In this document: piece by piece, positions 1-64,000 of the stretch
How the letters are laid out: every line of letters starts with the position of its first letter
How positions within the stretch are numbered: the first letter of the stretch is position 1
Assembly: GCA_963758525.1 (NCBI GenBank)
Contig: CAVWVQ010000003.1
Span: forward strand, 4,448,001 to 4,512,000
Direction of reading: 5' to 3'
DNA from: an uncultured Phycisphaerales bacterium
GTDB taxonomy: Bacteria > Planctomycetota > Phycisphaerae > Tepidisphaerales > Tepidisphaeraceae
Length of the DNA stretch: 64,000 bases
The notes under the pieces: generated by a model
Told to the model about the DNA's origin: nothing
Database searches by the model: none
What the model saw: the letters and a program-made list of their open reading frames with translations, nothing else
Translations under genes and position numbers: made by a program

Positions 1-67
1 GCGCGTGTTATGAGATCAGCTCCGATAAGACACCCCGTTCTCGCCCGCGTGGTGTATTTCCGCCGCT

Positions 68-1063
68 TTGGACGATAGAACTGAAATGCATGCAACTTCT
101 GGCCCGATGCGATCTGTCCTGCTCGGTTTGCTGGTTGTCGCGTTCATGTCGGCCGCGGCCAAAGCGCAGATGACCGGAGCGGCTCTGCTGCTCAAGCCCT
201 GGCCGACGGAGCAGGCGGTTGACGCGACCGCCGACAGCTACTTCCTCAATGCGGCGCACTCCGACTCCGGGCAGAGTCTTCAACTTTCCGACTACACGTC
301 TTCGGGCCGGCTCCGGCTGCAGCCGGGAAATTTCGTCAGCCCGCGCCTCGGATATGATGTGCGATTTCTCAATTGCAGTCCCGGCTCCAGCATCGTGCCG
401 AAAGATCTGACCGATCTGTCGATCGCGGTTGGGACGGCGGTGGGGGAGTATCACGGTTGGGTTGCCGGCGCGACCGTCGGCGTCGGGTACGCCGGCGACT
501 CGTCGTTTGCCCGCGGTTCGGCCTGGTACGGAAAGGCAACGCTGGACCTTGGGCACCAGATCAATCCAAATGATCTGCTGGCGATTCTCATCGACTACGA
601 TGGCAACCGCCCATACTTCCCCGACATCCCGCTGCCGGGCGTCGCGTATCGTCATCGGATCGACGACACGCTGCTGCTTCTGCTCGGCTTCCCTTACAGC
701 TCGATCGAGTGGACGCCCACCGACAAACTCAAAATCGCGGCCAGCTACCGGCTCGCGTCGCAGTTCACCGCGCGGCTGGAATACAGAATCCTGAGCAGCC
801 TCTTAGTGTACGGAAGTTACTATTACGAGCAGGAAGCGTTTCACGTTGCCGACCTCGGCTCCCACCAGCGGCTTCTCTTCTCCGACGAGCGCGCCGAAGC
901 CGGCCTCGAATACTCCATCAACGACCAGTTGATGCTCCGCCTTGCCGGCGGCTACGCGTTTGACAACCGTTTTACGCGGGGATTCGATTTTTCCGACTTG
1001 CACACCGTGCTGGGCTTTTCGGATGCCCCGTATCTTCATGTTGCCTTGGAGATGCGATTTTAG
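68..1063 (+). CDS. Secreted outer-membrane beta-barrel-like hypothetical protein
   Basis: Signal peptide (LLGLLVVAFMSAAAKA), alternating aromatic/Gly beta strands, C-terminal Phe (LEMRF); true start probably a downstream ATG. Confidence 0.6.
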   Translation: MDDRTEMHATSGPMRSVLLGLLVVAFMSAAAKAQMTGAALLLKPWPTEQAVDATADSYFLNAAHSDSGQSLQLSDYTSSGRLRLQPGNFVSPRLGYDVRFLNCSPGSSIVPKDLTDLSIAVGTAVGEYHGWVAGATVGVGYAGDSSFARGSAWYGKATLDLGHQINPNDLLAILIDYDGNRPYFPDIPLPGVAYRHRIDDTLLLLLGFPYSSIEWTPTDKLKIAASYRLASQFTARLEYRILSSLLVYGSYYYEQEAFHVADLGSHQRLLFSDERAEAGLEYSINDQLMLRLAGGYAFDNRFTRGFDFSDLHTVLGFSDAPYLHVALEMRF

Positions 1064-1196
1064 AGGTGGTTTCAGAACCGCACATCTGCCGACCACGCCG
1101 AGTCTGAGGTACTCCGAAGGCTCGGATCGAGCGCCGGAAAATGCGAGCCTCCGGAGCGCCTCACACTCGGCGTGGTGTTGCGAAACCGCCTCCTCC

Positions 1197-2808
1197 TCAC
1201 TTCGCGGGCTCGGTCGCTGGAAACGTCGCCGGTTGGTACAGCAACTTTCGAGACACCGTCGGCTGCGACGCCGGCGGCGCCGCGACAGAACGGGAAGTTT
1301 CCACGGCCAGCGGATTGATCTCCCATCCGCCGCCCAGCGCCTTGTACAGACTCGCCAGATCGGTCGCGACATTGGCTTCGCTTTGGGCCAGTTGATCTTC
1401 CACGCTCAGCAGCGATCGCTCGGCATTGAGCACGTTGAGAAAATCGGTTTGCCCTTGCCGGTAGAGCCGCGTCGAAAGGTCAAAAGCCTGACGGTTGGAA
1501 ATGACGGCCTTGGCCAGCGCGCTGCGACGCTCCTGCTCCATGGCATACGCGATCAGCGCGTTCTCCACGTCCCGCAGCGCGGTCAGGATCGCCTGGCGAT
1601 AAGTCAGAACCGCCTGCTGCTGCAGCGCATTCTGCACCTCGATATTGGCCTCAATGCGCCCCGCCGCGAAGATCGGCCAGGTGATCGACGGACCAAACGA
1701 CCAGATACTGCTCGCCCAATTTCCCAGCGGCTGAATGCGACTTGCTTCCACGTCCACATTGCCGGTCAGCGAGAACTTGGGAAACAAATCCGCCGTCGCA
1801 ACGCCGACCTCCGCCGTGGCGGCATGAAGCTGCGCCTCGGCAATGCGAATGTCAGGACGCCGCCGCAGCAGTTCCGACGGCAGCCCGATCGGAATCGTCG
1901 GCGGGGTGATCGGAATCGGTTCGTTTTCGCTCGACAATTCCTTCAGCAGCGTCGCCGGCTCGCGCCCAACAAAACACTCAGCGCATAGATCGTCTGTTGC
2001 TCGGCAGACCGAATCGGCGGGATTTCGGACTCGGTCGTCTCCGCCTGCGCCTCGGCGTTCGCCACGTCGAGCCTCGCGGCGAATCCTGCGCCGAATCGCT
2101 CCCGCGTCAGATCGGCCGTGCGTCTTTCCGATTGAAGGTTGCGGCTGGCGATGGCGATGCGCCGTTGATCGCCGCGCAGATTGATGTAATCGATCGCCAC
2201 TTCCGACACGAGCGTGACCAGCACATCGCGCCGGTTCCACACCGCCGCCTGGATGCCGGCGTCAGCGGCTTCGACGCCTCGGCGAACCCCGCCGAAGATG
2301 TCGATCTCCCAGGTCGCATCGAGTCCCGGGTTGTACACGTCCGTCGATCGGGAGCCGCGCACGCCGGTGCCGCTGTGCTGGTAGGAGCCGTTGGCATCGA
2401 TCTCCGGAAACAGCGCCGCACTGGCAACGCCTCGCGCGGCCCGCGCCTGGCGCAGCCTGGCGGTTGCCTGCCGCAGGTCGAGATTCTGCTCCGCCGCGCG
2501 GCGCACGAGCGAATCGAGAGTCGGATCATTGAACGCCCGCCACCATTGCACAAACTCCATCGGCTCCGGCGTCGTCTCGCTGGTTTGCGTCGTCGCCGCG
2601 ACGGTCGGATTGATATAGCGACCAGGCATCCACGGCGTCGGCCGGTGATAGTCCGGACCGACGGCGCATCCGCCGCAGATGATCGCCGCGGCGAGGATTT
2701 CCGCCCTGCAGTGAGATGCCAACACCCGGGCGCAGATCCTCCCCAACTCGCACCATGACCGCAGAAGTCTTTTCACGCTCGCAACCCTCTTCCCAAACGC
2801 GTCGAGCC

Positions 2809-2812
<4 letters not shown>
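1197..2812 (-). CDS. Efflux outer-membrane factor (NodT/TolC family lipoprotein); one frameshift near 1960
   Basis: GCAVGPDY lipobox, WEIDIFGG, LPSELLRRRPDI and LYKALGGGW motifs, split over ORFs 1943..2812 and 1197..2240. Confidence 0.9.
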
Positions 2813-4170
<1,358 letters not shown>

Positions 4171-4181
4171 GACACTTGTTC

Positions 4182-4886
4182 CTAAGCGATCTGCGCGTGC
4201 TCGAACACTCCGTCGGCGATCAGCCCGTCGCGGATGTGAATCGTCCGCTTCGCGTGCGCGGCGACTTCCGCGTCGTGCGTCACGAGAATGATCGTAATTC
4301 CTTCATCCGAATTGAGCTTCTGAAACATCCGCAGAACCTCTTCGCTGGTGCGCGAGTCGAGGTTTCCCGTCGGCTCGTCCGCGAACAGCAGCGGGGGGCG
4401 ATTGACCAGCGCCCGCGCGATCGCCACGCGCTGCTGCTGCCCGCCGGAAAGCTGCGAGGGATGATGATCCAGCCGATCCGCAAGCCCGACGCGCCCCAGC
4501 ATCTCCGTTGCCCGCGCTTTCGCTTCGCGATCGGAAATGTCGCCCGCCGTGTATGTCAGCGGCATCATGACCTGGCGCAACGCCGTCGTGCGCGGAAGCA
4601 GGTTGAAGCTCTGAAAGACGAACCCGATCTTCCGGTTCCTCACCATCGCCCGGCCATCCGCCGAAAGTCCTGAAACCAGTTCTCCATCGAGCCAGTATTC
4701 GCCGGACGTCGGGTGATCCAGGCAGCCGAGGATGTTCATCAGCGTGCTTTTGCCCGATCCCGAAACGCCCATCAACGCGACGAGCTCGCCGCGCAGCACG
4801 TCAAGAGAGACTCCCTTGAGCACCGGCACGTCGATTTCGCCGACGCGATAGGTTTTGAAAATGTCGCGGAGTTGAATCAGTTCCAT
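4182..4886 (-). CDS. MacB/LolD-type ABC ATP-binding protein
   Basis: Walker [33 protein letters not shown]; start at MELIQL. Confidence 0.93.
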
Positions 4887-4899
4887 GGTTCTCGAAGGC

Positions 4900-6243
4900 T
4901 CAATGGCGTCGGAAGATCTGCGGAGCGAAGGGATTGGTCGTCGTGTCAGCTGACTGAGGATCTTCAACGCCTTCAGCGACCTGATCGCCGACATGAAGCG
5001 AATCTCCGATCAGCTCGGTGAGAATGCTGTCACTCTCACCGACGCGCACCTTGACCGGCCGCACGTATTTCCCATCCACCACCCAGACGGTCCCCTGGGC
5101 AGATGTTTGCTCGTCGTGATGATGATGCCCGGAGGGACGGGTCGCGGCATTGTGCGGGCTGACATCCTTGTCAACGCTTTTCTGGGCGTCTGCCACCGCC
5201 GCGTCGCGCTCCGATGGGAGGATCATCGAAACTTCCGGATACCATCGCAGCGCGCTGTTCGGAACCAGCAGCACGTTTTTCTGGTTGCTGATCTCGAACT
5301 TCACGTTCGCCGAGAGATATGGGAGCAGCCGTCCGTCGGAATTGTCGGTGTTGACCTCCACCGTGTACGTCACCACGTTCTGCGTCATGCTCGCGTTCAG
5401 GCGGATTTTCCCGACGGTTCCGTGGAAGGTGTCGTTGGGATATGCGTCGACCGTGAACGCGACCGGCTGGTTCGGATGGATGTTGCCGATGTCCGCTTCG
5501 TTCACCGAAACCCAAACCTGAATCTGCCGCAGGTCTTTGGCGATCAGAAAAAGGCTCGGCGTGTTCAAACTGGAAACCACGGTTTCGCCGATGTTCACCC
5601 GCCGGTCGATGATCACGCCTTTGACCGGCGAGCTGATCGTGCAGTAGCCCAGGTTCTGCGTCGATCGCTTCAACGCCGCCTCGGCCTGCGTGACCGCGGC
5701 CTTCGATTGCTCGATGATCGCTTCATCGACGCCGACGTTGGCCTTGGCCGTGTCGAACGCCGCCTTGTAGGAGTTGTAATCGCTCTGCGAAAGGGCATCC
5801 CCCTCGCCCAGTTTTTGGGCGCGTTCCCAGTCGCTCTGCGCCTGCTCCAGCTTCGCCTGCATCTGCGCCAGATCGGCAATCGACTTGGTCACGCCCGCTT
5901 TCGCCTGCGCCAGCGCCGCGTTCGCATTGGCGGCATCTGCCTGATACAGCGTGTCGTCGATCCGCGCCAATACCGTGCCCGCTTCGACCGTCGATCCGTA
6001 GTCGATCATCTTCCCCTTGTCGTCGGTTCCGAAGGAGATGATCTGCCCTTCAACCTGCGCGCCAACGTCGACCACTTCCTGTGGCTCCACCGTCCCCGTC
6101 GCACTGATGTTGGGAACCAGGTCCCCGCGCGTCACCGCCTCAGTCCGAAAAACCGTCGTCGGCTTCGACTTCGCCCGCCAATAGCTCCAGCCTCCCGTTA
6201 CCAGGAGCAGGGCAATCACCAGCATCACAACCCATTTCATCAC
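4900..6243 (-). CDS. Efflux periplasmic adaptor (MacA/HlyD family)
   Basis: N-terminal TM, ATGTVEP..VDVGAQVEG, coiled-coil hairpin, ISSPVKGVII, VNEADIG. Confidence 0.92.
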   Translation of the reverse strand: MMKWVVMLVIALLLVTGGWSYWRAKSKPTTVFRTEAVTRGDLVPNISATGTVEPQEVVDVGAQVEGQIISFGTDDKGKMIDYGSTVEAGTVLARIDDTLYQADAANANAALAQAKAGVTKSIADLAQMQAKLEQAQSDWERAQKLGEGDALSQSDYNSYKAAFDTAKANVGVDEAIIEQSKAAVTQAEAALKRSTQNLGYCTISSPVKGVIIDRRVNIGETVVSSLNTPSLFLIAKDLRQIQVWVSVNEADIGNIHPNQPVAFTVDAYPNDTFHGTVGKIRLNASMTQNVVTYTVEVNTDNSDGRLLPYLSANVKFEISNQKNVLLVPNSALRWYPEVSMILPSERDAAVADAQKSVDKDVSPHNAATRPSGHHHHDEQTSAQGTVWVVDGKYVRPVKVRVGESDSILTELIGDSLHVGDQVAEGVEDPQSADTTTNPFAPQIFRRH

Positions 6244-6548
6244 GCAATCCGCCTGGTTCTGTTGAGGGAGGTAAAGGGAATCCGCCTCCGCCGAAACCGG
6301 CGGATGCCTGAAAACATTAGCGCTCGCTCGACCCTCTTTCCAACGCCGCGCAACCGGCCCGGCTCCCTATCAATCAAACTCTCGAAATGGCAATTCGTTG
6401 CAGGCTCTGCCCTTACACCGCGAATTTCAGCGGAGAATCGCGCACAACGGCCAAGCGCCGCCTGCCACCAGAAACCCGCGGATTGCGTTATCCGTGAAAT
6501 TTCCCCGCTTAGCGCAACCCCCGCCACACCCTGAAAACCGCTATCGAG

Positions 6549-6574
6549 TTTACATCTTTTTACATTTTGTTACG
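6549..6574. promoter_or_regulatory. Three 10-bp-phased direct repeats TTTACA/TTTACA/GTTACG, candidate OmpR/PhoB-family operator for the efflux operon
   Basis: AT-rich island tttacatctttttacattttgttacg about 300 bp upstream of the adaptor gene. Confidence 0.35.
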
Positions 6575-6740
6575 TGCAGGAAGGAGAGGTCAAGCAGCAG
6601 TCAAGCTTGACAGCCGTGGCACCCGCCGCCCCCCCGGCTCTCTGCTCCCCGACTGCCGGCCTGTTCTTCGACGGGAGAGGTGCCGCCATGCGACTTCGCG
6701 CGACAGCTTTTGCATCGCCGCATGTCGCATCCGATGAGGT

Positions 6741-8654
6741 TCAGTGCCCTCGCGCCTTCGTCCCTTCCGACTGAAGCTTCTCCCAGATCGGACCGGCGAG
6801 ATCGTCGCCGTTGACGAGCAGGCAGCCGGCGATCGTTTTTTGATTGTTAATCGTCGCCTGGATCAGCTTCCGGTCGCCCACGGATCGCTTCACTCCGAGC
6901 GAAAGCGAATCAACGCGTGCGGCAACTTCCCAAACGTCATTCGCGATGGTGCTCGTCAATTGTGCGTGAGATAGTCGCGCGGCAATCGCCTCCACATCCT
7001 CGCCCTCCGCGGCTGTCACCAGAAACGCAACCCGCAGGGGACCCGCTTTCGATGTGGGTTGTTGTATCGCTGGCTTGAGAGCCAGCCGGACGGCGTGATG
7101 GGCCAGCCCGTCGGCGTCAGAGATGAGCGAGTAGCTGAACGCATCGGGATTGTCGCCTCCGGCGAGTTGAAGCCGAACTGCAAATGTAGCGCCGTGGAGC
7201 GTTGCCGATACGACAGCGGTTTTCGCCAGCGTGATCGACGTTGGCTCCGAGAGCCGCGCGGTGTTCCGGGCAGCGGCGATGGTCCCCTCCGCCGGGAGAA
7301 TCAGGTTGATGCTCAACCCGACGGCATCGGCCGGCAGCGCTGACGGCGCAATCTCCAACGTCAATAGTGCGGTCCCTTCTTTCTGCACGCTCACCAGATT
7401 TCCCGGCAGATGGACGGGTTTGGAATGGCCGCTGCGGTCCTTTGCGCGGCGCAGTCCATAGGGCGATTCATACGCATCGATGACCAGGCTGATTTGCGTC
7501 TGATCCGCGGGCCCGGCGAAGGTCGTCGCGAAGAGCTTGTCCTGTGGTCCATAGGTGCCGCTCGTGCAGCCGAGGGAAATGTGCTGATCCTGCCAGTTCC
7601 AGCGCGTGCCGGTTGCGGATTCATCCCACGTTGAGATCACTTCCCGTCTTCCGCTTTGTGCAAGGTGGGTGCTTTGCGGCGGCGGCGTATATCCGCCGGA
7701 ACGCGCGTTATCGAGCAGGAAGACGCCGTCGATTCCAGCCGGCACTTTCGGGTCAGCGGGAATCCAGCCGGCATCGATGAGCCATGTGTTCAGCAGCCCA
7801 TCGCCATCGAGAAAGGCGTAGTCCCGGCTGTAAGGGCCGCCAATCTTGTTGCCGGCGGGAAAGAAATTGGCGGCAATGTCGGTCCAGAAATACTCGAGAA
7901 TCACCTCCAGCTTCCGACGGTCATTCGCATCACTGGCATATCGCCGCCCCTCGACCAGCGAATTCAGATCGACGGCGTAATACGTCGGACTGTCAAACTC
8001 ACGGATGCCTGTCCTGCGCGTGTAGTCGATCCATTGGTCGAGCATATGACGGCCATCGGAAATGGCCGTCTCGTCGTTCATTGCTTGCCCGAGCAGAAGC
8101 AGGTTGACGGTTTTCATGAGGAAGATGTTGGTATACGAAACGGGGACCTTGTGCGCCCGCATCGCCGCCAGCGCGGCCACGAGATGCGGCTGCAACTTGT
8201 TGACGAACTCCGATGACTGCTCCTTCCCGTGGCTTAGCAGCAGGGGGGCGAGTCCCTCCACCACGAATTCGACGGCGTTGCGATCGGTCACGGAGTCGTC
8301 GATCGTCATCCATTTGAACTGCCCGTAGGTTTTGCTCGAAACCTCCATATCCTGGGCTTGCAGCGATGCGTTGAGGAGGCGTTCAGCCGTCTGGGGCTCT
8401 TTGCCCATCATCAGCGCCGCGAAGGCGGCGTTGACCAGATCGCGCGTGCCCGAGCCGGCAGATTTCGCCTCAGCCTTTTCGATGCGATCCAGCCGGCTTT
8501 CCAGCAGGGTTCTCATCCAGTCGCCCCGCGGTTGCACCTGCGACTGGCCGAGCGATGCGAATGCGAGAACAGCGGCCGCGAAGGCAATTGGAGAATACTT
8601 CGAGCCGCTCGTGGCCCGAACGGGGTTGCGATATTTAAAGTGGCGCCAAGCCAT
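6741..8654 (-). CDS. Secreted hypothetical protein (helical N-domain with EFDSPTY motif plus beta-rich C-domain; possible carbohydrate-active enzyme)
   Basis: 637-aa ORF, signal-like segment; IREFDSPTYYAVDL and GGPYSRDY are reminiscent of heparinase/lyase-like toroid proteins. Confidence 0.5.
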   Translation of the reverse strand: MAWRHFKYRNPVRATSGSKYSPIAFAAAVLAFASLGQSQVQPRGDWMRTLLESRLDRIEKAEAKSAGSGTRDLVNAAFAALMMGKEPQTAERLLNASLQAQDMEVSSKTYGQFKWMTIDDSVTDRNAVEFVVEGLAPLLLSHGKEQSSEFVNKLQPHLVAALAAMRAHKVPVSYTNIFLMKTVNLLLLGQAMNDETAISDGRHMLDQWIDYTRRTGIREFDSPTYYAVDLNSLVEGRRYASDANDRRKLEVILEYFWTDIAANFFPAGNKIGGPYSRDYAFLDGDGLLNTWLIDAGWIPADPKVPAGIDGVFLLDNARSGGYTPPPQSTHLAQSGRREVISTWDESATGTRWNWQDQHISLGCTSGTYGPQDKLFATTFAGPADQTQISLVIDAYESPYGLRRAKDRSGHSKPVHLPGNLVSVQKEGTALLTLEIAPSALPADAVGLSINLILPAEGTIAAARNTARLSEPTSITLAKTAVVSATLHGATFAVRLQLAGGDNPDAFSYSLISDADGLAHHAVRLALKPAIQQPTSKAGPLRVAFLVTAAEGEDVEAIAARLSHAQLTSTIANDVWEVAARVDSLSLGVKRSVGDRKLIQATINNQKTIAGCLLVNGDDLAGPIWEKLQSEGTKARGH

Positions 8655-8734
8655 CGAATCTCCGTTCAGTTGGCGAATCGTCTCTCCGCGCCGGCAGTGG
8701 TCGTTGCCCCGAATGCGGGCCTCGGGCGAACGGC

Positions 8735-9607
8735 TTAATTCTTCCTTAATGCATACACCTTCACACTCGCCGCGTATTCGTTCACGTCATGAGCGGCAAG
8801 AACCTGGCGGAGTCCCGCGTGAAGGCTTCCGCCTGCTGCGGCCATGCCCGGCGAGCAGCATGCGGTCTGTCCATCGACTTTCGCGTAAGCGTTCAGGTCC
8901 GCGTGGCTGTCGATGATTTCGACCGCACAAAATCCGGCGGCTCTCAAACCGGAGCGAAAGTCTTCCGTCGAAATAGCTCCCGCGATGCAGCCGACGAGTG
9001 CGGCAACGTCTGACGCGAGCTCCGGCGGAAGTGGTTTTTTAAGAGCGATGTCGCTCACCGCAAGGCGGCCCCCTGGCTTTAGCACGCGAGCGGCTTCGCG
9101 AAAGACCGCGTTCTTGTCCGGGGCGAGATTGATGACGCAATTACTGATGATGCAATCGACGGAAGCATCTGCGAGCGGCAAACGGTCAATCGTGCCTAAA
9201 TGAAACTCGACATTCTCGATTCCGGCCGCGTTCCTTTTCGCTCGCTCGATCATGGCCTCCGTCATATCGATGCCGATAGCTCGGCCGGTCGGGCCAACAA
9301 GTTTCGCGGCAAGAAGCACGTCGAGCCCGCCGCCACATCCAAGGTCAACGACCGTTTCCCCTGGCCTAAGGTGTGCGGTTGCGGTCGGGTTCCCGCATGA
9401 AAGCCCCATGTTGGCTTCGGCCGGAATGGACGCGAGTTCTGCTGCTGAATATCCGAACGCTTCTGCCACAGCATGCACGCCCGCATCATTACTCGAGAGT
9501 GAGCTCTCGGCGACAGCCGCGTACTGGTCGCGAATCACTTCCGTTGATGATTTTTCGTCTTTGCAGCAAGAGGGGCCACAGCACGGAGCGACGTTTAGTT
9601 TTGTCAT
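8735..9607 (-). CDS. arsM: Arsenite S-adenosylmethionine methyltransferase
   Basis: [35 protein letters not shown]; located in ars operon. Confidence 0.93.
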
Positions 9608-9626
9608 TGGTTCTCCACCATAAAAC

Positions 9627-10730
9627 TCAGTTGAGGACTGTGGGACACCCGACTTCGATGCCGGGAGCAGGCGTGTCGTCCACGGCAACTCCAAAATATT
9701 TCCGTTGCAATCGAAGAGCGACGCTCACAAGTCCGATGAGGACCGGCACTTCAACGAGCGGTCCAATCACGGCCGCGAAAGCGGCGCCGTGATTGATTCC
9801 AAATACGGCGACCGCGACGGCAATCGCCAGCTCGAAGTTGTTTCCGGTGGCGGTGAGTGAAATCGTTACGGTCTTCGAATAATCGGCCCCGGCTTTGACA
9901 CCCATCCAAAAGCTCACAAAGAACATGAGCACGAAGTAAATGAGGAGCGGAATTGCGATGAGGAGAACGCCGACAGGATTTCCGATTATCTCTCCTCCCT
10001 GAACTGCGAACATCACGACGATTGTGAATAGGAGTGCGATAAGTGTGAGGGGGCTGATTCGGGGGATGAAAGCTTTCTCGTACCATTCCCGGCCGCGAAG
10101 CTTTACGAGCATGGCTCGCGTGAGAAGCCCCGCAATGAAGGGAATTCCTAAATAGATGAAGACGCTCTTCGCGATCGCTCCGATCCCAATGTTGACCGTG
10201 ACTCCTGGCAACCCGATGAGGGGTGGCAAGACACTGAGAAAAAACCATGCGTATACGCTGTAGAAAAGAACCTGAAAAACGCTGTTGAGTGCGACCAGAC
10301 CGGCAGCGTAGTCCGTGCTTCCCTTTGCGAGGTCATTCCACACAATCACCATTGCGATGCAGCGGGCGAGACCGATGAGAATTAGCCCCGTCATATATTG
10401 GGGATGGTGTCTCAGAAAAAGCACCGCGAGAGCGAACATCAGGACGGGACCGATGAGCCAATTTTGCAAAAGGGAGAGAGCGAGTATCCGCTTGTCGCGG
10501 AACACTTCGCCAAGCTCCTCGTAGCGAACTTTCGCGAGGGGCGGGAACATCATGACGATGAGGCCCACCGCAATCGGCAGACTCGTCGTGCCGACTTGAA
10601 AGCGGTGCACAAGCTCCCGCACACCGGGGACGGCGTAACCGAGCCCAATCCCTGCCGCCATGGCGGCAAAAATCCAGACCGTCAGATAACGGTCGAGGAA
10701 CGAAAGCTTCTTGGTGAGTCTCTCGCTCAT
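9627..10730 (-). CDS. acr3: ACR3-family arsenite efflux transporter
   Basis: [41 protein letters not shown]. Confidence 0.95.
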
Positions 10731-10837
10731 GCGCGCGCTCCTGCGTCGTTGTGCATTGAAATTCCGGGCCGGTTCACTTCGGGCTCCCATGTTCTCATCG
10801 CGTTTCCGATGAGGTCTCGCACTCGTCTGAATTCCCT
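10727..10837 (-). pseudogene. arsC: 3' remnant of the IS-disrupted second arsenate reductase ([11 protein letters not shown]...GARA*)
   Basis: In frame with 12071..12439 once the IS and one TA are removed; stop overlaps acr3 ATG (GCATGA). Confidence 0.88.
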
Positions 10838-10839
10838 TA

Positions 10840-12070
10840 GTGGCCCTGCTACGAAGTCCTGCAAGAAATTAGCAGTGCTAAGATAGTAAATGGATTCTTT
10901 TTGTTATTCACGGAGGATTTTCCATGCGCGGTCGAAGGCCTTGCCCGTTGATTCTTTCCGCAGACGATGTTCGGGCACTCGAGTGCGTTTCCCGAAGTCG
11001 GAGCCGGCCTTTCTTCCAAGTGCAGCATGCCCGCGCGGTCCTGGCAGTCGCAGGCGGCCAATGCATTGCGACCATCGCATCCGACCTCCATTGCGACCCT
11101 TCAACCATCTGGCGACTCTGCCGCCGCTATGAGCGCAGCGGCATCGATCAACTGTTGGCGGACCAGCCTCGCTCGGGCAGGCCCCAGCAGCTTTCCCCCC
11201 CTCCAAAGGGCGCGGATCGTCGAGTTGGCCTGCCTGGAGCCGATCGCCGAGGGGTTGCACATGACTCATTGGACCAGTGCCGACCTGGCTCATCAGGCCG
11301 TCGTCGACGGAATCGTCGACACCATCAGCCCCAGCATGGTCCGGCGAATCCTGCAGGACGTGAACTTGCAGCCGCATCGCACCCGGTATTGGCGGACCGC
11401 GCGACTCGATCCACTGTTTAAGCAGCGTGCGGAAAAAGTGCTCTGGTGCTATGCCCAGGCGGCCCATCTGGCCCACTTGGGCGTCTGGACCGTCGCGGTT
11501 GACGAAGTCCCCAACCACCAGGTCCTGGAACGAAAGCCGATCCGGCCAGCCATTCCCGGCTCGATCGAGCAACAAGAGTTTGAGTACACCCGGCATGGGA
11601 CCGTCAATTTGCTGCTGTTCCTGATCCTCCATAGCGGGCGGATGGAGTCCGCCGTGGTGGCAAAGAAGGATGCCGAACATTACATCGAACAACTGCGAAG
11701 GTTTCGCAGCCGCCATCGCGGTCTCCACGGAGTGTTCTTGATCCAGGACGGAGATCCCAGTCATACTTCGGGCGAAACCGCCGCGTATTGGGCCGAGTGT
11801 CATCACTGGTGGCGGCCCCGCTTTACCCCCGCTCACGCCTCGTGGCTCAACCAAGCGGAGTTGCTGGTCGACAACTTCGGCTTGCACTACCTTCGCCGCG
11901 GTTCCTGGGAAGATCGGCAGCATTTCATCGACCATGTGACTGCCGCGTCCGACGAGTACAATCGGCGATACGCTCATCCGTTCCAGTGGACCTGGACCAA
12001 CGAGCGGATGAGACGATGGTACGCCGAACACGTGGCCTCAATTTCTTGCACGACTTCGTAGCGGGGCCAT
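10840..12070 (+). mobile_element. IS630-family insertion sequence
   Basis: About 31-bp imperfect TIRs (GTGGCCCTGCTACGAAGTCCTGCAAGAAATT / ATGGCCCCGCTACGAAGTCGTGCAAGAAATT), TA duplication at 10838-39 and 12071-72. Confidence 0.95.
10924..12061 (+). CDS. IS630 transposase (HTH ORF plus DDE ORF, frame change at TTTCCCCCCC near 11192-11201)
   Basis: RSGRP, HWT..DLA, AVDE, EYTRHGT, FTPAHASWLNQAE, HPFQWTW. Confidence 0.92.
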
Positions 12071-12439
12071 TAGCTTCTCCTCTTCGGTCCCTTCAAACGA
12101 TGCCGGGTCATCGAAGGGCATGAATGTTCGCGAGAACGTGCCCGGCCAAATGCGGGGACAAGTCCCGTTCGCCTTGTCGCACACGATGAGGATGTGTCTC
12201 ACGAGTGCTTTTCCGAGATATGTGCTGACTGATTTCGGCCGCTGCTGACTAATGTCAATTCCGACTTCCGCCATCACCTTGACGGCAAGCGGATGAATCT
12301 CGGGGCGTGGCTCCATTCCCGCACTATGCGGGTCAAATTTATCGGGCTGATAGTGCCGCAAAAAACCTTCCGCCATCTGACTTCGGCGGGAGTTCCCGGT
12401 GCAAAGTATGAGAACTATGGGTTTTCGGTTAGCTGGCAC
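12071..12439 (-). pseudogene. arsC: Arsenate reductase (LMW-PTP/thioredoxin type), 5' part, interrupted by IS630
   Basis: CTGNSRRSQMAEG, IVCDKANGTCP, FDDPA; cut at [10 protein letters not shown]. Confidence 0.88.
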
Positions 12440-12884
12440 GTGTCACTCCCTTCGGCAGCGAAAGACGCTCATCGATGTGCTCGACAAATTCCCGGATTTC
12501 ATCCCGAACTCGGCGATAGTGCCCGAGTGCTTCCTCTTCGGTCTTTGCGTATCTCGCGAGCCTCGGCGGGTCGTCGAAGCCGACGTGAACGACTTTTGTC
12601 TTGCCGGGAAAGAGCGGGCAGCTTTCCTGAGCGTTGTCGCAAACCGTGACGACATAGCAGAACGAAATATCCTTTAGCTCATCGACGTGTTTTGATTTCT
12701 GGCCGCTGATATCCACGCCAGCCTCTTTCATTACCCTCACCGCGTTCTGATTGAGCCCGTGCGGCTCAACGCCGGCGGAGTAGGCGTCGAATTGGTCGGC
12801 CTTCAGGTGTTTCGCCCACCCCTCGGCCATCTGACTCCGGCATGAGTTTCCGGTGCAAAGAAAGAGAATGTTTTGAAGACTCAT
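12429..12884 (-). CDS. arsC: Arsenate reductase ArsC (thioredoxin-coupled)
   Basis: LFLCTGNSCRSQMAEG, VTVCDNAQESCP, FDDPP, YRRVRDEI. Confidence 0.93.
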   Translation of the reverse strand: MSLQNILFLCTGNSCRSQMAEGWAKHLKADQFDAYSAGVEPHGLNQNAVRVMKEAGVDISGQKSKHVDELKDISFCYVVTVCDNAQESCPLFPGKTKVVHVGFDDPPRLARYAKTEEEALGHYRRVRDEIREFVEHIDERLSLPKGVTRAS

Positions 12885-12931
12885 CTTTTTTAACTCCATC
12901 CGCTTAAGCGAATACATAAGTGCAAAAAAAA

Positions 12932-13297
12932 TCAGTCGCAGCACTTTTCCTTTTCACAGCATGCGCGGCCAAGTTCCTTCTTGTCCTTGGCAAGCTCGGG
13001 CACGTCTGTAAAACAGCAACCGAGACACTCGATAAGCTTTCGGTGAAAATCGCTCTTTGCCGGGGCGAGCTCGTAATACATCCAAAGCCCCTCTTTGCGG
13101 GCCGTCACAAGCCCGGCTTTTCGAAGATAAGCCAAGTGCCGCGAAACGGTCGGCTGCGGTGAACCAATCACCCGGACCAAATCGCAAACGCAAAGCTCCC
13201 CTGGCCTCAAGAGGTTCAGGATGCGGAGCCGCGTTCTGTCCGAGAAAGCTCGGAACATCGTGTCAACGCGGTTCTTTTTGGGCGCAACGCCATGCAT
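12932..13297 (-). CDS. arsR: ArsR/SmtB metalloregulator
   Basis: ELCVCDL box, QPTVSRHLAYLRKAGLV, C-terminal CC pairs. Confidence 0.93.
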   Translation of the reverse strand: MHGVAPKKNRVDTMFRAFSDRTRLRILNLLRPGELCVCDLVRVIGSPQPTVSRHLAYLRKAGLVTARKEGLWMYYELAPAKSDFHRKLIECLGCCFTDVPELAKDKKELGRACCEKEKCCD

Positions 13298-13426
13298 TCG
13301 CTTAGACGAATATAGTGCTACTCTGAACAGCGGTCAAGTTTCGTCGTTCCTTGGTGTCTTCTTCCCGTCGCGCCGCTGTCCCTCCGACCGCAGCGATCCG
13401 CGGCGGCGGATGCCTTCCCGGTCCTT

Positions 13427-14179
13427 CTATTGAGGTTGCCCCCGAACCACAGCCGCCGGCTCGTCGCGGGTCAACGCGGCTTGGAAATTTGGGTCGGTTT
13501 CCAGAGTACTCATCTGCATCTGGACAATTTGCTGACGTGCTTCCAACGCTTGCCGGGCAGCGAGCCGGATCTGGTCCGAATCTTTTTGGCCGCCGCTGCG
13601 CAGGGCAGCGACCTTCTGCTCGGCTGACGCAAGGCGCGCCACCGCCGCCCGGTATTCCGGTTGGCTGCTCAGTTCGGCCTGCATTTGTGAGCTGGCCGCG
13701 TCAATCTGTGCCCACATCGCGTTGCTGGTCCTGGGCGCCACCGTCGTTGCGGATGCGTCGGTGCCAGCGCGCACTGCACCGCTCGAACCGATCTGGCGGC
13801 TCCGGTTCTCGACTTCATTGAACGATGGGATGGCCGGCTGAATGGTCGTCGGCGGCGACACGTAGCCGATGGGCGAATCGGTCACCGGCACCAAGTCCTG
13901 CACCGGGTCGTCGTCGGTGACGGCAGATTCCGCGGCAGGTTCCGCGGTCGCGGCGCGCGCGCCGGCCGTCTTGTGCACTGGAACAGGAGCAGGCGCCGCC
14001 GCTCCAACGGTGGGGACCTTGGGAGGCTGCGCGGAACCGGTTGAACGATGTTTCGCCGTTGTCGATTTCGACGAGCCATGGGCCGGCTCCGGCGTCCCAT
14101 TCCCTCGTCCCGCTCCCTGGGCGGGCAACGCCAACAGTGCCAGCATTCCGCCAACGATGAATCTGCTGATGTGTCGCGT
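13427..14179 (-). CDS. Secreted low-complexity/coiled-coil hypothetical protein
   Basis: ORF 13427..14146; an 11-codon extension from ACG at 14179 completes a signal peptide. Confidence 0.55.
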   Translation of the reverse strand, partial: TRHISRFIVGGMLALLALPAQGAGRGNGTPEPAHGSSKSTTAKHRSTGSAQPPKVPTVGAAAPAPVPVHKTAGARAATAEPAAESAVTDDDPVQDLVPVTDSPIGYVSPPTTIQPAIPSFNEVENRSRQIGSSGAVRAGTDASATTVAPRTSNAMWAQIDAASSQMQAELSSQPEYRAAVARLASAEQKVAALRSGGQKDSDQIRLAARQALEARQQIVQMQMSTLETDPNFQAALTRDEPAAVVRGQPQ

Positions 14180-14409
14180 ACGTCACCTCATTTTCCCGCG
14201 GCACCAGACAAAGCTTGGGCCGCGATACGAAAATGAGGGGCAACGCCGATGCCAGCCCCTGCAATTTTCGCAGGAATCTGGCCGTAGCAAGTGTCTGATA
14301 ATGTGGAGATCCTACGCAATCGCCCGGCGCGGAAAAGTCGGGTCCTGCGTCAACCCGCGCACCGGATTCCGCTCCACGCGAGTCTGGATGTTTTCCAATC
14401 CGGGTCTGC

Positions 14410-15522
14410 TCACTTCCGCCGCCGCGGCGCGGCGGGTTTCTCCCGGCCTTGCGCCTCCGCGTGCAGCCAATCTTCTAACGCTCTCCCTTGCTGCCTGCCG
14501 CGGTGCTCCCAGATGTAGTAAGCGGCCACGGCAAGCCACTCGTGCGTGATCTGCACTGCGATCTCCGGGAACACAGGTGGGGCGCCGAGTGCCGGACTCT
14601 CGTTGACTTGTGGGGCGACGGTATGGGGAGCCGGGGCGACCTGCGGTGGATTGATTTCCCGCGGCACGTTGACCGCGGCATTGCCTGGCTCGCTGGCCGC
14701 TTCGCTGGCCGTGCCGGCGGAGGAATGCCGCGGCGCCGGAATCGACTCCGCGGGGGGCGGTGTCGAGACTGGTGTGGCTACCTTTGGGGCAGGAGCGACC
14801 GGTGACGCCTGCGGCTGCGGGGGCAAGTCCGCCAACACGGGGATAGGGGCTTTCCCAGTCTGCGAATCGGGAGACATCGGAATGTCGATTGTGCTGGGTT
14901 CCTCTGGGGAGCTCGAGTCTTCGCCGTGAAACCCTGTGGGGGGAGAGTCGGTCCCGATCGCAGGACCGAACCCTGATGAAGGGCTTGGCGACTGCGCCGC
15001 AGGCGTCGGAGGGGGCGCTACGAAGGTCTGATGCTGCGAGGAAACTTCCGGATATTGTGCCCATGCACTCTGAGCCGCCACTGCTTCCTGCAGCATGGCA
15101 TCAATCCCCTTATCCAAGGCGGCGCGTTCCGTCGGGATCATTGAACGACCCAACGCTACTGTCGCCCGTTCGACGATGACTCGGCGGAGCAGCCGGTCCT
15201 CCATCATCATCGCGCGGATGTCGAAACGATGTTGGAACGGGCTTGGCTCTTGTGCGGGGGAAGGTTGCGTCAGGTCGTCAGCGTCGTGCCGGGTGATGCG
15301 ATCCATCGCGGCAGCCATTTTTGCAATCATTGCAGGCAGGTGTTCTTGCAGTTCCTGGGATGGAAGACCAGTTGCCGGCGGGATGGCAGCTTGAATCGCA
15401 CCGATCCACGCTTCGACGATCTGGTTCGCCTGCGATCGCAGCGCACTTGCCAGTTCTGGCAACGGGCGATCGGTTGTCATCCCGGCAGCAGATTCCCCGT
15501 CTGATTCATTTGATTGTGCCAA
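14410..15522 (-). CDS. RsbRD-N-like helical domain plus Pro/Ser-rich linker plus C-terminal DUF2934
   Basis: LRSQANQIVEAWIGAI N-domain; AVAAYYIWEHRGRQQGRALEDWLHAE is the DUF2934 pattern. Confidence 0.7.
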   Translation of the reverse strand: MAQSNESDGESAAGMTTDRPLPELASALRSQANQIVEAWIGAIQAAIPPATGLPSQELQEHLPAMIAKMAAAMDRITRHDADDLTQPSPAQEPSPFQHRFDIRAMMMEDRLLRRVIVERATVALGRSMIPTERAALDKGIDAMLQEAVAAQSAWAQYPEVSSQHQTFVAPPPTPAAQSPSPSSGFGPAIGTDSPPTGFHGEDSSSPEEPSTIDIPMSPDSQTGKAPIPVLADLPPQPQASPVAPAPKVATPVSTPPPAESIPAPRHSSAGTASEAASEPGNAAVNVPREINPPQVAPAPHTVAPQVNESPALGAPPVFPEIAVQITHEWLAVAAYYIWEHRGRQQGRALEDWLHAEAQGREKPAAPRRRK

Positions 15523-15769
15523 CGGTCGCTCCTTTGGGGGCGGGGAGATTGCCGCTTCAAAATTTGGACGTTCGGCCGATTTCTTTCATTCTCTGTTGCG
15601 TGAACTTCGTGTTGGTCATGCAAGTCGCCATTGGAAACTGCTCCAAGAAAGCGAATGGACGATAGTCTATCACAAACCCGCCAGTCGCAGGACTTCATGA
15701 GGGCGCCACGCCCAGAGAGAATGAAAATGGGTTGCGTCTGGCATTGGGTAGCGTCTCATTTCAGAGCAG

Positions 15770-15890
15770 AAATGTCCAAGGCCCAATGGCCAACAAAGCC
15801 CCAAGGTCCAAGTCCCAAGGCTGGTTCTCGCATTGGTCATTGTGATTATTGTGATTTGGGATTTTGTTGGCCATTGGGCCTTGGACATTT
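15770..15890. repeat. 28-bp perfect inverted repeat enclosing 7-nt-periodic degenerate repeats
   Basis: aaatgtccaaggcccaatggccaacaaa (15770-15797) and its reverse complement (15863-15890). Confidence 0.85.
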
Positions 15891-15985
15891 CTTGGTCTCC
15901 CACACTCTTTTCGGAGCAGTTTTTGCGTCGCGGCGGACGCGGCGGCTACTTGTAAAATGCCTCTTAGCGATGGAAACTCGCGCAC

Positions 15986-16689
15986 ATGATCATGCTGACG
16001 GCTGACGAATCGCGCGTGCTGGGGGTGTTGGTCGAGAAGGCGCTGACTACGCCGGACCAATATCCGTTGTCGCTCAATGCGATCGTGAACGGGGCGAACC
16101 AGAAAAACAATCGAGATCCGGTGCTTGCCATGACCGAGCAGGCCGCGTTCGAGGCGGCGGAGGGGCTGAGGGAGAAGCAGCTTGCGGTGCGGGTGGATCA
16201 AGCCGGAGGACGGGTGCATAAATACCGGCATTCGGCGATGGAGACGCTGTGTGTGCGGACAGCGGAACTGGCGGTGCTGGCGGAACTGCTGATGCGCGGG
16301 CCGCAAACGCTGGGGGAATTGCGCGGTCGGGCCTCGCGGATGCATCCGCTGGAATCGATCGAGCGGGCGAAGGAAGTGCTCCGGCGCTGTCCGAACGGCC
16401 CGAGCCGTATGTGAAGGAGATTCCGCCGTCGCCCGGGAGCCGGGCTGAGCGGTACGTGCAGTTGCTCTGCCCGGAGCTTCACGACATCAGCGACGCGGCC
16501 CAGCCAGCATCCTCGCCGGCGCTGAGCGGGTCACCGGCGGGCAACCCGTTGGCCACGCGTGTAACGCAGTTGGAGGCGGAGGTTCGATCGCTCCGCGACC
16601 TGGTTGCAAAACTGGCGAGCGCGGTCGGGGAGGAAGCGATCGCGCGGGAAGTGGCTGCCCCCGCGAGGCCAGCGCAGTCACAGTTGTAA
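15986..16689 (+). CDS. yceH: YceH/DUF480 family protein; frameshift near 16385
   Basis: RVLGVLVEKALTTPDQYPLSLNA, NQKNNRDPV, LLMRGPQTLGELR, then ERYVQLL in second frame. Confidence 0.85.
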
Positions 16690-16712
16690 ACCCCTGTTCT
16701 GGGACACGAGGC

Positions 16713-17114
16713 TCATTCCTTGGGACCTTTCAGTTCCTTCGCCCGCTTAGGCTTGCCGCCCAAACCACGATGCGTTTGGCCCTTTGGAACTTGAATCTTC
16801 GGTCTCGGGTGAGTGACGTTGCCGCCCCAGTCGATATTCAAGTGATCACCGTTGGGTAGCTGAACGTCCCATTCCCAATCTTCAGCCTCGGTGCGGGATG
16901 GCCCCTTGCGCCAACGCCGACCTTTCGAGTCGATGTACTCGCCATTGGAATTTTTTCTAAGAGGTTGGTTGGATCGCCAGTGCCTTGGAGGGACGAACGG
17001 GAATCCGCCGCCGGTCGGCAAATTGTGATCGCTCAACACCTGCCGCTTAAGCTCTTCCTCGTCCTGAACTGCATCGTCAGCGGGTTGAAGCGGTTTCTCT
17101 TCGTGCTTCGCCAC
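16713..17114 (-). CDS. Stand-alone Ntox17-like (polymorphic toxin RNase) domain
   Basis: YIDSKGRRWRKGPSRT..WEWDVQL...HLNIDWGGNVTH matches my recollection of the Ntox17 signature. Confidence 0.7.
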   Translation of the reverse strand: MAKHEEKPLQPADDAVQDEEELKRQVLSDHNLPTGGGFPFVPPRHWRSNQPLRKNSNGEYIDSKGRRWRKGPSRTEAEDWEWDVQLPNGDHLNIDWGGNVTHPRPKIQVPKGQTHRGLGGKPKRAKELKGPKE

Positions 17115-17126
17115 GATACCCCCTGG

Positions 17127-17582
17127 CTAAGCGACGAGCGTGCCGTTCCCATCGGCGTCAACTCGCACACGCACTGTCTTGCCGCCGCCATAAATGACAT
17201 CTTCAGGAACTGTTTGGCCGGTGTCCCATAGGGCTTGCCCATTCAGCACGAACGTTTCCTGAATCGAGGGAAAGTAGACGGAGTAGGTCCAATCTCCATT
17301 AGAATTCTGCGCATCCAAGACGATGCCCGTGCGTCCTCGGGCTAAAGCCACTTCATCGGCCTGTCCGACGGCAACCACCTTGGCGTACTCGGGCAGCGGT
17401 ACGCGCGGGCTACGTTGCGAACGTACCACCGCCAGTATCCCCGTATGAACAAGCTCATCCAGAATGATACGCATTTCACCGACCATCTGGACAAGGCTCG
17501 CCAGCTCGGTTGGCTTTGCCCGCGCGGAGCGCGGGCGCTTTCGTAAGGCCGGTGGTTTGCGTGTTTTTTGAGCTGTCGCCAT
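17127..17582 (-). CDS. Imm31-like immunity protein with N-terminal extension
   Basis: GRTGIVL...WTYSVYF...LWDTG...IYGGGKTVRVRVDADGNGTL. Confidence 0.65.
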   Translation of the reverse strand: MATAQKTRKPPALRKRPRSARAKPTELASLVQMVGEMRIILDELVHTGILAVVRSQRSPRVPLPEYAKVVAVGQADEVALARGRTGIVLDAQNSNGDWTYSVYFPSIQETFVLNGQALWDTGQTVPEDVIYGGGKTVRVRVDADGNGTLVA

Positions 17583-17816
17583 CGTTCCTCCCCGGAATTA
17601 TCCTCTGGCTCGAGACGAAAGTCGAGTTACCGGAAACGAATGAACAAATCTGGTGATGTCTATTTTTCACGCGTCTATTGGTCAGCTATGATCCGCGGTT
17701 TGCCGGCGATCAGCCTGTGGAGATCGTCGCTGAAGGAGCGTTCCCTGACGGAGCGAAATCGCAGGAGTCGCCAGCAGGCGGCTTTTTTCGAACAGATTCC
17801 GGCTCATTGTAATTGA

Positions 17817-20093
<2,277 letters not shown>

Positions 20094-20224
20094 TAGCCGC
20101 CCCGTGCCAGCCGGCGAGAAGATTTCCCCGAACGCCGAGGGTCTTGCACCCTCGGATAATCTCGCTCGCCCTTGTCGCGAGGAGCCAGGGTATCCGCTGT
20201 CGCATGCTCGCGTCCGGGCGCGAA

Positions 20225-20923
20225 CTATGAGCCGAGTCTGCTTCTGCGTCGACGTGAGAGCAATACGGTCGCAACGGCCCCGAGCAGACTGAGCGATGCA
20301 GGCTCGGGAACGGCGCCGCCCGGCGCGGTGAGTTCGCCGGAGATCGCGTAGAGAAATAAACCGTTGCCGGCGCCGTAGGTGCCGTCGTCCCAGCGAATAC
20401 CACCAGGATCGGAAGGGTTTCCGAAAACCGGGCTGGCACTGCCTAATTCATTTCCGGTCGCGGTGGCGCCGTCGTTAAGCGTGCCTGTCCACGCGGGGAG
20501 TACCGTATTGCCACCCGCCTCACCGATCCCAGGCACCGAAGCGGAGAAGAGCGCGGCCAGGTCGGAGGCGATCAGCACCTCCTGGTTGGACGCATTTGAA
20601 GCCTGGAATATCGCAGGGTCGTCAGCGGCAGGCAAGGCGATGTGATCGATCGCGGAAACGCTTGACGTGGAACCGATCACTTGCCAGGTTGTTGTCAACC
20701 CGGCGAAGCTCGGATTGGCCGTCGCATCCACGGTGACGTCGGCGTCGTAGTCCGCAATATTTGACGAAGTAGCTGAATAAAGATTATTTGTTAAAAAAAC
20801 CAGGCGATACTTTTCGCCCGGAGTAGCGTCGGTCGGCACGATGCCATTCGCCAGCGCTGACGATGCGCACAGGAGCGCCGTTGCTGCCGCGATAATCCCA
20901 TTCTTCAAAGCGATGATCTTCAT
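20225..20923 (-). CDS. PEP-CTERM sorting-domain protein
   Basis: Signal peptide MKIIALK...ALA; C-terminal VPEPASLSLLGAVATVLLSRRRR. Confidence 0.9.
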   Translation of the reverse strand: MKIIALKNGIIAAATALLCASSALANGIVPTDATPGEKYRLVFLTNNLYSATSSNIADYDADVTVDATANPSFAGLTTTWQVIGSTSSVSAIDHIALPAADDPAIFQASNASNQEVLIASDLAALFSASVPGIGEAGGNTVLPAWTGTLNDGATATGNELGSASPVFGNPSDPGGIRWDDGTYGAGNGLFLYAISGELTAPGGAVPEPASLSLLGAVATVLLSRRRRSRLGS

Positions 20924-21271
20924 ATGCACTTTCTCCACATTGATTATCGATTGCCCATGAGGTGTGTGTGTAGCATCTCCGGTCGGCGTTCCTCGCACCG
21001 ATCGGCACATCAGCCAATTCTGTTGGCGGCCGGTTAAAAACGGCCTGCATCGAGAAGCTACAGTGGAACGACATGACCCCGCGGCCACCGACTTGGCCAA
21101 CCCACTGCCTCTGCGCGAGCGGAATGAAGCCCAACATCCGCGCACTGTTTTAGCGAGCGGGAGCGTAACTCACATGGAGCTGGATCGCAAGAGACAATTT
21201 TTTGATATTTTATATTATTGCTCGGCAGCAAAATCTGCGGGCTGACTCCGGTTGAGGCAGATGGCCGGGTG

Positions 21272-21631
21272 TCATGCCGGAAGGAAGCCACGCAGGGCGC
21301 GGGTGAACAGCTCGGCACGTTTCAATCCAGAGCGATTGGCGTAGGCGTCTGCCTTTTTAAGCAGGTCGCGCTCCACACTGAGCGAAATGACTTTGACCCC
21401 ACGGCCGATCTTCGGCCGGCCCATCCGCTTTTTCTCCCGCTTCACCTCGGCGCGTTCGGCGGTATTGAGCGGGCGCATCTCCTTGCGATGCTTTCCCTGC
21501 TCATAGAATCGGGCGACTTTTTCCTTATCCTCGGCGCTGAGGGCGTCGAACTCGGTGCCGTTGCTGAAATCGGGGAAGTCGTCCGCTGCACCGGTCGTCT
21601 GTTTCCCGCGTGCCCTTGTAATCTTGCTCAT
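21272..21631 (-). CDS. Antitoxin-like protein with C-terminal ribbon-helix-helix (BrnA/CopG-like)
   Basis: GRPKIGRGVKVISLSVERDLLKKADAYA; directly downstream of BrnT-like gene. Confidence 0.65.
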   Translation of the reverse strand: MSKITRARGKQTTGAADDFPDFSNGTEFDALSAEDKEKVARFYEQGKHRKEMRPLNTAERAEVKREKKRMGRPKIGRGVKVISLSVERDLLKKADAYANRSGLKRAELFTRALRGFLPA

Positions 21632-21655
21632 GTCTATCGCTCCGTGCCTCCGGCA

Positions 21656-21937
21656 TTACCGGTAGGGCATTGCGTGGATGACGTAGAAAGTCCCATCCGG
21701 GTCCTTCACGTACACCACTTCAACCTTGCGCCCGCTGATTCCGCGGCCGTGGACAACCCACGAGCCCTTGCGATGTCTGCGATGTTTTCTGGCATTCCGC
21801 ACCACGCGTTCGGTCTCTTCCGGTGTGACGCCGTGCTTGGCGATGTGTTGCACGTTCCACGCGTTCCATCGGAACTCGACTACCACAAGTTTATTATAGA
21901 ATAAAGTCCGGCGATGGTCAACGACTGAGTTCTGCAT
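21656..21937 (-). CDS. BrnT/DUF4258-like toxin (start uncertain)
   Basis: EFRWNAWNVQHIAKHGVTPEE...VVY...YVIHAMP. Confidence 0.75.
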   Translation of the reverse strand: MQNSVVDHRRTLFYNKLVVVEFRWNAWNVQHIAKHGVTPEETERVVRNARKHRRHRKGSWVVHGRGISGRKVEVVYVKDPDGTFYVIHAMPYR

Positions 21938-21971
21938 CGTTGTCAGACCCCCAAACGTCGCCGGTTGCAGC

Positions 21972-22077
21972 TTGGGCGAAGTCTATGGCAGCGCCAATGC
22001 GCAGAATAAAATTCGTCCACGATTTCGTGGGGGCCTGGGATCAGGTCATGACCCTCGATCGGTTTGATCCGCCGTGA
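21972..22077 (+). repeat. Degenerate duplicate of the last ~105 nt of katG
   Basis: gaagtctatggcagcgcc...ttcgtccacgatttcgtgg...gtcatga.cctcgatcggtt.gatc..tga matches 19989-20093. Confidence 0.9.
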
Positions 22078-22110
22078 TGCGGGCGGTGCTCATTCGGCTA
22101 GGATAACGCC

Positions 22111-22791
22111 ATGGGCAGGTTTAGGCGGGCAAGAACTATTGCGCTCCTGGCGGGGCTGGTTGTTTGTCTGATTGTTGCCGGCGCCTTTCTCACACCCACA
22201 CAGCGATGGTCGGATTCCGGCAGTCAGGGGACGACACCGATTTGTTTCGCGCACACCGCAGACGCCGCACGCACGCTGATTGCCGAAGGCGCGGATCCAA
22301 AGGTTCGGAGCGATTACGCTGCGACGCCGCTTCATTTCGCAGCCGGCCGTGGCGACTGGGAGGTGGCCGCGGTCTTGATCGCGGCCGGCGGGGATGTGAA
22401 CGCCAGGGATGTCACGGGCGACACGCCTTTACACTGGGCCACATGCGAGAATTGGGATCCGGATGAGGGCAAGCACTGCAGTGCCGGACCGTTTGATCCG
22501 CAACGAAAGTTACGCGTTGCCCGCCTGCTGGTCGAGCATGGCGCCCGCGTCAACGCGGCCGGCGCTTTCGGTGGGAAGACACCTTTGTTCGAGGCAGTCA
22601 GAACGAATGTGGAGCTGACCCGATTTCTCCTGGATTCTGGCGCGTCAGCAGACGCACGCACGTCCGATGGGTACGCACCCCTGCATCAAGCGATGAATGC
22701 GGAAGTAGTTCGGCTGCTGATTGAGCACGGCGCGAAAGTGAACGCGCGAGAACGTCTGGGAGCAGCGCACTCCGCTCTATTTTGCACATGA
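22111..22791 (+). CDS. Ankyrin-repeat protein (possibly C-terminally truncated)
   Basis: TPLHFAA, GDTPLHWA, GKTPLFEA, GYAPLH, GADP/GARVNA; N-terminal hydrophobic anchor. Confidence 0.88.
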   Translation: MGRFRRARTIALLAGLVVCLIVAGAFLTPTQRWSDSGSQGTTPICFAHTADAARTLIAEGADPKVRSDYAATPLHFAAGRGDWEVAAVLIAAGGDVNARDVTGDTPLHWATCENWDPDEGKHCSAGPFDPQRKLRVARLLVEHGARVNAAGAFGGKTPLFEAVRTNVELTRFLLDSGASADARTSDGYAPLHQAMNAEVVRLLIEHGAKVNARERLGAAHSALFCT

Positions 22792-22947
22792 GCCGGACGT
22801 GATTGCGGAACTGACAAAGGCCGGTGGCACCAAATAGCGCATCCTAATCGCAAAACGGGACGGCATTTTCCGTATTCAAAACGAGGCATCTTGGACCATG
22901 CCGGATCTGCCGATATAATAAAGTATAACTAAAAACGTGGAGGCGGC

Positions 22948-23202
22948 ATGATGGTCATGGTGAAGAAGCTGGGCGGCAGCGTTGCCGTTGTCATCCCCAG
23001 GGCATTGGCGCGCGAGATGGAACTGGTTGAAGGGACTCCGCTGGACATCAGCGTCGACGCCGCGGGCATTGTCCTGAGGAAGCAAGGGCGTCGGCCGCGG
23101 CGCTCGTTGCGCGGGATCGTGGCGCGGATCGACCCGAAGAGCTACCGCCGTCACAGTCGCGAGCTGTCGGAAGACCGGCCTGTCGGAAGGGAGATCTGGT
23201 GA
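22948..23202 (+). CDS. mazE: AbrB/MazE-family antitoxin
   Basis: VKKLGGSVAVVIPRAL; ends PVGREIW; overlaps the toxin start. Confidence 0.9.
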   Translation: MMVMVKKLGGSVAVVIPRALAREMELVEGTPLDISVDAAGIVLRKQGRRPRRSLRGIVARIDPKSYRRHSRELSEDRPVGREIW

Positions 23203-23555
23203 GCAAGCGAACCTACCATCCCGATCGCGGCGATTTGATCGAAATGAACTTCCAACCCGCGGCCGGCCGCGAGATCGACAAGCGACGTCCCGCCGTCATC
23301 CTCAGCCCCGTGACGTACAACCGTCGCTCGGGCATCTGTCTCGCCGTGCCCACCACCACCGACTTGACGCCTGGCCCGCTCTGGCTGCCGATGCCCGCCG
23401 GTTACCTCGCTTCGCCGAGTCTCATTCTTTGCGACTACGTCAAGAGCTTTGACTACCGTGAGCGATCCGCATCTTTCATAAACCGGCTGCCTCTTGAACT
23501 GGTCGAGCAGATCATCAGCAACATTCTGGACCTGATCGACCCGGCCTCGGTATAG
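23199..23555 (+). CDS. mazF: PemK/MazF-family endoribonuclease toxin
   Basis: PDRGDLIEMNFQPAAGREIDKRRPAVILSP..YN, DYVKSFDYRER. Confidence 0.92.
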   Translation: MSKRTYHPDRGDLIEMNFQPAAGREIDKRRPAVILSPVTYNRRSGICLAVPTTTDLTPGPLWLPMPAGYLASPSLILCDYVKSFDYRERSASFINRLPLELVEQIISNILDLIDPASV

Positions 23556-23603
23556 TCGATCCCTGACTGTCGCGGCATGGGCCCGGCCGCGACGATAGCG
23601 CGC

Positions 23604-23639
23604 AAAAGAAAAGAGGCGCTCGTTTGCACGAGCGCCTCT
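23604..23639 (-). terminator. Intrinsic terminator after the slipin gene
   Basis: agaggcgctcgt-ttgc-acgagcgcctct hairpin followed by a T-tract on the minus strand. Confidence 0.75.
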
Positions 23640-23642
23640 GAC

Positions 23643-24770
23643 TCACTCCTTATTGGCAACCAGCCCGCGGATCTGCTCCGTCAGATCCCCGTTGCCGAAG
23701 ACGAACGTCGCCTTGGTGCCGGCGAGGACTTCCTTCAGCATTTCCAGCTCCTTGAGCCGGGCAAGCTGCGGACTCTCCGCCAGCAGCTTCGCCGTGTTGG
23801 CCTGGCTGCGGGCGGCGGCGGTCTCTTCACGCCGCTTGATCAGGTTCGCCTCGGCTTCCTTCGTCGCTGCGATCACCTGGTTCAAGAGCGTCTTCATGTC
23901 GCCCGGCAGGATGATGTCCCGCAAGCCGACACTCTTCACCGCCACGCCGATTGCCTCGGCGCGCGCGGCCAATGCCTGACGCACTTCCGCACCGACCGCT
24001 TCCTTGTCGCCGAGCAGCGCATCGAGCGTCTTGGTCCCGACGGCCGCCCGGAGAACCAGCTGCGCTTCGCGGTAGAGCGCCTGCGCGTAATCGCCGACGC
24101 TCGTCACGGCCTTCACGGCATCCGTAACGACCCAGGTCACCAGCAGGTTCACGCGGAGCGTGACCTTATCACTGGTCATGATTTCCTGGCCCGCGACGTC
24201 GGCGACCTGCTCCCGGCGGTCGATCGTCTTCCAGGTCACCTTGCCGGTGCCCTTCCAGAAAACGTGCAACCCGCCAGCGAGCCGATCGACGAGAATGCCG
24301 TCGCGGTAGAGAAGCACATCCTCTTCCGCGCTGACCATGACCCCGTCGAACCACTTGGTCGCATCCGGCGACGCCAGGATCGTCTGGAGCTTGGCGTGCT
24401 CGAAGCGGAACGATTCGATCGAAAACGTCTCGACGTTCAGCTTCGCGGCCGTCTTCCAAAACGCGTAGCGCCCGGGTCCGAGGATCGCGAACAGCCGGTC
24501 ATCCTTCCAGACGACCGCCCGCTCCCCGTCGGCCAGGTCCACGACCTGCAGTGCCTCGCGGAGCTGCGCGTTCACGAGCAGCACCTCAAGCAGTGCATGC
24601 TCGAAGCGGGTCTTGAGCGTGTCGGCGATCTCGACCTTGTCCCCGTTTACTCCACGGCCCAGGCCGAGCAACCACCGCGACTTGACGTGGGCGCCGGGCA
24701 TGAGCAATTCCGCGAAGTCTCCATCACGGAACCACAGTCCACGCTCGTGCTGACGAATGCGAATCTTCAC
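23643..24770 (-). CDS. Slipin-family SPFH/band-7 protein
   Basis: Repeated ERG.L..DG...LGPG.Y.FW units, GQEIMTSDKVTLRVN, RDIILPGDMK, RREETAAARSQANTAK; GTG start with GAGAGG RBS. Confidence 0.9.
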   Translation of the reverse strand: MKIRIRQHERGLWFRDGDFAELLMPGAHVKSRWLLGLGRGVNGDKVEIADTLKTRFEHALLEVLLVNAQLREALQVVDLADGERAVVWKDDRLFAILGPGRYAFWKTAAKLNVETFSIESFRFEHAKLQTILASPDATKWFDGVMVSAEEDVLLYRDGILVDRLAGGLHVFWKGTGKVTWKTIDRREQVADVAGQEIMTSDKVTLRVNLLVTWVVTDAVKAVTSVGDYAQALYREAQLVLRAAVGTKTLDALLGDKEAVGAEVRQALAARAEAIGVAVKSVGLRDIILPGDMKTLLNQVIAATKEAEANLIKRREETAAARSQANTAKLLAESPQLARLKELEMLKEVLAGTKATFVFGNGDLTEQIRGLVANKE

Positions 24771-24789
24771 GATGCACCTCTCTTTCATT

Positions 24790-25166
24790 CCTTCTGCAGC
24801 CGCCTTTGGCGGATTCACCCAGCCGCGGCCTCGCCGATCGCGGCACCATTTCGAACCTCTTCCGTCCAAACACCGTTGCTCAAACAACACAGGCCGAAGC
24901 CCGGCCCGCCCGTGCGCCCGCCGATCCGGCGGGATCGAGTTTCGACGCGGTTCGTCGCGAAGATCGAACCGGCGCACGCCACCCTTCGTGCAACCGGTCT
25001 TGTTCCATGGCGACGACGCCGCGGCAAACTTCCTCGACCGCAAGCCATCAACGGCGTCGCGGATGCCGCAGGAACCAACCGCCGAAGCGGTCAATTCGCC
25101 ACGATCATCCGCCGGCGTCCGTGCGGGCCGGGGTCTTCGAACCTGTTCAGTTACGCTTCGCAGCGT
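24790..25166 (-). ncRNA. Putative structured RNA between the tRNA-like element and slipin
   Basis: Several GC hairpins (e.g. accgc-ttcg-gcggt, ccgcc-aaa-ggcgg) and three GGTTCGA T-loop-like motifs; no convincing protein. Confidence 0.4.
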
Positions 25167-25238
25167 TGTTAGTGACGGGAGTCGAACCCGCTACCGCAAG
25201 GTTATGAGCCTTGTGCTCTTCCAATGAGCTACACTGGT
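25167..25238 (-). tRNA. tRNA-like gene, anticodon CAT (Met/Ile2 type), acceptor stem only 4 bp
   Basis: D arm GCTC/GAGC, anticodon arm CAAGG-CTCATAA-CCTTG, T arm GCGGG-TTCGACT-CCCGT; AGTG/CACT pairs but the outer three positions mismatch; no CCA. Confidence 0.8.
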
Positions 25239-25363
25239 GGTCTTCATTCATGGCGTTTCGATGCCGTTCGCGGAACGCGCGCAGGGAATCTCCCAGGCGG
25301 GCCGCCGGCCGCCCTCAAACGAAGTCGATCGATGCCCCGGCACACGCCGGCGCATCATGTATC

Positions 25364-25401
25364 AAAACAAAGAACCCCGGAGGGAAACGCCTCCGGGGTT
25401 C
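25364..25401 (-). terminator. Attenuator-type intrinsic terminator
   Basis: 12-bp stem gaaccccggagg/cctccggggttc followed by TTTGTTTT, about 25 nt after the leader ORF stop. Confidence 0.8.
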
Positions 25402-25425
25402 GGTGATTGCAGTATATGAATCAAC

Positions 25426-25536
25426 CTATCGCGGAGGACATCTCCCAATGATGTACAGTCCATTGGCGTATGGCATCACGCCGCCGGCTGCTGATCGGAG
25501 TTCCGATTCAAATTGTGATTTCGTCCACGCGTTCAC
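25426..25536 (-). CDS. Putative 36-aa leader peptide MNAWTKSQFESELRSAAGGVMPYANGLYIIGRCPPR
   Basis: GGAG RBS plus GTG start; lies between the promoter and the terminator; C-terminal RCPP. Confidence 0.6.
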   Translation of the reverse strand: MNAWTKSQFESELRSAAGGVMPYANGLYIIGRCPPR

Positions 25537-25562
25537 GAGTATCTCCAATAACTGAGGCGGGA

Positions 25563-25590
25563 AACATAACTCAGAAAATAAAGATGTCAA
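25563..25590 (-). promoter_or_regulatory. Sigma70-like promoter TTGACA-N16-TATGTT
   Basis: Perfect -35 box in an AT-rich patch about 27 nt upstream of the leader ORF. Confidence 0.55.
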
Positions 25591-25658
25591 TAAAAATCTG
25601 ATCATAATTTCTGTTTTTGATACGTGATGCACTTTGGTCCGATTGTCGTGGTGACAAC

Positions 25659-26624
25659 TCACGGTGTCACGTGCATACCGTCCCGGGCAAAACGCACCGG
25701 ACCGTCGAAATTGCGGCGGATCGACGCTAGAACGGCCACGTGCGCCTCGTCGATCGTTGGATTCAAATGCGTGAGCAACAACGCGCCGACATGTGCCCCC
25801 GCTGCAACTTCCCCTATTTTCTTCGGCGGCGTGTGCAAGGCATATAGAATTGCCGGTGAGCCCGGCGGATCCAGCACAACGGTATTGAAAACCAGCAGAT
25901 CGCAATGATCGGCGATGACGCGAAGATTTTCCAAACCGGTCGCATCGATGTCGCCGGAAAACACCACGCTACGGCCTTTATAGTCGACGCGATAAATGAC
26001 GGCCGGGGCGTCGAAATGATGGCCCGCGATCGCCTCGATCCGCAGTCCATTCTCTGCCAGCAATGTCTGCGGCCGAGCGCCCGGCTGCAGTCGGGCATCC
26101 ACATCCGTTGCAGCGATCGTCAGCGGCGCGGAGAAATCAGCAAGATACGCAAACGCGCCCTGCTTGCCGAAGAGCAAATCTATGAACCGTTTTGTCGATG
26201 GAAACTCAGCAGCGCCGCTGGGGCCGAACACCTGAAAATCGATTGGACCTCGGGTAGCGACTACGCGCGCCTTGAATATTCCCGGCAATTCGCTGGCATG
26301 ATCGATATGCAGATGCGTGAGCAGAACCAGGTCGAGGTGATCGAGCGAAACATTGGCTTCACCAAGCCGGGCGAACGCACCCGAGCCCGCGTCAATGAGA
26401 ATTCTCGGCGAGCCGTCGAGCGAAAGAACAAAGCAGGTCGACGCGCGACCGACGGCGCCAGGGCCGCCCGAACCCAAGACGATCAGATCGAGTATTGCTG
26501 GCCGCGATTCGGCCAAGGGCGTTCCTGAGCGTGCATTTGCGGGTGAGTGCTCGGCTGGCGCGCACCCGGTTCCGATCATGAGGCACAGCACCGCGATCCT
26601 TGTGCAAATCCGCGGGACTAACAT
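25659..26624 (-). CDS. MBL-fold metallo-hydrolase (RNase Z/arylsulfatase-like), probably exported
   Basis: VLGSGGP, LIDAGSG, THLHIDH, FSGD, HTPP, LTHL; lipoprotein-like N-terminus. Confidence 0.85.
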   Translation of the reverse strand: MLVPRICTRIAVLCLMIGTGCAPAEHSPANARSGTPLAESRPAILDLIVLGSGGPGAVGRASTCFVLSLDGSPRILIDAGSGAFARLGEANVSLDHLDLVLLTHLHIDHASELPGIFKARVVATRGPIDFQVFGPSGAAEFPSTKRFIDLLFGKQGAFAYLADFSAPLTIAATDVDARLQPGARPQTLLAENGLRIEAIAGHHFDAPAVIYRVDYKGRSVVFSGDIDATGLENLRVIADHCDLLVFNTVVLDPPGSPAILYALHTPPKKIGEVAAGAHVGALLLTHLNPTIDEAHVAVLASIRRNFDGPVRFARDGMHVTP

Positions 26625-26649
26625 CGATTCGCTTCCTCCGGGCCTGGTC

Positions 26650-26831
26650 CTGACGATGAGAGAACGGCGACTTCAACATCCTCCCGCGCCGAGCGGGCCG
26701 AGATCCACCGTTTCGAGCACCATCTGCTGCTTTGCCGCCTTGGCAACCCGCGCCTTATAGTTTGCGGGCTTTCCCGGCTGCTGCTTCGTTGCGCCCGCTT
26801 TCTCGCCGCGTGTCTGGGTAAGTGTTGACAT
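26650..26831 (-). pseudogene. Truncated N-terminus of a Zn-dependent alcohol dehydrogenase (Ahr-like)
   Basis: YKARVAKAAKQQMVLETVDLGPLGA then EDVEVAV in another frame; no CHSD motif or remainder follows. Confidence 0.5.
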
Positions 26832-26945
26832 GGTTGTTCCTTTGGAGGGTGGAAATATTCGCATCAACCAATCGGCTCGCGCGATTCGGGTTTCGAACAA
26901 AGCCTCGTGGTCCAACCAGAATTTGCGGTTCGTTCAATCTGCGGC

Positions 26946-27001
26946 AGGGCGGGATTCATCCCGCCGCGGTTTGAGAGACGGCGGGATCAATCCCGCCCTA
27001 C
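26946..27001. repeat. REP-like palindrome family B (agggcgggattcatcccgcc...ggcgggat.aatcccgcccta)
   Basis: Related copies at 36669-36770, 44266-44368 and 57711-57776. Confidence 0.8.
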
Positions 27002-27027
27002 ATCAGCAGCTTCGAGCGGAAGACCCG

Positions 27028-27396
27028 CTAGTGCGCGCCATCATAGAAGAACTGCTCGCGGCTGATCTTGTCCTCCTGATTGACTGTGTATACGCCCACT
27101 TCTTCGAGCGTGATGCGCTTGCCGGTGGCTTTGGGGGTAATGTCGAGAGTGAAGTAGACGACAAACTGATCCGGGTTCGCGCCGTTGAAGAACGGGCCGG
27201 CCACGGTTTCGCCATTGAACGCCTTGTCAGAAACCCAGTCCTCGGATTTTTTGATCACCGGCCCCTGTCCGGCCGTCTCCTTGCCATCCCCTTCGACGGA
27301 GACGATGTTCGGCGCGTACATCGTGCGCATCACGTCGAAATTCTTGCCTGCTCTGCACAATTCCACAAACTTCCTGCCAACACTTTGAACGCTCAT
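27028..27396 (-). CDS. SnoaL/NTF2-like small protein
   Basis: FVELCRAGK..MYAPNIVSVE, LEEVGVYTV..KISREQFFY. Confidence 0.8.
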   Translation of the reverse strand: MSVQSVGRKFVELCRAGKNFDVMRTMYAPNIVSVEGDGKETAGQGPVIKKSEDWVSDKAFNGETVAGPFFNGANPDQFVVYFTLDITPKATGKRITLEEVGVYTVNQEDKISREQFFYDGAH

Positions 27397-27496
27397 GATA
27401 TTGCTCTCCTTCGATAGTTCGATCCCGTTCGATCCTCACAGCGAACTGAACCATTGAACCATCCGACTCGCTCAACGACAGCGCGGAAACTCATAT

Positions 27497-29857
27497 TTAT
27501 TTCAGGTTAAATTCAATTTGTTTTGCGCGATTGATAGACATGTGCAGTGTTGCGTCGCGAAGTTCCGGCCGGGAGACGAGGAATTTTGCCAGAGGGGTCA
27601 CGACGAGCGTTTCGATGGCGCGCTGCAGCGGGCGAGCGCCGTAGCGGTGATCGTAGCCGGCGATACACAGCTTTTTGCAGACGTCGTCGGTCCAGCTCAA
27701 GCGGATGTTGCTGGCTCGCAGCCCTTCGCGCTGGCCGAGCTTTTTCAGCTCTGCTTCGGTGATCCCGCGGATGGTCGACTCGCTGAGCGGAGCGAACGTG
27801 ACGACGGCGTCGATGCGGTTGAAAAATTCCGGGCGGAAAAAGCTCATCGCCTCGCTGTCGTAGTCGCTGGCCGGCGCGGTTGAAAGTCCGAACGACTCCA
27901 TGCGGTCGGCGCCGAGATTCGACGTCATGATCATCAGCGCGCTGCGGAAGGTCGTGAGCCGCCCGAAACGGTCAGTGAGGCGTCCTTCGTCAAAGACGCC
28001 CAACAAGAGATCAAACACTGCGGGGGCGGCTTTTTCGATTTCATCCAGCAGCACCACCGTGAAGGGTTGCTCGCGGAGGCGTTTGATCAGTTCCGACGGC
28101 TCGCCACCGGGCGGGCCGATCAATCGTTCGGCCGCCCCCGGGCCGGCGAATTCGCTCATGTCGAGCCGGAGCATGCGCTCGCTTTTCTTGCCCATCGCCC
28201 CGAGCTGATCCTCACCTTGCCCGAAGAGAAAATCGGCGATCGTGCGTGCCAGCTCAGTTTTGCCGACGCCGGTTGGACCGCAGAACAGCAGCACGCCAAG
28301 CGGACGCCGCGGGTCGTTCAAGCCGGCCTTGAACGTGGTGATGACCCCCGCGGCGGCGGCGTACGCGGTCTCCTGTCCCATCACTTTCGCACGAAGCGCC
28401 GCCACAACGTCTTCAACTTTCAGCGGCAGTTCGTCGCGCAGAAAAAGCTCGGGCAGGCCGGTGAGCTTGATGAAGCGATTGATCACACTTTGGGAAGTTA
28501 CGATTCCTTTTGTGCCATCAGTTGCATGATGTTCGATGTCGGCGCGGTCCTTTGTGCTGCGGGCGGCAGTCGCGGCGCGTGACGTGCGGTCGAACAAATC
28601 GCGCAAAAACCCCGCGGCGCAGCCGGGGAAACTCTGGTACGGCATGAACCGCGCGAAGAGGCGATAGATCTGGGGAATGGCATCGCGCGCGTAATCGATC
28701 TTGAGATTTTGCTTCGCGACTGCGGCGAGTTGATCGAGGGCGGCAATCGCCTGCGAGGCATTGAACGGGGGGATTTCCACGATGGAGAAGCTTGCCGCGA
28801 AGCTCGGGAGCAATCGCCGGCAGGCGTCGAGCTCGGCGATGGTGGCTTCCCCGACGACCCGCATCTCGCCGCGCTGCAGGTATGGGACCAGGAACGCGGC
28901 GACGCTGTCGCTGGGCGAAGAGCCGCCGGTGCGAACAAGCTCCAGCAGGTTATCGACGCAGAGAATACCTTCTATATCGGAGAGCTTCTCGATGACCTCT
29001 TCGATGCGCTCCTGCCATTGTCCCAGATATTTCATCCCCGCGATGAGCCTGGCCGCGCTGCTCAACCAGAATCGGCTGCGCACGTGCGCGGTGTTTGCGG
29101 CATCGGGATCATCCGATTCCAACCCGTCGCGCTCCAATTTGCGCGCCGCTTCGGCCAACACCGTCGTTCTGCCAGACCCGTTTTCCCCCAGCAGCAGCAC
29201 GCTGGATCGCGAGCGGCCGAGAATGTCGACGAGCCTTGCCACTTGCGCATTGCGCTGCCACGGCCGCGAAAGACGCCGCCGCGTGCCGCGACTGCCCAAC
29301 GGTTCGGCAATGAGCGGCAGCGGATCGAGATCGGGCGGAACCTCGCGCTCCGATGCTCCCGACGGAATATGCACCGTGGCATCGTCCAAGTGCACGTCTG
29401 CCGGCGGCAAATAGCGCGACAACTCGCGCGGACTTTTTCCCTTCATCGCAGCCTGTATGTAGTGCGGCGCCAGGCCCTGCAGATCGGCCTCATCGTCGTA
29501 GGTAAATCGCACGCCGATGGTGGGCATTGAGCAGAGATACAACTGCGAGCGATCTCGTCCCAGCACCGACGGAACCCGCAGCGTGATCGTCTGCTTCAGC
29601 GAAAAGACTCGATCCTCCGTCTTATATTCCGGGCGAACGTCTGCCATCAGCCAGACAAGCTTTGGCTCGTTGAAATTGGGGCGGGAGAGCGCCTGGCCTC
29701 GTTTCATCCGCCATTGCAGAAGCTCCTTGATCTGCCCTGCGACATCGGCGCCGGTAATGCCGACGGTGGCAATGTCGTTAGGATCTTCCACCAGGCAGCC
29801 GGTGCAGCCACCGCCGGAATGCTGCCAGATGAGAATGGGATATCGGTAAGTCGGCAT
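27497..29857 (-). CDS. Atypical ClpA/B-like double AAA+ protein C (degenerate D1, intact D2)
   Basis: GENGSGRT / CVDNL; GPTGVGKT / LLDEIEK; MTSNLG, FFRPEFFNRID, YGARPLQRAIE. Confidence 0.88.
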   Translation of the reverse strand: MPTYRYPILIWQHSGGGCTGCLVEDPNDIATVGITGADVAGQIKELLQWRMKRGQALSRPNFNEPKLVWLMADVRPEYKTEDRVFSLKQTITLRVPSVLGRDRSQLYLCSMPTIGVRFTYDDEADLQGLAPHYIQAAMKGKSPRELSRYLPPADVHLDDATVHIPSGASEREVPPDLDPLPLIAEPLGSRGTRRRLSRPWQRNAQVARLVDILGRSRSSVLLLGENGSGRTTVLAEAARKLERDGLESDDPDAANTAHVRSRFWLSSAARLIAGMKYLGQWQERIEEVIEKLSDIEGILCVDNLLELVRTGGSSPSDSVAAFLVPYLQRGEMRVVGEATIAELDACRRLLPSFAASFSIVEIPPFNASQAIAALDQLAAVAKQNLKIDYARDAIPQIYRLFARFMPYQSFPGCAAGFLRDLFDRTSRAATAARSTKDRADIEHHATDGTKGIVTSQSVINRFIKLTGLPELFLRDELPLKVEDVVAALRAKVMGQETAYAAAAGVITTFKAGLNDPRRPLGVLLFCGPTGVGKTELARTIADFLFGQGEDQLGAMGKKSERMLRLDMSEFAGPGAAERLIGPPGGEPSELIKRLREQPFTVVLLDEIEKAAPAVFDLLLGVFDEGRLTDRFGRLTTFRSALMIMTSNLGADRMESFGLSTAPASDYDSEAMSFFRPEFFNRIDAVVTFAPLSESTIRGITEAELKKLGQREGLRASNIRLSWTDDVCKKLCIAGYDHRYGARPLQRAIETLVVTPLAKFLVSRPELRDATLHMSINRAKQIEFNLK

Positions 29858-29860
29858 TGG

Positions 29861-32800
29861 CTACTGCTTCGGGCTTGCGGAAAAGTCCTGCGGTATCGGA
29901 AGCTGCGCGAATATGAGTTTGCGAAGTTCGACGGCGCGTGGCAAACCGCGCATCGACATGCCGGTGCGAAGATCGACGGTGACGTTCGCAGGGTCGTAGG
30001 TTCGCACGATCGGGTTGAGCGGAAATGGATTGGGTGTGTCCGCGTCGCGTTGGATCGATGCGCGCCAGGCGAGATCGCGAGCGCGAAGTTCTCGCAGGAC
30101 GGCGTGGGCATCGGCATGGCCAAGGGGTATCACAGTCACCTGAACGACGATCACCTGCTGGCGTTCGCCGATAAACAGATGCGTGCCTTGTTCGCTGGCC
30201 ATCACGATGGCAATGCCGGGCATTTCCATGACGATCGCGTGTTCGCGACAAGCGGCAGGATCCGGCGCGTGAATCTCGCCCGTGATCCTTGCTGCGGGCG
30301 TCTGCTTGGCGGAAGTTGTCTGCGTGGAGCGTTTCGATTTGGATGCTTTCGTTGCGGTCTTGTTGGGCGTGCCATCATGGGCGGATGAATGCGAAGCAAG
30401 ATCGGACGCCACGAATCCGTATCCCGGGAGGAACAACTGGTGATAAATTCCGGCAAGCGCTTTGAACTGCTCGGCGGCGCTGGGGTTGGGGGTGCGCATC
30501 CAGACAAGGCAGCGGTCTGATGCGGGATCGCTCGTGGCGATCACTTCAAGCAGGGACACCTCGTGGATGAGTTCGGCCAGTCGATCTTCCAAGATGTGTT
30601 CGTCGGCGCTTTGCGGGTCGCCGAAGGTGTGCCCATCGGGCTCGAGCGCATGAAGCTGCGCTTCGGTATCCGCTGAGGCGCGAAGGCCGGCGCGGTTATC
30701 TCCGTCGGAGAGGGCGCGCAATTTCTTGCCCGAGCGTGGGGCGCGAATTGGGGGGCGAAAGGCGATGGTCTTTTTTGGCGCAGCGGCGAGTCGATCGATG
30801 CTGGCAATGAACCTGCGGATGTGGTCCGCGTATTCGCGCGCTGCCAGGTAGCGAAACTGCGCGGAGGATACTTCCCCCTGTTTCAGCGCAGGCAGGCTTT
30901 GTGAAGCGGCTGCGTTTTGTTCGAAGCGATGGATCGCCAGCTCCGCCCGGTCCAGTACGTCTGCCCAGTCGGTCAGATCAATCGTCACCGGCTTCAGCGA
31001 GCGTCGCTGGGCGTTTACCAGCGTCTCAACGCGCACCGCAATTCCCGAGTGTGCGGGATAGAGGTGAATCACGGCCGGAGCATCGGGCGCAGCCCCGGCA
31101 AGGTGAGCGGCGACGGGGCCGGTCAGTTGCCGCTCGATTGCGCGTTTCAGCGCCCTGCGCCGAGTTGCGGGTGATACCCCTCATCAACGACCTTCTCCAG
31201 CGCCGCGGGATCGACTGACATCACGCTACGGCGATGCGCCAGCCCATCACGACGCAGGATGTCGCCGATCAACCGCTCGGCGATTTCCCCGATCTGCCGG
31301 CGCGTAAGCCGCTCGAACGGAACGATACGGTCGATGCGGTTGACGAATTCGGGGCGAAAGAAATTCTCCGCGGCGCCGATATACGACTGGCGGTCGGACT
31401 GCCCGGCAGGACGAAGACCGAAGTGGGCGCCGGCCTGGCGCGCACCGAGGTTAGACGTCATAATGATGATCGCATTGCCAAAATCCGCGGTACGGCCCAG
31501 CGCATCGGTCAGGCGGCCTTCGCCGAGCACCTGCAACAGCAGGTCAAACACCGCCGGGTGCGCCTTGTCAATCTCATCGAGCAGCACCACTGAAAACGGC
31601 TGGCGGCGAACCGCGGCAGTCAATAAACCGTCGGGGTCAGACGATGTCCCGTTCAATCGCGCGGCGGCGTAACCGTCAGGAAACTCGTTCATGTCGAAAC
31701 GCAGCAGGCGCGTTTCATCGCCGAAGAGATATTCAGCCAGCGCCTTGCGCACTGAGTTTTGCCCACGCCCGTTGGGCCCAAAAACAGAAACGCCGCCAAC
31801 GGCCGGCCCGGATCGTTCAAGCGCGCTTTGGCGATGACGACGGCATCAGCGATCGCGTCCAGCGCCTCGGTTTGTCCGGTAACGTGCGCCGAAAGCGCCG
31901 TGATGACTTCTTCCCGGGGCAGGCGATTGCGATCGTCGAGAAACTGCAGCGACAGCCCGCTGCGGCTTCGGATTTCACTGAGCACCTCCTGGCGGCCGAT
32001 TGGCTTGCCTTCGAATTTCGCGGCCAGCTGGCGATAGAAATGCGCCGATTTTCCCGGCTGCGCCGATTCCCGCAGATATCGGTTGGCCAGATCCACGACC
32101 AGGGGCAATACCTCGAGATTGAACCGGCACCGATGCTTTCCTTCCAATTGTCGGCGGACGCTGAAGAGAATCTGCCGGGTTTGGGATTCGGCGGCGGGAC
32201 GAATTGGGAGGATATGAAAGAGATCGGCAAACCCGCGATCCCGCTCCCGCAGCGCGCGGAGGGCTGCGGGGGTGATTTCCGCCAGCAGGCGAAAGTCCTG
32301 TCGCTCGATGTACGGCTTGATCACATGTGCCACCGTGAGGTCCGAATCGCGCGAAAGCCCGGCATAATACAGGCCAAGCAGATCGTCGAAGTAGAGAATG
32401 TGATCCTGCTTGATCGATTCCTCCACGATCGCAGTGACGCGGTTCTCCCATTGTCCGACATACATCATCCCCGCGATGAGCCGTTGAGGCGCCAACAACC
32501 AGAAATTGTTGCGGGAGGTATGCGGAGTCTTCCTTTTGTTCACCCGGTGATAAACGCACTCGTGGATGACAGAGGTCTTTCCCACCTGGGGCTCGCCCAC
32601 CAGGAGCACCGGACGCCGCTGCTTTCCGGAAAGCACCTTTTGCAACTCCTCCACCTCGGCGTTGCGCAGAACCGGGCGATCGAGTTCGTCGGGATAAAGC
32701 CAATCGAGGCACCGGCCCACTTTCTGCAACTCCGCCCGCCCGGTCATCCGCCTGGCGGACCCGAGCATCGCCATGAGGTCATTTTCCTCTTTTTCCAACT

Positions 32801-33319
32801 CCGGCTCGACGGAGATGGAGAGATCAACCGGCGTGACCCATTGCCGATGGCTGGAAGTGAATTCCGCCGGAACCTGAAACTTGCCGGATTCTTTTTGCAT
32901 CGCGGTGAAATGATCGACCAGGATATCGCGGGCGCGATCCAGCACGCGCTGCCCGCGGGTGATGTCGAACCATCTGCCGGGCAGTGCAGGGATCATTGCG
33001 ATGCGCCGGCCGAGCGCCTGGAAGGAGATCACCAGCACCCGGCAATCGGCCGTTCCGCGGTCGAGCAGCACTCGCGTCTTGAGGTGGTCTTCATCGATCT
33101 CCGGGCAAAACATCCAGCGGAGCAATTGGTCGTGGCGCGGATGCCTGGCGAGATTATCCAGAAGCTTCCGCAATTCGCGGGTGAGCTTTGCAGTCGCCCG
33201 GCTCAGTTGCTCATCCTGGGCATGGGGATTCGCGCAAAAAGCGGGCGCACGGTAAAGAGCGGCCCGGCAGTGTTTGGCCGACGAACTTCACTGACCAGCA
33301 GCGGTACTGTGATGTTCAT
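29861..33319 (-). CDS. Atypical ClpA/B-like AAA+ protein B with C-terminal release-factor-like domain; frameshifts near 33238, 31750 and 31155
   Basis: MNITVPLL start; GEPQVGKT / YFDDL; GPTGVGKT / LLDEIDK; GYHPQLGA; C-terminal SEQGTHLF and IVRTYD..VDLRTG. Confidence 0.8.
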
Positions 33320-33347
33320 TGATCCATCACCATCATGGGTTGCGCAG

Positions 33348-36300
33348 TCACGACTCCATTACCGCCCAGGCAGCCTGGCGAAGCTGTCTCTCGACGGCAT
33401 CCTCCAACACCGCTGTGAAATCGCGGGTAAAGCGGAGCTCGGCCTGCAATAATTCATCCTTCACGATCCCGGCGTCGCAAGAATAGGTACGCCGGGCATG
33501 ACTTGCCGGTATATCAGTCGGCCAGTCCTCCCTCGCCATGGGAATATATTTGCTGAGCGACTCCGCCTCGCTTTCGACGATGCAATGGACGGTGCTGGTG
33601 TTCCCCCGAAAAATGTGAATTCCCCGCTCCGCGGCAAAACGAAGCCGGGCATGCATTCCGGCGATGGAAAGCCCGATGCCGATTGCGGACGGCTCCGGCG
33701 CTGCAAGATATTTGGCGATCTCCTTGATCGGACTCCGGCGAAAACCCTCTTTTCCGCGGGATTCGTACCAGCAGGCATCGACCGCATAGGAATGCGTCGC
33801 GGCGATGCCGCAATAGACCGCTGCCAGCTCGTGAACGCGGGCGCGGTCACCGAGAATGCCGATGACGACATTGTGCGGCCTGGCAGTTTGCATCGCCAGC
33901 AGCGACAGCAGCAACGCTTCGAAGCGAACCCGCAACCGGTTGATCTCTTCGCGCTGACCAGAGAGCCCGGCGGGATTGGATTGGTAGAATGCCGACAGGC
34001 AGGCATTTTCGATCAGATCGATCGATTGGGAGAGGTGCTCCAGCGCGTCTGTAATCTGGCGAAGCAACTTCATGCGCCCAGCGCGGGCCTCATTGAAGAT
34101 CGGTTTTTCTTTGGATTTGCGCCGGGCTTGCTGGCGAGCCTCTTCCTGTTCGAGGCGGAAGAGCTGATTGACGACTGTCAGCACCGCGGCGCAGCGCTGG
34201 CATTTCTGCACGTCGCGGCGGACCTGTGCGCAATCATCCGCCATGGTTCCGATGATCGCCGGCGGTGCCGTGGCGCCGCTATGCGCTGCGCTCGCACGGT
34301 GATTCGGATCGCGCCGTTTTCGGCGGTGGCGTCGGCTTCCAGCGGGAGATCGGGCGAATATGCATTGACGGCATCGGCGAGCGGCGCGAGAAGCTCGCGC
34401 TCGACGGCGCGCTTCAGCGGTCGGGCGCCGTAGCGGATGTCATATCCGCTTTTGGCCAGATGGGTCAGCACTTCAGCAGATAATCGCAAGGTCATCCCGC
34501 GAAGCTTGACGCCGTCCCGCTGCGCAACGAGTTCGATTTCCCGCCTGGCGATCTGCTCGATGACATCCCGCTCCAACGGCAGGAAGGGGACGATGCGATC
34601 GATGCGGTTGAAAAGTTCGGGTCGGACGAAATCACGGACTTCATCGGTGAAATGGCGTTCGGCGTCAGGCTGGCCCGTCGGGCCGGATGGGCCGGTGGTT
34701 CGATTGAGACCGAAGTTCCCGCGGCCAAAGGATGCCGTTCCAAGGTTGGAGGTCATGATGACGATGGTGTTCGAGAAATCAGCCAGCCGGCCGGCGGCAT
34801 CGGTCAGTCGCCCCTCGCCGAGCACCTGCAGCAGCAGATCGAGGAATGCCGGGTGAACTTTTTCAAATTCATCGAACAGGATGACGGAAAACGGCTGCTC
34901 GCGCACTTTGGCGGTGAGCAGGCCTTCGTTGCCATGTGAAGTCCCGATCAGCCGTTCGACGGCGGCGGGCCCGGCGAACTCGCTCATGTCGAAGCGGGTG
35001 AGGCGCGCGCGGTCGCTGAAGAAATATTCGGCCAATGCCTTGGCCATTTCGGTTTTGCCAACGCCGGTTGGCCCGATGAACAGCAGTGATGCGATCGGCC
35101 GATTCGGGCGCGTGAGAGAAGCTTTAACGGTTGCCAGCAGATCCACCACAAGTTCGATTGCGCAACTGGCCGATCAGTCGGGCGGCGAACCAGTCGTGCG
35201 CTGCGCACAGATCAAGCGGCACGCGCGGATCGAGCATGAATCGCGGCAAACCGGTTTCTCTGGCGAACGCATCAATGACATCAGCCGGCGTCAGCGCGCG
35301 ATCGGCGGGAACGTCCTTGAGGAGATTGAGCAGGAACCGCGCCGGCCGCCCGGGGTACGCGGAATACGTGGCAAAGCGCCGATGCAGGCGGTCGAGGGCG
35401 GGCAGCCAATCGTCCTCAATCGTCACCGGGCGCTGCTCCCCTTCGGCGATGCTGCGGAGGATCCTGCGGCCGGTGGGAATATCGGGTTCTTCGACGCGTA
35501 ATTGACGGAACAGCTCCAGCAAATAGGGATCGAGACGCTCGATGAAAGGCAATTGCTCAGGCGTGCATTCGGCAATCACGAGGACTTCGCCACGGCCGAT
35601 ATATTGCCGGAGAAATCCCGCGATTCCGCCGCCGCCACCAACTCGACCCACCTGCATGAGTTCGATGAGATTGCCGACGTGGAGGATGGCGTTTTCGCGG
35701 GCCGCTTCTTTGCACAAACGTTGCGTGCGCTGCTCCCACATGCCGTAACCGCTCATTCCGGCGATCAGGCGCGCCCCGCTGGTAGACCAGACCGGCGATC
35801 CTGCCCGCAACGATTTCCACCGGCGGACGAGTTGCTCGACGATGGCCGTCTTTCCGCAGCCGGACGGGCCGATCAGCAGCACGCTGCGCGGCCCGGTAGC
35901 GCCCAGCGCGTCTGCCAGATCATCCACAATGCCATCCACTTCGTAGGCCGGGCGCAGCGGTTTTTCGCCGAGCACAAGCCCGACCTGCTCGATCACGAGT
36001 TTGCCCTTGGATTGGCCGTCGCTCTGGTCGTCCTGCTCCCGCTGGCGCGCGGTCTTCAGTTGCACGGGAAAACTGAGCGGAATGACCTCGGTCTTGCTCG
36101 TGCGCTGCGATAAAGCAAGTTCAAAGAGCGATTCGACGATTTTTAAACGCTTGATTGCCGCGAGGATCTGATCCTTCAGCAGGGCGGACATTTCGGGTTC
36201 GCGCCGGCAAATCACTTCGATGCCAAGAACCGGGACGTACGCGAGAAATCCCTCGCTTGCGTGTCGCCAGCGAACGATATCGAAGCGCAGCGCAATCGGA

Positions 36301-36566
36301 TTCTCCCAGTCGGGCATTCGCGCCGGAGGATCGAGCATGATCTCGATCGACTCGACGCGCGCATCCGACGGCACAACTCTTCGATGCAGTTCGAGCGCGG
36401 GAATTTTCAGCAGGATCTGGCCGGCCAGTCGGGTGATGGTGGCGGTGGCGCGAGCGGGATTGCGGTCGCAGCACAACAGTTCGGGAAACAACATCGGCTC
36501 AGCCGCGACGGTGTCTTCGTCGAGGGATTGGGAAATGAGCGTGATGGTCCAGTTGCGCACGGGCAT
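33348..36566 (-). CDS. Atypical ClpA/B-like AAA+ protein A with C-terminal release-factor-like domain; frameshifts near 35160 and 34260
   Basis: GPSGCGKT / HVGNL; GPTGVGKT / LFDEFEK; YGARPLKRAVE; C-terminal AERGIHIF and RRTYS..VKD. Confidence 0.8.
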
Positions 36567-36668
36567 GGTGAGCTTTATATCTGGAGCAGGCGGTGCAGTC
36601 GCCAGGCAGGGCCGATGCGGCGGCACCCCGTTCCATCATGTGCGGGGGGACGGCGGAAAATTGCGGTG

Positions 36669-36770
36669 GTAGGGCGGGATTCATCCCGCCGTTTTCGCGG
36701 GCGGCCACAAATCGGCGGGATAGATCCCGCCCTGCTCGGAGCCGACCGCTACTTTCGGGCGCTACACCCA
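36669..36770. repeat. Extended REP-like element family B (about 100 bp, near-copy of 44266-44368)
   Basis: gtagggcgggattcatcccgccgtttt...ggcgggat...cccgccct.ctcggagccga.cgc.actttcg.gcgc.acaccc. Confidence 0.85.
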
Positions 36771-36893
36771 TTGAGGGCGGCGGACGCCGCGGGAGCCGCG
36801 ATGCGGTGATAATTGTGGTAAGCTCCAAAACGTACGCCGCGCTGAGGAGCAGGGGAAGCAGGGACAACGATAAACGTTTTGCCAGGGATCTGC

Positions 36894-37643
36894 ATGCCGC
36901 TTGGACCCGATGAAATCTCGCTGGCGGCGCAGCTCGGTTTTGAGACTGAAGTGGCGGAGCTATTCGGGGCTGCCACTAAGAGTCAACTGAGCCCGTTCCG
37001 CGAGGCAAGTGGTGAACTGGCCGGGGTTGCCGCCCGGGTGATTGACGGAGAGGCTGCTGAAACCATTCTGAAAACTATCCAGCCGGATCTGATCCAACGA
37101 GGCTACCGCGCTTTTTGGACCCACCTGCATGAGCCTGACGGGCTCAAAACCGGCGACGCTTTAGCGCTCCTGCGCTCAACCGATCATTTCGCAATCCTTG
37201 ACGCGACCACTCCCTGCGCCGAGCACCACAGCGGGCCGGAGGTGATTCGCGAGAAGCTCAAGTACTACGAAAGGCTTTGCGATCTGGAGATCGTCGGCGC
37301 CTCCACGGATTGGGTGGCTGTGACATTCCGATCCCTTCCGGGCGATCTCTGCGGCTTTGCGGAGGATGTCTATCTATTTCGCCCTGACTCGTGCGATCTT
37401 CATTCCGGTATTGGCTCAAAACGAAGGTATACGAAGGAAGTTCGTGCCGCCGCAAAGGCGCTCTGCCCTGCTGTCTCCGAAAGCTGCTTACAGCAGATTA
37501 CTGCCAGGTACTGCAATGGCCCCGCTGCAGCCCATCTTCCTGCGGAATTCCTCGACATGCTCCTCAAAGACGTTCAGTGGAACGTCCGTTTGGTGGCTTG
37601 GGAACTGAAGCAGAAAATGTACTTTTTCTTTTGGTGGGACTGA
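36894..37643 (+). CDS. DUF4253-like hypothetical protein
   Basis: IVGASTDWVAVTF, FAEDVYLFRPD, C-terminal FFFWWD. Confidence 0.65.
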   Translation: MPLGPDEISLAAQLGFETEVAELFGAATKSQLSPFREASGELAGVAARVIDGEAAETILKTIQPDLIQRGYRAFWTHLHEPDGLKTGDALALLRSTDHFAILDATTPCAEHHSGPEVIREKLKYYERLCDLEIVGASTDWVAVTFRSLPGDLCGFAEDVYLFRPDSCDLHSGIGSKRRYTKEVRAAAKALCPAVSESCLQQITARYCNGPAAAHLPAEFLDMLLKDVQWNVRLVAWELKQKMYFFFWWD

Positions 37644-37679
37644 AGAGACTCGAAACGCGGCGACCCGGGAGCGACGACT

Positions 37680-38135
37680 ATGGGAAACACACTTTACATT
37701 GCCACGAGCCAACCACTCGATGTCGAGATGAACAACGAGCGGCGGATCTTGGCAAGACTTGTTGGTGATCACCGACCCATGGAGGCATTGTGTGCGAAAC
37801 TGAGAGTGCCATCGCTCACCGGCTTTCAGAGCTACGATCCGCAGGGACTTGCTGAGTTCATCGATGATCCCGACGAGTTGAAGCAAGCTATCGCTAAGGC
37901 CGCACCTATTCAGTGGTTCGAGCCAGCGGACGCGCTACCAACAATCAGAGCCCTGCAAACGCACTACGCGGAAGCCCGAGTGATCATCCCGAAGGGGCGG
38001 AAGCCCGCGGGCCAGCGAGCATGGCAGCCTGCCGACGTTACTGAGCGACTGTTGGCCGAGCTCAAAGATCTGGAGGGCATCCTCGCTCAAGCACTGAAGG
38101 CTGGCGCTAAGTTCCGCATTTATCTGGTTGCTTAA
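37680..38135 (+). CDS. Hypothetical protein
   Basis: 151-aa ORF with normal composition (WFEPADAL, AGAKFRIYL). Confidence 0.6.
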   Translation: MGNTLYIATSQPLDVEMNNERRILARLVGDHRPMEALCAKLRVPSLTGFQSYDPQGLAEFIDDPDELKQAIAKAAPIQWFEPADALPTIRALQTHYAEARVIIPKGRKPAGQRAWQPADVTERLLAELKDLEGILAQALKAGAKFRIYLVA

Positions 38136-38516
38136 GACCGCGAAGAGGCGATGTATGTGCTTCTTGGAATGTCCAGATCACCGTCAACAATTCAATGAAC
38201 GCGCGCGGGTACGTGCCACGTGCCGCGGCTATCCTACCCTCTGTTAGTTGGCTAAAAGTGGTTGCGGATGGCGCCTGAGTGCGCAACGTCATTTTGTCGC
38301 AAACTCCGCCCCGTCCGACTTGGCATCAACTTTTCTCAGGCAAGCCGCTGCGGAGCTTTGGCCGCCGCGCGACGATCTCCCCGTCGTCATGCCACCACGG
38401 CTCCCGGATGTTATTAAAGCTGAGTCAAATGCAATAACGAATTGTCAAATGCGTTATAGACGCGAAGATATGTGGACGGAGGCAGCTATGCCCACCGATT
38501 CCGAAGGAGACGTCCA

Positions 38517-39894
38517 ATGCAAAGAATTGGATCGATAATGCTTGCCGCGGTGCTCGCGGCCGCGTCGGCGTTTGTTTTTGTCAGCCGGCATGCACCGGCG
38601 GCGACGCTTGCCGATCATTCCGCGTTGACGCCGATGCCGGGCACGGGAGACGTAACGTTCGCGAAGAACATCGCGCCGATCGTCTTTTCAAACTGCGTGA
38701 CCTGCCATCGCCCCGGCGAAGTTGCGCCGTTTTCGCTGATGACGTATCAGGAGGTGCGCAAGCATGCGGATGACATTGCGTCCGTCACGGACGACCGACT
38801 GATGCCTCCGTGGAAGGCGGCGCCGGACTTTGGCGACTTCGTCGGGATTCGACGTCTTACCGACGATCAGATCGCGACGATCGATGCATGGGTCAAGGCG
38901 GGGAAGCCCGAGGGAAATCCGGCGGACATGCCGCCGGCACCGACGTTTGCGTCGGGCTGGCAGCTTGGCGAGCCGGACCTGGTTGTGAAGGTGCCCAGGC
39001 CGTTCACGGTTCCCGCGGAAGGGCGGGATGTCTACCGGTGTTTTGTGATTCCGCTGAATCTCGATGTCATGAAGTATGTCGCTGCCGTGGATTTCCGGCC
39101 GAGCAACCCTGCGCGTTTTGCATCACGCGATCTTTTATCTCGACAACAATGGCAACGGCCGACGTCTCAAAGCGCAAGCCAAGGACGGTCAGCCGGGCTA
39201 TTGGCATTCAGGCGGTCCGGGCTTTATGCCGTCGGGCGGCTTGGGCGGATGGGCGCCGGGATATCAGCCGCAGTTCCTGCCCGACGATGTCGGCCGGGCG
39301 ATCCGCCCGGGAGCGGACCTGGTGGTGCAGACGCACTTTCATCCGACGGGCAAGCCCGAGCAGGAGCAATCGACGGTCGGAATCTATTTCAAAAAGAACG
39401 TGCCGAGCAAGTTGCTGGTGAGCTATCCGCGCAGCGTTCGGCGAATCGACATCCCCGCAGGCGACAGCGATTACCGCCTTCACGATCAATTCACGCTTCC
39501 AAACCAGGTGACGCTCGAAGGGATTACGCCGCACGCTCACCTGCTGTGTCAGGAAATCAAAGTCGTGGCGACGCTGCCGGACGGCACGGTCAAGCCGCTG
39601 ATTTGGATTCCCAAGTGGGACTGGAGCTGGCAGGAGCAGTACCAATATCGCCGGGCAATGACGATTCCCGCCGGCACGCGGGTGGACATCGATTACCGAT
39701 ACGACAATTCCGCCAACAATCCGAGGAACCCGCATGAGCCGCCGCAACGCGTTCGCTACGGCGAGCAGACTGGCGACGAAATGGGCATCGTGTTCTTCCA
39801 GCTTGAGATGACGCGCGGCGACCTGGCGGCGTTCATGGCGCAGGCGATCCGTCGTCGCATGCAGCAACCGCCAACCACTGCGCCGGCGAACTGA
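38517..39894 (+). CDS. Secreted heme-c (CxxCH) plus copper monooxygenase (PHM/DBH)-like protein; frameshift near 39110
   Basis: CVTCH, MPPW, LGEPDL, YRCFVIP, VLHHAI, QTHFH, PHAHL, WDWSWQ, GEQTGDEM. Confidence 0.85.
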
Positions 39895-39920
39895 CATGAG
39901 TTACGACATCCCAATCAAGC

Positions 39921-39959
39921 CCCCACCCTAACCCTCCCCCGGAGCACCAGGGGCGGGGA
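39921..39959. repeat. REP-like family A (ccc.caccc.aaccct.ccccggag.acc.gggagaggg)
   Basis: Related copies at 44091-44129, 52647-52777 (inverted pair), 57495-57609 (inverted pair) and 61610-61638. Confidence 0.8.
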
Positions 39960-40019
39960 AAAGAGAGGCCGCGGAAAATGTCACCCTTGGCTAACCGCGC
40001 CAATTGCATATGGCGGTTT

Positions 40020-40075
40020 TGTGGTGCAGGCTTCCAGCCTGCTGCCTGGGAAGCAGGCTGGAAGCCTGCACCACA
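40020..40075. repeat. REP-like family C (tgtggtgcaggcttccagcctgc...gcaggctggaagcctgcaccaca)
   Basis: Nested inverted repeat; second copy at 44704-44759. Confidence 0.85.
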
Positions 40076-40293
40076 ATTGGAGATCGTCCTTCCAGAGGGC
40101 AGATGCAATTGCCCGGCTTGGCTACCGCGGAGGAGCGAAGCAGCGTTGCCATTCGGTGCCGCGCGTCGTTATATTTTGTATTAGAGACTCGGCCGATGGG
40201 TGAGGGGCCGACGCGATGTGGCACAAGAAAAGATCCGACCGGCTATTTCGTAAGGGGGAGCATTTATTTTCGAGCACAAGATTGGGTGAATGC

Positions 40294-43200
40294 ATGTTCA
40301 ACCCGCGTTGTTTCGGTTGCGCAAGTCGTTCGCTTCGCCGCGCGATTGTCCCTGCGTTGGAGGTGTTGGAGAGCCGTCTATTGCTGAGCGGGGCTTCGGT
40401 GCAGATCAACCCCCCGGCCGCCATCCAGGGAGCCGGGGTGTTTGAAATCGATGTGGTGCTCACCGATTCGTCGCGACTGATTCCCGCCGGAATTTCTCCG
40501 TCCAACATCGTGGTAAGCGGGTCGTCCGGCCCGCTCAAAGTGCTCGGCGACCAGTCGCGCTCGTTCGCCGGCGGTACCACATATGACGTCAGCTACTTTG
40601 TCCAATCACCCGGAGGCGTCTGGGATTCGGACGCCAACGGGAATTATTCAATCGCCTTTCAATCCGGCCAGGTGTTCGATGTCTCGGGCCAGTCGGCTCC
40701 CGCCACGTCGGTCCAATTTAGCGCGACCGGTCTGCAGCCGCTCTCCGGGCCGCTGGCGGTGGCGTTTGAGCCCAGCGCCGATTTCAACGTCAATGTTCCC
40801 GGAACCACCGGCAGAACCCTTGAGGTGACCTATTCCGATCCGACCGGAATCGACATCTCCTCAATCAGCAACAATAACCTCGTCAGCTTCGTCGGCTCGC
40901 TCACGAGCTCGCTCAAATCAGTCAACGCACTCGACGGTGGAAAGATCGTCGACGCGACTTATTTTCTGGGAGCACCAGGCGGCGCGTTTTTCGCTTCCGC
41001 GGACACGGGCTACCACGTCGTGCTCAATCCCAACGACCCGGTGACCAACACCAGCGGCCAGGATGTTGTTCCTTCTGGCGCTGTCCTGGCGCTCTATGAA
41101 GTCAACATCGACCCGTTTAATTCCAGTTTCGCGTTCACCGGATCGAGCAATCCGAATTTCGTCGCCCAGGCGATCGGACATCAGAGCGACGGCGACATCA
41201 TCCTCGCCGGACTCCAGGGGGACACCGGCGCGGGCGACGCCCAACTGGTGATTGAGCGTCTCCTCCCTGACGGCAGTCTGGATACGACATTCGCCGCCAA
41301 CGGCCTCTACGTCTCGCCCGCCGGCAATAACGACGCGGCGTTTGCGCTAGCCGTCGAGAGCGACAACTCCATTCTCGTGGCCGGCACCAGCGGGAATCAT
41401 TTTCTGCTGGCGCACTTTGGCGCCAACGGAACGCTGGATACAAGCTTCGGCCCCAGCCACAGCGGCGACGTTACGACGACAATCAACCAATTCGCGTCTT
41501 CTGAAGTTGCCTACTCCGTGGCGGTAGCGCCCGACGGGACCATCGTCACGGCGGGCGGTTCCGACGGCTCGTGGGCGTTTGCACGCTATTCCGCCACCGG
41601 CTCACCCTTGAACAGTTTTGAGGTTGTGTTGCCCATACCGACAGGCGCGCAACACCCCAACGAAGGGGAAGTGGGTCAGATTGCAGTCAGATCCGATGGC
41701 ACGATCGTCGCGGCGGGTTCTGATGGAGCGAATGTTGATGTTGCCGAAGTCGATACGGTCGGGACATTGCTGCCCGGCTTTAATCACAGCCAGGTGGAGC
41801 AACTTTCCGCTCTGGGAGTGCGGACCGATCTCTCTTCAGGGCTGGATCATTCCATTGGGCTGGCCCTGGACGAGTCGGGCCGCATCGTCGTGGCGAATCG
41901 AACACCCGCGGCGACCGCGGATTTTGCAATCGAACGTCTCAACACTGACGGCACCGCCGACACGTCATTCGGCGCCAGCGGCACCGGCCTGGTCACCTCC
42001 AATTTCGGCGGCGATGACGATGCCGACAGCGTCGCCATCCAACCCGGCGGCCAAATCGTGGTCAGCGGCACCAGCACCGACGCTTCCGGAAATGTGCAAC
42101 TGGCCGTGGCCGCGTTCAACGCCGACGGCACGGTTGATGATGAAAATCTCGTGAACGGCCAGCAACTTTCCCCAACAAATGCCAGCACGGCCGCTGCTAC
42201 ACCCGGACTGATTGGTCCCGATGTCAGTGCCAGCGGCCAGGGCATTACCAGTTCCTTTGGCGATGCCAGCGGCGACAACGTCAATGTCGGCTCGGCGGAA
42301 CAATCGAGCTCCGGCGGTGGGACCAGCGCTCAATCACTCCAATTGCCCGGGATCGTGCCGACGCTCTCAGCAAGCCCGCTGACTTCGTCCGCAGCAACGT
42401 ATTCTTTTACGGTTGTGTATGCCGACAACTCCGACTTGAGTTCCGCCTCACTGCAGTCCGCCGGTGCGGTCAGTGTCGCGCGGATTGCAACGCCGCCCGC
42501 CAGCGGCGTGGCCGCTCCGGCTGTTGCAACGACACTTCCGGTAGTGAGCGCGGTCGTTGACACCAATAGCAATGGCTCCCCGCGCACCGTCACGTATACC
42601 GTCGCCGCTCCATCGGGTGCGTTCAACAGTTCAGATAATGGAACCTACTCGATCGAATTGAACGGCAATGCAATCACAGATGTACACGCCAATCATGCTT
42701 CAAGCGGGGAGCTGGGAAATTTTTCGGTCAGCGTCGCATCCGCCGGCGAGCTTTCCATTTCCGGCACCGTCTTCGATGACCAAAACGACGATGGAGTGCA
42801 AAACGCCGGTGAAGCGGGTATATCCGGCGTCGTTGTCTACGCCGATGTCAACGGCACGGGTGATCCCACCGGTCAACCGCAGGCTGTGACCGACGCCTCC
42901 GGCAATTACACCATCGCCGGTCTTCCCGCCGATCAGACGTACCTGATCCGCGAGGTCTTCCCCGCCGGGTTCAGCCAGACGTTCCCCTCATCGGACGCCG
43001 GCAACAGCGTGGCGCTCACCAACGCTTCTGTCGAAGGTGAAAACTTCGGCGTGATTCTCGGAACCGCCCCCGCAAGCCTCTCCGGACAGGTTTACAACGG
43101 ACTCACAGGCGCCCTTCTGAGTGGTGTCACCGTCTTCCTCGACGCCAATCAGAACGGCACGCTCGACGCCGGGGAAACCAGCACCACCACCGACGCCACC

Positions 43201-44084
43201 GGCAGCTACCGCTTCAGCAACCTCTCCGCCGGCACGGACACCGTCACAGAAATTCCCCCCGCCGCGCAGACAGCTCTCACCCCAGCCGTGAATGTCACTG
43301 TCACCACCGGCGCAGCCGTCGGCCCTTCGTTCGCGGATGTGCCCAATGGAGCGCCAGCCGGCACGCTGGCGCCCAATCTCACCGGCAAGTTCCTGACATC
43401 CCCGCCGGCCACCGTCGTCGGCGGGTCCAAGGGCAAGCTCACGCTTCAGCTCAACAACACCGGGACAGCCACCGCCCATGGACGCGTCACGATCACGCTC
43501 TTTGCCTCAAGCACGCAGACGCTGCTGGGCGCGACCAAAATCATCGACGTTCCGCTTCGGCTGCAGCTCAAGCAGGGACGCGCCACGAAGGTGAATTTGC
43601 ATTTCAAATATCCCGCCGGGCTGGTGAACGGCGCCTATTCGATCATCGCGTCGATTGACCCCGCCAACGCGATCACCGAGAGCACCAAGACCGACAATCT
43701 GGCGATCAGTGCTCCAACGACGATCTCCGCGCCCACCGTCACTCTGCGCGCGCCCTCAGGTCGCCCGCCGCGATCAAACGCGGGAAATCCGCAACGCTGG
43801 TGCTGAATCTCGCCAACGTCGGCAACTCCGCCGCCATCGGCACGTCGATCGTCCGGATTTTCGCTTCTTCCGATCAAATGTTGGACGGGACCGGCACGCA
43901 GATCGCGAGTTTCCGCGCCCGCCTGAACATCAAACCGTCGCGCTCCCGCGTTTACCGCTTTAACCTGAAGACTAAAGCCAGCGTCCTGCAGGCTGGAAAC
44001 GTCTATCTGATCGCGCAGGTCGGCGCGGCGGGTTTGATCCCGGTCACGACGGTGGTTGCTCCGTCGCAGACAGCGGTGAGTTGA
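40294..44084 (+). CDS. Large extracellular protein: planctomycete LEPRxLL motif, Ig-like repeats, delta-60 propeller repeats, SdrD-B/Cna-B and CARDB-like domains; frameshift near 43755
   Basis: LEVLESRLLLS; DGSLDTTF/GTLDTSFG/GTADTSFG; ISGTVFDDQNDDGVQNAGEAGISGV; IDPANAITES. Confidence 0.85.
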
Positions 44085-44090
44085 GCGTCA

Positions 44091-44129
44091 CCCTCACCCC
44101 AACCCACTCCCGGAGTACCGGGAGAGGGG
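44091..44129. repeat. REP-like family A copy
   Basis: ccctcaccccaacccactcccggagtaccgggagagggg. Confidence 0.85.
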
Positions 44130-44265
44130 GTAATGCAACGAGCTCTTGGTTTACAGGCCCGTTCAGAAACTTCGAGCTCGACTTGCCCCTTGGGCGTACG
44201 CGATGATCGCCCGCTCGGGAAGGGGGTGTAACTTTTATTTGTGGCGATTGCAGATTTTGCGATCG

Positions 44266-44368
44266 TAAGGCGGGATTCATCCCGCCGTTTTCTCAGCCGG
44301 CCAACAAATCGGCGGGATGAATCCCGCCCTACTCGGAGCCGATCGCCACTTTCGAGCGCCACACCCCC
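44266..44368. repeat. Extended REP-like family B copy
   Basis: Near-copy of 36669-36770. Confidence 0.85.
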
Positions 44369-44420
44369 GGGAAGGAGGAATCTCGCATCGGGTACATTTG
44401 CAGAGGGGAAGCTTGGTACA

Positions 44421-44678
44421 ATGCTGGACATGAACACAGCCCCGATTCCCTTGGAGACGCACGGCAGCACCGGCTTCATCGCGCGATCGGACGAGACGGC
44501 CGGCGGGATCCTGCCGCCGGGGGAGCACGCCAGACGATTCCGATATCTCTCCGTCTCCAACGTCTCGCCGGAGGCGCTCGTGACGGACATCAACCAATAC
44601 TCCACGCAAGGATGGGAAGTCGCCCAGATCCTTCTCAACGGCGGGACGTTCGTGGCGTTTCTCAAACGCCCGCATTAG
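44421..44678 (+). CDS. Small hypothetical protein (DUF4177-like)
   Basis: INQYSTQGWEVAQ...VAFLKRP. Confidence 0.55.
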   Translation: MLDMNTAPIPLETHGSTGFIARSDETAGGILPPGEHARRFRYLSVSNVSPEALVTDINQYSTQGWEVAQILLNGGTFVAFLKRPH

Positions 44679-44703
44679 AGCCGTCTTCAGGTTCATGTGA
44701 CGT

Positions 44704-44759
44704 TGTGGTGCAGGCTTGCAGCCTGCCTCTGGGGAGCAGGCCTGAAACCCGCACCACAA
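44704..44759. repeat. REP-like family C copy
   Basis: tgtggtgcaggcttgcagcctgc...gcaggcctgaaacccgcaccaca. Confidence 0.8.
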
Positions 44760-44778
44760 CCAGCTACAATGCTCACTC

Positions 44779-45516
44779 ATGGGCCTTACCATCCATTACA
44801 GCTTGCGTTCCACCGCCCGCGCCGCCGAAGAAGCTCGCGCGCTGGTCGAGCAGCTTCGTCAGCGCACCACGGAGCTTCCGTTCGAGCGCGTCGGCAAGAC
44901 GTTCGAGTTGTCGGGCGAGGCGTGTGATTGGCAGAAACCATTTCACGAAGCAGACCAGCACTGGCTGCTGATTCAGGCAAGTCAATATGTGGAGCGGGAT
45001 GACCGGCGCGTCGATGTTGCGCCCGATCACGTGATCGCATTTACAACATTGCCGGGGAAGGGATCCGAAGCAGCCAACTTCGGTCTGTGCCGATACCCCG
45101 GCACGGCCAATGCTGATTTGGGCGATGGGGTCGAGCCAGTGCGGACCGGACTCCCTTCGGACTGGATGTGGCAGTCGTTTTGCAAGACGCAGTACGCGTC
45201 GAACCCCGGCAACGGCGACCTCGAAAACTTCCTGCGCTGTCATCTGGCGATCGTGAGCCTGCTCGATCACGCGCGTGATCTGGGCATCCTTCACGAGGTT
45301 TCCGATGAGGGCGAATATTGGGAGAAGCGCGACGTCGAGGCGCTGGCGAAGACCGTCGGGCAGTGGAACGCCATGATCGCCGGGTTCGTCGGCGGCGTGA
45401 AGGATCTGCTGGGCGGTCAAAAAGTGCAGGCGGAGATCACCAGGTTTCCGAACTTCGAGCATCTCGAAGCGGAAGGGCGGGCGGAATCCACAGAAGAAGA
45501 CGATACCGAATCGTGA
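44779..45516 (+). CDS. Conserved-looking hypothetical protein
   Basis: MGLTIHYSL, GSEAANFGLCRYP, W.SFCKTQYAS, NFLRCHL, VSDEGEYW. Confidence 0.75.
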   Translation: MGLTIHYSLRSTARAAEEARALVEQLRQRTTELPFERVGKTFELSGEACDWQKPFHEADQHWLLIQASQYVERDDRRVDVAPDHVIAFTTLPGKGSEAANFGLCRYPGTANADLGDGVEPVRTGLPSDWMWQSFCKTQYASNPGNGDLENFLRCHLAIVSLLDHARDLGILHEVSDEGEYWEKRDVEALAKTVGQWNAMIAGFVGGVKDLLGGQKVQAEITRFPNFEHLEAEGRAESTEEDDTES

Positions 45517-45518
45517 CG

Positions 45519-46526
45519 TTACGTCTCACGATCTCTCTGAACAACGATCTCTTTGACCGCCTCGACGACTTCATGATGAGCGATGCCTTGCTGCGCGCGG
45601 GCCTCCTCGGTGATCGGCACGGCGATCGCTTCGGGCTCCACCGGCGCGCCGGTTTGGCGAGAATAGGCTTTGGTGAACTCGGCGCCGAGATAAAGAATCT
45701 GGGCTGAGAAATAAACCCAGACCAGAATCACCACCAATGAGCCGGTCGCGCCGTAGCGATCGCCGATGCTGCTCTTGCCGAGGTATTCCCCGATCGCATA
45801 TCTGCCGAGCGTGAAAAGCCCGGCGGTAATCAGGGCGCCGATCCAGACATCCCGCCAGCGAACAGTCACATCCGGCAGAATTTTGTAAATCAACGCAAAG
45901 ACAAGGGCGCTCGCCCCGACCCACGCGACCGCGCTGAGCACTGTCCACGCGGCGGAGAGTCCTTGAAACTGCCGGTCGGCGTAGTGGCGCAGCGCCGATA
46001 ATGCCGCGCTGATCACCAGCGAAACCAGCAGGAGGAAACAGATGCCCAGGACCATCGCGAAGGAGAGGAGCCGCTTCCGGAGGAAGGAGAACCATCGCGC
46101 CGGCCCGGGTTTGGGGGCGACCTCCCAGATCGTGTCGAGCGCTTCCTGCAATTCGGCAAACACCCCCGATGCGCCGAACAGCAGCACTCCGATGCTGAGG
46201 ATCCGCGCCGCCGGACCTGTCGTTCCGCCATGGCGGCCGACGGCGGAGAGAACATCATCGACGGCCCTGGCGCCCTGCTCGCCGATCAGTTGCGCAAACT
46301 CCTGGCGGATCTCGCTGCGCGCCTCGCTCGGATTACCAAGAATGGCCGAAGCCAGCGGGGTCACCAGCACCAGCACCGGCGCCAACGCGAGCACGGTGTA
46401 ATACGCCAGAGCGGCGCCAAGGCGCGGCGCGCGATCTTCCCACCAGCCGGCGAACGTTTCGACGAGGAGCCCGCGCCAGTGACGAACGCCCCGAACACCG
46501 AATCCCGTCAGGCCGCCTTGGAACAT
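45519..46526 (-). CDS. YihY/BrkB (virulence factor) family membrane protein
   Basis: APRLGAALAYY, SGVFAELQEALDTIW, YGATGSLVVILVWVYFSAQILYLGAEFT. Confidence 0.92.
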   Translation of the reverse strand: MFQGGLTGFGVRGVRHWRGLLVETFAGWWEDRAPRLGAALAYYTVLALAPVLVLVTPLASAILGNPSEARSEIRQEFAQLIGEQGARAVDDVLSAVGRHGGTTGPAARILSIGVLLFGASGVFAELQEALDTIWEVAPKPGPARWFSFLRKRLLSFAMVLGICFLLLVSLVISAALSALRHYADRQFQGLSAAWTVLSAVAWVGASALVFALIYKILPDVTVRWRDVWIGALITAGLFTLGRYAIGEYLGKSSIGDRYGATGSLVVILVWVYFSAQILYLGAEFTKAYSRQTGAPVEPEAIAVPITEEARAQQGIAHHEVVEAVKEIVVQRDRET

Positions 46527-46580
46527 TTACCAATACTCCGGATTCGAATGACCGAGCCGTGGCATCTTACCCATTCGGCC

Positions 46581-48378
46581 TTATCGGTCGCTGGCTCTTC
46601 GGCGTGCGCCGGTGTCAATTGACGCCGGGCCTGCGGTCATGCCGCTGACTACGGCGATGACTGGATCGAAAGGGTCCGGCGATCGCTCCATGCAGGTCTG
46701 CGCCAGTTGCAGCAATCTCCGCGAGGGAAGATCGGCCGTTCTGTCCGACGCGCCGGAGCTGACCAGCGGAGCAAGAACCTGACATGCCTCCCGCCATTGT
46801 TTCGATTCATACAGTGCCAACGCCTTCTCGTATGCCTCACGGCGGGCGAGCCATTCGGGCTGCGCGCGCTCCCCATGAAATTCGTAGAGCATCATTGGCA
46901 CGCTCACGTCGGCGAGACGCACCTGGCCGAGCCGGCGGGTGTAGAGTGACGCCGGCAACTGCTGGCACGTGGAGGCGGTGATCAGCAGCGGGATGCCAAG
47001 CTTCTTGGTGGCGTCCTGCACCCGGCTGGCAGCGTTGACGGTGTGCCCGTGCGGGCCGTATTTGAACTTGCGCGTGCTGCCGGTATTGCCGACCTGCGCC
47101 GAACCGGAATTGATGCCGATGCCCAAAATAAGGGGACCGGTTTCGGCGGCCCAACGCTCGTTGAGTCCGGGAAGTTCGCCGATCATGCTGAGCGCGGCCT
47201 GGCAGGCGCAGAGCGCGTGGTCGCTTTGCTTCGCGGGCGCGTTCCACATCGCCATGATCCCGTCGCCGGAGTAGTCGACGATGACGCCGCCGTAGGCGAC
47301 GATCTGGTTGGACAGCGCCTCCATCATGTCGCGAATCAGCCGGCAGGTTTTCTCCGCGCCGAGGCGCTGCGAGAGGGCGGTGAAGCCGCGAAGGTCGCTG
47401 AAGAGCAGCGTGACCTCTTCGGAACGCGCTTCGAGCAGATTGGGATCACGCTCCAGTTCGCTCACCAGTTCCGGGGAGAAGAACTGCTCGAACTGAACCC
47501 GCGTGCGGACGGCGGCGGCCCGGGCCAGATTCGCGCCGACGGCGGCGGAAAGAAGCTGAACCAGTTGCGCCTCCATTGGGTCGATCCCTCGCGCCGCCAG
47601 GCCGGCGCCGCGCGACCCGTACAGAACGCCGATAATTTCGTCGTGGAGTCCGAAGACGGGCGACGCCACCGCCGCCTGCACGTCCTCCAGGCTCGCGGCC
47701 TGCTGCCGGAGTTGCTTCAGGTCCTCGAAGAATGTCTGCCGTCGCGTCGTGACATGCTTGACCAGCGTGCGGCTGTAGCGGAATTCAACGTCGTCGGCTT
47801 TTCTCGCCGTGCCGATCATGGCCCACTCATCATTTTTCAAAAGCAGTACCAATCCAAGGTCCATACCGATCAGATCGACGAGCGCGCGGGCGACGCGCGT
47901 ATAGAACTCAGAAGACCCGGCCGGCATGCGATCCAGCTCGATGACCGTGTGCATCCACTCGGCCAGCCGATCGGAAGCGGGGACGTGAAGCGTGCGGGGG
48001 ATGGGGACAAATTCCTGCGTTTCCTGAAGATGCGTCGTCGAGGCAACGGCTGAGTCGACAGGCGCATCCGCCGGCTCGATGATAAGTTTCACCTGGCCGA
48101 TTGACAGCTCAGCCGGCAGCGTCAACTCGCGCGATTGGCCCGCGCAAGGGCCCCGGATGCCACGAGACCGACGGGCATGCGCTGACTCAGATTCTCCGCT
48201 CTTAGAAGGCCGCCGCCCAGTTCCAGAATTCGCAGGTGATCCTGCGAAACCGTGGCATCGTCGATCCGGCACCGTCTGGCCTCGCGTGCGCCCTGCGCCC
48301 GAACTCCAGCGGGCCGCTCGGATGCTTGAACTCCTGACGCGGAGCACTGCCGGTGATCACCTGAACTCGCAATGCCAC
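46581..48378 (-). CDS. FHA-GAF-class III nucleotide cyclase; N-terminal FHA region frameshifted
   Basis: LEFGR..IDDATVSQDH (FHA, across frames); GAF SRTLV..VASPV; LFSDLRGFT, DYSGDG, NTGS..KYGPHGHTVNAASR. Confidence 0.85.
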
Positions 48379-48804
48379 GACTGCTTGCCTTTCATCTCCC
48401 TGCGCGAGGTGATCGTACTTTCAGCGCAGGCCGCAAACAATCAACTCTGATCGGCTGTGCGCAATCCCGCCCGGTCCGGAGATCCGGGTAATGCAGAACA
48501 CGAATCAACACGAATTCGCACGAATCTTCACGAAGCAGATTGCAATGATTTGGATGCCAGCGGAGGTCGGCTCCCCAGTAGCACAGCCGTCCGGGCTGTG
48601 ATTCCACGGCCACAGCCGAGACGGCGCCGAGACGGCCGTGCTACCTGATCGCGTGACTCGAAGTTTTAGAATTGATCGAGTTATTCAAGCGTAAGCACTT
48701 GGCGGCAGGGCGCCGGCGCGAGCGTCGTCGAATAGCGTGGGCTCGGGAACAGGCCCAGGTGGAATCTTTGAATCTTCGGTCTCGGTCCATAGGATCGCGA
48801 TCCG

Positions 48805-51800
48805 GTGAAACACGTAAATCGGCCGTTTCTTCGATATCTGTTCCCGGCCCGGGCCGCAAAGCTGGCGATCCTCTGGGCGGCCGGGGTGGCCGCGGCCGCA
48901 TTGTCGCTGGTGATGCCGTTCGTGATCGGACGGCTCACCCATCTTTGCAGCGTTGGCGGGAAGGGGAATGCGCCGCATGTGGACATGGGCGTCGTCACCA
49001 AATGGATCCTGATCCTGTTCGGTTCGCAACTGGCGTTTGCAGGGGTCAACTACTGGAGAAAATGGATTGAGGGCCGCCTGCAGGAGGAGGTGGCGCGGCA
49101 TCTCATGCTCGACACATTCGCGCGGGTCGTCCGCTTTTCGGCCGATTTTTTTCGCGACCGGGAAGTGGAGAAAATCAATTCGCGCGTGCTGGATGACGCC
49201 AACGCGGTGGGACGTGTGCTGGTGAACGCGGCGGTCACCGCGCCGGTGGCGGTGATGAGCATGGTCATCTTCGGCGCGGTGATGATGTCGCACAATTTGT
49301 TCCTCGGCGCCTGCATGATCCCGCTCGCGCTGCTCAGCCGCTATTACACGTTTTTTGATCCAACGGTGCAGCGGATCAGCAAACGGACGCGTGAGGTGTG
49401 GGACACCATCCGCGCACAGGGGAGCGAAGTGGTGACCCTGACGCCGGAATTGCGGGGACATTACGCGTTTGACTATGGCCTGGCAGGTCTGAAGCGATCC
49501 TTCGATCGCTATCGAGTCGTGCTGCAGGACATGGCGCAAATTCAGGCGTTGTTCCAGGCAATCACGCCGCTGGTGGGTGTCGTGCAGTACGGCACGCTCT
49601 TCTGGCTGGGGGCGGCACTCTGCTCCGACCATTCGGCGCTCCTGAAGATCGCGCGGCCGATGGACTGGGGCGGCGTGATCGAATTCATGCTGATCGTGCA
49701 GCTCTTTCAGAAGCCGTCAATGGAACTGGGGCTGTTTCTCATCGAATGGCGGATGACGCGGGAGAATGTGCGGCGAGTGGCCGAATATTTCGAGCAGCCG
49801 CTGGTGTTCGATCGCGCCAAGGCGAGCCTGCCGTTGCCGGACAGATCTGACGTGGCGTATGACGACGTGAGCGTCTGGACCGGCTCCGGGTCGAAGATTC
49901 TCAACGGTGTGAAGCTGACGATTGCTGCAGGCGAGCACGTCGCGTTTTGCGGTCCGGCAGGATGCGGCAAGACGACCGCGATGCAACTGGTGGTGCGCGG
50001 GGTTGAACCCTCGTCGGGACGGCTGCGGCTCGCGGGGCAGGGCATCGACGAATACGACATTCTGCGGATCGCTCAACGTGTTGCGTTTGTCGCGCAGAAG
50101 CCGCTGCTGATGGATGCGAGTCTTCGCAACAACATCCTGCTGGGATTGCGTCGGGAGACAGAAGGGTGCTTGCATGATGACGACGGGCCGCTTGATGTCT
50201 CGCGTTTGTCGGGCGCGAAGGACGCGGCCGGCCTCGATGCTGAGCTGCTGCGGATCATCCGGCTGGTAGCCCTGGAAGACGACGTGCTTCGCAAATGCCT
50301 GGATAACCCCGCGCCGGCCGGCACTCATGCCGACGCACTTGGGTCGCACGGAAGCGCGCTGAAAAAAGCGGTCGCCGAAGCGCTGGGGAACGCCGGCAGC
50401 GCCGAGATGATCGCATTCGACGTCGACGGGTGGATTCCCGGAACGCTGCGCGACAATCTGCTGGGGCCCGGGGCCGCTGCGGACGACGACTGGCGGGCGA
50501 TGAACGTGCTGGCCGGGGATGATTTTCTCGAAGAGCTCATTCACCTCGGAACCCGGCGGCTTCGCGCGGAACGGTTGCTGGCCGTCAAAGTGGCTCAGCA
50601 GGCGCCGGCGCTGCTGCAGTTTCTTCCGACCTATCTCGACGCCGGCGGACGCGTGGAAATGGAGGATCTTTCGTCCGCGAAAGTGGGCGAACTCTCGCTG
50701 TCGGTGCGGCAGACGTTGCTGGGCGTCGCGCTAGGCGTCGATGCGGAAGTCGCGCTCTCGCACCTCCGCGACGAGACGGCGTCGGCTCCATTCCGAGACC
50801 GGGCGATCGCTGCGCAAAACGCTCATCGCCGGTGAGGCAGTCTTCCGGCAGCGGTGGGATGACTTGATGTCGCGCCGTGACGTGGAAGGGCTGCCGGTTC
50901 GGGAAAATCTGCTGGGAGGTCGTGTGAACGCGCGCGTGCTCGGCGCGGCGGAGCGAGTCGATGCGGTGCTGCGCCGGGTTCTGGAACAATCGGGGCTGTT
51001 GCCGGCTGCGCTGCTGATGGGACTCGAATTTCGCGTCGGAGAAGGAGGCAAGTACCTGTCCGGCGGCCAACGGCAGAAGGTGAGCATCGCGCGGGCCATC
51101 GTCAAGAATCCGAGCATCCTCCTGATGGACGAGGCAACCGCGAGCCTCGATGAGTCGTCGCAGGCCAGGGTGGTGGAAATGATCCGCGACGGATTCAAGG
51201 GCAAAACCGTCGTTTCGATCTCGCACCGTCTCTCGACCATCCGCGACTTCGACAAGGTGGTGGTGCTGGACCGCGGTGAAATCGCCCAGTCTGGAACGTA
51301 TCAGGATCTTGCGGTGGCCGACGGCGTCTTCCGTGAGCTGGTCAATCAGGAGCGCGGAATTGCGTCCCAGCCGGGGGCGAAGCAGACGACGGCAGCGCCC
51401 TCGCTGCAAGATCTGCAGCGGCAACTGGCGCTCAGCGACGTCTTCGGCTCGATGAACGAGGAGCAATTGACGTTTCTCGCCCGCGCCGCGCGCGTCGTGG
51501 ACTGCCGGCCCGGCGAGGTGCTGTTCCGCCGGGGGGACAGCGGCGCGGAGCTCTATCTCATTCTGGAAGGAAGCATGGCTTTCTCCACGGATCGTCCGGC
51601 GGCCTCCGAGGGTGAAGCAGCGTCAGACGCTCATCCGCCGGAACCTCCAACTGTCGTTGCCACCTACGGCCCGGGAAGGGTCTTCGGGGAGTTGGCGCTG
51701 TTCGGCCACGGCTTAAGAACATTGACGGCCCGCGCCGGCGCCGCGACCCGCCTGATGGCCCTGGGCCGGGAAGATCTCATTCGCCTGATGACCGCGGATC

Positions 51801-51916
51801 ATCACATCGCCATCGGGCTGCTCAGCGCGATCTCAAGGCGCATGATTGAGGCTGACGAACGCCGATTTGCGGTTCCGCAGTCAAGCTCGGCGCGGCCCGC
51901 GCCGTCATCGCAGTAG
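48805..51916 (+). CDS. Type IV ABC exporter with split NBD (large insertion) and C-terminal cNMP-binding domain; frameshift near 50815
   Basis: TMD; GPAGCGKT; about 300 aa later LSGGQRQKVSIARA, MDEATASLD, ISHRL; LFRRGD..LYLILEG, FGELALF..RT. Confidence 0.85.
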
Positions 51917-51964
51917 AAGCAGCGGCGCCATGATCCTCGCGCCATCTTCGCAGTCGAAGCATTT

Positions 51965-51998
51965 CAGAAGCCTCGGATGTACATCCGAGGCACCGTAA
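51965..51998. repeat. Palindrome cagaagcc.cggatgtacatccg.ggc..cgtaa, copy 1
   Basis: Direct-orientation copy at 53570-53604. Confidence 0.8.
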
Positions 51999-52056
51999 GC
52001 GCGCAATATGTTGTCGATCAACAACTTGCGAAAATTATCGCGGGCGCAATTTCGTC

Positions 52057-52140
52057 TGTAAGGGTTAGACAACCCCTCCGTAACACCGGGTGAGAAGCAG
52101 ATCGCTTCTCACGCTGAAGGAAACAGCGAACAGTTTCCAA
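52057..52140 (+). promoter_or_regulatory. Candidate ECF-type promoter (TGTAAG-N16-CGTA) plus conserved two-hairpin 5' leader, copy 1
   Basis: Boxes and spacing are conserved with 52939-53021 while the spacer sequence differs. Confidence 0.65.
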
Positions 52141-52166
52141 AAGACACGGTGCCAGGGAGCGAAATC

Positions 52167-52439
52167 ATGTTTACCAGCCTGCACAATCGAATCACGAAAA
52201 TTCTGGTCGTCGCCATCGGACCGGCCTGCCTCGGCCTGCTGCTGATGAGCCACAGGTTTGCAACAGTGGACGCGCAAGTCGACAGCTTCCAGGACAGCGG
52301 ATCGGCCAACAGCGTGGCCGCTTCCGAAAGCGCCGCCAACGATGACGGCCCGGGACTTGGCGGCGGGTATGCCTCGATCGATCCCGGCCCCATCGCTCTC
52401 GATGGTCCCGGCGGCAGCACCCCGTATCTCATCTTTTAA
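52167..52439 (+). CDS. Secreted 90-aa peptide precursor-like protein with DGPG..Y repeats
   Basis: GGAG RBS; hydrophobic N-terminus; DDGPGLGGGYAS and DGPGGSTPY; paralog of 53067..53459. Confidence 0.75.
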   Translation: MFTSLHNRITKILVVAIGPACLGLLLMSHRFATVDAQVDSFQDSGSANSVAASESAANDDGPGLGGGYASIDPGPIALDGPGGSTPYLIF

Positions 52440-52646
52440 GTGGGTGCCGAGAAGCGGATGACCCAGCAACTCAACAATCCAACAACGTCGCCATACACAC
52501 CACTCCGCTCTGGCGGAGTGGTGTGTTTGCGCATCACCAACAATCGGCGATACGAATCGGCGGGTCCAACATCCAAACACGCGGTCGCTTATTTGACACG
52601 CTGGACCATGTCCTGGGTGCGGGAGACTTTCGGCAGGCTCTCTTTT

Positions 52647-52777
52647 CCCCTCCCCTGGTACTCCGAGGGAGGGTTAGGGTGGGGGCCCGGCTGTGTAAGG
52701 GCGCGGAGAGCCGATGGAGCGCTTGCGTACAACACAGCCCCCACCCCAGCCCTCCCCCGGAGTACCAGGGGAGGGGG
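52647..52777. repeat. Inverted pair of REP-like family A
   Basis: cccctcccctggtactccgagggagggttagggtgggg ... ccccaccccagccctcccccggagtaccaggggagggg. Confidence 0.85.
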
Positions 52778-52938
52778 AAAGACCAGCGTTGCTGAAAGTG
52801 TCACGCACCCTTGTCTTCCCCACGTCCTTTCGAGCAGAAAGAGAGATTGCCGCGACGAAACTCAAAAAATGCAAAAAAACACCCTTGATCCCGAAGCGGC
52901 AAGCCGGGGAACCCGCTCCGGAATTTCTTGAATTGATC

Positions 52939-53021
52939 TGTAAGGCTTGGTGATCGGCCGCGTAGCACCGGGTGAGAAGCAGATCGCTTCCGACGCCCAC
53001 GGAAACGGCGAAAAGTTTCCA
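52939..53021 (+). promoter_or_regulatory. Candidate ECF-type promoter plus conserved leader, copy 2
   Basis: tgtaag-N16-cgtagc accgggtgagaagcagatcgcttc...ggaaacggcgaaaagtttcc. Confidence 0.65.
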
Positions 53022-53066
53022 GCAATCGAACGGGTTCTTCAAACCCGAAATACCAAGGAGCCTCTC

Positions 53067-53459
53067 ATGTTTTCCATCCTGAGCAATCGCATCCATCGCG
53101 TTTTGGCCGCTGCCGTCGTACCGGCCGGCCTCGGACTGGTTCTGGTGGGCAACGGTTTCGCGCAGGCCCATTCGCAACTCGACGCTTTCCACGCTGACGG
53201 CCCCGGCGGTTCGGGCTACTGCCTGACAGCACATCTCGCCGCCGACGACGATGGCCCCGGCCTCGGCGGCGGGTATGCGTCGCTCGTTCGCAAGCCCCCG
53301 GTTGCCCGTGATGACGATGGCCCGGGTCTGGGCGGCGGATATGCCGCTTCCCTCCGTTTGAGCCATGAGATCGTGGCGGACAGCGGTCCCGGCAACGACG
53401 GTTACGGCAAGCCTATGTCCGACGGTCCCGGGAGCAACGTGCCATACGCTCTTGCTTGA
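53067..53459 (+). CDS. Secreted 130-aa multi-core peptide precursor-like protein (five GPG..Y units)
   Basis: AAGGAG RBS; signal-like N-terminus ending AQA; DGPGGSGY, DDDGPGLGGGY x2, DSGPGNDGY, DGPGSNVPY. Confidence 0.78.
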   Translation: MFSILSNRIHRVLAAAVVPAGLGLVLVGNGFAQAHSQLDAFHADGPGGSGYCLTAHLAADDDGPGLGGGYASLVRKPPVARDDDGPGLGGGYAASLRLSHEIVADSGPGNDGYGKPMSDGPGSNVPYALA

Positions 53460-53569
53460 ACGACCTTCGCCAAGCTTCAATCTCGCAGTCACAGACAACT
53501 CCGCCCTCGGCGGAGTTGTCTTGATGCGCGACTGCGTCATCCCTCGTTCAAGCGCAGCCGATGAGCGCA

Positions 53570-53604
53570 CAGAAGCCGCGGATGTACATCCGCGGCTCCC
53601 GTAA
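53570..53604. repeat. Palindrome copy 2
   Basis: cagaagccgcggatgtacatccgcggctcccgtaa. Confidence 0.8.
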
Positions 53605-53675
53605 TGCCTGAGCGGGTGATCCAACGCGGATCGGCGTCGGCGACGCCGACTACATGAGAATCGGCCGCTGATGGT

Positions 53676-56600
53676 TTAGTTCGGATTGCCGAGATAAATG
53701 AACGGGGCCCAGAAGAACGGCTCGGGATATTCTTGGCGGAGCTGCTTTCGCGCGGCGGTGAACGCGGCAAGCTTCGATGGACAACCGGGAGACTGCAGAT
53801 TGCGATAGAAATCCTCCATCAGCCTGGCGGTGCTCTCATCCTGCACTTCCCACTCACTGGCGACGACCGCCGGACAACCGGCGTACCAGAAGCCCCAGGG
53901 AAGGCCGAAGACGCCTTCATCGGTGACGGCGTTGCCTTTGCCGCTATCAATTCCCTGAGAATCGCAGGCGCTGAGCACCACCAGCTCCGTGCCGGAAAGC
54001 TTGCCGCCCCAATGATCAAACAAATCCTCCAGCGTCAGCAGCCCGGTATCCTGTGCGGTGACCACCCGCGGCTGGGTCAGGATAATGCTGCTGTAAATCG
54101 CGTCCTGTCCGGACCTGGCCAGGCCGTGCGTGGCCAGGTGAAGATACCGCGTCCCGACTGCGGCCTCCGCCAGTCGCTTTGCGGTGGCGTCTTCGCCCAA
54201 GAGGACCAGGACCGAATCGTCGTGCCCGGGGGAATATCCGCGGCCCGTGAGCTTCTCGTAGATTCCCATGATTTCTTTGCGCGTTCCGGGAAGCGGCGAG
54301 AGCGCGCCATAGCCGCCGAGGCCGGCATTTCTGGTCTGGCCTGACGGCGCTGCAGACCGACCCAGGTCTCTGGCTTCCCGCTGCAGCACCGGGTCGCCCA
54401 ACAGAACGGCCTGGTGCGTGTAATGCTTCGGCGCGCTGGAGGCCGGTGGCGCGCAGAGCTTGAGCAGCGCGGTGGCGGAAGCGCCGTAACAAATCGCCGG
54501 CCCCTGATCGAGCCAGTAACGGCAATCTTTTGCATCGGGGCTGGCGGGGTTCTGGACGATCAAGGTTTCCAGCGGCAATCCGTTCATCCCCGCATCGGGA
54601 ACGACATAAATCAACTGGTCGTCCTGGATCTGTTGCCAGATCGACGAAGGCATGAGCCGGGACCAGAGTTCGTACCCCTTGCGGGTCATGTCGTCAGCCG
54701 GGGCTTTGGTTGCACCGTCTTCGACGAGCTTTGCCCCGCGCGTGAATGTCTGGTTGTGCGCAACCACCGACTGCTGATAGTCCACGATGCGCCGCTCCAG
54801 GGCCGTGCCGGACAACACGGTTTTGCCATCCGGCTCGGTCAGCAGCGCGCCGGTGATGGGCTGGCCGGCGGGAGGGATCAGGATGACCATGATGTCGCGA
54901 TCGGTAATCGAATACATCAGCAGATGCTGGCGCGGCTTCAGAAGCGCCTGCATCTGCAACGCCGATGCAGGCTCTGCAAACGTCGTTGCGCCGGCGACAT
55001 TGAACAATCGGCGATGCGCGGCGGCGTAGCGCGCGCAGGCGTCATCCAGCTTCGGCTGCAGCAGATCGATCTGAGAATTGCCATCGTCATTGTTCAAGGA
55101 GCGCGCGAAATTGATCTGCGAGGTGAGCTCGCGAACCTGTTCATCGGCATCGGATGTCGCCTTACCGGCCTGCTCGAGCTGCGCCAGCAGTTGCGTATCG
55201 TGGGCTTCCCGCGCCTGCGCTTCGAGCGGCGCCAGCAGATCTCCGCCGTTGCGGCGTTCGGCGCGCTCCAGGACATCCAGAAGACTTCGAGCCCGTCCGC
55301 GATCGAGGTACTCCGCAGCCCGGTCCGGATGCCCCAGCATCAGCTCCACCCGCACGATCGCCACGGGTGCGTCGCAGTCGTCCTGCGCATCGATGAACTT
55401 CATCCGATCCTGGTCGTCGCCACCCAGAATCGCCCGGGCCCGCTCGAAAGCGCCGATCGATTTCTCGTACGCAGCCTCGGCGTCTGCGAGTTGGTTCAGC
55501 GCCAGCAGGCAATCTCCCAGATTCGAGCAGTAGCGATAGAGATCGGGATCGCTCAGACGCTCGGCAAGTGCCACAGCCTTCTGGAACATCGGCAGCGCCT
55601 CCTGCTTTTTTCCCAGCGCGGAGAGACACGAGCCGAGTTTTGCCATGTTCCACGCGACAATCGGATGGTCGCGGCCCTTATAGATGCGCTCCTGCATTTG
55701 GAGCGCTTCGCGGCAGAAGGGAAGCGCCTCGCCAGGATGGTCCAGCGACATGAGACATCCGCCAAGCAGAGCGAGATTGATCGCAATATCCGGACGATCC
55801 TGATTCCCGCTCAACCGGCGGCGCATCGCCAATGCCGCCTGATACATCGGCAGCGCCTCGGCCGATCGCCCCAGATTATCCAGCGAGAGCGCCACGTTGC
55901 TCGTGGCAGTCGCAACATCCGGATGGTCCTGGTCCTTGTAGAGGCGCTTCCACATTTCCAGCGCCGACTGCTGGGTCGACAGCGCGTCGGCGAAGCGGCC
56001 GAGAGACGTGAAACAGGAAGCCTCGTTGTTGAGGGACTCGGCGATGTCGGGGTGATCCATGCCGTTGTACATCCGCCGTCTCATTTCCAGTGCCGCTTGA
56101 TGATCGGGCAACGCCTCGGCGCAGCGTCCCAAATCGTCGAGGCAACTGGCGATGTTCGCCAGAGCGGTCGCCACGTCCGGGGAGTCCTGACCCTTGTGGA
56201 TGCGGTCGAGCATATCGTGCGACAACTGGAAGTCGGCCAGCGCTTCCTGATGGCGGCCCAGAAATGCCAGGCAGGTCGCCAGATCGTTCAACGATGAGGC
56301 AACATCGGTATCGTCCTTCCCCTGGTAGATCCGCCGGCGCATCTCCAGCGCCGCCTGAAACATCGGCAGCGCTTCGTTGCCGCGTCCCAGCGACTCCATG
56401 CACCCAGCGACATTGTCCATCACCACGGCGAGGTCGGCGCTGTCCTGGTTCTTGAAAATCCGGCGAGTCGATTCCAGTGCAGACTGATATACAACCAGCG
56501 CATCGGAGTCGCGTCCCAGCGCGCTGAGACACTTGGCGAGGTTGTTCATGCTCGCCACTACATCGATCTGATCGTCCTGCTGATAGATGCGCCGGCGCAT

Positions 56601-57802
56601 CTCCAGCGTCGCCTGGAAGACCTTGAGCGCTTCGTCGTAGCGCCCAGCGCGAAGAGGCAGAACGCAACGCTATTCTGGGTCGTGGCCACATCGGCGTCGT
56701 CCGCCCCTTTGTTCAGTCGCTGCTTCATCTGTAGTGCGGCCTGGAGGTTGGTCAGCGCATCCGCCGGCCGGCCCAGATCCTGCAGGCACCCGCCCAGGTT
56801 GCAGTAGGCCTCGGCGACGTCCGCGTCGTCCTGCCCCTTGTGCATCCGCCCGCGCATTTCCAAAGCCTTCTGGTAGAGCGGCAAGGCGTCCTCGTTACGG
56901 TCGAGGGCCGCCAGGCGCCGGGCGACGCTGGTCATGCTCCAGGCGACGTCTGGCGAATCCTCACCCTTTGCCAGGCGCTGGCGCATCTCCAGCGCGGCTT
57001 GGTCGAGCGGTAATGCCTCGTCGTTGCGGCCCAGATTCGCCAGGCAATTGGCCAGATTTGCCATCGCGGTCGCCAGATCCTCGTCGTCCTCGTTCTTGTG
57101 AAGGCGCAGGCAGATCTCGGTTGCCCGTTTGAACTTCGGAAGGGCGTCCGCATCGCGACCAAGTTGTGCCAGCGCAAATCCCTCGCCCGTGAGGCAGGCG
57201 GCGGCTTCGGTTGTTTCACCGGTTCCCTGTGCTTTCAGATAGATCTCGGATGCCGACTGATATTTCGCCAGGGCATCTTCCGGTTTGCCGGCAGACCGGT
57301 CGTCCAACGCGGCTGAGAGAAGTTCGTTGGCATGCGCAAGCGGGTCCGAAGCCGGAGCCGAGGCTGGCGCGGTGGTCGATTGATCTGCTAAAGCGATCGA
57401 CGGATTCCATGCCGCGACGCAGATGCACGCGATCGTGCAAAGGAGTCCGCTTACGACTGACCTGCGGAGGCGATTCGCGGAACCGCCTCGGGTCCCTTCT
57501 CCCGGTACTCCCGGAGAGGGATAGGGTGAGGGTGTTTTCGAGCACCGGGGACGCTCAGAATTCCAAATCACCCTCACCCCAACCCTCTCCCGGGGTACCG
57601 GGAGAGGGGGCTGGAAGGCGACTCGCTGCGATGGGGCGTGATACCTGCACGACCTCGCAAGGTCAGCAACTGCCGCAATGTCTTTCCAGCGAATCATGAT
57701 TATCAGTAACGCGGAATTCATCCCGTTGTTTTTATGCCGCAACATTTCGCCACGTCGCGCGGGATGAATCCCGCGCCACGCGGCGATCTCAATTCGGATC
57801 AC
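53676..57802 (-). CDS. Signal-peptide TPR-CHAT (caspase-like) protease X; frameshift near 56640; start uncertain
   Basis: LLCTIACICVAAWNPSIALA signal; many ~43-aa TPRs (ALPMYQAALEMRRR..DHPD); YLHLATHG, LVVLSACDS, ASEWEVQD, FWAPFIYLG. Confidence 0.88.
57495..57609. repeat. Inverted pair of REP-like family A in the 5' region of CHAT gene X
   Basis: ccttctcccggtactcccggagagggatagggtgaggg ... ccctcaccccaaccctctcccggggtaccgggagaggg. Confidence 0.85.
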
Positions 57803-58520
57803 CCAGATAGATGAACGGCGCCCAGAAAAACGGCTCGGGGTAATCCAGCTTCAACTGCTTGCGGGCGGCGGTGAACGCCGAGAGCTTGTTGGTTCCCGGC
57901 GCGGCCCGCAGATCGGCGTAAAACTTTTGCATCAACTCGGCAGTGCTCGCATCCTGCACTTCCCACAAACTGGCGACCACCGCGGGACTGCCGGCGTACA
58001 TGAATCCCCAGGGCAATCCGAAGACGCCTTCGCCGCCGCGGGCGTTGGTTCCCTGGGCGTCGAGCCCCTGCGAATCGCAGGCGCTGAGCACCACGAGTTC
58101 GGTTCCGTCCAACCGGCCCCACCAGTGATCGAACAAATCCTGCAGCGTGAGCAGGCCGGTATCCTGCGGCGTGATGACCAGCGGTTGGCTCAAGACGACG
58201 CTGCTGTAGATCGCGTTGGCGCCCGGCTCCACCAGGCCGTGGGTGGCCAGGTGGAGGTAACGCGTTCCCTTTGCAGCCTCGGCGAGGCGCTGACCGGTGG
58301 CGTCTTCGCCCAGGAGCACCATCACCGGATCGTCGGCGTGCTGCGCGTAGGCCTTGCCGGTGAGCACCTGGTAAATCCCCTGCACTTCCCGGCGGGTGCC
58401 GGGAAGGGGAGTCAGCGCGCCGTAGCGCGTGAGGCTCGCGTCGCGCAGCGCGACCGAACTCGGCTCTGGTTTTTGCGGAGACGGCGTCAGTTGCGCCGCC
58501 AACTCCGGAGTCATGTCTTT
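57782..58520. repeat. About 740-bp near-identical duplication of the CHAT catalytic 3' end (copy at 61772-62510)
   Basis: Offset 3990; about a dozen mismatches by eye; encoded protein identical from ELAAQLTPSP to the stop. Confidence 0.92.
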
Positions 58521-61500
58521 CAGCTCCACGCCCGGCGCTGTGTCCAGCGAGAGTTCGCGCTCGACCATCTGTCCATCGAGCCAGAACTTGAGCCTGGGAG
58601 TTTGACTGAGCTTTCCGTGAAAGCGCAGCAGTTCGAGTTTATCCACTGCGCTGTCGAACGAATCCTTGGAGACCACATTCACCGGGCCATACGCGACGAC
58701 AATTGCGCCGATCCGCAGGCCGATCGAGGCGGCGGTCGATCCGGGCTGCACGCTGGTGACCATCGCGCCCGATGATGGCGCGGGCACGCGCTGCTGATCG
58801 GCCGGATTGCGCTGCAACACGGGATCGCCCAGCAGCACCGCCTCGCGGGCGTAGGTTTTCTGGCCGCGATCCGGCTCCTGACGACGAAGCTCCAGCAGCG
58901 CCGCCGCTGACGGTCCGTAGCAAAGAAGCGGGCCGGCGTCGAGCCAGTAGGTATTGTCTTTGGCGCTGGAAGCGTGCATAGCGGAAGTTTGCGGCCTTTG
59001 GACGACCAGCATTTCTATCGGCAGGCCGCTCATTGCCGAGTCCGGAACCACGTAAACAATCTGGTCGTCCTTGATCTGGTTCCAGACTTGCTCGGGCATC
59101 AACTCGCGGAAGAGTTCATATCCCTCGGCTGGGATGTCGGATTGGGGGCGAGTTGCAGGCTCGGTCTGCGCGATCCTGAGGCCGCGCACCGAATCCAGAC
59201 CATGCTGCACCACGGCGCGGCGGTAGTTGCCGATCAACCCACCAATCCGGCTGCCCGATAGCGGCGTCCTCCCATCTGATTGGACCAGGGACATACCAAT
59301 GATCGGCTGACCGGAAGGGGGAACGACCAGGAGGACCGCGTCATAACGTGTAATCGAATACATCAGAAGATGCTGATGCGGCTGCAGCAGAGATTGAATC
59401 TGCACCGAAGTGGTTGCCTCGGTGAACGTCGTCCGACCGGCAAGGTTGAATTTACGGCGATGGGCGTCGGCGTATTGCTGGCATGCCAGGTTCAACTGCG
59501 GCTGGAGCTGTTTGATTTGCGCGAGTCCTTCGTCACTGTTGAGCGATCGCGCGTGATTGATCTGCGAAGTCAACTGCCGAACCTGGTCGTCGGCAACATT
59601 CAAGGCGGTTCTGGCTTCGGCGATGCGCTGCAATTCGCCAGTATCGTTGGCGAGCCTGGCTTTCTTCTCCAGAGGATCGAGCAGATCGCCGTTTGTGAGC
59701 CGCTCTCCCCGTTCGAGGATATCGAGCAGGCTCTTGGCGCGTCCGCGATCCAGGTATTCCGCCGCGGAGTCCGCGTGCCCCAATGCGAGCTGCGCAGGAC
59801 CATCCCGCTGAACGGGTCTATGTCGCGATTGGCGCTCATGAAACCCATGCGGTCCTGATCGTCGCCCCCCAGCGTCGTTCTGGCTTGTTCCAAGGCGTCG
59901 ATCGATTCCTCGTACGCCTTGGCGGCGCCCGCGAAATCGTGCGAGTAGAAGAGCATATCTCCCAGAACGCAGCAGTCGCGGAACAGATCAGGGCTCCCGA
60001 GTCGCTCGGCCATCTGAACGCAGGCGCGGGACAGCGGAATTGCCTCCTTCGTGCGCCGCAGGATCGCCAGCTCATACGCGACGTCGTTCATGCTCGAGAC
60101 AATTTCGGGATGGTCCTGATCGCCATAGATGCGACGCCGCATTTCCAGCGCCGCCTGATGAAACGGCAGCGCGTCTGCGAAGCGGCCGAGATCACACAGA
60201 CAACTTCCAACGGAATTGAAGCTGTCAGCCAACTCCGGGTGATTCTGGCCTTTGTAGATGCGCCCGCGCATCTGAAACGCGGCCAGATGCATCGGCAGCG
60301 CCTGTGCCGAACGGCCCAGGCTGTCGAGGCACGCCGCGACGCTGTCCATGCTCTCGGCGACATCGGAGGAATCCTTCCCTTCCGCAAGCCGCTGCCGCAT
60401 CCGCAGGGCGGCCTGGAGCATCGGCAGCGATTCAGCCTCGCGTCCCAGGGCGCCGATGCACTGCGCGACGTTGCTCATGTCCGTCGCCAGATCCCGATGA
60501 TCTTTGCCGTTCTGCAGGCGCTGCTCCATTTGCATCGCGGCTTCGTACATCGGAAGCGCTTCGGCGCTGCGACCCAGGTTATCCAGGCAGGAGGCCAGGT
60601 CATTGAGGCTTGCGGCGATATCGAACGCGTCACGCCCTCCGAAAGTCCGCCGCCTCATGTCCAGAACGGCGCGGAACATCGGCAGCGCCTCGGCGCTGCG
60701 CCCAGATCGTCAAGACAGCCGGCAACGTCCTCCTCGGTCTGCGCCACATCCCAAAAATCCACGCCTTTGTGAAGGCGTCTGCGCATTTCAAGCTCCGCCT
60801 GATACACAGGCAGAGCCTCAGCGCTGCGGCCCAGATTCTTCAAGCAGGTGGCAACATCGTCCTGGCTCTGCGCCAGATCGAATTGGTCGCGACCGCCACA
60901 AAGACGGCGTTTCATTTCAAACGCGTCCTGGAACGGCTTGAGCGCCTCGTCATATCGCTCCAGCGCGGTCAGACACTTTCCAAGCGTCTGGAATTCGTTG
61001 GCGATCGAAGCGTCATCCTTTCCCTTGAGAATGCGCTGCTGCATCGCCACGCCGTCCTGGCAATACTGCAAAGCTTCCTCGTCGCGGTTCAGACTGTGGA
61101 GGCACCAGCCGAAGTTGCTCATGGCAAGTCCGAACTCCAGGCGGTCCTGCTTTTGGTAGAGCCGCTGGCACATCTCCAATGCCGCCGCGAATCTTGGCAG
61201 CGACTCATCGAGCCGGTTCAATCGCGCGAGGCACCATGCCTCGCCGGTCAGACAGCGGGACACGTCAGGGTTGTCCTGCTTGCCATAGACCTTCTGATAG
61301 AGAGCGAGCGCTGACTGATCCTCATTGAACGCGCTATCGAACTTGCCCATCGTCCACGCCGCGTTGGCCGATGCCCAATGGGCGCGGGCCTGCGCGAGTG
61401 CTGCGTCGCGGTCGGTTGGGGCGGGCTGGGTTGATGAAGCGGAGGTTCCCTCATCTGCTGATGCAATCGCCGGCAGCGGCAACTGGATGCCGATGCAGGC

Positions 61501-61782
61501 GATCATGCAAAGGAGCACGCTTGCGAGAAATTGTTGAACTCTGTTTAGCCGCGCCGCGCAACGAAGCGTGTCCAGCGGCGCAGTCTGACGGGCGCCGTTC
61601 GGAGCCAAGCCCTCCCCCGGAGTACCAGTGGACGGAGAAAGAGTTGTCGGGGCCGTAGTAGTTACCAGCGCCCGAAAGATCGGGCACGCATGCGGCGTAA
61701 TTCCGTGCTTGAATGACGTAATCTTCATCCAATGCTCATGGAACGAATGGTTCCCAATTCGCCAGCGCGTTGGCGATCTCAA
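57789..61782 (-). CDS. Signal-peptide TPR-CHAT protease Y with PDZ-like insertion; frameshifts near 60695 and 59790; start uncertain
   Basis: VLLCMIACIGIQLPLPAIASA signal; TPRs; GAMVTSVQPGSTAASIGLRIGAIVV (PDZ); HLATHG, LSACDS. Confidence 0.88.
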
Positions 61783-64000
61783 TTCGGATCACCCAGATAG
61801 ATGAACGGCGCCCAGAAAAACGGCTCGGGGTAATCCAGCTTCAACTGCTTGCGGGCGGCGGTGAACGCCGAGAGCTTGTTGGTTCCCGGCGCTGCCCGCA
61901 GATCGGCGTAAAACTTTTGCATCAGCTCGGCAGTGCTCGCATCCTGCACTTCCCACAAACTGGCGACCACCGCGGGGCTGCCGGCGTACATGAATCCCCA
62001 GGGCAATCCGAAGACGCCTTCGCCGCCGCGGGCGTTGGTTCCCTGGGCGTCGAGCCCCTGCGAATCGCAGGCGCTGAGCACCACGAGCTCGGTTCCATCC
62101 AACCGGCCCCACCAGTGATCGAACAAATCCTGCAGCGTGAGCAGGCCGGTATCCTGCGGAGTGATGACCAGCGGCTGACTCAAGACGACGCTGCTGTAGA
62201 TCGCGTTGGCGCCCGGCTCCACCAGGCCGTGGGTGGCCAGGTGGAGGTAACGCGTTCCCTTTGCAGCCTCGGCGAGGCGCTGGCCGGTGGCGTCTTCGCC
62301 CAGGAGCACCATCACCGGATCGTCGGCGTGCTGCGCGTAGGCCTTGCCGGTGAGCACCTGGTAAATCCCCTGCACTTCCCGGCGGGTGCCGGGAAGGGGA
62401 GTCAGCGCGCCGTAGCGCGTGAGGCTCGCATCGCGCAGCGCGACCGAACTCGGCTCTGGTTTTTGCGGAGACGGCGTCAGTTGCGCCGCCAACTCCGGAC
62501 TCATGTCCTTCAGCTCGACTCCCGGGCTCGACTCAATCGGCAGATCACGCTCCAGCATCTGCCCCTCGAGCCAGAACTTCAGCTTTGGAGTTTGGTCGAG
62601 CTTTCCGTGAAAATGAAGCAGCGCGAGCTTGTCAACTGCCGTATCGAACTGGTCCTTCGAGCCAACTTCGATCGACCCGTAGCCCACGATCACTGCGCCG
62701 CGCGGAGTCCGATTCCCTCCCCGGTCGAACCCGCCTGCACGCGCGTTACCAGCGCGCCGGACTGCGGCGCCGGCAGACGCGGTCGGGCATCATCATTCCG
62801 CTGCAGGACAGGATCGCCGAGCAACACCGCTTCGTGCGCGTAGGTTCTTCCCTCCCGATTGGTTTCCTGTCTGCGCAGCTCGAGCAATGCGGCCGCGGAC
62901 GGGCCGTAGCAGAGCAGCGGGCCGTGGTCGAGCCAGTAAACGTTATCCCTGGCGTCCGCGGTTCTCGGCTTTTGCGTGATCAGCATCTCCAGCGGCAGCC
63001 CGCTCATCGACGCGTCGGGCACCACGTACACCAGGGAGTCGCGCTGAATCTCCCGCCAGACGGCGTCGGGCAAGAGCTGGCGGAACAGTTGATACCCTTC
63101 ATCGGAGGTGTCTTGCGTCGGATGCGTTGTCGCTTCGGTCTCGGCCAATCGCACTCCGCGAATCAGATTCATTCCGCGCTGCACGACCGTCCTGCGATAA
63201 CTTTGAATCAGTCGCTGAAGCGATTCTCCCGAAAGGCGCGTCTTGCCGTCGGCTTCCGTCAGATACATTCCGCTGATCGTCCCTCCCGGCGGCGGAATCA
63301 GCAGCACGACGGCGCTTCGAGGGGTGATCGAATACATCAGCAGATGCTGCCCCGGCTGCACGAGAGATTGAATCTGAAGCGACGTCGTTGCCTCGGTAAA
63401 TGTCGTCCTTCCGGCGAGGTTGAATTCCTGCCGGTGAGCGTTGGCATACTCCTGCCAGGCGGTGTTCAGTTTCGGCTGCAACTCTCTGATATCTTGCAGC
63501 CCCTGGGCGTTATTCATCGCGCGGGCATGGTTAATGCGCGAGGTGAGCTGCCGCACCTGATCCTCCGCCGCCGCCAGTGCCGTTCGATCGCCGAGGATCA
63601 GCTTCAGTTGCTGCTTGTCGTTCGTAAGCCTGGCCTTCTTCTCCAGGGGATCGAGCAGATCGCCATCGGAAAGGCGTTCCCCGCGCTCGAGAATATCGAG
63701 CAGGCTCTTGGCTCGTCCGCGATCGAGATACTCCGCGGCGGTGTCCGCGTGCCCCAGTTCGAGTTGCGCCCGGACCATGCCGCCAAACGGATCGCGTGAC
63801 TGCATGGTGGAACTCATGAATCCCATCCGGTCCTGATCGTCGCCGCCCATGGTCGCGCGGAACTGCTCGAGCGAATCGATCGATTCCCCGAATTCTTTGG
63901 CCGCTTCGGCTGCGTGACCGGTCATCAGGAGGATGACTCCCAGATCGTTGCAGTAGTTGAATAAGTCAGGACTTCTGAGCCGCTCGGCCATCGCATTCGC
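61779..64000 (-). CDS. TPR-CHAT protease Z with PDZ-like insertion (5' end beyond window; frameshift near 62700)
   Basis: AAEYLDRGRAKSLLD, YVVPDASMSGLPLE, GALVTRVQAGSTGEGIGLR, HLATHG, LSACDS. Confidence 0.88.

Follow-up and report, generated by a model that had tools for sequence, protein, structure and literature searches.

A candidate attenuator-controlled operon pairing a structured RNA with a tRNA-like core and a soluble slipin in an uncultured Phycisphaerales bacterium

Within a 64,000-nucleotide stretch of DNA from an uncultured Phycisphaerales bacterium (Tepidisphaeraceae; GenBank assembly GCA_963758525.1, contig CAVWVQ010000003.1, positions 4,448,001 to 4,512,000; hereafter the window), we identified a two-part operon in which an RNA element of ~430 nt precedes a gene encoding a soluble slipin. 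As judged from comparison with related loci, the apparent tRNA gene at this site is the core of the larger structured element, which consists of a 5' hairpin, the core and a 3' rod. We consider it likely, with a probability of roughly 0.6, that the operon supplies a non-chargeable RNA and a protein as an accessory to RNA repair, induced through a leader attenuator when translation falters. The features of the locus are as follows.

25563..25590, minus strand: sigma-70-type promoter, TTGACA-16-TATGTT (promoter scan)
25426..25546, minus strand: ribosome-binding site and 36-codon leader ORF, GTG 25536 to TAG 25426
25432..25444, minus strand: predicted antiterminator strand (Arg-Cys-Pro-Pro codons), complementing 25395-25384
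25364..25401, minus strand: attenuator terminator, 12-bp hairpin and U tract
25246..25320, minus strand: 5' domain of the RNA, a long hairpin (covariation, model R1)
25167..25238, minus strand: tRNA-like core of b7a-tRNA type (ARAGORN, Rfam, alignment of relatives)
24881..25146, minus strand: 3' domain of the RNA (own fold and covariation in relatives)
23643..24770, minus strand: slipin, a 375-aa SPFH protein (Pfam Band_7, E 8e-26)
23604..23639, minus strand: operon-closing terminator (terminator scan)

Each part that a preliminary description of this DNA had listed on the minus strand was found where it had been placed. What that description overlooked is a conserved hairpin domain (25320-25246) that follows the first terminator and precedes the tRNA-like core; it had also treated the tRNA and a downstream "structured RNA" as separate parts, a division that their fixed order and spacing relative to this third, upstream domain do not support. 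The promoter scan returned 4 promoter-like sites, against 0.8 expected. The leader ORF has a GGAGA ribosome site 5 nt upstream of its GTG start, and its peptide ends in GRCPPR. A mazEF pair adjoins the locus.

The tRNA-like core has intact D, anticodon and T arms, and its acceptor stem is reduced to 4 bp (25235-25232 with 25174-25171). Where a pseudogene call or a low score had been anticipated, ARAGORN does call a tRNA(CAU) at 25238-25167, and the Rfam tRNA model matches with 51.4 bits, leaving the outer three acceptor pairs open. We aligned 47 of 60 cores from related loci, chosen on the core pattern only, with 13 tandem, truncated or mis-picked cores excluded (alignment A2). Pairs of the anticodon and T stems are kept in 97-100% of these sequences and often change on both sides; invariance of the D stem is partly a product of selection by the core pattern. 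The acceptor pairs decay from the core outward (45/47, 46/47, 43/47, 34/47, 23/47, 13/46 and 15/46), and none of the 47 relatives has a 7-bp acceptor stem, which bears out the earlier suggestion of a tRNA mimic with a shortened stem. The anticodon drifts, comprising 20 triplets among the 39 seven-nucleotide loops, and the loop is shorter than 7 nt in 8/47 relatives. Thus neither the 7-bp acceptor stem nor the conserved anticodon in a 7-nt loop expected of a functional tRNA (Met/Ile2) is found, and the host genome carries four other CAU tRNA genes. By this comparison, the elbow is retained across relatives and the features for decoding and charging are lost. Lack of an encoded CCA at this core, put forward earlier as a further oddity, is real and uninformative, because 0/63 canonical host tRNA genes encode CCA. 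Among relatives, CCA occurs at positions 74-76 in 15/59 cores, compared to at most 4 at other offsets and a background of 1.7%, and one further match in the phylum combines a 7-bp acceptor stem with ACCA. Some members may therefore be processed like tRNA, and the in-register CCA may either be left over from an origin as tRNA or serve as a signal for processing.

The region from 24770 to 25370 folds with z = -5.8, and none of 20 shuffled sequences was equally stable. Upstream of the core, the 5' domain comprises two short covarying helices, a bulge of 2 nt and an internal loop that resembles a T-loop and fits its consensus. Pairing in the two helices reaches 94% and 86%, with exchanges between CCG/CGG, CCA/UGG and CUG/CAG. 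Downstream, the 3' domain is built from a long closing helix, a side hairpin, a rod with conserved internal loops, a variable tip and a U-rich tail, and measures 250-350 nt across relatives. In A2 (the 47 core-selected sequences), 88.4% of cells are paired, with two-sided changes in 25/33 pairs and 33-43% pairing in slid controls, and in a 3'-domain alignment (A3; 30 of 59 windows, chosen by eye for clear motifs) 86.5% of cells at 38 pairs are paired, with two-sided changes in 32/38 and slid controls at 36-43%; both sets of figures are inflated, because the structures were read from the same alignments on which they were counted. Parses that require pairing were left out of these counts as circular. 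The 3' domain at this locus is a divergent copy that is mis-registered in A3, and so its fit is drawn from its own fold, which has the same architecture, and from close relatives, in which 10/13 substitutions at paired sites preserve the pair. Searches of Rfam with this region of the window and 14 related loci matched tRNA alone, the weak matches being terminator look-alikes. One metatranscriptome run contained 6% of the words of the sequence, and its contigs were those of relatives at a depth of 2-4, uninformative on expression level or transcript ends.

To place the element in its genomic context, we surveyed slipin homologues, which were detected in 16/140 other genomes of the family, 23/300 genomes of the class and 72 loci of named genomes; 98 slipin loci were analysed after removal of 8 duplicates. 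The closest named homologues belong to Tepidisphaeraceae and other Phycisphaerae. Conservation upstream of slipin homologues, a proposed check on the locus, was borne out: by a strict pattern, a tRNA-like core lies upstream of slipin in 56 of the 80 loci whose upstream sequence spans 700 nt or more, its carriers including Planctomycetota, Desulfobacterales, Acidobacteriota, Lentisphaerae and Pelagicoccus. A model of the 5' domain trained on 48 sequences (R1) scores 52.5 bits on this locus, whose copy belonged to the training set, and matches 68/80 slipin loci, or 22/34 outside that set. Applied to 141 genomes of the family, R1 matched 12, and all ten with E below 1e-4 carry slipin (3 of them held out); two weak matches in genomes lacking slipin (E 0.004 and 0.01) were rejected, the tRNA-like core being absent by eye, and 7 slipin carriers were missed. 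Across 150 genomes of the phylum, R1 gave 16 matches (4 of them loci already in the set), with slipin at most 1.5 kb downstream in 15 and the core in 13; the match at L152 lacks both core and slipin and was set aside. The RNA is present as one copy per genome, always upstream of slipin and in the same orientation. R1 returned nothing significant in 8 distant loci, taken from E. coli, Burkholderia, Photobacterium, Bacillota and Bacteroidota, and by eye the distant loci of Proteobacteria, Bacillota and Bacteroidota contain shorter T-arm or tRNA-like pieces. Viral contigs gave 0 matches to one strict pattern, and no slipin homologue was detected at E 1e-30 among 50,697 phage records, neither of which establishes absence. 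Together, covarying structure and genomic linkage identify the RNA and slipin as a real conserved unit spanning several phyla, both being well supported by comparison.

The constant position of the element invites the interpretation that it is a cis-acting 5' leader, similar to a riboswitch or T-box, which gates slipin and downstream repair genes rather than acting as a free RNA. The T-loop-like motif of the 5' domain fits such a role, as T-boxes make use of T-loops, and 10/30 loci have a U-rich tail at the end of the 3' domain, compared to a background of 4%. However, the other 20 loci lack that tail, the 3' domain stops 40-713 nt before the slipin match and short of the ribosome site, three loci of the family possess another ORF between the RNA and slipin, and the operon is already under attenuator or RtcR control (see below). 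We regard a cis-acting leader as unlikely. It is also quite unlikely that the transcript is cut into small RNAs (the 5' hairpin, one or two tRNA-like pieces and the 3' rod) of which the tRNA-like piece, corresponding to the predicted b7a-tRNA, alone matters. In favour of such cutting, the three domains showed no pairing with one another, each closing on itself; some loci carry two cores in tandem, 15 of 59 have the in-register CCA noted above, and the Proteobacterial and Bacillota copies are shorter and fall below significance with R1. Against this, in most loci a single core follows the 5' motif at 36-52 nt, the flanking domains covary and co-occur across phyla, and a 3-6 bp acceptor stem would make a poor RNase P substrate, a 7-bp stem being a major determinant for that enzyme (PMC4201824).

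The protein component falls within the slipin subgroup of SPFH proteins, possessing both a Band_7 domain and a C-terminal helix, and its homologues are annotated as "slipin family protein". A structural model built from an 85-sequence alignment (pLDDT 87.7, compared to 43 from the single sequence) predicts three N-terminal beta repeats followed by the SPFH domain and a long helix. No transmembrane segment was detected, the highest 19-residue hydropathy being 1.36. By both profile and fold, the nearest relative is stomatin (Z 17.0 over residues 133-354), which shares the SPFH domain and long helix; the slipin differs in having no membrane anchor. Among the matches listed, chains from major vault protein (MVP), which in eukaryotes forms a cage with vault RNA, were the sole ones to align with the beta repeats of the N terminus, at a Z of 10.8-12.1 and an rmsd of 7-9 A. 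This match is weaker than that to stomatin, the slipin is much shorter than MVP, and the partial overlap of the predicted fold is a hint, with cage formation and RNA binding hypothetical. MVP-like proteins have been treated elsewhere, with slipins unmentioned in the first third of that paper (10.1101/872010).

Ahead of the RNA stands a leader ORF and terminator whose arrangement recurs, as the preliminary description had expected. A terminator of attenuator type occurs in 28/98 loci, and 20 of these 28 also have a short ORF, equipped with a ribosome site, whose end precedes the U tract by 52-63 nt, a spacing found for 25/674 terminator-like hairpins in the host genome; the leader stop at this locus lies 54 nt before the U tract. 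A similar promoter is located upstream of 17/22 leaders, and none of the 20 attenuator loci carries rtcR. Two held-out loci repeat the layout, one of them without Pro-Pro and with a compensated antiterminator. As had been proposed, an antiterminator overlapping the RCPP codons is predicted, the end of the leader pairing with the 5' arm of the terminator at -17.1 kcal/mol. Over 20 loci, leaders paired with their own terminators average -15.8 kcal/mol compared to -13.0 with foreign ones, a value reached in 0/20,000 permutations, with the signal carried by 8/20 loci and kin loci not independent. Taken singly, only 5/20 loci reach p <= 0.05 in shuffles, and only 8/20 terminators have their own leader among the three best-ranked. 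As in ribosome-coupled attenuators, the leader ORF keeps a set distance to a terminator with which it can form an alternative pairing, the pairing signal being collective and weak per locus.

The leader peptides share no sequence except a proline-rich end, with proline among the last five residues in 17/22 and Pro-Pro in 10/22. Eight of the ten Pro-Pro leaders use CCT-CCG, the complement of the terminator 5' arm, and one leader retains DPPG though its antiterminator strand is upstream of those codons. Translation of Pro-Pro is slow, and a role of these codons in slowing the ribosome at the leader end is possible. To examine the consequences of ribosome position, we folded the leader with the 3' arm of the terminator still inside the polymerase. 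The modelled antiterminator forms with P 0.85-0.99 in the absence of a ribosome or with its P site up to codon 29, and is lost once the P site is at codon 31 or beyond. When the complete hairpin is exposed, the terminator wins at equilibrium under every ribosome position (P >= 0.96), and therefore antitermination must be kinetic. Since a ribosome on the RCPP codons hides the antiterminator, a stall there predicts termination, and read-through would follow when ribosomes fail to reach the leader end.

This result opposes the mechanism originally proposed for the locus, in which a ribosome stalled on RCPP opens the terminator and the product serves as a CAU decoy for anticodon nucleases. In its favour are the RCPP of this leader, the proline bias of leader ends, the DPPG outside the pairing strand and the neighbouring mazEF pair. 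Nonetheless, an R-x-P-P motif is found in 2/22 leaders, leaving unconserved the C-terminal R-x-P-P that defines RAPP-like arrest peptides; a modelled ribosome at codons 31-37 abolishes the antiterminator; CAU is the anticodon in 7/47 relatives; and mazEF does not recur among the neighbour gene clusters of related loci. Both the stall as trigger and the CAU-specific decoy are very unlikely on this evidence. Similarly, a decayed tRNA pseudogene with GC-rich flanks folding by chance, to which the incomplete acceptor stem, the variable anticodon, the traces of CCA in some relatives and the location of many copies at the end of tRNA arrays might point, is scarcely tenable, being largely refuted by compensatory changes in all tRNA arms and both flanking domains, in addition to the single copy per genome and the recovery of slipin from matches to the RNA.

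A connection between slipin and RNA-repair loci, previously noted for slipin genes in general, extends to the set analysed here, with rtcB in 22, rtcA in 16 and rtcR in 14 of the 98 loci, the identities of the rtc genes being confirmed by Pfam on locus L078. For the 37 loci flanked by 2.5 kb or more on each side, the corresponding counts are 12, 8 and 8; most loci thus have no rtcB nearby. A sigma-54 motif is present in 14/98 loci, 12 of them beside rtcR, and a recurring order consists of divergent rtcR, sigma-54 motif, RNA, slipin, rtcA and rtcB. In Salmonella, Rsr and Y RNAs hold a slot in an RtcR-type repair operon (10.1101/312249), and from the recurring order we infer that the RNA and slipin occupy that same slot. 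The locus itself carries no rtcB, as had been stated; the host does encode one, located at C3:3600830 and preceded by a further leader ORF and five tRNA genes. Searches of the host genome (91% complete) gave no match to RtcR or TROVE, and TROVE is also absent from the recurrent neighbours of related loci. Related arrangements have been described elsewhere. In Anabaena, translation stress relieves the repression that TrcR exerts on rtcB, a slipin gene and the tRNA array (PMC10272220). The rtc locus of P. aeruginosa contains an SPFH gene whose deletion had no phenotype in the non-translation assays considered here (PMC13086221), and a CCA-less "tRNA-Arg4" lies between rtcR and the SPFH-bearing rtc cluster, where it is expressed and, in the part of that study considered here, showed no increase when Rtc protein levels rose (PMC13637947). 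The Anabaena case speaks for the repair role proposed below; the two P. aeruginosa findings and the many loci lacking a nearby rtcB weigh against it.

Combining these results, we propose the following model for an RNA-slipin accessory to repair. The sequence places a promoter, leader ORF and terminator ahead of the RNA. A healthy ribosome would reach the last leader codons and cover the pairing strand, and transcription would end at 25364; a longer dwell from Pro-Pro and the stop codon may aid termination. If ribosomes stopped short of roughly codon 30 or never loaded, pairing of the last codons with the terminator 5' arm would form the antiterminator and allow RNA polymerase to read through, such that translation stress would induce the unit. 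The putative transcript would then fold as the 5' hairpin, tRNA elbow and 3' rod indicated by covariation. Finally, the RNA may bind an oligomer of slipin as an RNA-repair ribonucleoprotein and offer its tRNA elbow to RtcB or other proteins of repair or tRNA handling, by analogy with the Y RNA and Rsr as proposed for rsr-yrlBA-rtcBA operons. The attenuator would be replaced by RtcR and sigma-54 in other lineages. A bolder version, which we hold tentatively and as rather doubtful, is a vault-like ribonucleoprotein in which a soluble SPFH cage with a large tRNA-elbow RNA captures damaged tRNAs or repair enzymes, its induction relying, according to phylum, on RtcR, TrcR or the attenuator as three convergent sensors of damage to translation.

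Several known systems resemble parts of this operon, and the comparisons below apply to the portions of the cited work that were available. The closest is the b7a-tRNA that Burroughs and Aravind predicted in 2016 beside Band-7 and RtcB genes and which the citing paper calls unvalidated (10.1101/312249); the term was found in one paper within the literature searched. As in that system, compared here through the citing paper, a tRNA-like RNA adjoins a Band-7/SPFH gene, in loci with RtcB. The RtcB neighbour is not at this locus and is found elsewhere in the genome, and is adjacent in 22/98 related loci. The b7a-tRNA as cited is tRNA-sized and strongly resembles real tRNA, whereas here the core is part of an element of ~430 nt that has two more covarying domains and stands under a leader attenuator, rtcB being unlinked. 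Neither a b7a-tRNA family nor the Y-RNA families of Rfam gave a match in this region or in 14 related loci. The Rsr (Ro60) system with Y RNAs YrlA/YrlB in rsr-yrlBA-rtcBA (PMC4201824; PMC7790460) likewise combines a protein with a tRNA-mimic RNA before rtcB/rtcA under RtcR and keeps the tRNA elbow. Its protein partner is a TROVE protein in place of an SPFH one, and the acceptor stem of YrlA is closed by a T-D loop, unlike the D-anticodon-T order and open acceptor of the present core. With regard to regulation, Listeria rli80-hflXr is a ribosome-coupled transcription attenuator (PMC6310831) that shares the short ORF, the alternative terminator and antiterminator, and an output for ribosome or RNA stress. 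The present leader differs in having no conserved drug-sensing peptide motif, in using the last codons of the ORF itself as antiterminator strand, and in an output that includes a large noncoding RNA. RAPP/RGPP arrest peptides share a C-terminal Pro-Pro in a leader peptide; they precede genes for protein localisation, as far as described in the sources covered, and R-x-P-P is unconserved here. The titles and abstract openings covered by the literature searches contained no description of the leader attenuator or the larger RNA.

On this comparative evidence, the operon is a variant of the predicted b7a-tRNA/Band-7 module that is new in its larger size and different regulation. The b7a-tRNA prediction would thereby become a defined class of large RNA with covarying domains, missing from Rfam 15, and genes annotated as tRNA-Met or similar ahead of slipin would not be tRNAs. 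The module would also provide bacterial RNA repair with a second candidate RNA-protein pair besides Rsr and Y RNA, its partner being an SPFH protein, and the predicted attenuator, a simple device that would be on when the leader is left unfinished, makes sharp mutational predictions.

On the minus strand of the window, the RNA-slipin unit, in which a structured RNA with a tRNA-like core precedes a slipin gene, is bordered by the following genes:

22948-23555, plus strand: mazE-mazF toxin-antitoxin pair, oriented convergently towards the slipin terminator
25659-26624, minus strand: metallo-beta-lactamase-fold gene, just 5' of the RNA-slipin promoter

The latter apparently encodes a signal peptide, and its RNase Z-like matches are weak. 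Neither the toxin-antitoxin pair nor the metallo-beta-lactamase-fold gene was found to recur in the neighbour clusters of related loci. Further features were identified in, or shortly ahead of, the window:

16713-17582, minus strand: ORF with a Pfam Ntox17 domain match (E 6e-12)
27497-35149, minus strand: several consecutive Clp-like AAA ATPase ORFs
4444824-4445528 of the source contig, shortly ahead of the window start: tandem palindromic repeats

The Ntox17 ORF and the ORF preceding it, which is without a Pfam match, possibly represent a stand-alone toxin-partner pair. One of the ATPase ORFs apparently continues in a different reading frame near 31700. Five ARAGORN tRNA-Ser calls within the palindromic repeats were rejected as miscalls of these repeats.

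Among slipin loci of other genomes, six (L074, L080, L085, L096, L114 and L116) possess long upstream tRNA arrays, also containing an HNH endonuclease gene, with the RNA-slipin unit at the array end. In L017, L019 and L024, the RNA and slipin are separated by an inserted ORF of 113-165 aa that lacks a Pfam match. Three clostridial loci (L110, L112, L115) comprise two WYL/WCX-domain genes, a divergent RNA retaining the GGATACCG motif, slipin and rtcB, in that order; the WYL/WCX-domain genes may constitute a fourth type of control. Also identified was an Escherichia coli locus (L135:3690-5916) comprising a sigma-54-like motif, a shortened, T-arm-bearing element, slipin and a nucleotidyltransferase gene.

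On the source contig, three spare-tRNA clusters were found, each with a promoter, leader ORF and hairpin motif:

3599640-3602164, plus strand: spare-tRNA cluster
3763600-3766480, plus strand: spare-tRNA cluster
43670-44500, minus strand: spare-tRNA cluster

The leader ORFs encode 27-29 aa, and rtcB lies behind one of the three clusters. Immediately 3' of the leader stop codon, all three share a common hairpin motif that is confined to these clusters. This arrangement of promoter, leader ORF and post-stop hairpin appears to be a second type of attenuator, serving a translation-stress regulon.

Follow-up and report, generated by a model that had tools for sequence, protein, structure and literature searches.

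A three-gene operon of atypical Clp-type ATPases, two with predicted RF2-derived C-terminal modules, in an uncultured Phycisphaerales bacterium

The window analysed here, a 64,000-nucleotide stretch of the genome of an uncultured Phycisphaerales bacterium (contig CAVWVQ010000003.1), carries on its minus strand three tandem paralogues, each with two Clp-type AAA+ modules, arranged as a sequence-only reading of this DNA had proposed. Gene A (36566-33348; about 1075 aa, starting with an ATG at 36566 and matched by an intact homologue) encodes, in order, a tandem HicB-like N-domain, a degenerate first ATPase domain (D1), a second ATPase domain (D2) that lacks the GYVG loop, and a C-terminal module resembling release factor RF2. 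Gene B (33319-29861; about 1150 aa, delineated by tblastn with intact B homologues) has the same architecture as A. Gene C (29857-27497; 786 aa, intact), which starts 3 nt past the stop of B and ends the trio at 27497, follows the domain order of A with no RF module. Promoter and terminator scans at the locus gave results at chance level. Downstream of the trio, at a distance of 4-6 kb, the window contains two toxin-antitoxin-like pairs, and the genome keeps an ordinary RF1 and RF2 as well as two clpP genes.

In the assembly as deposited, A contains two frameshifts (near 35160 and 34285) and B three (near 33240, 31755 and 31156), which raises the question, separate from the function of the family, of whether both are pseudogenes in this genome. 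We consider this most improbable: an intact A homologue (P0001, 1080 aa) matches A in three frames at 80-90% identity, the ClpB, ClpC and ClpV genes of the same genome are frameshifted too (3/3), and in 24/80 GTDB loci the three genes are intact on one contig. A search of public sequencing runs listed no RNA run with this DNA. In public reads (two low-share DNA runs, with an indel table that showed 1/5 of the frameshift places), one contig of depth 3.7 has one inserted base at 31156 relative to the assembly, which may itself be an error. The five frameshifts are probably assembly errors.

The module of A (33351..34244, minus strand) comprises the domain 1 helices and domains 2 and 4 of a release factor, with a shortened alpha-5 tip; that of B (29864..30988, minus strand) was identified by profile match and carries a lineage-specific low-complexity insert. 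Profile searches against the PDB matched both to RF2 (E 4.7e-7 for A and 4.4e-7 for B), and a model of the A module (pLDDT 93.6) matched RF2 in Foldseek (E 7.4e-10) and aligned with it in VIA-align over 258 residues (Z 17.2, rmsd 8.0), or over 155 residues when domains 2/4 were taken alone (Z 14.4, rmsd 3.5). RF homology of these C-termini, named beforehand as the test of the sequence-only reading, was thus upheld by profile for A and B and by fold for A. That reading had equated the C-termini with RF domains 2/4, which accounts for part of them, since the domain 1 helices are present as well. It had also reported the GGQ domain and the SPF/PxT loop missing from both tails, and alignments and the A model agree: domain 3 is deleted in four aligned A and B rows, and a short hairpin replaces the SPF loop. 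Pfam scans of single sequences of both C-termini found nothing at E 0.1, and scans of family members at E up to 1 found PCRF in 5/32 A rows and 3/44 B rows, so that only profiles and folds reveal the homology.

Compared by hhalign with the genome's own RF2, the B module scored a probability of 89.3 and the A module a weak 38, and the match between the two modules was also weak (51). A complex prediction of the A and B modules (score 0.01, mark 0.32) was uninformative in either direction. Modules and RFs have common invariant L..Y, E.G.H, R and D positions, which may stabilise the fold, and arginines are nearly invariant in the A module. The modules drift fast, with a median identity of about 25% against 53-60% for the AAA rings of A, and of 22-26% against 43-48% for true RF orthologues of this phylum, the latter comparison being between sets of different breadth. 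A protein of a single-gene sister family matches prfB far better than prfA (E 7e-29 versus 4e-8), and four aligned proteins of this family keep domain 3 in decayed form. Taking the profiles and the A model together, we conclude that the A and B modules derive from RF2.

The ATPase rings are unusual in a different way. Aligned with canonical ClpB, D1 of A, B and C lacks the catalytic Walker B glutamate (ILHVGNL, ILYFDDL and ILCVDNL versus ILFIDEL), as had been read from the sequence, and the arginine fingers are also gone; the sensor-1 strand of D1 carries a conserved Glu. The D1 pore loop, described earlier as altered in all three, has its aromatic shifted by one in A only, that of B (MYVG) and C (KYLG) being in register with the KFRG of ClpB; the Arg of the KYR type is not kept. 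Aromatic D1 loops are conserved in the family (D1 motifs were judged from 90% and 60% consensus sequences and a six-row alignment). D1 joins D2 with no coiled-coil insert, in line with the stated absence of a ClpB middle domain. The second ring had been called intact, which holds for its catalytic motifs (Walker A, the DE of Walker B, sensor 1, Arg finger and sensor 2) but not for its pore-1 loop: a GYVG-like motif occurs in 0/136 family sequences versus 4/4 canonical Clps measured, and the D2 spacer is 33 residues long in 130/136 family sequences versus 38 in 4/4 canonical Clps (5/141 family rows and 1/5 canonical rows were left out of this measurement). The FGL tripeptide noted at the ClpP-docking position is there in A, B and C; across the family an xG[FL] loop is kept in 138/141 sequences (A 32/32, B 43/43, C 63/66), with FGL in 4/5 Phycisphaerae rows (one unscored). 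Among the other Clp proteins of this genome, ClpC has FGL, and ClpB and ClpV have no such loop. This retention argues for docking on ClpP through the loop, which we regard as probable.

Judged by these motifs, no A, B or C subunit pairs an active-looking ATPase site with a pore loop in one ring. The earlier label of 'unfoldase' is therefore doubtful, since pore loops are missing from the ring that looks competent for ATP hydrolysis, and in the ring that carries them the ATPase motifs are degenerate. According to the available part of PMC8666677, ClpA without D2 pore loops still degraded an unfolded substrate and did not unfold; the parallel is imperfect, because both ATPase rings were active in that experiment, whereas the D1 loops of the trio would need to be driven from D2. 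The same split would also suit a remodeller that binds ribosomes and threads nothing. Its modules would sit in the A-site region or clamp it, and ATP hydrolysis in D2 would power conformational work (splitting of ribosomes, removal of factors, or ribosome silencing that can be reversed), ClpP docking being incidental or serving self-turnover. Catalytically dead RF paralogues act in this manner in eukaryotes and archaea (Dom34; PMC6514570, in the part available). We nonetheless think such a remodeller quite unlikely, as two conserved features, the aromatic loops of D1 and the xG[FL] loop, point to a substrate in the channel and a protease partner.

At the other end of the proteins, the N-domain of C (29348..29857, minus strand) is predicted to consist of two beta-beta-beta-alpha repeats, as if two HicB N-terminal domains had been fused. 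Its model (pLDDT 92.7) has a beta-rich alpha/beta fold, for which VIA-align ranks 1-7 are all HicB or HicB-like at middling scores (best Z 8.4, rmsd 3.4, 77 aligned); Foldseek found nothing at E 0.001, the best match being HicB3 (E 0.047), and the sequence-level match to HicB is weak (E 0.75-0.97). The N-domain of A (36042..36566, minus strand) is homologous to that of C (hhalign probability 96.6, E 6e-10), with TTHA1756 as its best PDB profile match (E 0.043), while the N-domain of B did not match that of C by profile (probability 0.4). Clp_N, an all-helical fold, was absent from A, B and C at E 0.1. Judging by the C model and the homology of A with C, the trio N-domain has a tandem HicB-like fold in place of Clp_N; it differs from the HicB antitoxin in having no C-terminal DNA-binding domain, in its fusion to AAA+ modules and in having no recurring hicA beside it among ORFs of at least 100 aa.

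We found C in 9/151 genomes of the same phylum, and in the same nine genomes A and B adjoin it in the order A-B-C. The co-occurrence of the triad, suggested earlier as a check, is thus all-or-none in this set. Among ten genomes with C loci that have no A or B nearby, nine carry a single A and a single B elsewhere in the genome, and in one (1/10; genome completeness not given) C stands alone. The cultured Zavarzinella formosa has A-B unlinked from C. In a FastTree phylogeny of 50/141 rows spanning five phyla, A, B and C are each separated from all other rows by a branch of support 100, and by this measure they are three stable Clp/Hsp100 paralogue classes. The family occurs in Planctomycetota, Acidobacteriota, Verrucomicrobiota and some Bacillota, and probably also in Myxococcota and Bacteroidota. 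Large genome size was dropped as a correlate of the trio, six positive genomes being about 4 Mb. Databases commonly give trio proteins the label ClpC, which hides the family, and NCBIfam Clp models all score them far below cut-off (232-360 bits versus 993 for TIGR02639).

Recurrent neighbours of the homologues are mostly housekeeping genes. Neither a fourth conserved gene nor the SPFH gene that lies downstream of the trio recurs among 81 loci, and the homologue loci have no conserved translation-related neighbour, no recurring rtcB-type neighbour and no recurring defence gene cluster. No hicA or small RNase recurs among neighbouring ORFs of at least 100 aa, a length below which shorter HicA genes could escape. 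In two Gemmataceae loci, C lies directly after a canonical clpB. These neighbourhoods bear on whether the trio could be a conflict or defence sensor, its HicB-like and RF-like domains serving as baits for translation-attacking toxins or phage proteins that the ring then destroys or signals on. The patchy distribution (9/151), the presence of one domain taken from toxin-antitoxin systems and one from translation, and the toxin-antitoxin-like pairs downstream fit such a role. Besides the housekeeping neighbourhoods, however, the genes remain single-copy when unlinked, PADLOC gave partial matches limited to the generic D2 AAA part, no effector domain is present and no relative was found in the viral contigs of IMG/VR, making a sensor very unlikely. 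Plasmid matches had coverage below 80%, the ten listed being 28-34% identical.

One functional hint comes from Myxococcus xanthus. The available text of PMC11423568 describes MXAN_4823-4825 as three Clp ATPase genes in one operon, whose products of 1149, 1127 and 836 aa have low identity to ClpA/B/C; they are annotated as ClpB or ClpA/B family, and the literature, in the parts available, treats them as ordinary Clp ATPases. Gene number, the single operon, lengths that follow the A, B, C pattern, and the Atlas cluster closest to A (1143 aa, most often from Myxococcota) make them probable orthologues of the trio. After 8 h of chloramphenicol the three genes were up by log2 3.57, 2.67 and 2.61, and MXAN_4832 by 1.19, in a study in which 625 genes were raised (PMC6617876, as far as available). 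If the orthology holds, this induction would hint at a role in translation stress.

An alternative that dispenses with ribosomes is that the RF2-derived module forms a structural or adaptor arm, taking the place of the lost M-domain or of ClpS/MecA-type adaptors; the mixed Clp ring that bears it would supply ClpP with substrates in general stress proteolysis. Such an arm could drift fast and lose every known functional RF motif, and a stepwise decay, from the decayed domain 3 of the sister family to its deletion in the trio, would follow naturally; the retained ClpP-docking loop and the position of C after clpB in the two Gemmataceae loci fit as well. It sits less easily with the joint retention of domains 1, 2 and 4 on two subunits across phyla, with the nearly invariant arginines of A, and with the stronger reaction of the probable orthologues to chloramphenicol than that of MXAN_4832 (PMC6617876, in part). 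We judge it fairly unlikely.

We favour, tentatively and at somewhat less than even confidence, a hetero-oligomeric, ClpP-feeding machine targeted to stressed ribosomes and weak at unfolding. A, B and C would assemble into one mixed ring, very likely a mixed hexamer such as A2B2C2, as all-or-none occurrence and three fixed subunit clades suggest, and this ring would dock onto ClpP, the protease of the host. It would be directed to ribosomes under translation stress by the RF2-derived modules of A and B, which are catalytically dead; that they bind the factor-binding or A-site region, reading no codon and hydrolysing no peptidyl-tRNA, seems to us an even call. Targeting to stalled ribosomes in particular, as first proposed from the sequence, is weakened because the modules have lost the codon-contacting elements and drift fast. 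With ATPase motifs but no pore loop in D2, and aromatic loops but no Walker B Glu or Arg fingers in D1, the machine would unfold proteins poorly and be suited to clients that are already unfolded, either nascent chains or loose ribosome-bound proteins, which would be gripped in D1 and handed to ClpP; the HicB-like N-domains may select clients or adaptors. Nascent chains specifically are somewhat unlikely clients: RF domain 1 lies next to the L11/L7-L12 stalk, a long way from the exit tunnel, and extraction of nascent chains therefore fits poorly.

The trio resembles ClpA and ClpC in its two AAA+ modules, missing long M-domain, intact D2 catalytic motifs, xG[FL] loop and, in B and C, aromatic D1 pore loop. 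It differs in being three fixed paralogues instead of one, in a HicB-like N-domain instead of Clp_N, in an RF2 module on two subunits, in a D1 that has lost the Walker B Glu and the Arg fingers and in a D2 without the GYVG loop; from ClpB it differs by the missing coiled-coil middle domain and the presence of the ClpP loop. The modules have the domain 1 helices and the domain 2/4 superdomain of RF2 (PrfB; Pfam PCRF and RF-1) in the same order and fold, but domain 3 with GGQ is gone, the SPF loop has become a short hairpin, the alpha-5 tip is shortened and the whole is fused behind an ATPase. In the available part of PMC6514570, PrfH (RFH)-RtcB and ArfB are likewise RF2-related paralogues outside normal termination, and PrfH is patchy too, but both keep the catalytic Gln, and PrfH lacks domain 1 and adjoins rtcB; the trio has domain 1, no GGQ and no recurring rtcB-type neighbour. 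Functional analogies described there are Vms1/ANKZF1-Cdc48, which couples an RF paralogue with a double-ring AAA+ protein, and Dom34/Pelota, a catalytically dead RF paralogue on stalled ribosomes. Both differ from the trio in having the unrelated aeRF1 fold and in being separate proteins instead of a fusion, and Cdc48 is a homohexamer.

Our literature search, with subscription journals and bioRxiv supplements outside its scope, found no description of a Clp-RF2 module fusion, and the RF-paralogue survey PMC6514570 includes none, 'clp' occurring 0 times in its text and supplement. Known bacterial RF paralogues hydrolyse peptidyl-tRNA (section 2.4 of that survey, in the part available). The trio appears to depart from this pattern and from that of the homohexamer, the form, to our knowledge, of all characterised bacterial Clp ATPases. 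In its fullest form, which we hold with slightly less confidence than the general model, it would be an obligate three-subunit Clp machine in which dead RF2 copies locate stalled ribosomes and link them to ClpP, an independently invented counterpart of Cdc48-Vms1 with a split motor, one ring gripping and the other burning ATP, and visible as the chloramphenicol-induced operon of M. xanthus. A direct test is feasible in M. xanthus DK1622, with its probable orthologous operon, and in cultured Zavarzinella formosa. The predicted separation of ATP hydrolysis in D2 from substrate grip in D1 would be a natural test of coupling in double-ring ATPases, and, if the modules bind ribosomes, the trio would represent a branch of ribosome quality control in bacteria that has gone unrecognised across the phyla of the family.

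The three genes lie in tandem on the minus strand of a 6.47-Mb genome in six contigs, with gene A at 36566-33348 and gene B at 33319-29861, both placed by homologue mapping, and gene C intact at 29857-27497; 28 nt separate A from B and 3 nt separate B from C. An intact homologue of 1080 aa covers gene A at 80-90% identity, with the match split over three frames, and gene B contains three frame changes. These breaks likely come from assembly error, since the ClpC, ClpV and ClpB genes of the same genome (near 132927, 2017673 and 4885685 of contig C3) are frameshifted within the first AAA+ ring module (D1) in 3/3 cases, and one public contig of low depth carries an extra base at 31156. Given these three genes and two overlapping ORFs at 38472-39894 that resemble one split gene, the assembly seems rich in indels. 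Elsewhere in the window, a possible small island (21272-25238) comprises two toxin-antitoxin-like pairs (21272-21937 and, MazE/MazF-like, 22948-23555), an ankyrin protein (22111-22791), an SPFH/Band 7 protein (23643-25094) and a tRNA-Met(CAT) (25167-25238), and a 752-aa ORF at 17835-20093 presumably resembles catalase-peroxidase KatG.

Compared with canonical ClpB, D1 of all three proteins keeps Walker A (as GRT in C of the window) and lacks the ERRF arginines and, as the sequence-only reading had claimed, the catalytic Walker B glutamate. Judged from these motifs, D1 is likely poorly active but nucleotide-binding. This is not the only reading, because D1 is conserved (median identity 53% in A) and a glutamate without ClpB counterpart on its sensor-1 strand is at least 90% conserved in all three classes; this residue could take over the role of the missing Walker B glutamate, and D1 may instead have a rearranged catalytic site. 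In A, B, C and the sister proteins described below, it takes the place of the alanine of the ClpB GATT motif (alignment columns ~178-181). An altered D1 pore loop was claimed for each protein; the pore aromatic is one position off in A and in register in B and C. The second ring (D2) is intact in that all its catalytic motifs are kept, but GYVG is absent from its pore-1 region in 136/136 measured sequences, and the region is five residues shorter in 130 of them. In ClpA, according to excerpts of one study, D2 loops are required for unfolding, and a variant without them still degraded unfolded substrate via its D1 loops (PMC8666677). A ribosome remodeller that would act without threading is, in our view, fairly unlikely. 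No NCBIfam Clp model reached cut-off for the trio proteins.

The homology of the A and B tails to release factors was confirmed by profiles, whose best PDB match was RF2 in both cases (32 A tails, E 4.7e-7; 44 B tails, E 4.4e-7), and by a structure model of A's tail (pLDDT 93.6), for which Foldseek returned RF1/RF2, with 45 hits at or below E 0.001 and every listed one a release factor, and VIA-align scored RF1/RF2 at Z 17.2 vs 10.9 for the best unrelated chain. The match spans domains 2/4, as proposed, but also domain 1. The GGQ-bearing domain 3 and the codon-reading SPF loop are indeed deleted in the tail alignment, and the alpha-5 tip is shortened; a GGQ tripeptide occurs within the last 330 residues of 3/32 A, 2/43 B and 3/66 C proteins, a similar rate in C, which has no module. 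The tails drift fast (22-26% identity), and that they are adaptor arms without a ribosomal role is a somewhat unlikely alternative.

A sister family occurs as single genes in five genomes (L103:204-4001, L105:8783-11749 and L106:769-4554 on the plus strand; L104:7495-10872 and L102:6040-8895 on the minus strand), with frames of 952-1266 aa that share the degenerate D1, a D2 without GYVG and a docking-type loop, have a helical-repeat N-domain or none, and end in an RF2-like tail keeping a decayed domain 3 without GGQ. One sister protein is far closer to prfB (E 7e-29) than to prfA (4e-8), and on this comparison RF2 is the donor of the tail. The decayed domain 3 suggests that fusion may have been followed by loss of catalysis and then by triplication with domain 3 deletion. 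One genome (G041) holds both a sister gene and the trio. The prfB gene is known for a programmed frameshift, and the RF2 frame of the window's genome (L010:1411-2520) has no Met near its start, fitting such a frameshift or another indel. We found no description of a Clp-release-factor fusion in the openly searchable literature, nor in the accessible portion of PMC7159879; a 2019 survey, in the part available, lists RF1, RF2, ArfB and PrfH in bacteria, with 0 occurrences of 'Clp' in text and supplement (PMC6514570).

Residues 1-170 of C were modelled as two beta-beta-beta-alpha repeats (pLDDT 92.7), and structural comparison placed HicB and HicB-like proteins in all of the top seven ranks (highest Z 8.4). 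The N-domain of A is homologous to that of C by profile comparison; that of B has similar motif spacing and no significant profile match to C's. A GTDB scan with the N-terminal half of C confirmed 218 stretches, and the best 80 of these, which we fetched, came from Acidobacteriota, Planctomycetota, Verrucomicrobiota, two Bacillota, one Pseudomonadota and one unplaced genome. Wherever A or B adjoins C in these 80 loci, the order is A-B-C; all three genes are intact in 24/80, and many of the others end at contig ends. Nine of 10 tested genomes without A/B at the C locus carry a single A and a single B at another place, and neither was found in the tenth. The co-occurrence of the triad also held within the phylum: C's N-domain profile matched 9/151 genomes (its own included), all 9 with adjacent A and B. 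Beyond these, the A profile matched 2 genomes; the B profile matched 16, as 12 release-factor-sized frames and 4 sister-family genes; both release-factor-sized frames that were fetched, one from a trio genome, carry GGQ. When 50 of the 141 full-length proteins were placed in a FastTree phylogeny of D2, with three outgroup rows, A, B and C each formed their own branch (support 100). Among Atlas neighbours of A, some clusters have Myxococcota and Bacteroidota as their most frequent phyla; we treat this as a lead. Among individual loci, one highly divergent trio (G054, L107:4269-12743) keeps the A-B-C order with shortened C-terminal modules; in two Gemmataceae (L018:987-3755, L038:6551-9166), C lies ~0.8 and 3 kb downstream of canonical clpB, with A and B elsewhere; and several Pyrinomonadaceae-type loci (L064:4231-9797, L067:3720-9201, L041, L043, L037) carry an opposite-strand ORF (up to ~1670 aa) and a 142-aa ORF between B and C. 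No fourth gene recurred beyond local synteny among the neighbours of the fetched loci, and we consider a defence sensor of the decoy type very improbable.

A ClpP-docking loop is present in 138/141 family proteins. The FGL seen at this position proved common to all three classes in Phycisphaerae and to the host's own ClpC, and xGF dominates outside Phycisphaerae. This pattern is a hint that the loops have adapted to one ClpP used in common, although two Gemmatales rows also have FGL. In Myxococcus xanthus, the passages available describe MXAN_4823-4825 as an operon of three Clp ATPases of 1149, 1127 and 836 aa (PMC11423568), candidate orthologues by their number, order and lengths, which fit the A, B, C pattern. 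These genes rose with chloramphenicol by log2 2.6-3.6 at 8 h, among 625 genes up in the same comparison, and by log2 1.5-2.2 in chloramphenicol-adapted cells, according to the portion available (PMC6617876), which may hint at the trio's function.

Combined, these results lead us to a tentative model, possible though short of probable, in which A, B and C would form a mixed ring predicted to dock on ClpP, and the dead RF2 modules, through predicted binding, would aim this ring at stressed ribosomes, with clients that need little unfolding.

Follow-up and report, generated by a model that had tools for sequence, protein, structure and literature searches.

RRNPP quorum sensing (Rap-Phr, PlcR-PapR, AimR-AimP) is built on an exported pro-peptide encoded beside its TPR partner, with feedback on the peptide's own gene. 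The TPR receptor is cytoplasmic, the peptides are strain-specific and they are re-imported by the Opp permease. In the available text of two sources, the kinase-associated planctomycete sigma factor group ECF62 has no separate anti-sigma gene; the protein kinase encoded at position +1 carries a single membrane helix and, putatively, a zinc finger at its N-terminus (PMC7826278, PMC8999054). In ECF43 (EcfP type) the DAED sequence is replaced by a phosphorylatable motif, as outlined in the second source (PMC8999054). The DdvA-DdvS pair of Myxococcus xanthus, in the portion of the report at hand, combines an ECF sigma factor and a zinc-finger anti-sigma domain with a periplasmic TPR-CHAT part proposed to sense a protein signal (PMC11506125). 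For kinase-associated planctomycete ECF sigma factors and exported TPR-CHAT proteins, no signal, promoter or substrate is known in the literature examined. Literature searches on TPR-CHAT with signal peptide and ECF, on secreted repeat peptide with ECF, and on CHAT with ECF, kinase and Planctomycetes found nothing relevant, and the core motif spellings reported below were absent from the searched literature.

Peptide precursor genes A and B and their promoter motif
The window analysed here is a stretch of 64,000 nucleotides (coordinates below are window positions unless marked C3, the contig). The whole unit starts at about 46.6 kb and continues for about 5 kb beyond the end of the window; it is larger than the segment covered by the preliminary description. 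Its first part has the following features.
46581..48347, minus strand: adenylate/guanylate cyclase, accessory (Pfam Guanylate_cyc; frameshift near the 5' end)
48805..51916, plus strand: ABC transporter with a C-terminal cNMP-binding domain, accessory (Pfam ABC_membrane, ABC_tran, cNMP_binding; frameshift near 50800)
52057..52082, plus strand: ECF-type promoter motif TGTAAG-N16-CGTA, gene A
52084..52145, plus strand: conserved leader of gene A with two predicted hairpins, 80% identical to 52966-53027
52167..52439, plus strand: peptide precursor A, 90 aa; signal-like N-terminus; cores DDGPGLGGGY (52341-52370) and DGPGGSTPY (52401-52427)
52641..52782, no strand assigned: REP-like inverted repeat between the peptide genes, 46-nt arms, 91% complementary
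52939..52964, plus strand: ECF-type promoter motif TGTAAG-N16-CGTA, gene B
52966..53027, plus strand: conserved two-hairpin leader of gene B
53067..53459, plus strand: peptide precursor B, 130 aa; signal-like N-terminus; cores DGPGGSGY, DDDGPGLGGGY (twice), DSGPGNDGY and DGPGSNVPY

Genes A and B each have a purine-rich RBS and a hydrophobic N-terminus, and the sequence DDGPGLGGGYA occurs three times over the two (once in A, twice in B). The preliminary description of two small repeat-cassette genes with RBSs and signal-like N-termini was borne out, with the cores as listed. In the whole 6.47-Mb genome these are the only frames with at least two D[GS]PG-x2-5-Y matches. Export of the precursors is predicted from hydropathy. 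The precursor matched no family in Pfam, NCBIfam or PDB sequences, and the best ESM Atlas score was 0.78, to unnamed clusters. A related-locus search with a single precursor as query gave no match. To our knowledge, RaxX/PSY, CEP/PIP, spider-silk GPGGY, RTX and 2A motifs resemble the core over at most 3-4 residues.

The motif TGTAAG-N16-CGTA has four copies in 6.47 Mb, all inside 16.5 kb at the peptide locus. At the 16-nt spacing, four TGTAAG/CGTA pairs were found genome-wide against about 0.9 expected; 14 other spacings gave 0-3 pairs each. When a matrix was built from 10 sites in other genomes, the four locus motifs ranked at the top (25.5-33.8 bits; the next site scored 15.2). The motif lies upstream of every complete precursor of this family with available upstream DNA (L012, L020, L022, L025, L035, L044, L049, L065, L073, L133). 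At this locus it is present at both peptide genes and at one other small exported protein, and the same promoter also precedes small exported proteins that have no peptide core. TGTAAG does not appear in the available part of the supplement text of PMC7826278, which shows no logos. A consensus fold over 11 leaders gave two hairpins with little covariation, and no Rfam family reached its gathering score on the leaders. The REP-like arms have 27 to 90 look-alikes genome-wide at two to four mismatches and the repeat is not specific to the peptide system; Rfam searches of the REP hairpins gave miRNA-like matches only, all below threshold.

Sigma factor, kinase and accessory genes
The genes facing A and B form an operon that starts beyond the window, in the order ECF sigma factor, membrane Ser/Thr kinase and three TPR-CHAT genes as the tail.
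53676..57600, minus strand: TPR-CHAT a, 43-residue kinesin-light-chain-type TPRs and CHAT; dyad His 54128 and Cys 53966; frameshift near 56650; start codon uncertain
57789..61730, minus strand: TPR-CHAT b, PDZ-like insertion in CHAT; dyad 58241 and 58079; two frameshifts, near 60680 and 59790
61779..64000, minus strand: TPR-CHAT c, 3' part; dyad 62231 and 62069; frameshift near 62690; the gene starts about 1.3 kb past the window end
G000:C3:4515249-4513518, same strand: membrane Ser/Thr kinase, between sigma factor and TPR-CHAT c; frameshifted
C3:4516025-4515426, same strand as the TPR-CHAT genes and upstream of them: ECF sigma factor, beyond the window
C3:4516586-4517176, divergent from kinase and ECF sigma factor, beyond the window: motif-preceded small protein, predicted to be exported
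Beyond the window end, divergent from kinase and ECF sigma factor: two further TGTAAG-N16-CGTA motifs

The sigma factor, the kinase and the three TPR-CHAT genes share one strand and lack the promoter motif. Pkinase is found at +1 of the sigma gene in the source genome (G000) and in L020, L065 and L136. The kinase N-terminus contains HxxxCxxC, although Pfam, searched up to E = 1, gave no match there. A single moderately hydrophobic 19-mer (mean 1.58) is followed by an ectodomain resembling DUF4384. An intact kinase orthologue has 574 aa and its gene is separate from that of the TPR-CHAT protein (1264 aa, with its own signal-like N-terminus). The cyclase orthologue adjoins the peptide gene in L022 (72% identical) and occurs also in L133. 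The ABC transporter adjoins the peptide gene in L022, L058 and L133, and its orthologue is present in two of the three peptide-bearing genomes in a sample of 121. Exported S8, C14 and transglutaminase-like proteases belong to the cassettes of some relatives only; L133 has S8 and C14 enzymes. No Opp permease was found among the scanned neighbours; the adjacent cNMP-domain transporters are of uncertain direction. The preliminary description did not include the ECF sigma factor and kinase, the shared promoter motif or the cross-phylum core.

Since the motif is common to the peptide genes and the sigma cassette, the peptides are likely an output of the sigma factor. We tentatively favour, at slightly less than even confidence, the reading that A and B are multi-copy DGPGxGGGY precursors, predicted to be exported and likely sigma-activated, that provide an outside signal for the cassette's own periplasmic sensors, the signal being read probably by the TPR or kinase ectodomains. 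The kinase, which combines a Hanks domain with a putative zinc-finger anti-sigma N-terminus and has a single membrane helix followed by a DUF4384-like outer domain, would hold the sigma factor off until a cue arrives from outside. If the sigma factor recognises TGTAAG-N16-CGTA, as the motif distribution suggests, the peptides lie on the output side and the proteases on the input side. The precursor would leave by Sec; the nonapeptide may then be released as the spacers are trimmed away, or may be presented within an array. Binding to the TPR groove of TPR-CHAT or to the kinase ectodomain would close an autoinducer-like feedback loop. For the trimming protease TPR-CHAT is one candidate; S8 and C14 enzymes are predicted to be exported in relatives, and another planctomycete class would manage without a linked CHAT. 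The status of the peptide as sigma output does not by itself show feedback. The locus offers candidates for signal, promoter and substrate alike: a sharp promoter motif, a regulon of two to four genes and a nine-residue peptide amenable to synthesis.

Distribution and linkage in Planctomycetota
In a sample of 121 genomes of the source family the precursor was found in three (G000, G372 and G1108), which represent three genera. The same three genomes carry the sigma factor at 78% identity or more and TPR-CHAT at 65% or more, and gene order differs among the peptide-bearing genomes of the family; both congeners of G000 gave no match. G800 is a fourth case. In another planctomycete class 3 of 40 genomes contain the precursor; these three are also the ones with a different ECF sigma factor, the layout being cNMP-domain transporter, precursor, kinase, sigma. 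The sigma-adjacent kinase there looks soluble. A kinase-membrane-TPR gene is linked to the precursor in two of these three genomes, and this kinase-TPR gene also occurs in four genomes without the peptide. The link of peptide and ECF-kinase pair was observed independently twice in Planctomycetota, each time with a minimal precursor tied to a dedicated sigma-kinase pair; the co-occurrence rests on 3-4 and 3 genomes, and any cassette moving as a block would give it. Searches with the A2 alignment found no match among 251 genomes from the class that contains G796 or among 301 from the phylum of G797, a result that is uninformative because the motif-bearing G797 was itself unmatched.

CHAT is not a constant partner of the peptide. 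At L107 and L108 no CHAT gene was found in about 10 kb around the precursor (the nearest in G560 is about 204 kb away and those of G424 are on other contigs), and tblastn found none at 64 acidobacterial-type loci, many of them short. Two further TPR-CHAT genes in G372 and one in G000, a fourth copy about 2 Mb off, have no peptide gene nearby. The expected co-location of precursor and CHAT across Planctomycetota held in the source family, in the same 3 of 121 genomes and with varied gene orders, and failed in the 3 of 40 genomes of the other class. CHAT as the defining partner was not upheld: the other class keeps the ECF-kinase pair without it and the Acidobacteriota neighbourhoods are CHAT-free.

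The nonapeptide core across phyla
We collected 140 proteins, named from five phyla, that contain 462 GPGxGGGY cores. Asp directly precedes 426 of the 462. The core is fixed; the residues after it vary, and the spacers are mostly 2-13 aa. The core is encoded in 94 different DNA spellings with all synonymous codons in use, so conservation is at the protein level; the search pattern fixes the amino acids, and replacement changes are not measurable from these spellings. Under any reading, a near-invariant nonapeptide in five named phyla, grafted on unrelated proteins, points to a new receptor, enzyme or chemistry.

A possible but rather doubtful explanation is that the nonapeptide is a portable tag or self-sufficient functional unit (a site for a widespread modifying enzyme or protease, a metal- or surface-binding turn, a cross-linking Tyr motif) and that the small proteins are envelope-response effectors with no signalling back. 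Unrelated proteins named from the five phyla, with and without signal peptides, carry tandem grafts of the core (an SCO1 loop, papain-like tails, a SecA extension); 76 of 138 proteins have no hydrophobic N-terminus. Two separate core loci occur in each of two Terracidiphilus genomes; they encode unrelated proteins, and neither CHAT nor an ECF-kinase pair lies nearby. These loci, and the core in proteins without a hydrophobic N-terminus, are left unexplained by a private feedback signal. Against a tag, no modifying enzyme is common to the neighbourhoods examined, and the precursor reduced to signal peptide and cores is twice tied in Planctomycetota to a sigma-kinase pair with an outside domain of peptide-binding type.

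It is also conceivable, though we consider it unlikely, that DGPGxGGGY is a cross-phylum signal which Planctomycetota, Acidobacteriota, Vulcanimicrobiota, Myxococcota and Alphaproteobacteria export in minimal precursors or graft onto other proteins. Different ECF sigma-kinase modules would read it through outside TPR or DUF4384 domains, and the exported caspase-like proteases of the source family would be receptors or maturases. If true, this would be an interspecies peptide language shared by Gram-negative environmental bacteria, and the peptide would be the first ligand for a kinase-controlled planctomycete ECF group.

TPR-CHAT proteins and possible processing of the precursors
The preliminary description of at least three TPR-CHAT genes with intact dyads holds for the three genes here. 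Their CHAT domains score 131-148 bits in Pfam against a cut-off of 24 and all three retain HLATHG and LSACDS, the His-Cys dyad of a clan CD protease. The final 300 nt of TPR-CHAT c are 99% identical to copy b. In this assembly frameshifts interrupt each of the three genes and also the kinase, ABC transporter and cyclase genes; TPR-CHAT orthologues elsewhere are intact (1264-1404 aa), for example L020:14092-17886. A short-read contig with a depth of 2.4 carries one extra base at 59796, the site of a frame change in TPR-CHAT b, which lends weak support to an assembly error at this site. The signal peptides claimed earlier for two in-window copies need qualifying. At both 5' ends the nearest in-frame start is tens of residues ahead of the hydrophobic segment, and a REP-like repeat separates the two; the third copy and the orthologues have clean Sec-type N-termini, called by eye and hydropathy. 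The nearest solved structures to the TPRs are those of kinesin light chain, which bind short Tyr-plus-acidic peptides according to the accessible text of PMC6214655. Asp-specific caspases have a basic S1 pocket that confers P1-Asp specificity; in the AlphaFold model of TPR-CHAT a, pLDDT is below 50 across the catalytic half and the S1 pocket is not legible. Complex prediction of residues 60-974 with a two-core peptide scored 0.00 and gives no answer either way.

We regard it as improbable that the exported TPR-CHAT proteins are dedicated maturases cutting Asp|Gly to release GPGxGGGY, or zymogens activated by the peptide. The intact dyads, the predicted export of both partners, the fact that the 3 of 121 genomes with the precursor are also those with a close TPR-CHAT and the acidic residue before 447 of 462 cores are in its favour. 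Cleavage at Asp|Gly, as first suggested, draws its support from sequence alone, and the CHAT-free neighbourhoods, the TPR-CHAT genes without a nearby precursor and the other exported proteases (S8, C14, transglutaminase-like) of relatives speak against it, as do core variants without an Asp-Gly bond (PGPG, NPGPG, DPGPG). The CHAT enzyme Csx29 favours Leu or Met at P1 and needs substrate structure too, in the part of the report available (PMC9825189).

A RiPP-like system was also suggested earlier. In the form considered here, DGPGxGGGY would be the conserved part needed for recognition, and the products would come from the variable spacers, on the pattern of cyanobactin precursors; constant and variable segments do alternate, and related cassettes have an exported S8 protease and an ABC transporter. 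This is very improbable: many spacers have just 2-4 residues, the N-terminus is of Sec type, and Pfam and NCBIfam scans of the neighbours found no tailoring or macrocyclising enzyme and no leader-binding domain.

Chance, as Gly-rich low-complexity repeats in spurious ORFs of a GC-rich genome or a mobile DNA repeat that falls in frame, is already refuted by conservation: single chance matches exist (L014, L016, L080 and 13 viral ones, which were rejected), but synonymous variation rules out the mobile repeat, the pattern matches 3 of 401 phylum genomes against none of the genomes listed for the reversed control, and there are homologous full-length genes with a common signal peptide, RBS and promoter. 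The small ORFs are genuine, conserved genes and belong to a family without an earlier description.

Comparison with known systems
Like RRNPP loci, the locus has a small pro-peptide gene (export predicted by hydropathy) beside a TPR protein. Unlike them, its TPR domains are predicted to lie outside, the orthologues starting with Sec-type signal-like sequences; its output is an ECF sigma factor paired with a Hanks kinase, and the phyla share a core that hardly varies.

With DdvA-DdvS the locus shares an ECF sigma factor and a TPR-CHAT part predicted to be outside, and possibly a zinc-finger anti-sigma domain. DdvA, as far as its report is available, fuses these parts into one membrane protein whose active site is incomplete, and it controls CBASS-CRISPR genes (PMC11506125), whereas here the putative zinc finger, membrane helix and TPR-CHAT are not in one chain: the exported TPR-CHAT protein has its own gene, a kinase comes in between, and the promoter motif marks genes for small exported proteins. 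Craspase (Csx29-Csx30-RpoE, type III-E CRISPR) likewise links a TPR-CHAT protease to a sigma factor; in the accessible text it is cytoplasmic, RNA-activated, cuts after Leu or Met and has no secreted peptide (PMC9825189, PMC11127173). ECF54 of Actinobacteria also lies near CHAT-TPR and subtilase genes, in another phylum and without a kinase, and the available text mentions no such peptide (PMC7826278). The ECF43 replacement is absent here, the sigma factor retaining HDAEDL.

ECF62, as presented in the text at hand, has in common with the locus the ECF sigma factor, the +1 kinase with one membrane helix and the lack of a separate anti-sigma gene, and possibly the N-terminal zinc finger. No peptide target is described for it there. 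The outer domain of the locus kinase is DUF4384-like, whereas that of ECF62 is WD40, and exported TPR-CHAT genes follow the locus kinase. The ECF62 motif is called not conserved (PMC7826278); the present locus, in contrast, shows a conserved target promoter motif.

Peptide genes and facing proteases

The two small genes and the seven cores of the preliminary description were all present at A and B:

52167-52439, + strand, gene A, 90 aa, with an RBS and a hydrophobic N-terminus
53067-53459, + strand, gene B, 130 aa, with an RBS and a hydrophobic N-terminus

No other reading frame in the whole genome carries at least two D[GS]PG-x2-5-Y matches. The precursors had no match in Pfam, NCBIfam or PDB sequences, and no paper with any of seven motif spellings was found in a literature search that fell short of most subscription journals. 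REP-like inverted repeats are found at 52641-52782, 57494-57609 and 61605-61643 of the window (27-90 look-alike arms genome-wide). TPR-CHAT a and b may each extend further at the N-terminus, and two copies lie in frame within these putative extensions; a further copy lies upstream of the sigma gene.

All three TPR-CHAT genes (a, b and c) proposed to face the peptides were confirmed to encode a CHAT domain with HLATHG and LSACDS. Their TPR repeats are 43 residues long, with kinesin light chains nearest among solved structures. In this assembly (G000) each of the three is split by frameshifts, as are the adjoining kinase, ABC transporter and cyclase genes. Orthologues of the broken genes in other genomes are whole, and a single short-read contig, at a depth of 2.4, shows an additional base at one of the frameshift sites. 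Assembly error is likelier than real breaks, a choice established confidently for no individual break. The final 300 nt of b and c (57782-58081 and 61772-62071) are 99% identical and their TPR parts are unlike, possibly the result of recent duplication or gene conversion. A PDZ-like insertion is found in both b and c and is missing from a. A fourth exported TPR-CHAT (G000:C3:2428907-2432407) and a second ABC-cNMP transporter (42%; G000:C1:414086-417160) are isolated elsewhere in the genome.

Sigma factor, kinase and promoter-like motif

The window corresponds to G000:C3:4448001-4512000. Ser/Thr kinase and ECF sigma genes are located beyond the window end on the same strand as the proteases, which gives the gene series sigma, kinase, TPR-CHAT c, b and a, convergent with the peptide genes; the cassette extends past the coordinates at which it was first delimited. 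The kinase has one membrane segment, an N-terminal HxxxCxxC (no Pfam match) and an outer domain resembling DUF4384 (ESM Atlas 0.94, 204/256 features, 10/10 best matches). The sigma factor retains a DAED motif. Genes on the opposite flank code for an ABC transporter that includes a cNMP-binding domain and for an adenylate cyclase.

A and B have in common an 85-nt upstream stretch that starts with TGTAAG-N16-CGTA. This motif occurs at four sites in the genome, all inside 16.5 kb at the peptide locus (about 0.9 expected), and 14 other spacings gave 0-3 sites each. A matrix built from 10 sites of other genomes ranked the four locus sites on top, with a wide gap to the next. Two sites lie 5' of the peptide genes. 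The other two point away from the sigma gene and precede the gene of a further small exported protein, and no site of the four is directed into the sigma-kinase-CHAT operon. The motif is found 5' of every complete family precursor with upstream DNA at hand, and also before other small exported genes. From the form and place of the motif we infer that the sigma factor recognizes it. The motif is followed by a two-hairpin leader with little covariation and no Rfam match, which could be an RNA control element. Leader copies with a conserved GGCGAA loop are present at 52084-52145 and 52966-53027 and at other loci (L020, L022, L049, L065, L073 and L133). Small exported proteins that share the signal peptide of the precursors, as well as YbjN/CesT-like lipoproteins encoded in tandem and bearing an S-x-R-D-L segment (L020:10586-11600, L022:16813-19806 and L135:2537-5901), either follow the same promoter motif or belong to the same cassette.

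Linkage within the family

Of 171 candidates, 25 matched the precursor with an E value of 10 or less, and 22 of these were aligned. The nearest relatives with names belong to Tepidisphaeraceae, taken here to be the family of G000. Precursors were found in 3/121 family genomes (one sample), representing three genera; both congeners of G000 had no match. The same three genomes carry TPR-CHAT at 65% identity or above (two others, weak matches only) and the sigma factor at 78% or above (three others at 34-43%), and two of them the ABC-cNMP orthologue. G800 is a fourth precursor-bearing genome. Gene order varies: in L020 the precursor lies upstream of sigma and divergent from it, in L022 it is flanked by two CHAT genes, in L049 and G000 it is convergent, and in L133 it belongs to an array that also contains exported S8 and C14 proteases. 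The L133 cassette genes for a lipoprotein, an S8 subtilase and an exported C14 caspase have orthologues (55-61%) at G000:C3:5009298-5014822, about 490 kb away from the peptide genes; these orthologues lack the promoter motif. CHAT was seen in five of 14 small-precursor loci (L020 and L044 are one locus and L056 is degenerate); of the other nine, one matches by chance, and at the remainder the flank on the relevant side is too short. This distribution shows a cassette that comes and goes as a single unit, in too few genomes to reveal a mechanism.

CHAT-free cassettes in another class

The expected co-location of precursor and CHAT genes held within the family, in the same 3/121 genomes, and failed in another planctomycete class with CHAT-free precursor loci. 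A relaxed pattern matched 3/401 phylum genomes, two of them additional to those above, and its reversed control none in the genomes listed. These two and a third genome make up 3/40 genomes of that class (plus one weak match); they have a signal-peptide precursor with one to seven DGPGxGGGY cores, preceded by a cNMP-domain MFS-type transporter and opposite the genes of an apparently soluble kinase and an ECF sigma. This sigma gene is found in the same 3/40 genomes and is not orthologous to that of G000 (49 aligned residues); the precursors have a different common upstream motif (three sequences, by eye). In G424 and G560 no CHAT was found within about 10 kb of the precursor: G424 carries CHAT on separate contigs, and the nearest CHAT gene of G560 is about 204 kb distant. 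The contig of the third genome, G781, spans only 6.3 kb. Two of the three genomes have a kinase-membrane-TPR gene linked to the precursor, and this gene is also present in four peptide-free genomes. L022 and L107, a CHAT-free locus, share an exported transglutaminase-like protein (28%, E 9e-57), which was not found in G000. CHAT is not a constant partner of the peptide.

The core in other phyla

An exact DNA pattern for DDGPGLGGGY matched 20 loci in genomes and 59 in metagenomes. Of these, 64 encode one or the other of two protein types, unrelated and each about 400 aa long, with no CHAT nearby by tblastn; the 15 named records are Terracidiphilus or Acidobacteriota. Profile searches yielded sets of 46, 113 and 13 proteins. 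In the motif-collected set, which is not an unbiased sample, 140/144 proteins contain 462 GPGxGGGY cores, of which 426 are preceded by D and 21 by E, with x being A (343), L (77), N (16), V (13), S (12) or T (1). The following residue and the spacers vary. The core has 94 DNA spellings and is therefore conserved as a peptide. By hydropathy, a signal-like N-terminus is present in 62 proteins and absent from 76. The records that carry a name come from Planctomycetota, Acidobacteriota, Vulcanimicrobiota/Eremiobacterota, Kofleriaceae (Myxococcota) and Hyphomonadaceae (Alphaproteobacteria); most carry none, and the names given to MAGs may be wrong. Gene neighborhoods were read in Planctomycetota and Acidobacteriota.

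Cores are also grafted onto other proteins (P0132-P0135 and P0137-P0144): a loop immediately ahead of the conserved His in an SCO1 lipoprotein, papain-like peptidase tails, a SecA N-extension, an HD protein and two-domain Hyphomonadaceae proteins. In Terracidiphilus, a very acidic 400-aa protein with one to three cores (L004:9329-12205 and 35 similar loci) directly follows a zinc-ribbon/M48 peptidase gene at 36/38 loci with room; HExxH of this peptidase reads REMGH in 32/32 readable copies. Another Terracidiphilus protein (L013:9152-10450, L067:1221-2534), exported, of 430 aa and no known family, has DDGPGLGGGY-NPGPGGSAGY units arrayed at its C-terminus and ends in a small domain with two Cys. 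P0036, P0037, P0043, P0109 and about 60 similar proteins (130-240 aa, one named Vulcanimicrobiota) have two to six DGPGAGGGY cores and no signal peptide. Several carry a D-x-V-x-I-S segment that may be of the kind found in flagellar export substrates.

Possible function

Genes, motif, promoter-like sites and linkage are observed. We tentatively favor, at somewhat short of an even chance, an exported signal that the cassette senses through a TPR or kinase ectodomain of its own: the sigma factor would control the peptide genes, and the precursors would be exported and trimmed to peptides that bind and feed back. That the core instead serves as a portable tag or effector and does not feed back is possible and rather unlikely. 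It is doubtful that CHAT is a dedicated Asp|Gly maturase or an activated zymogen: its His-Cys dyads are intact and an acidic residue precedes 447/462 cores, but cassettes without CHAT exist, some cores lack Asp-Gly, other proteases are also in the cassette, and Csx29 prefers Leu or Met at P1 (PMC9825189). A RiPP-like system is very improbable, and chance is hardly credible.

Comparison with known systems

Peptide signals read by TPR proteins are already known, as are kinase-associated ECFs. The sigma-kinase layout here agrees with the published description of ECF62 (PMC7826278). DAED is kept, unlike in EcfP (PMC8999054). A periplasmic TPR-CHAT beside an ECF is known from DdvA-DdvS (PMC11506125). 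The defining features of kinase-associated ECFs, DdvA-DdvS or TPR-read peptide signals are in no case fully matched here. The peptide system is real and undescribed and, on present evidence, a variant of peptide signaling; its cross-phylum core motif may prove to be more than that.
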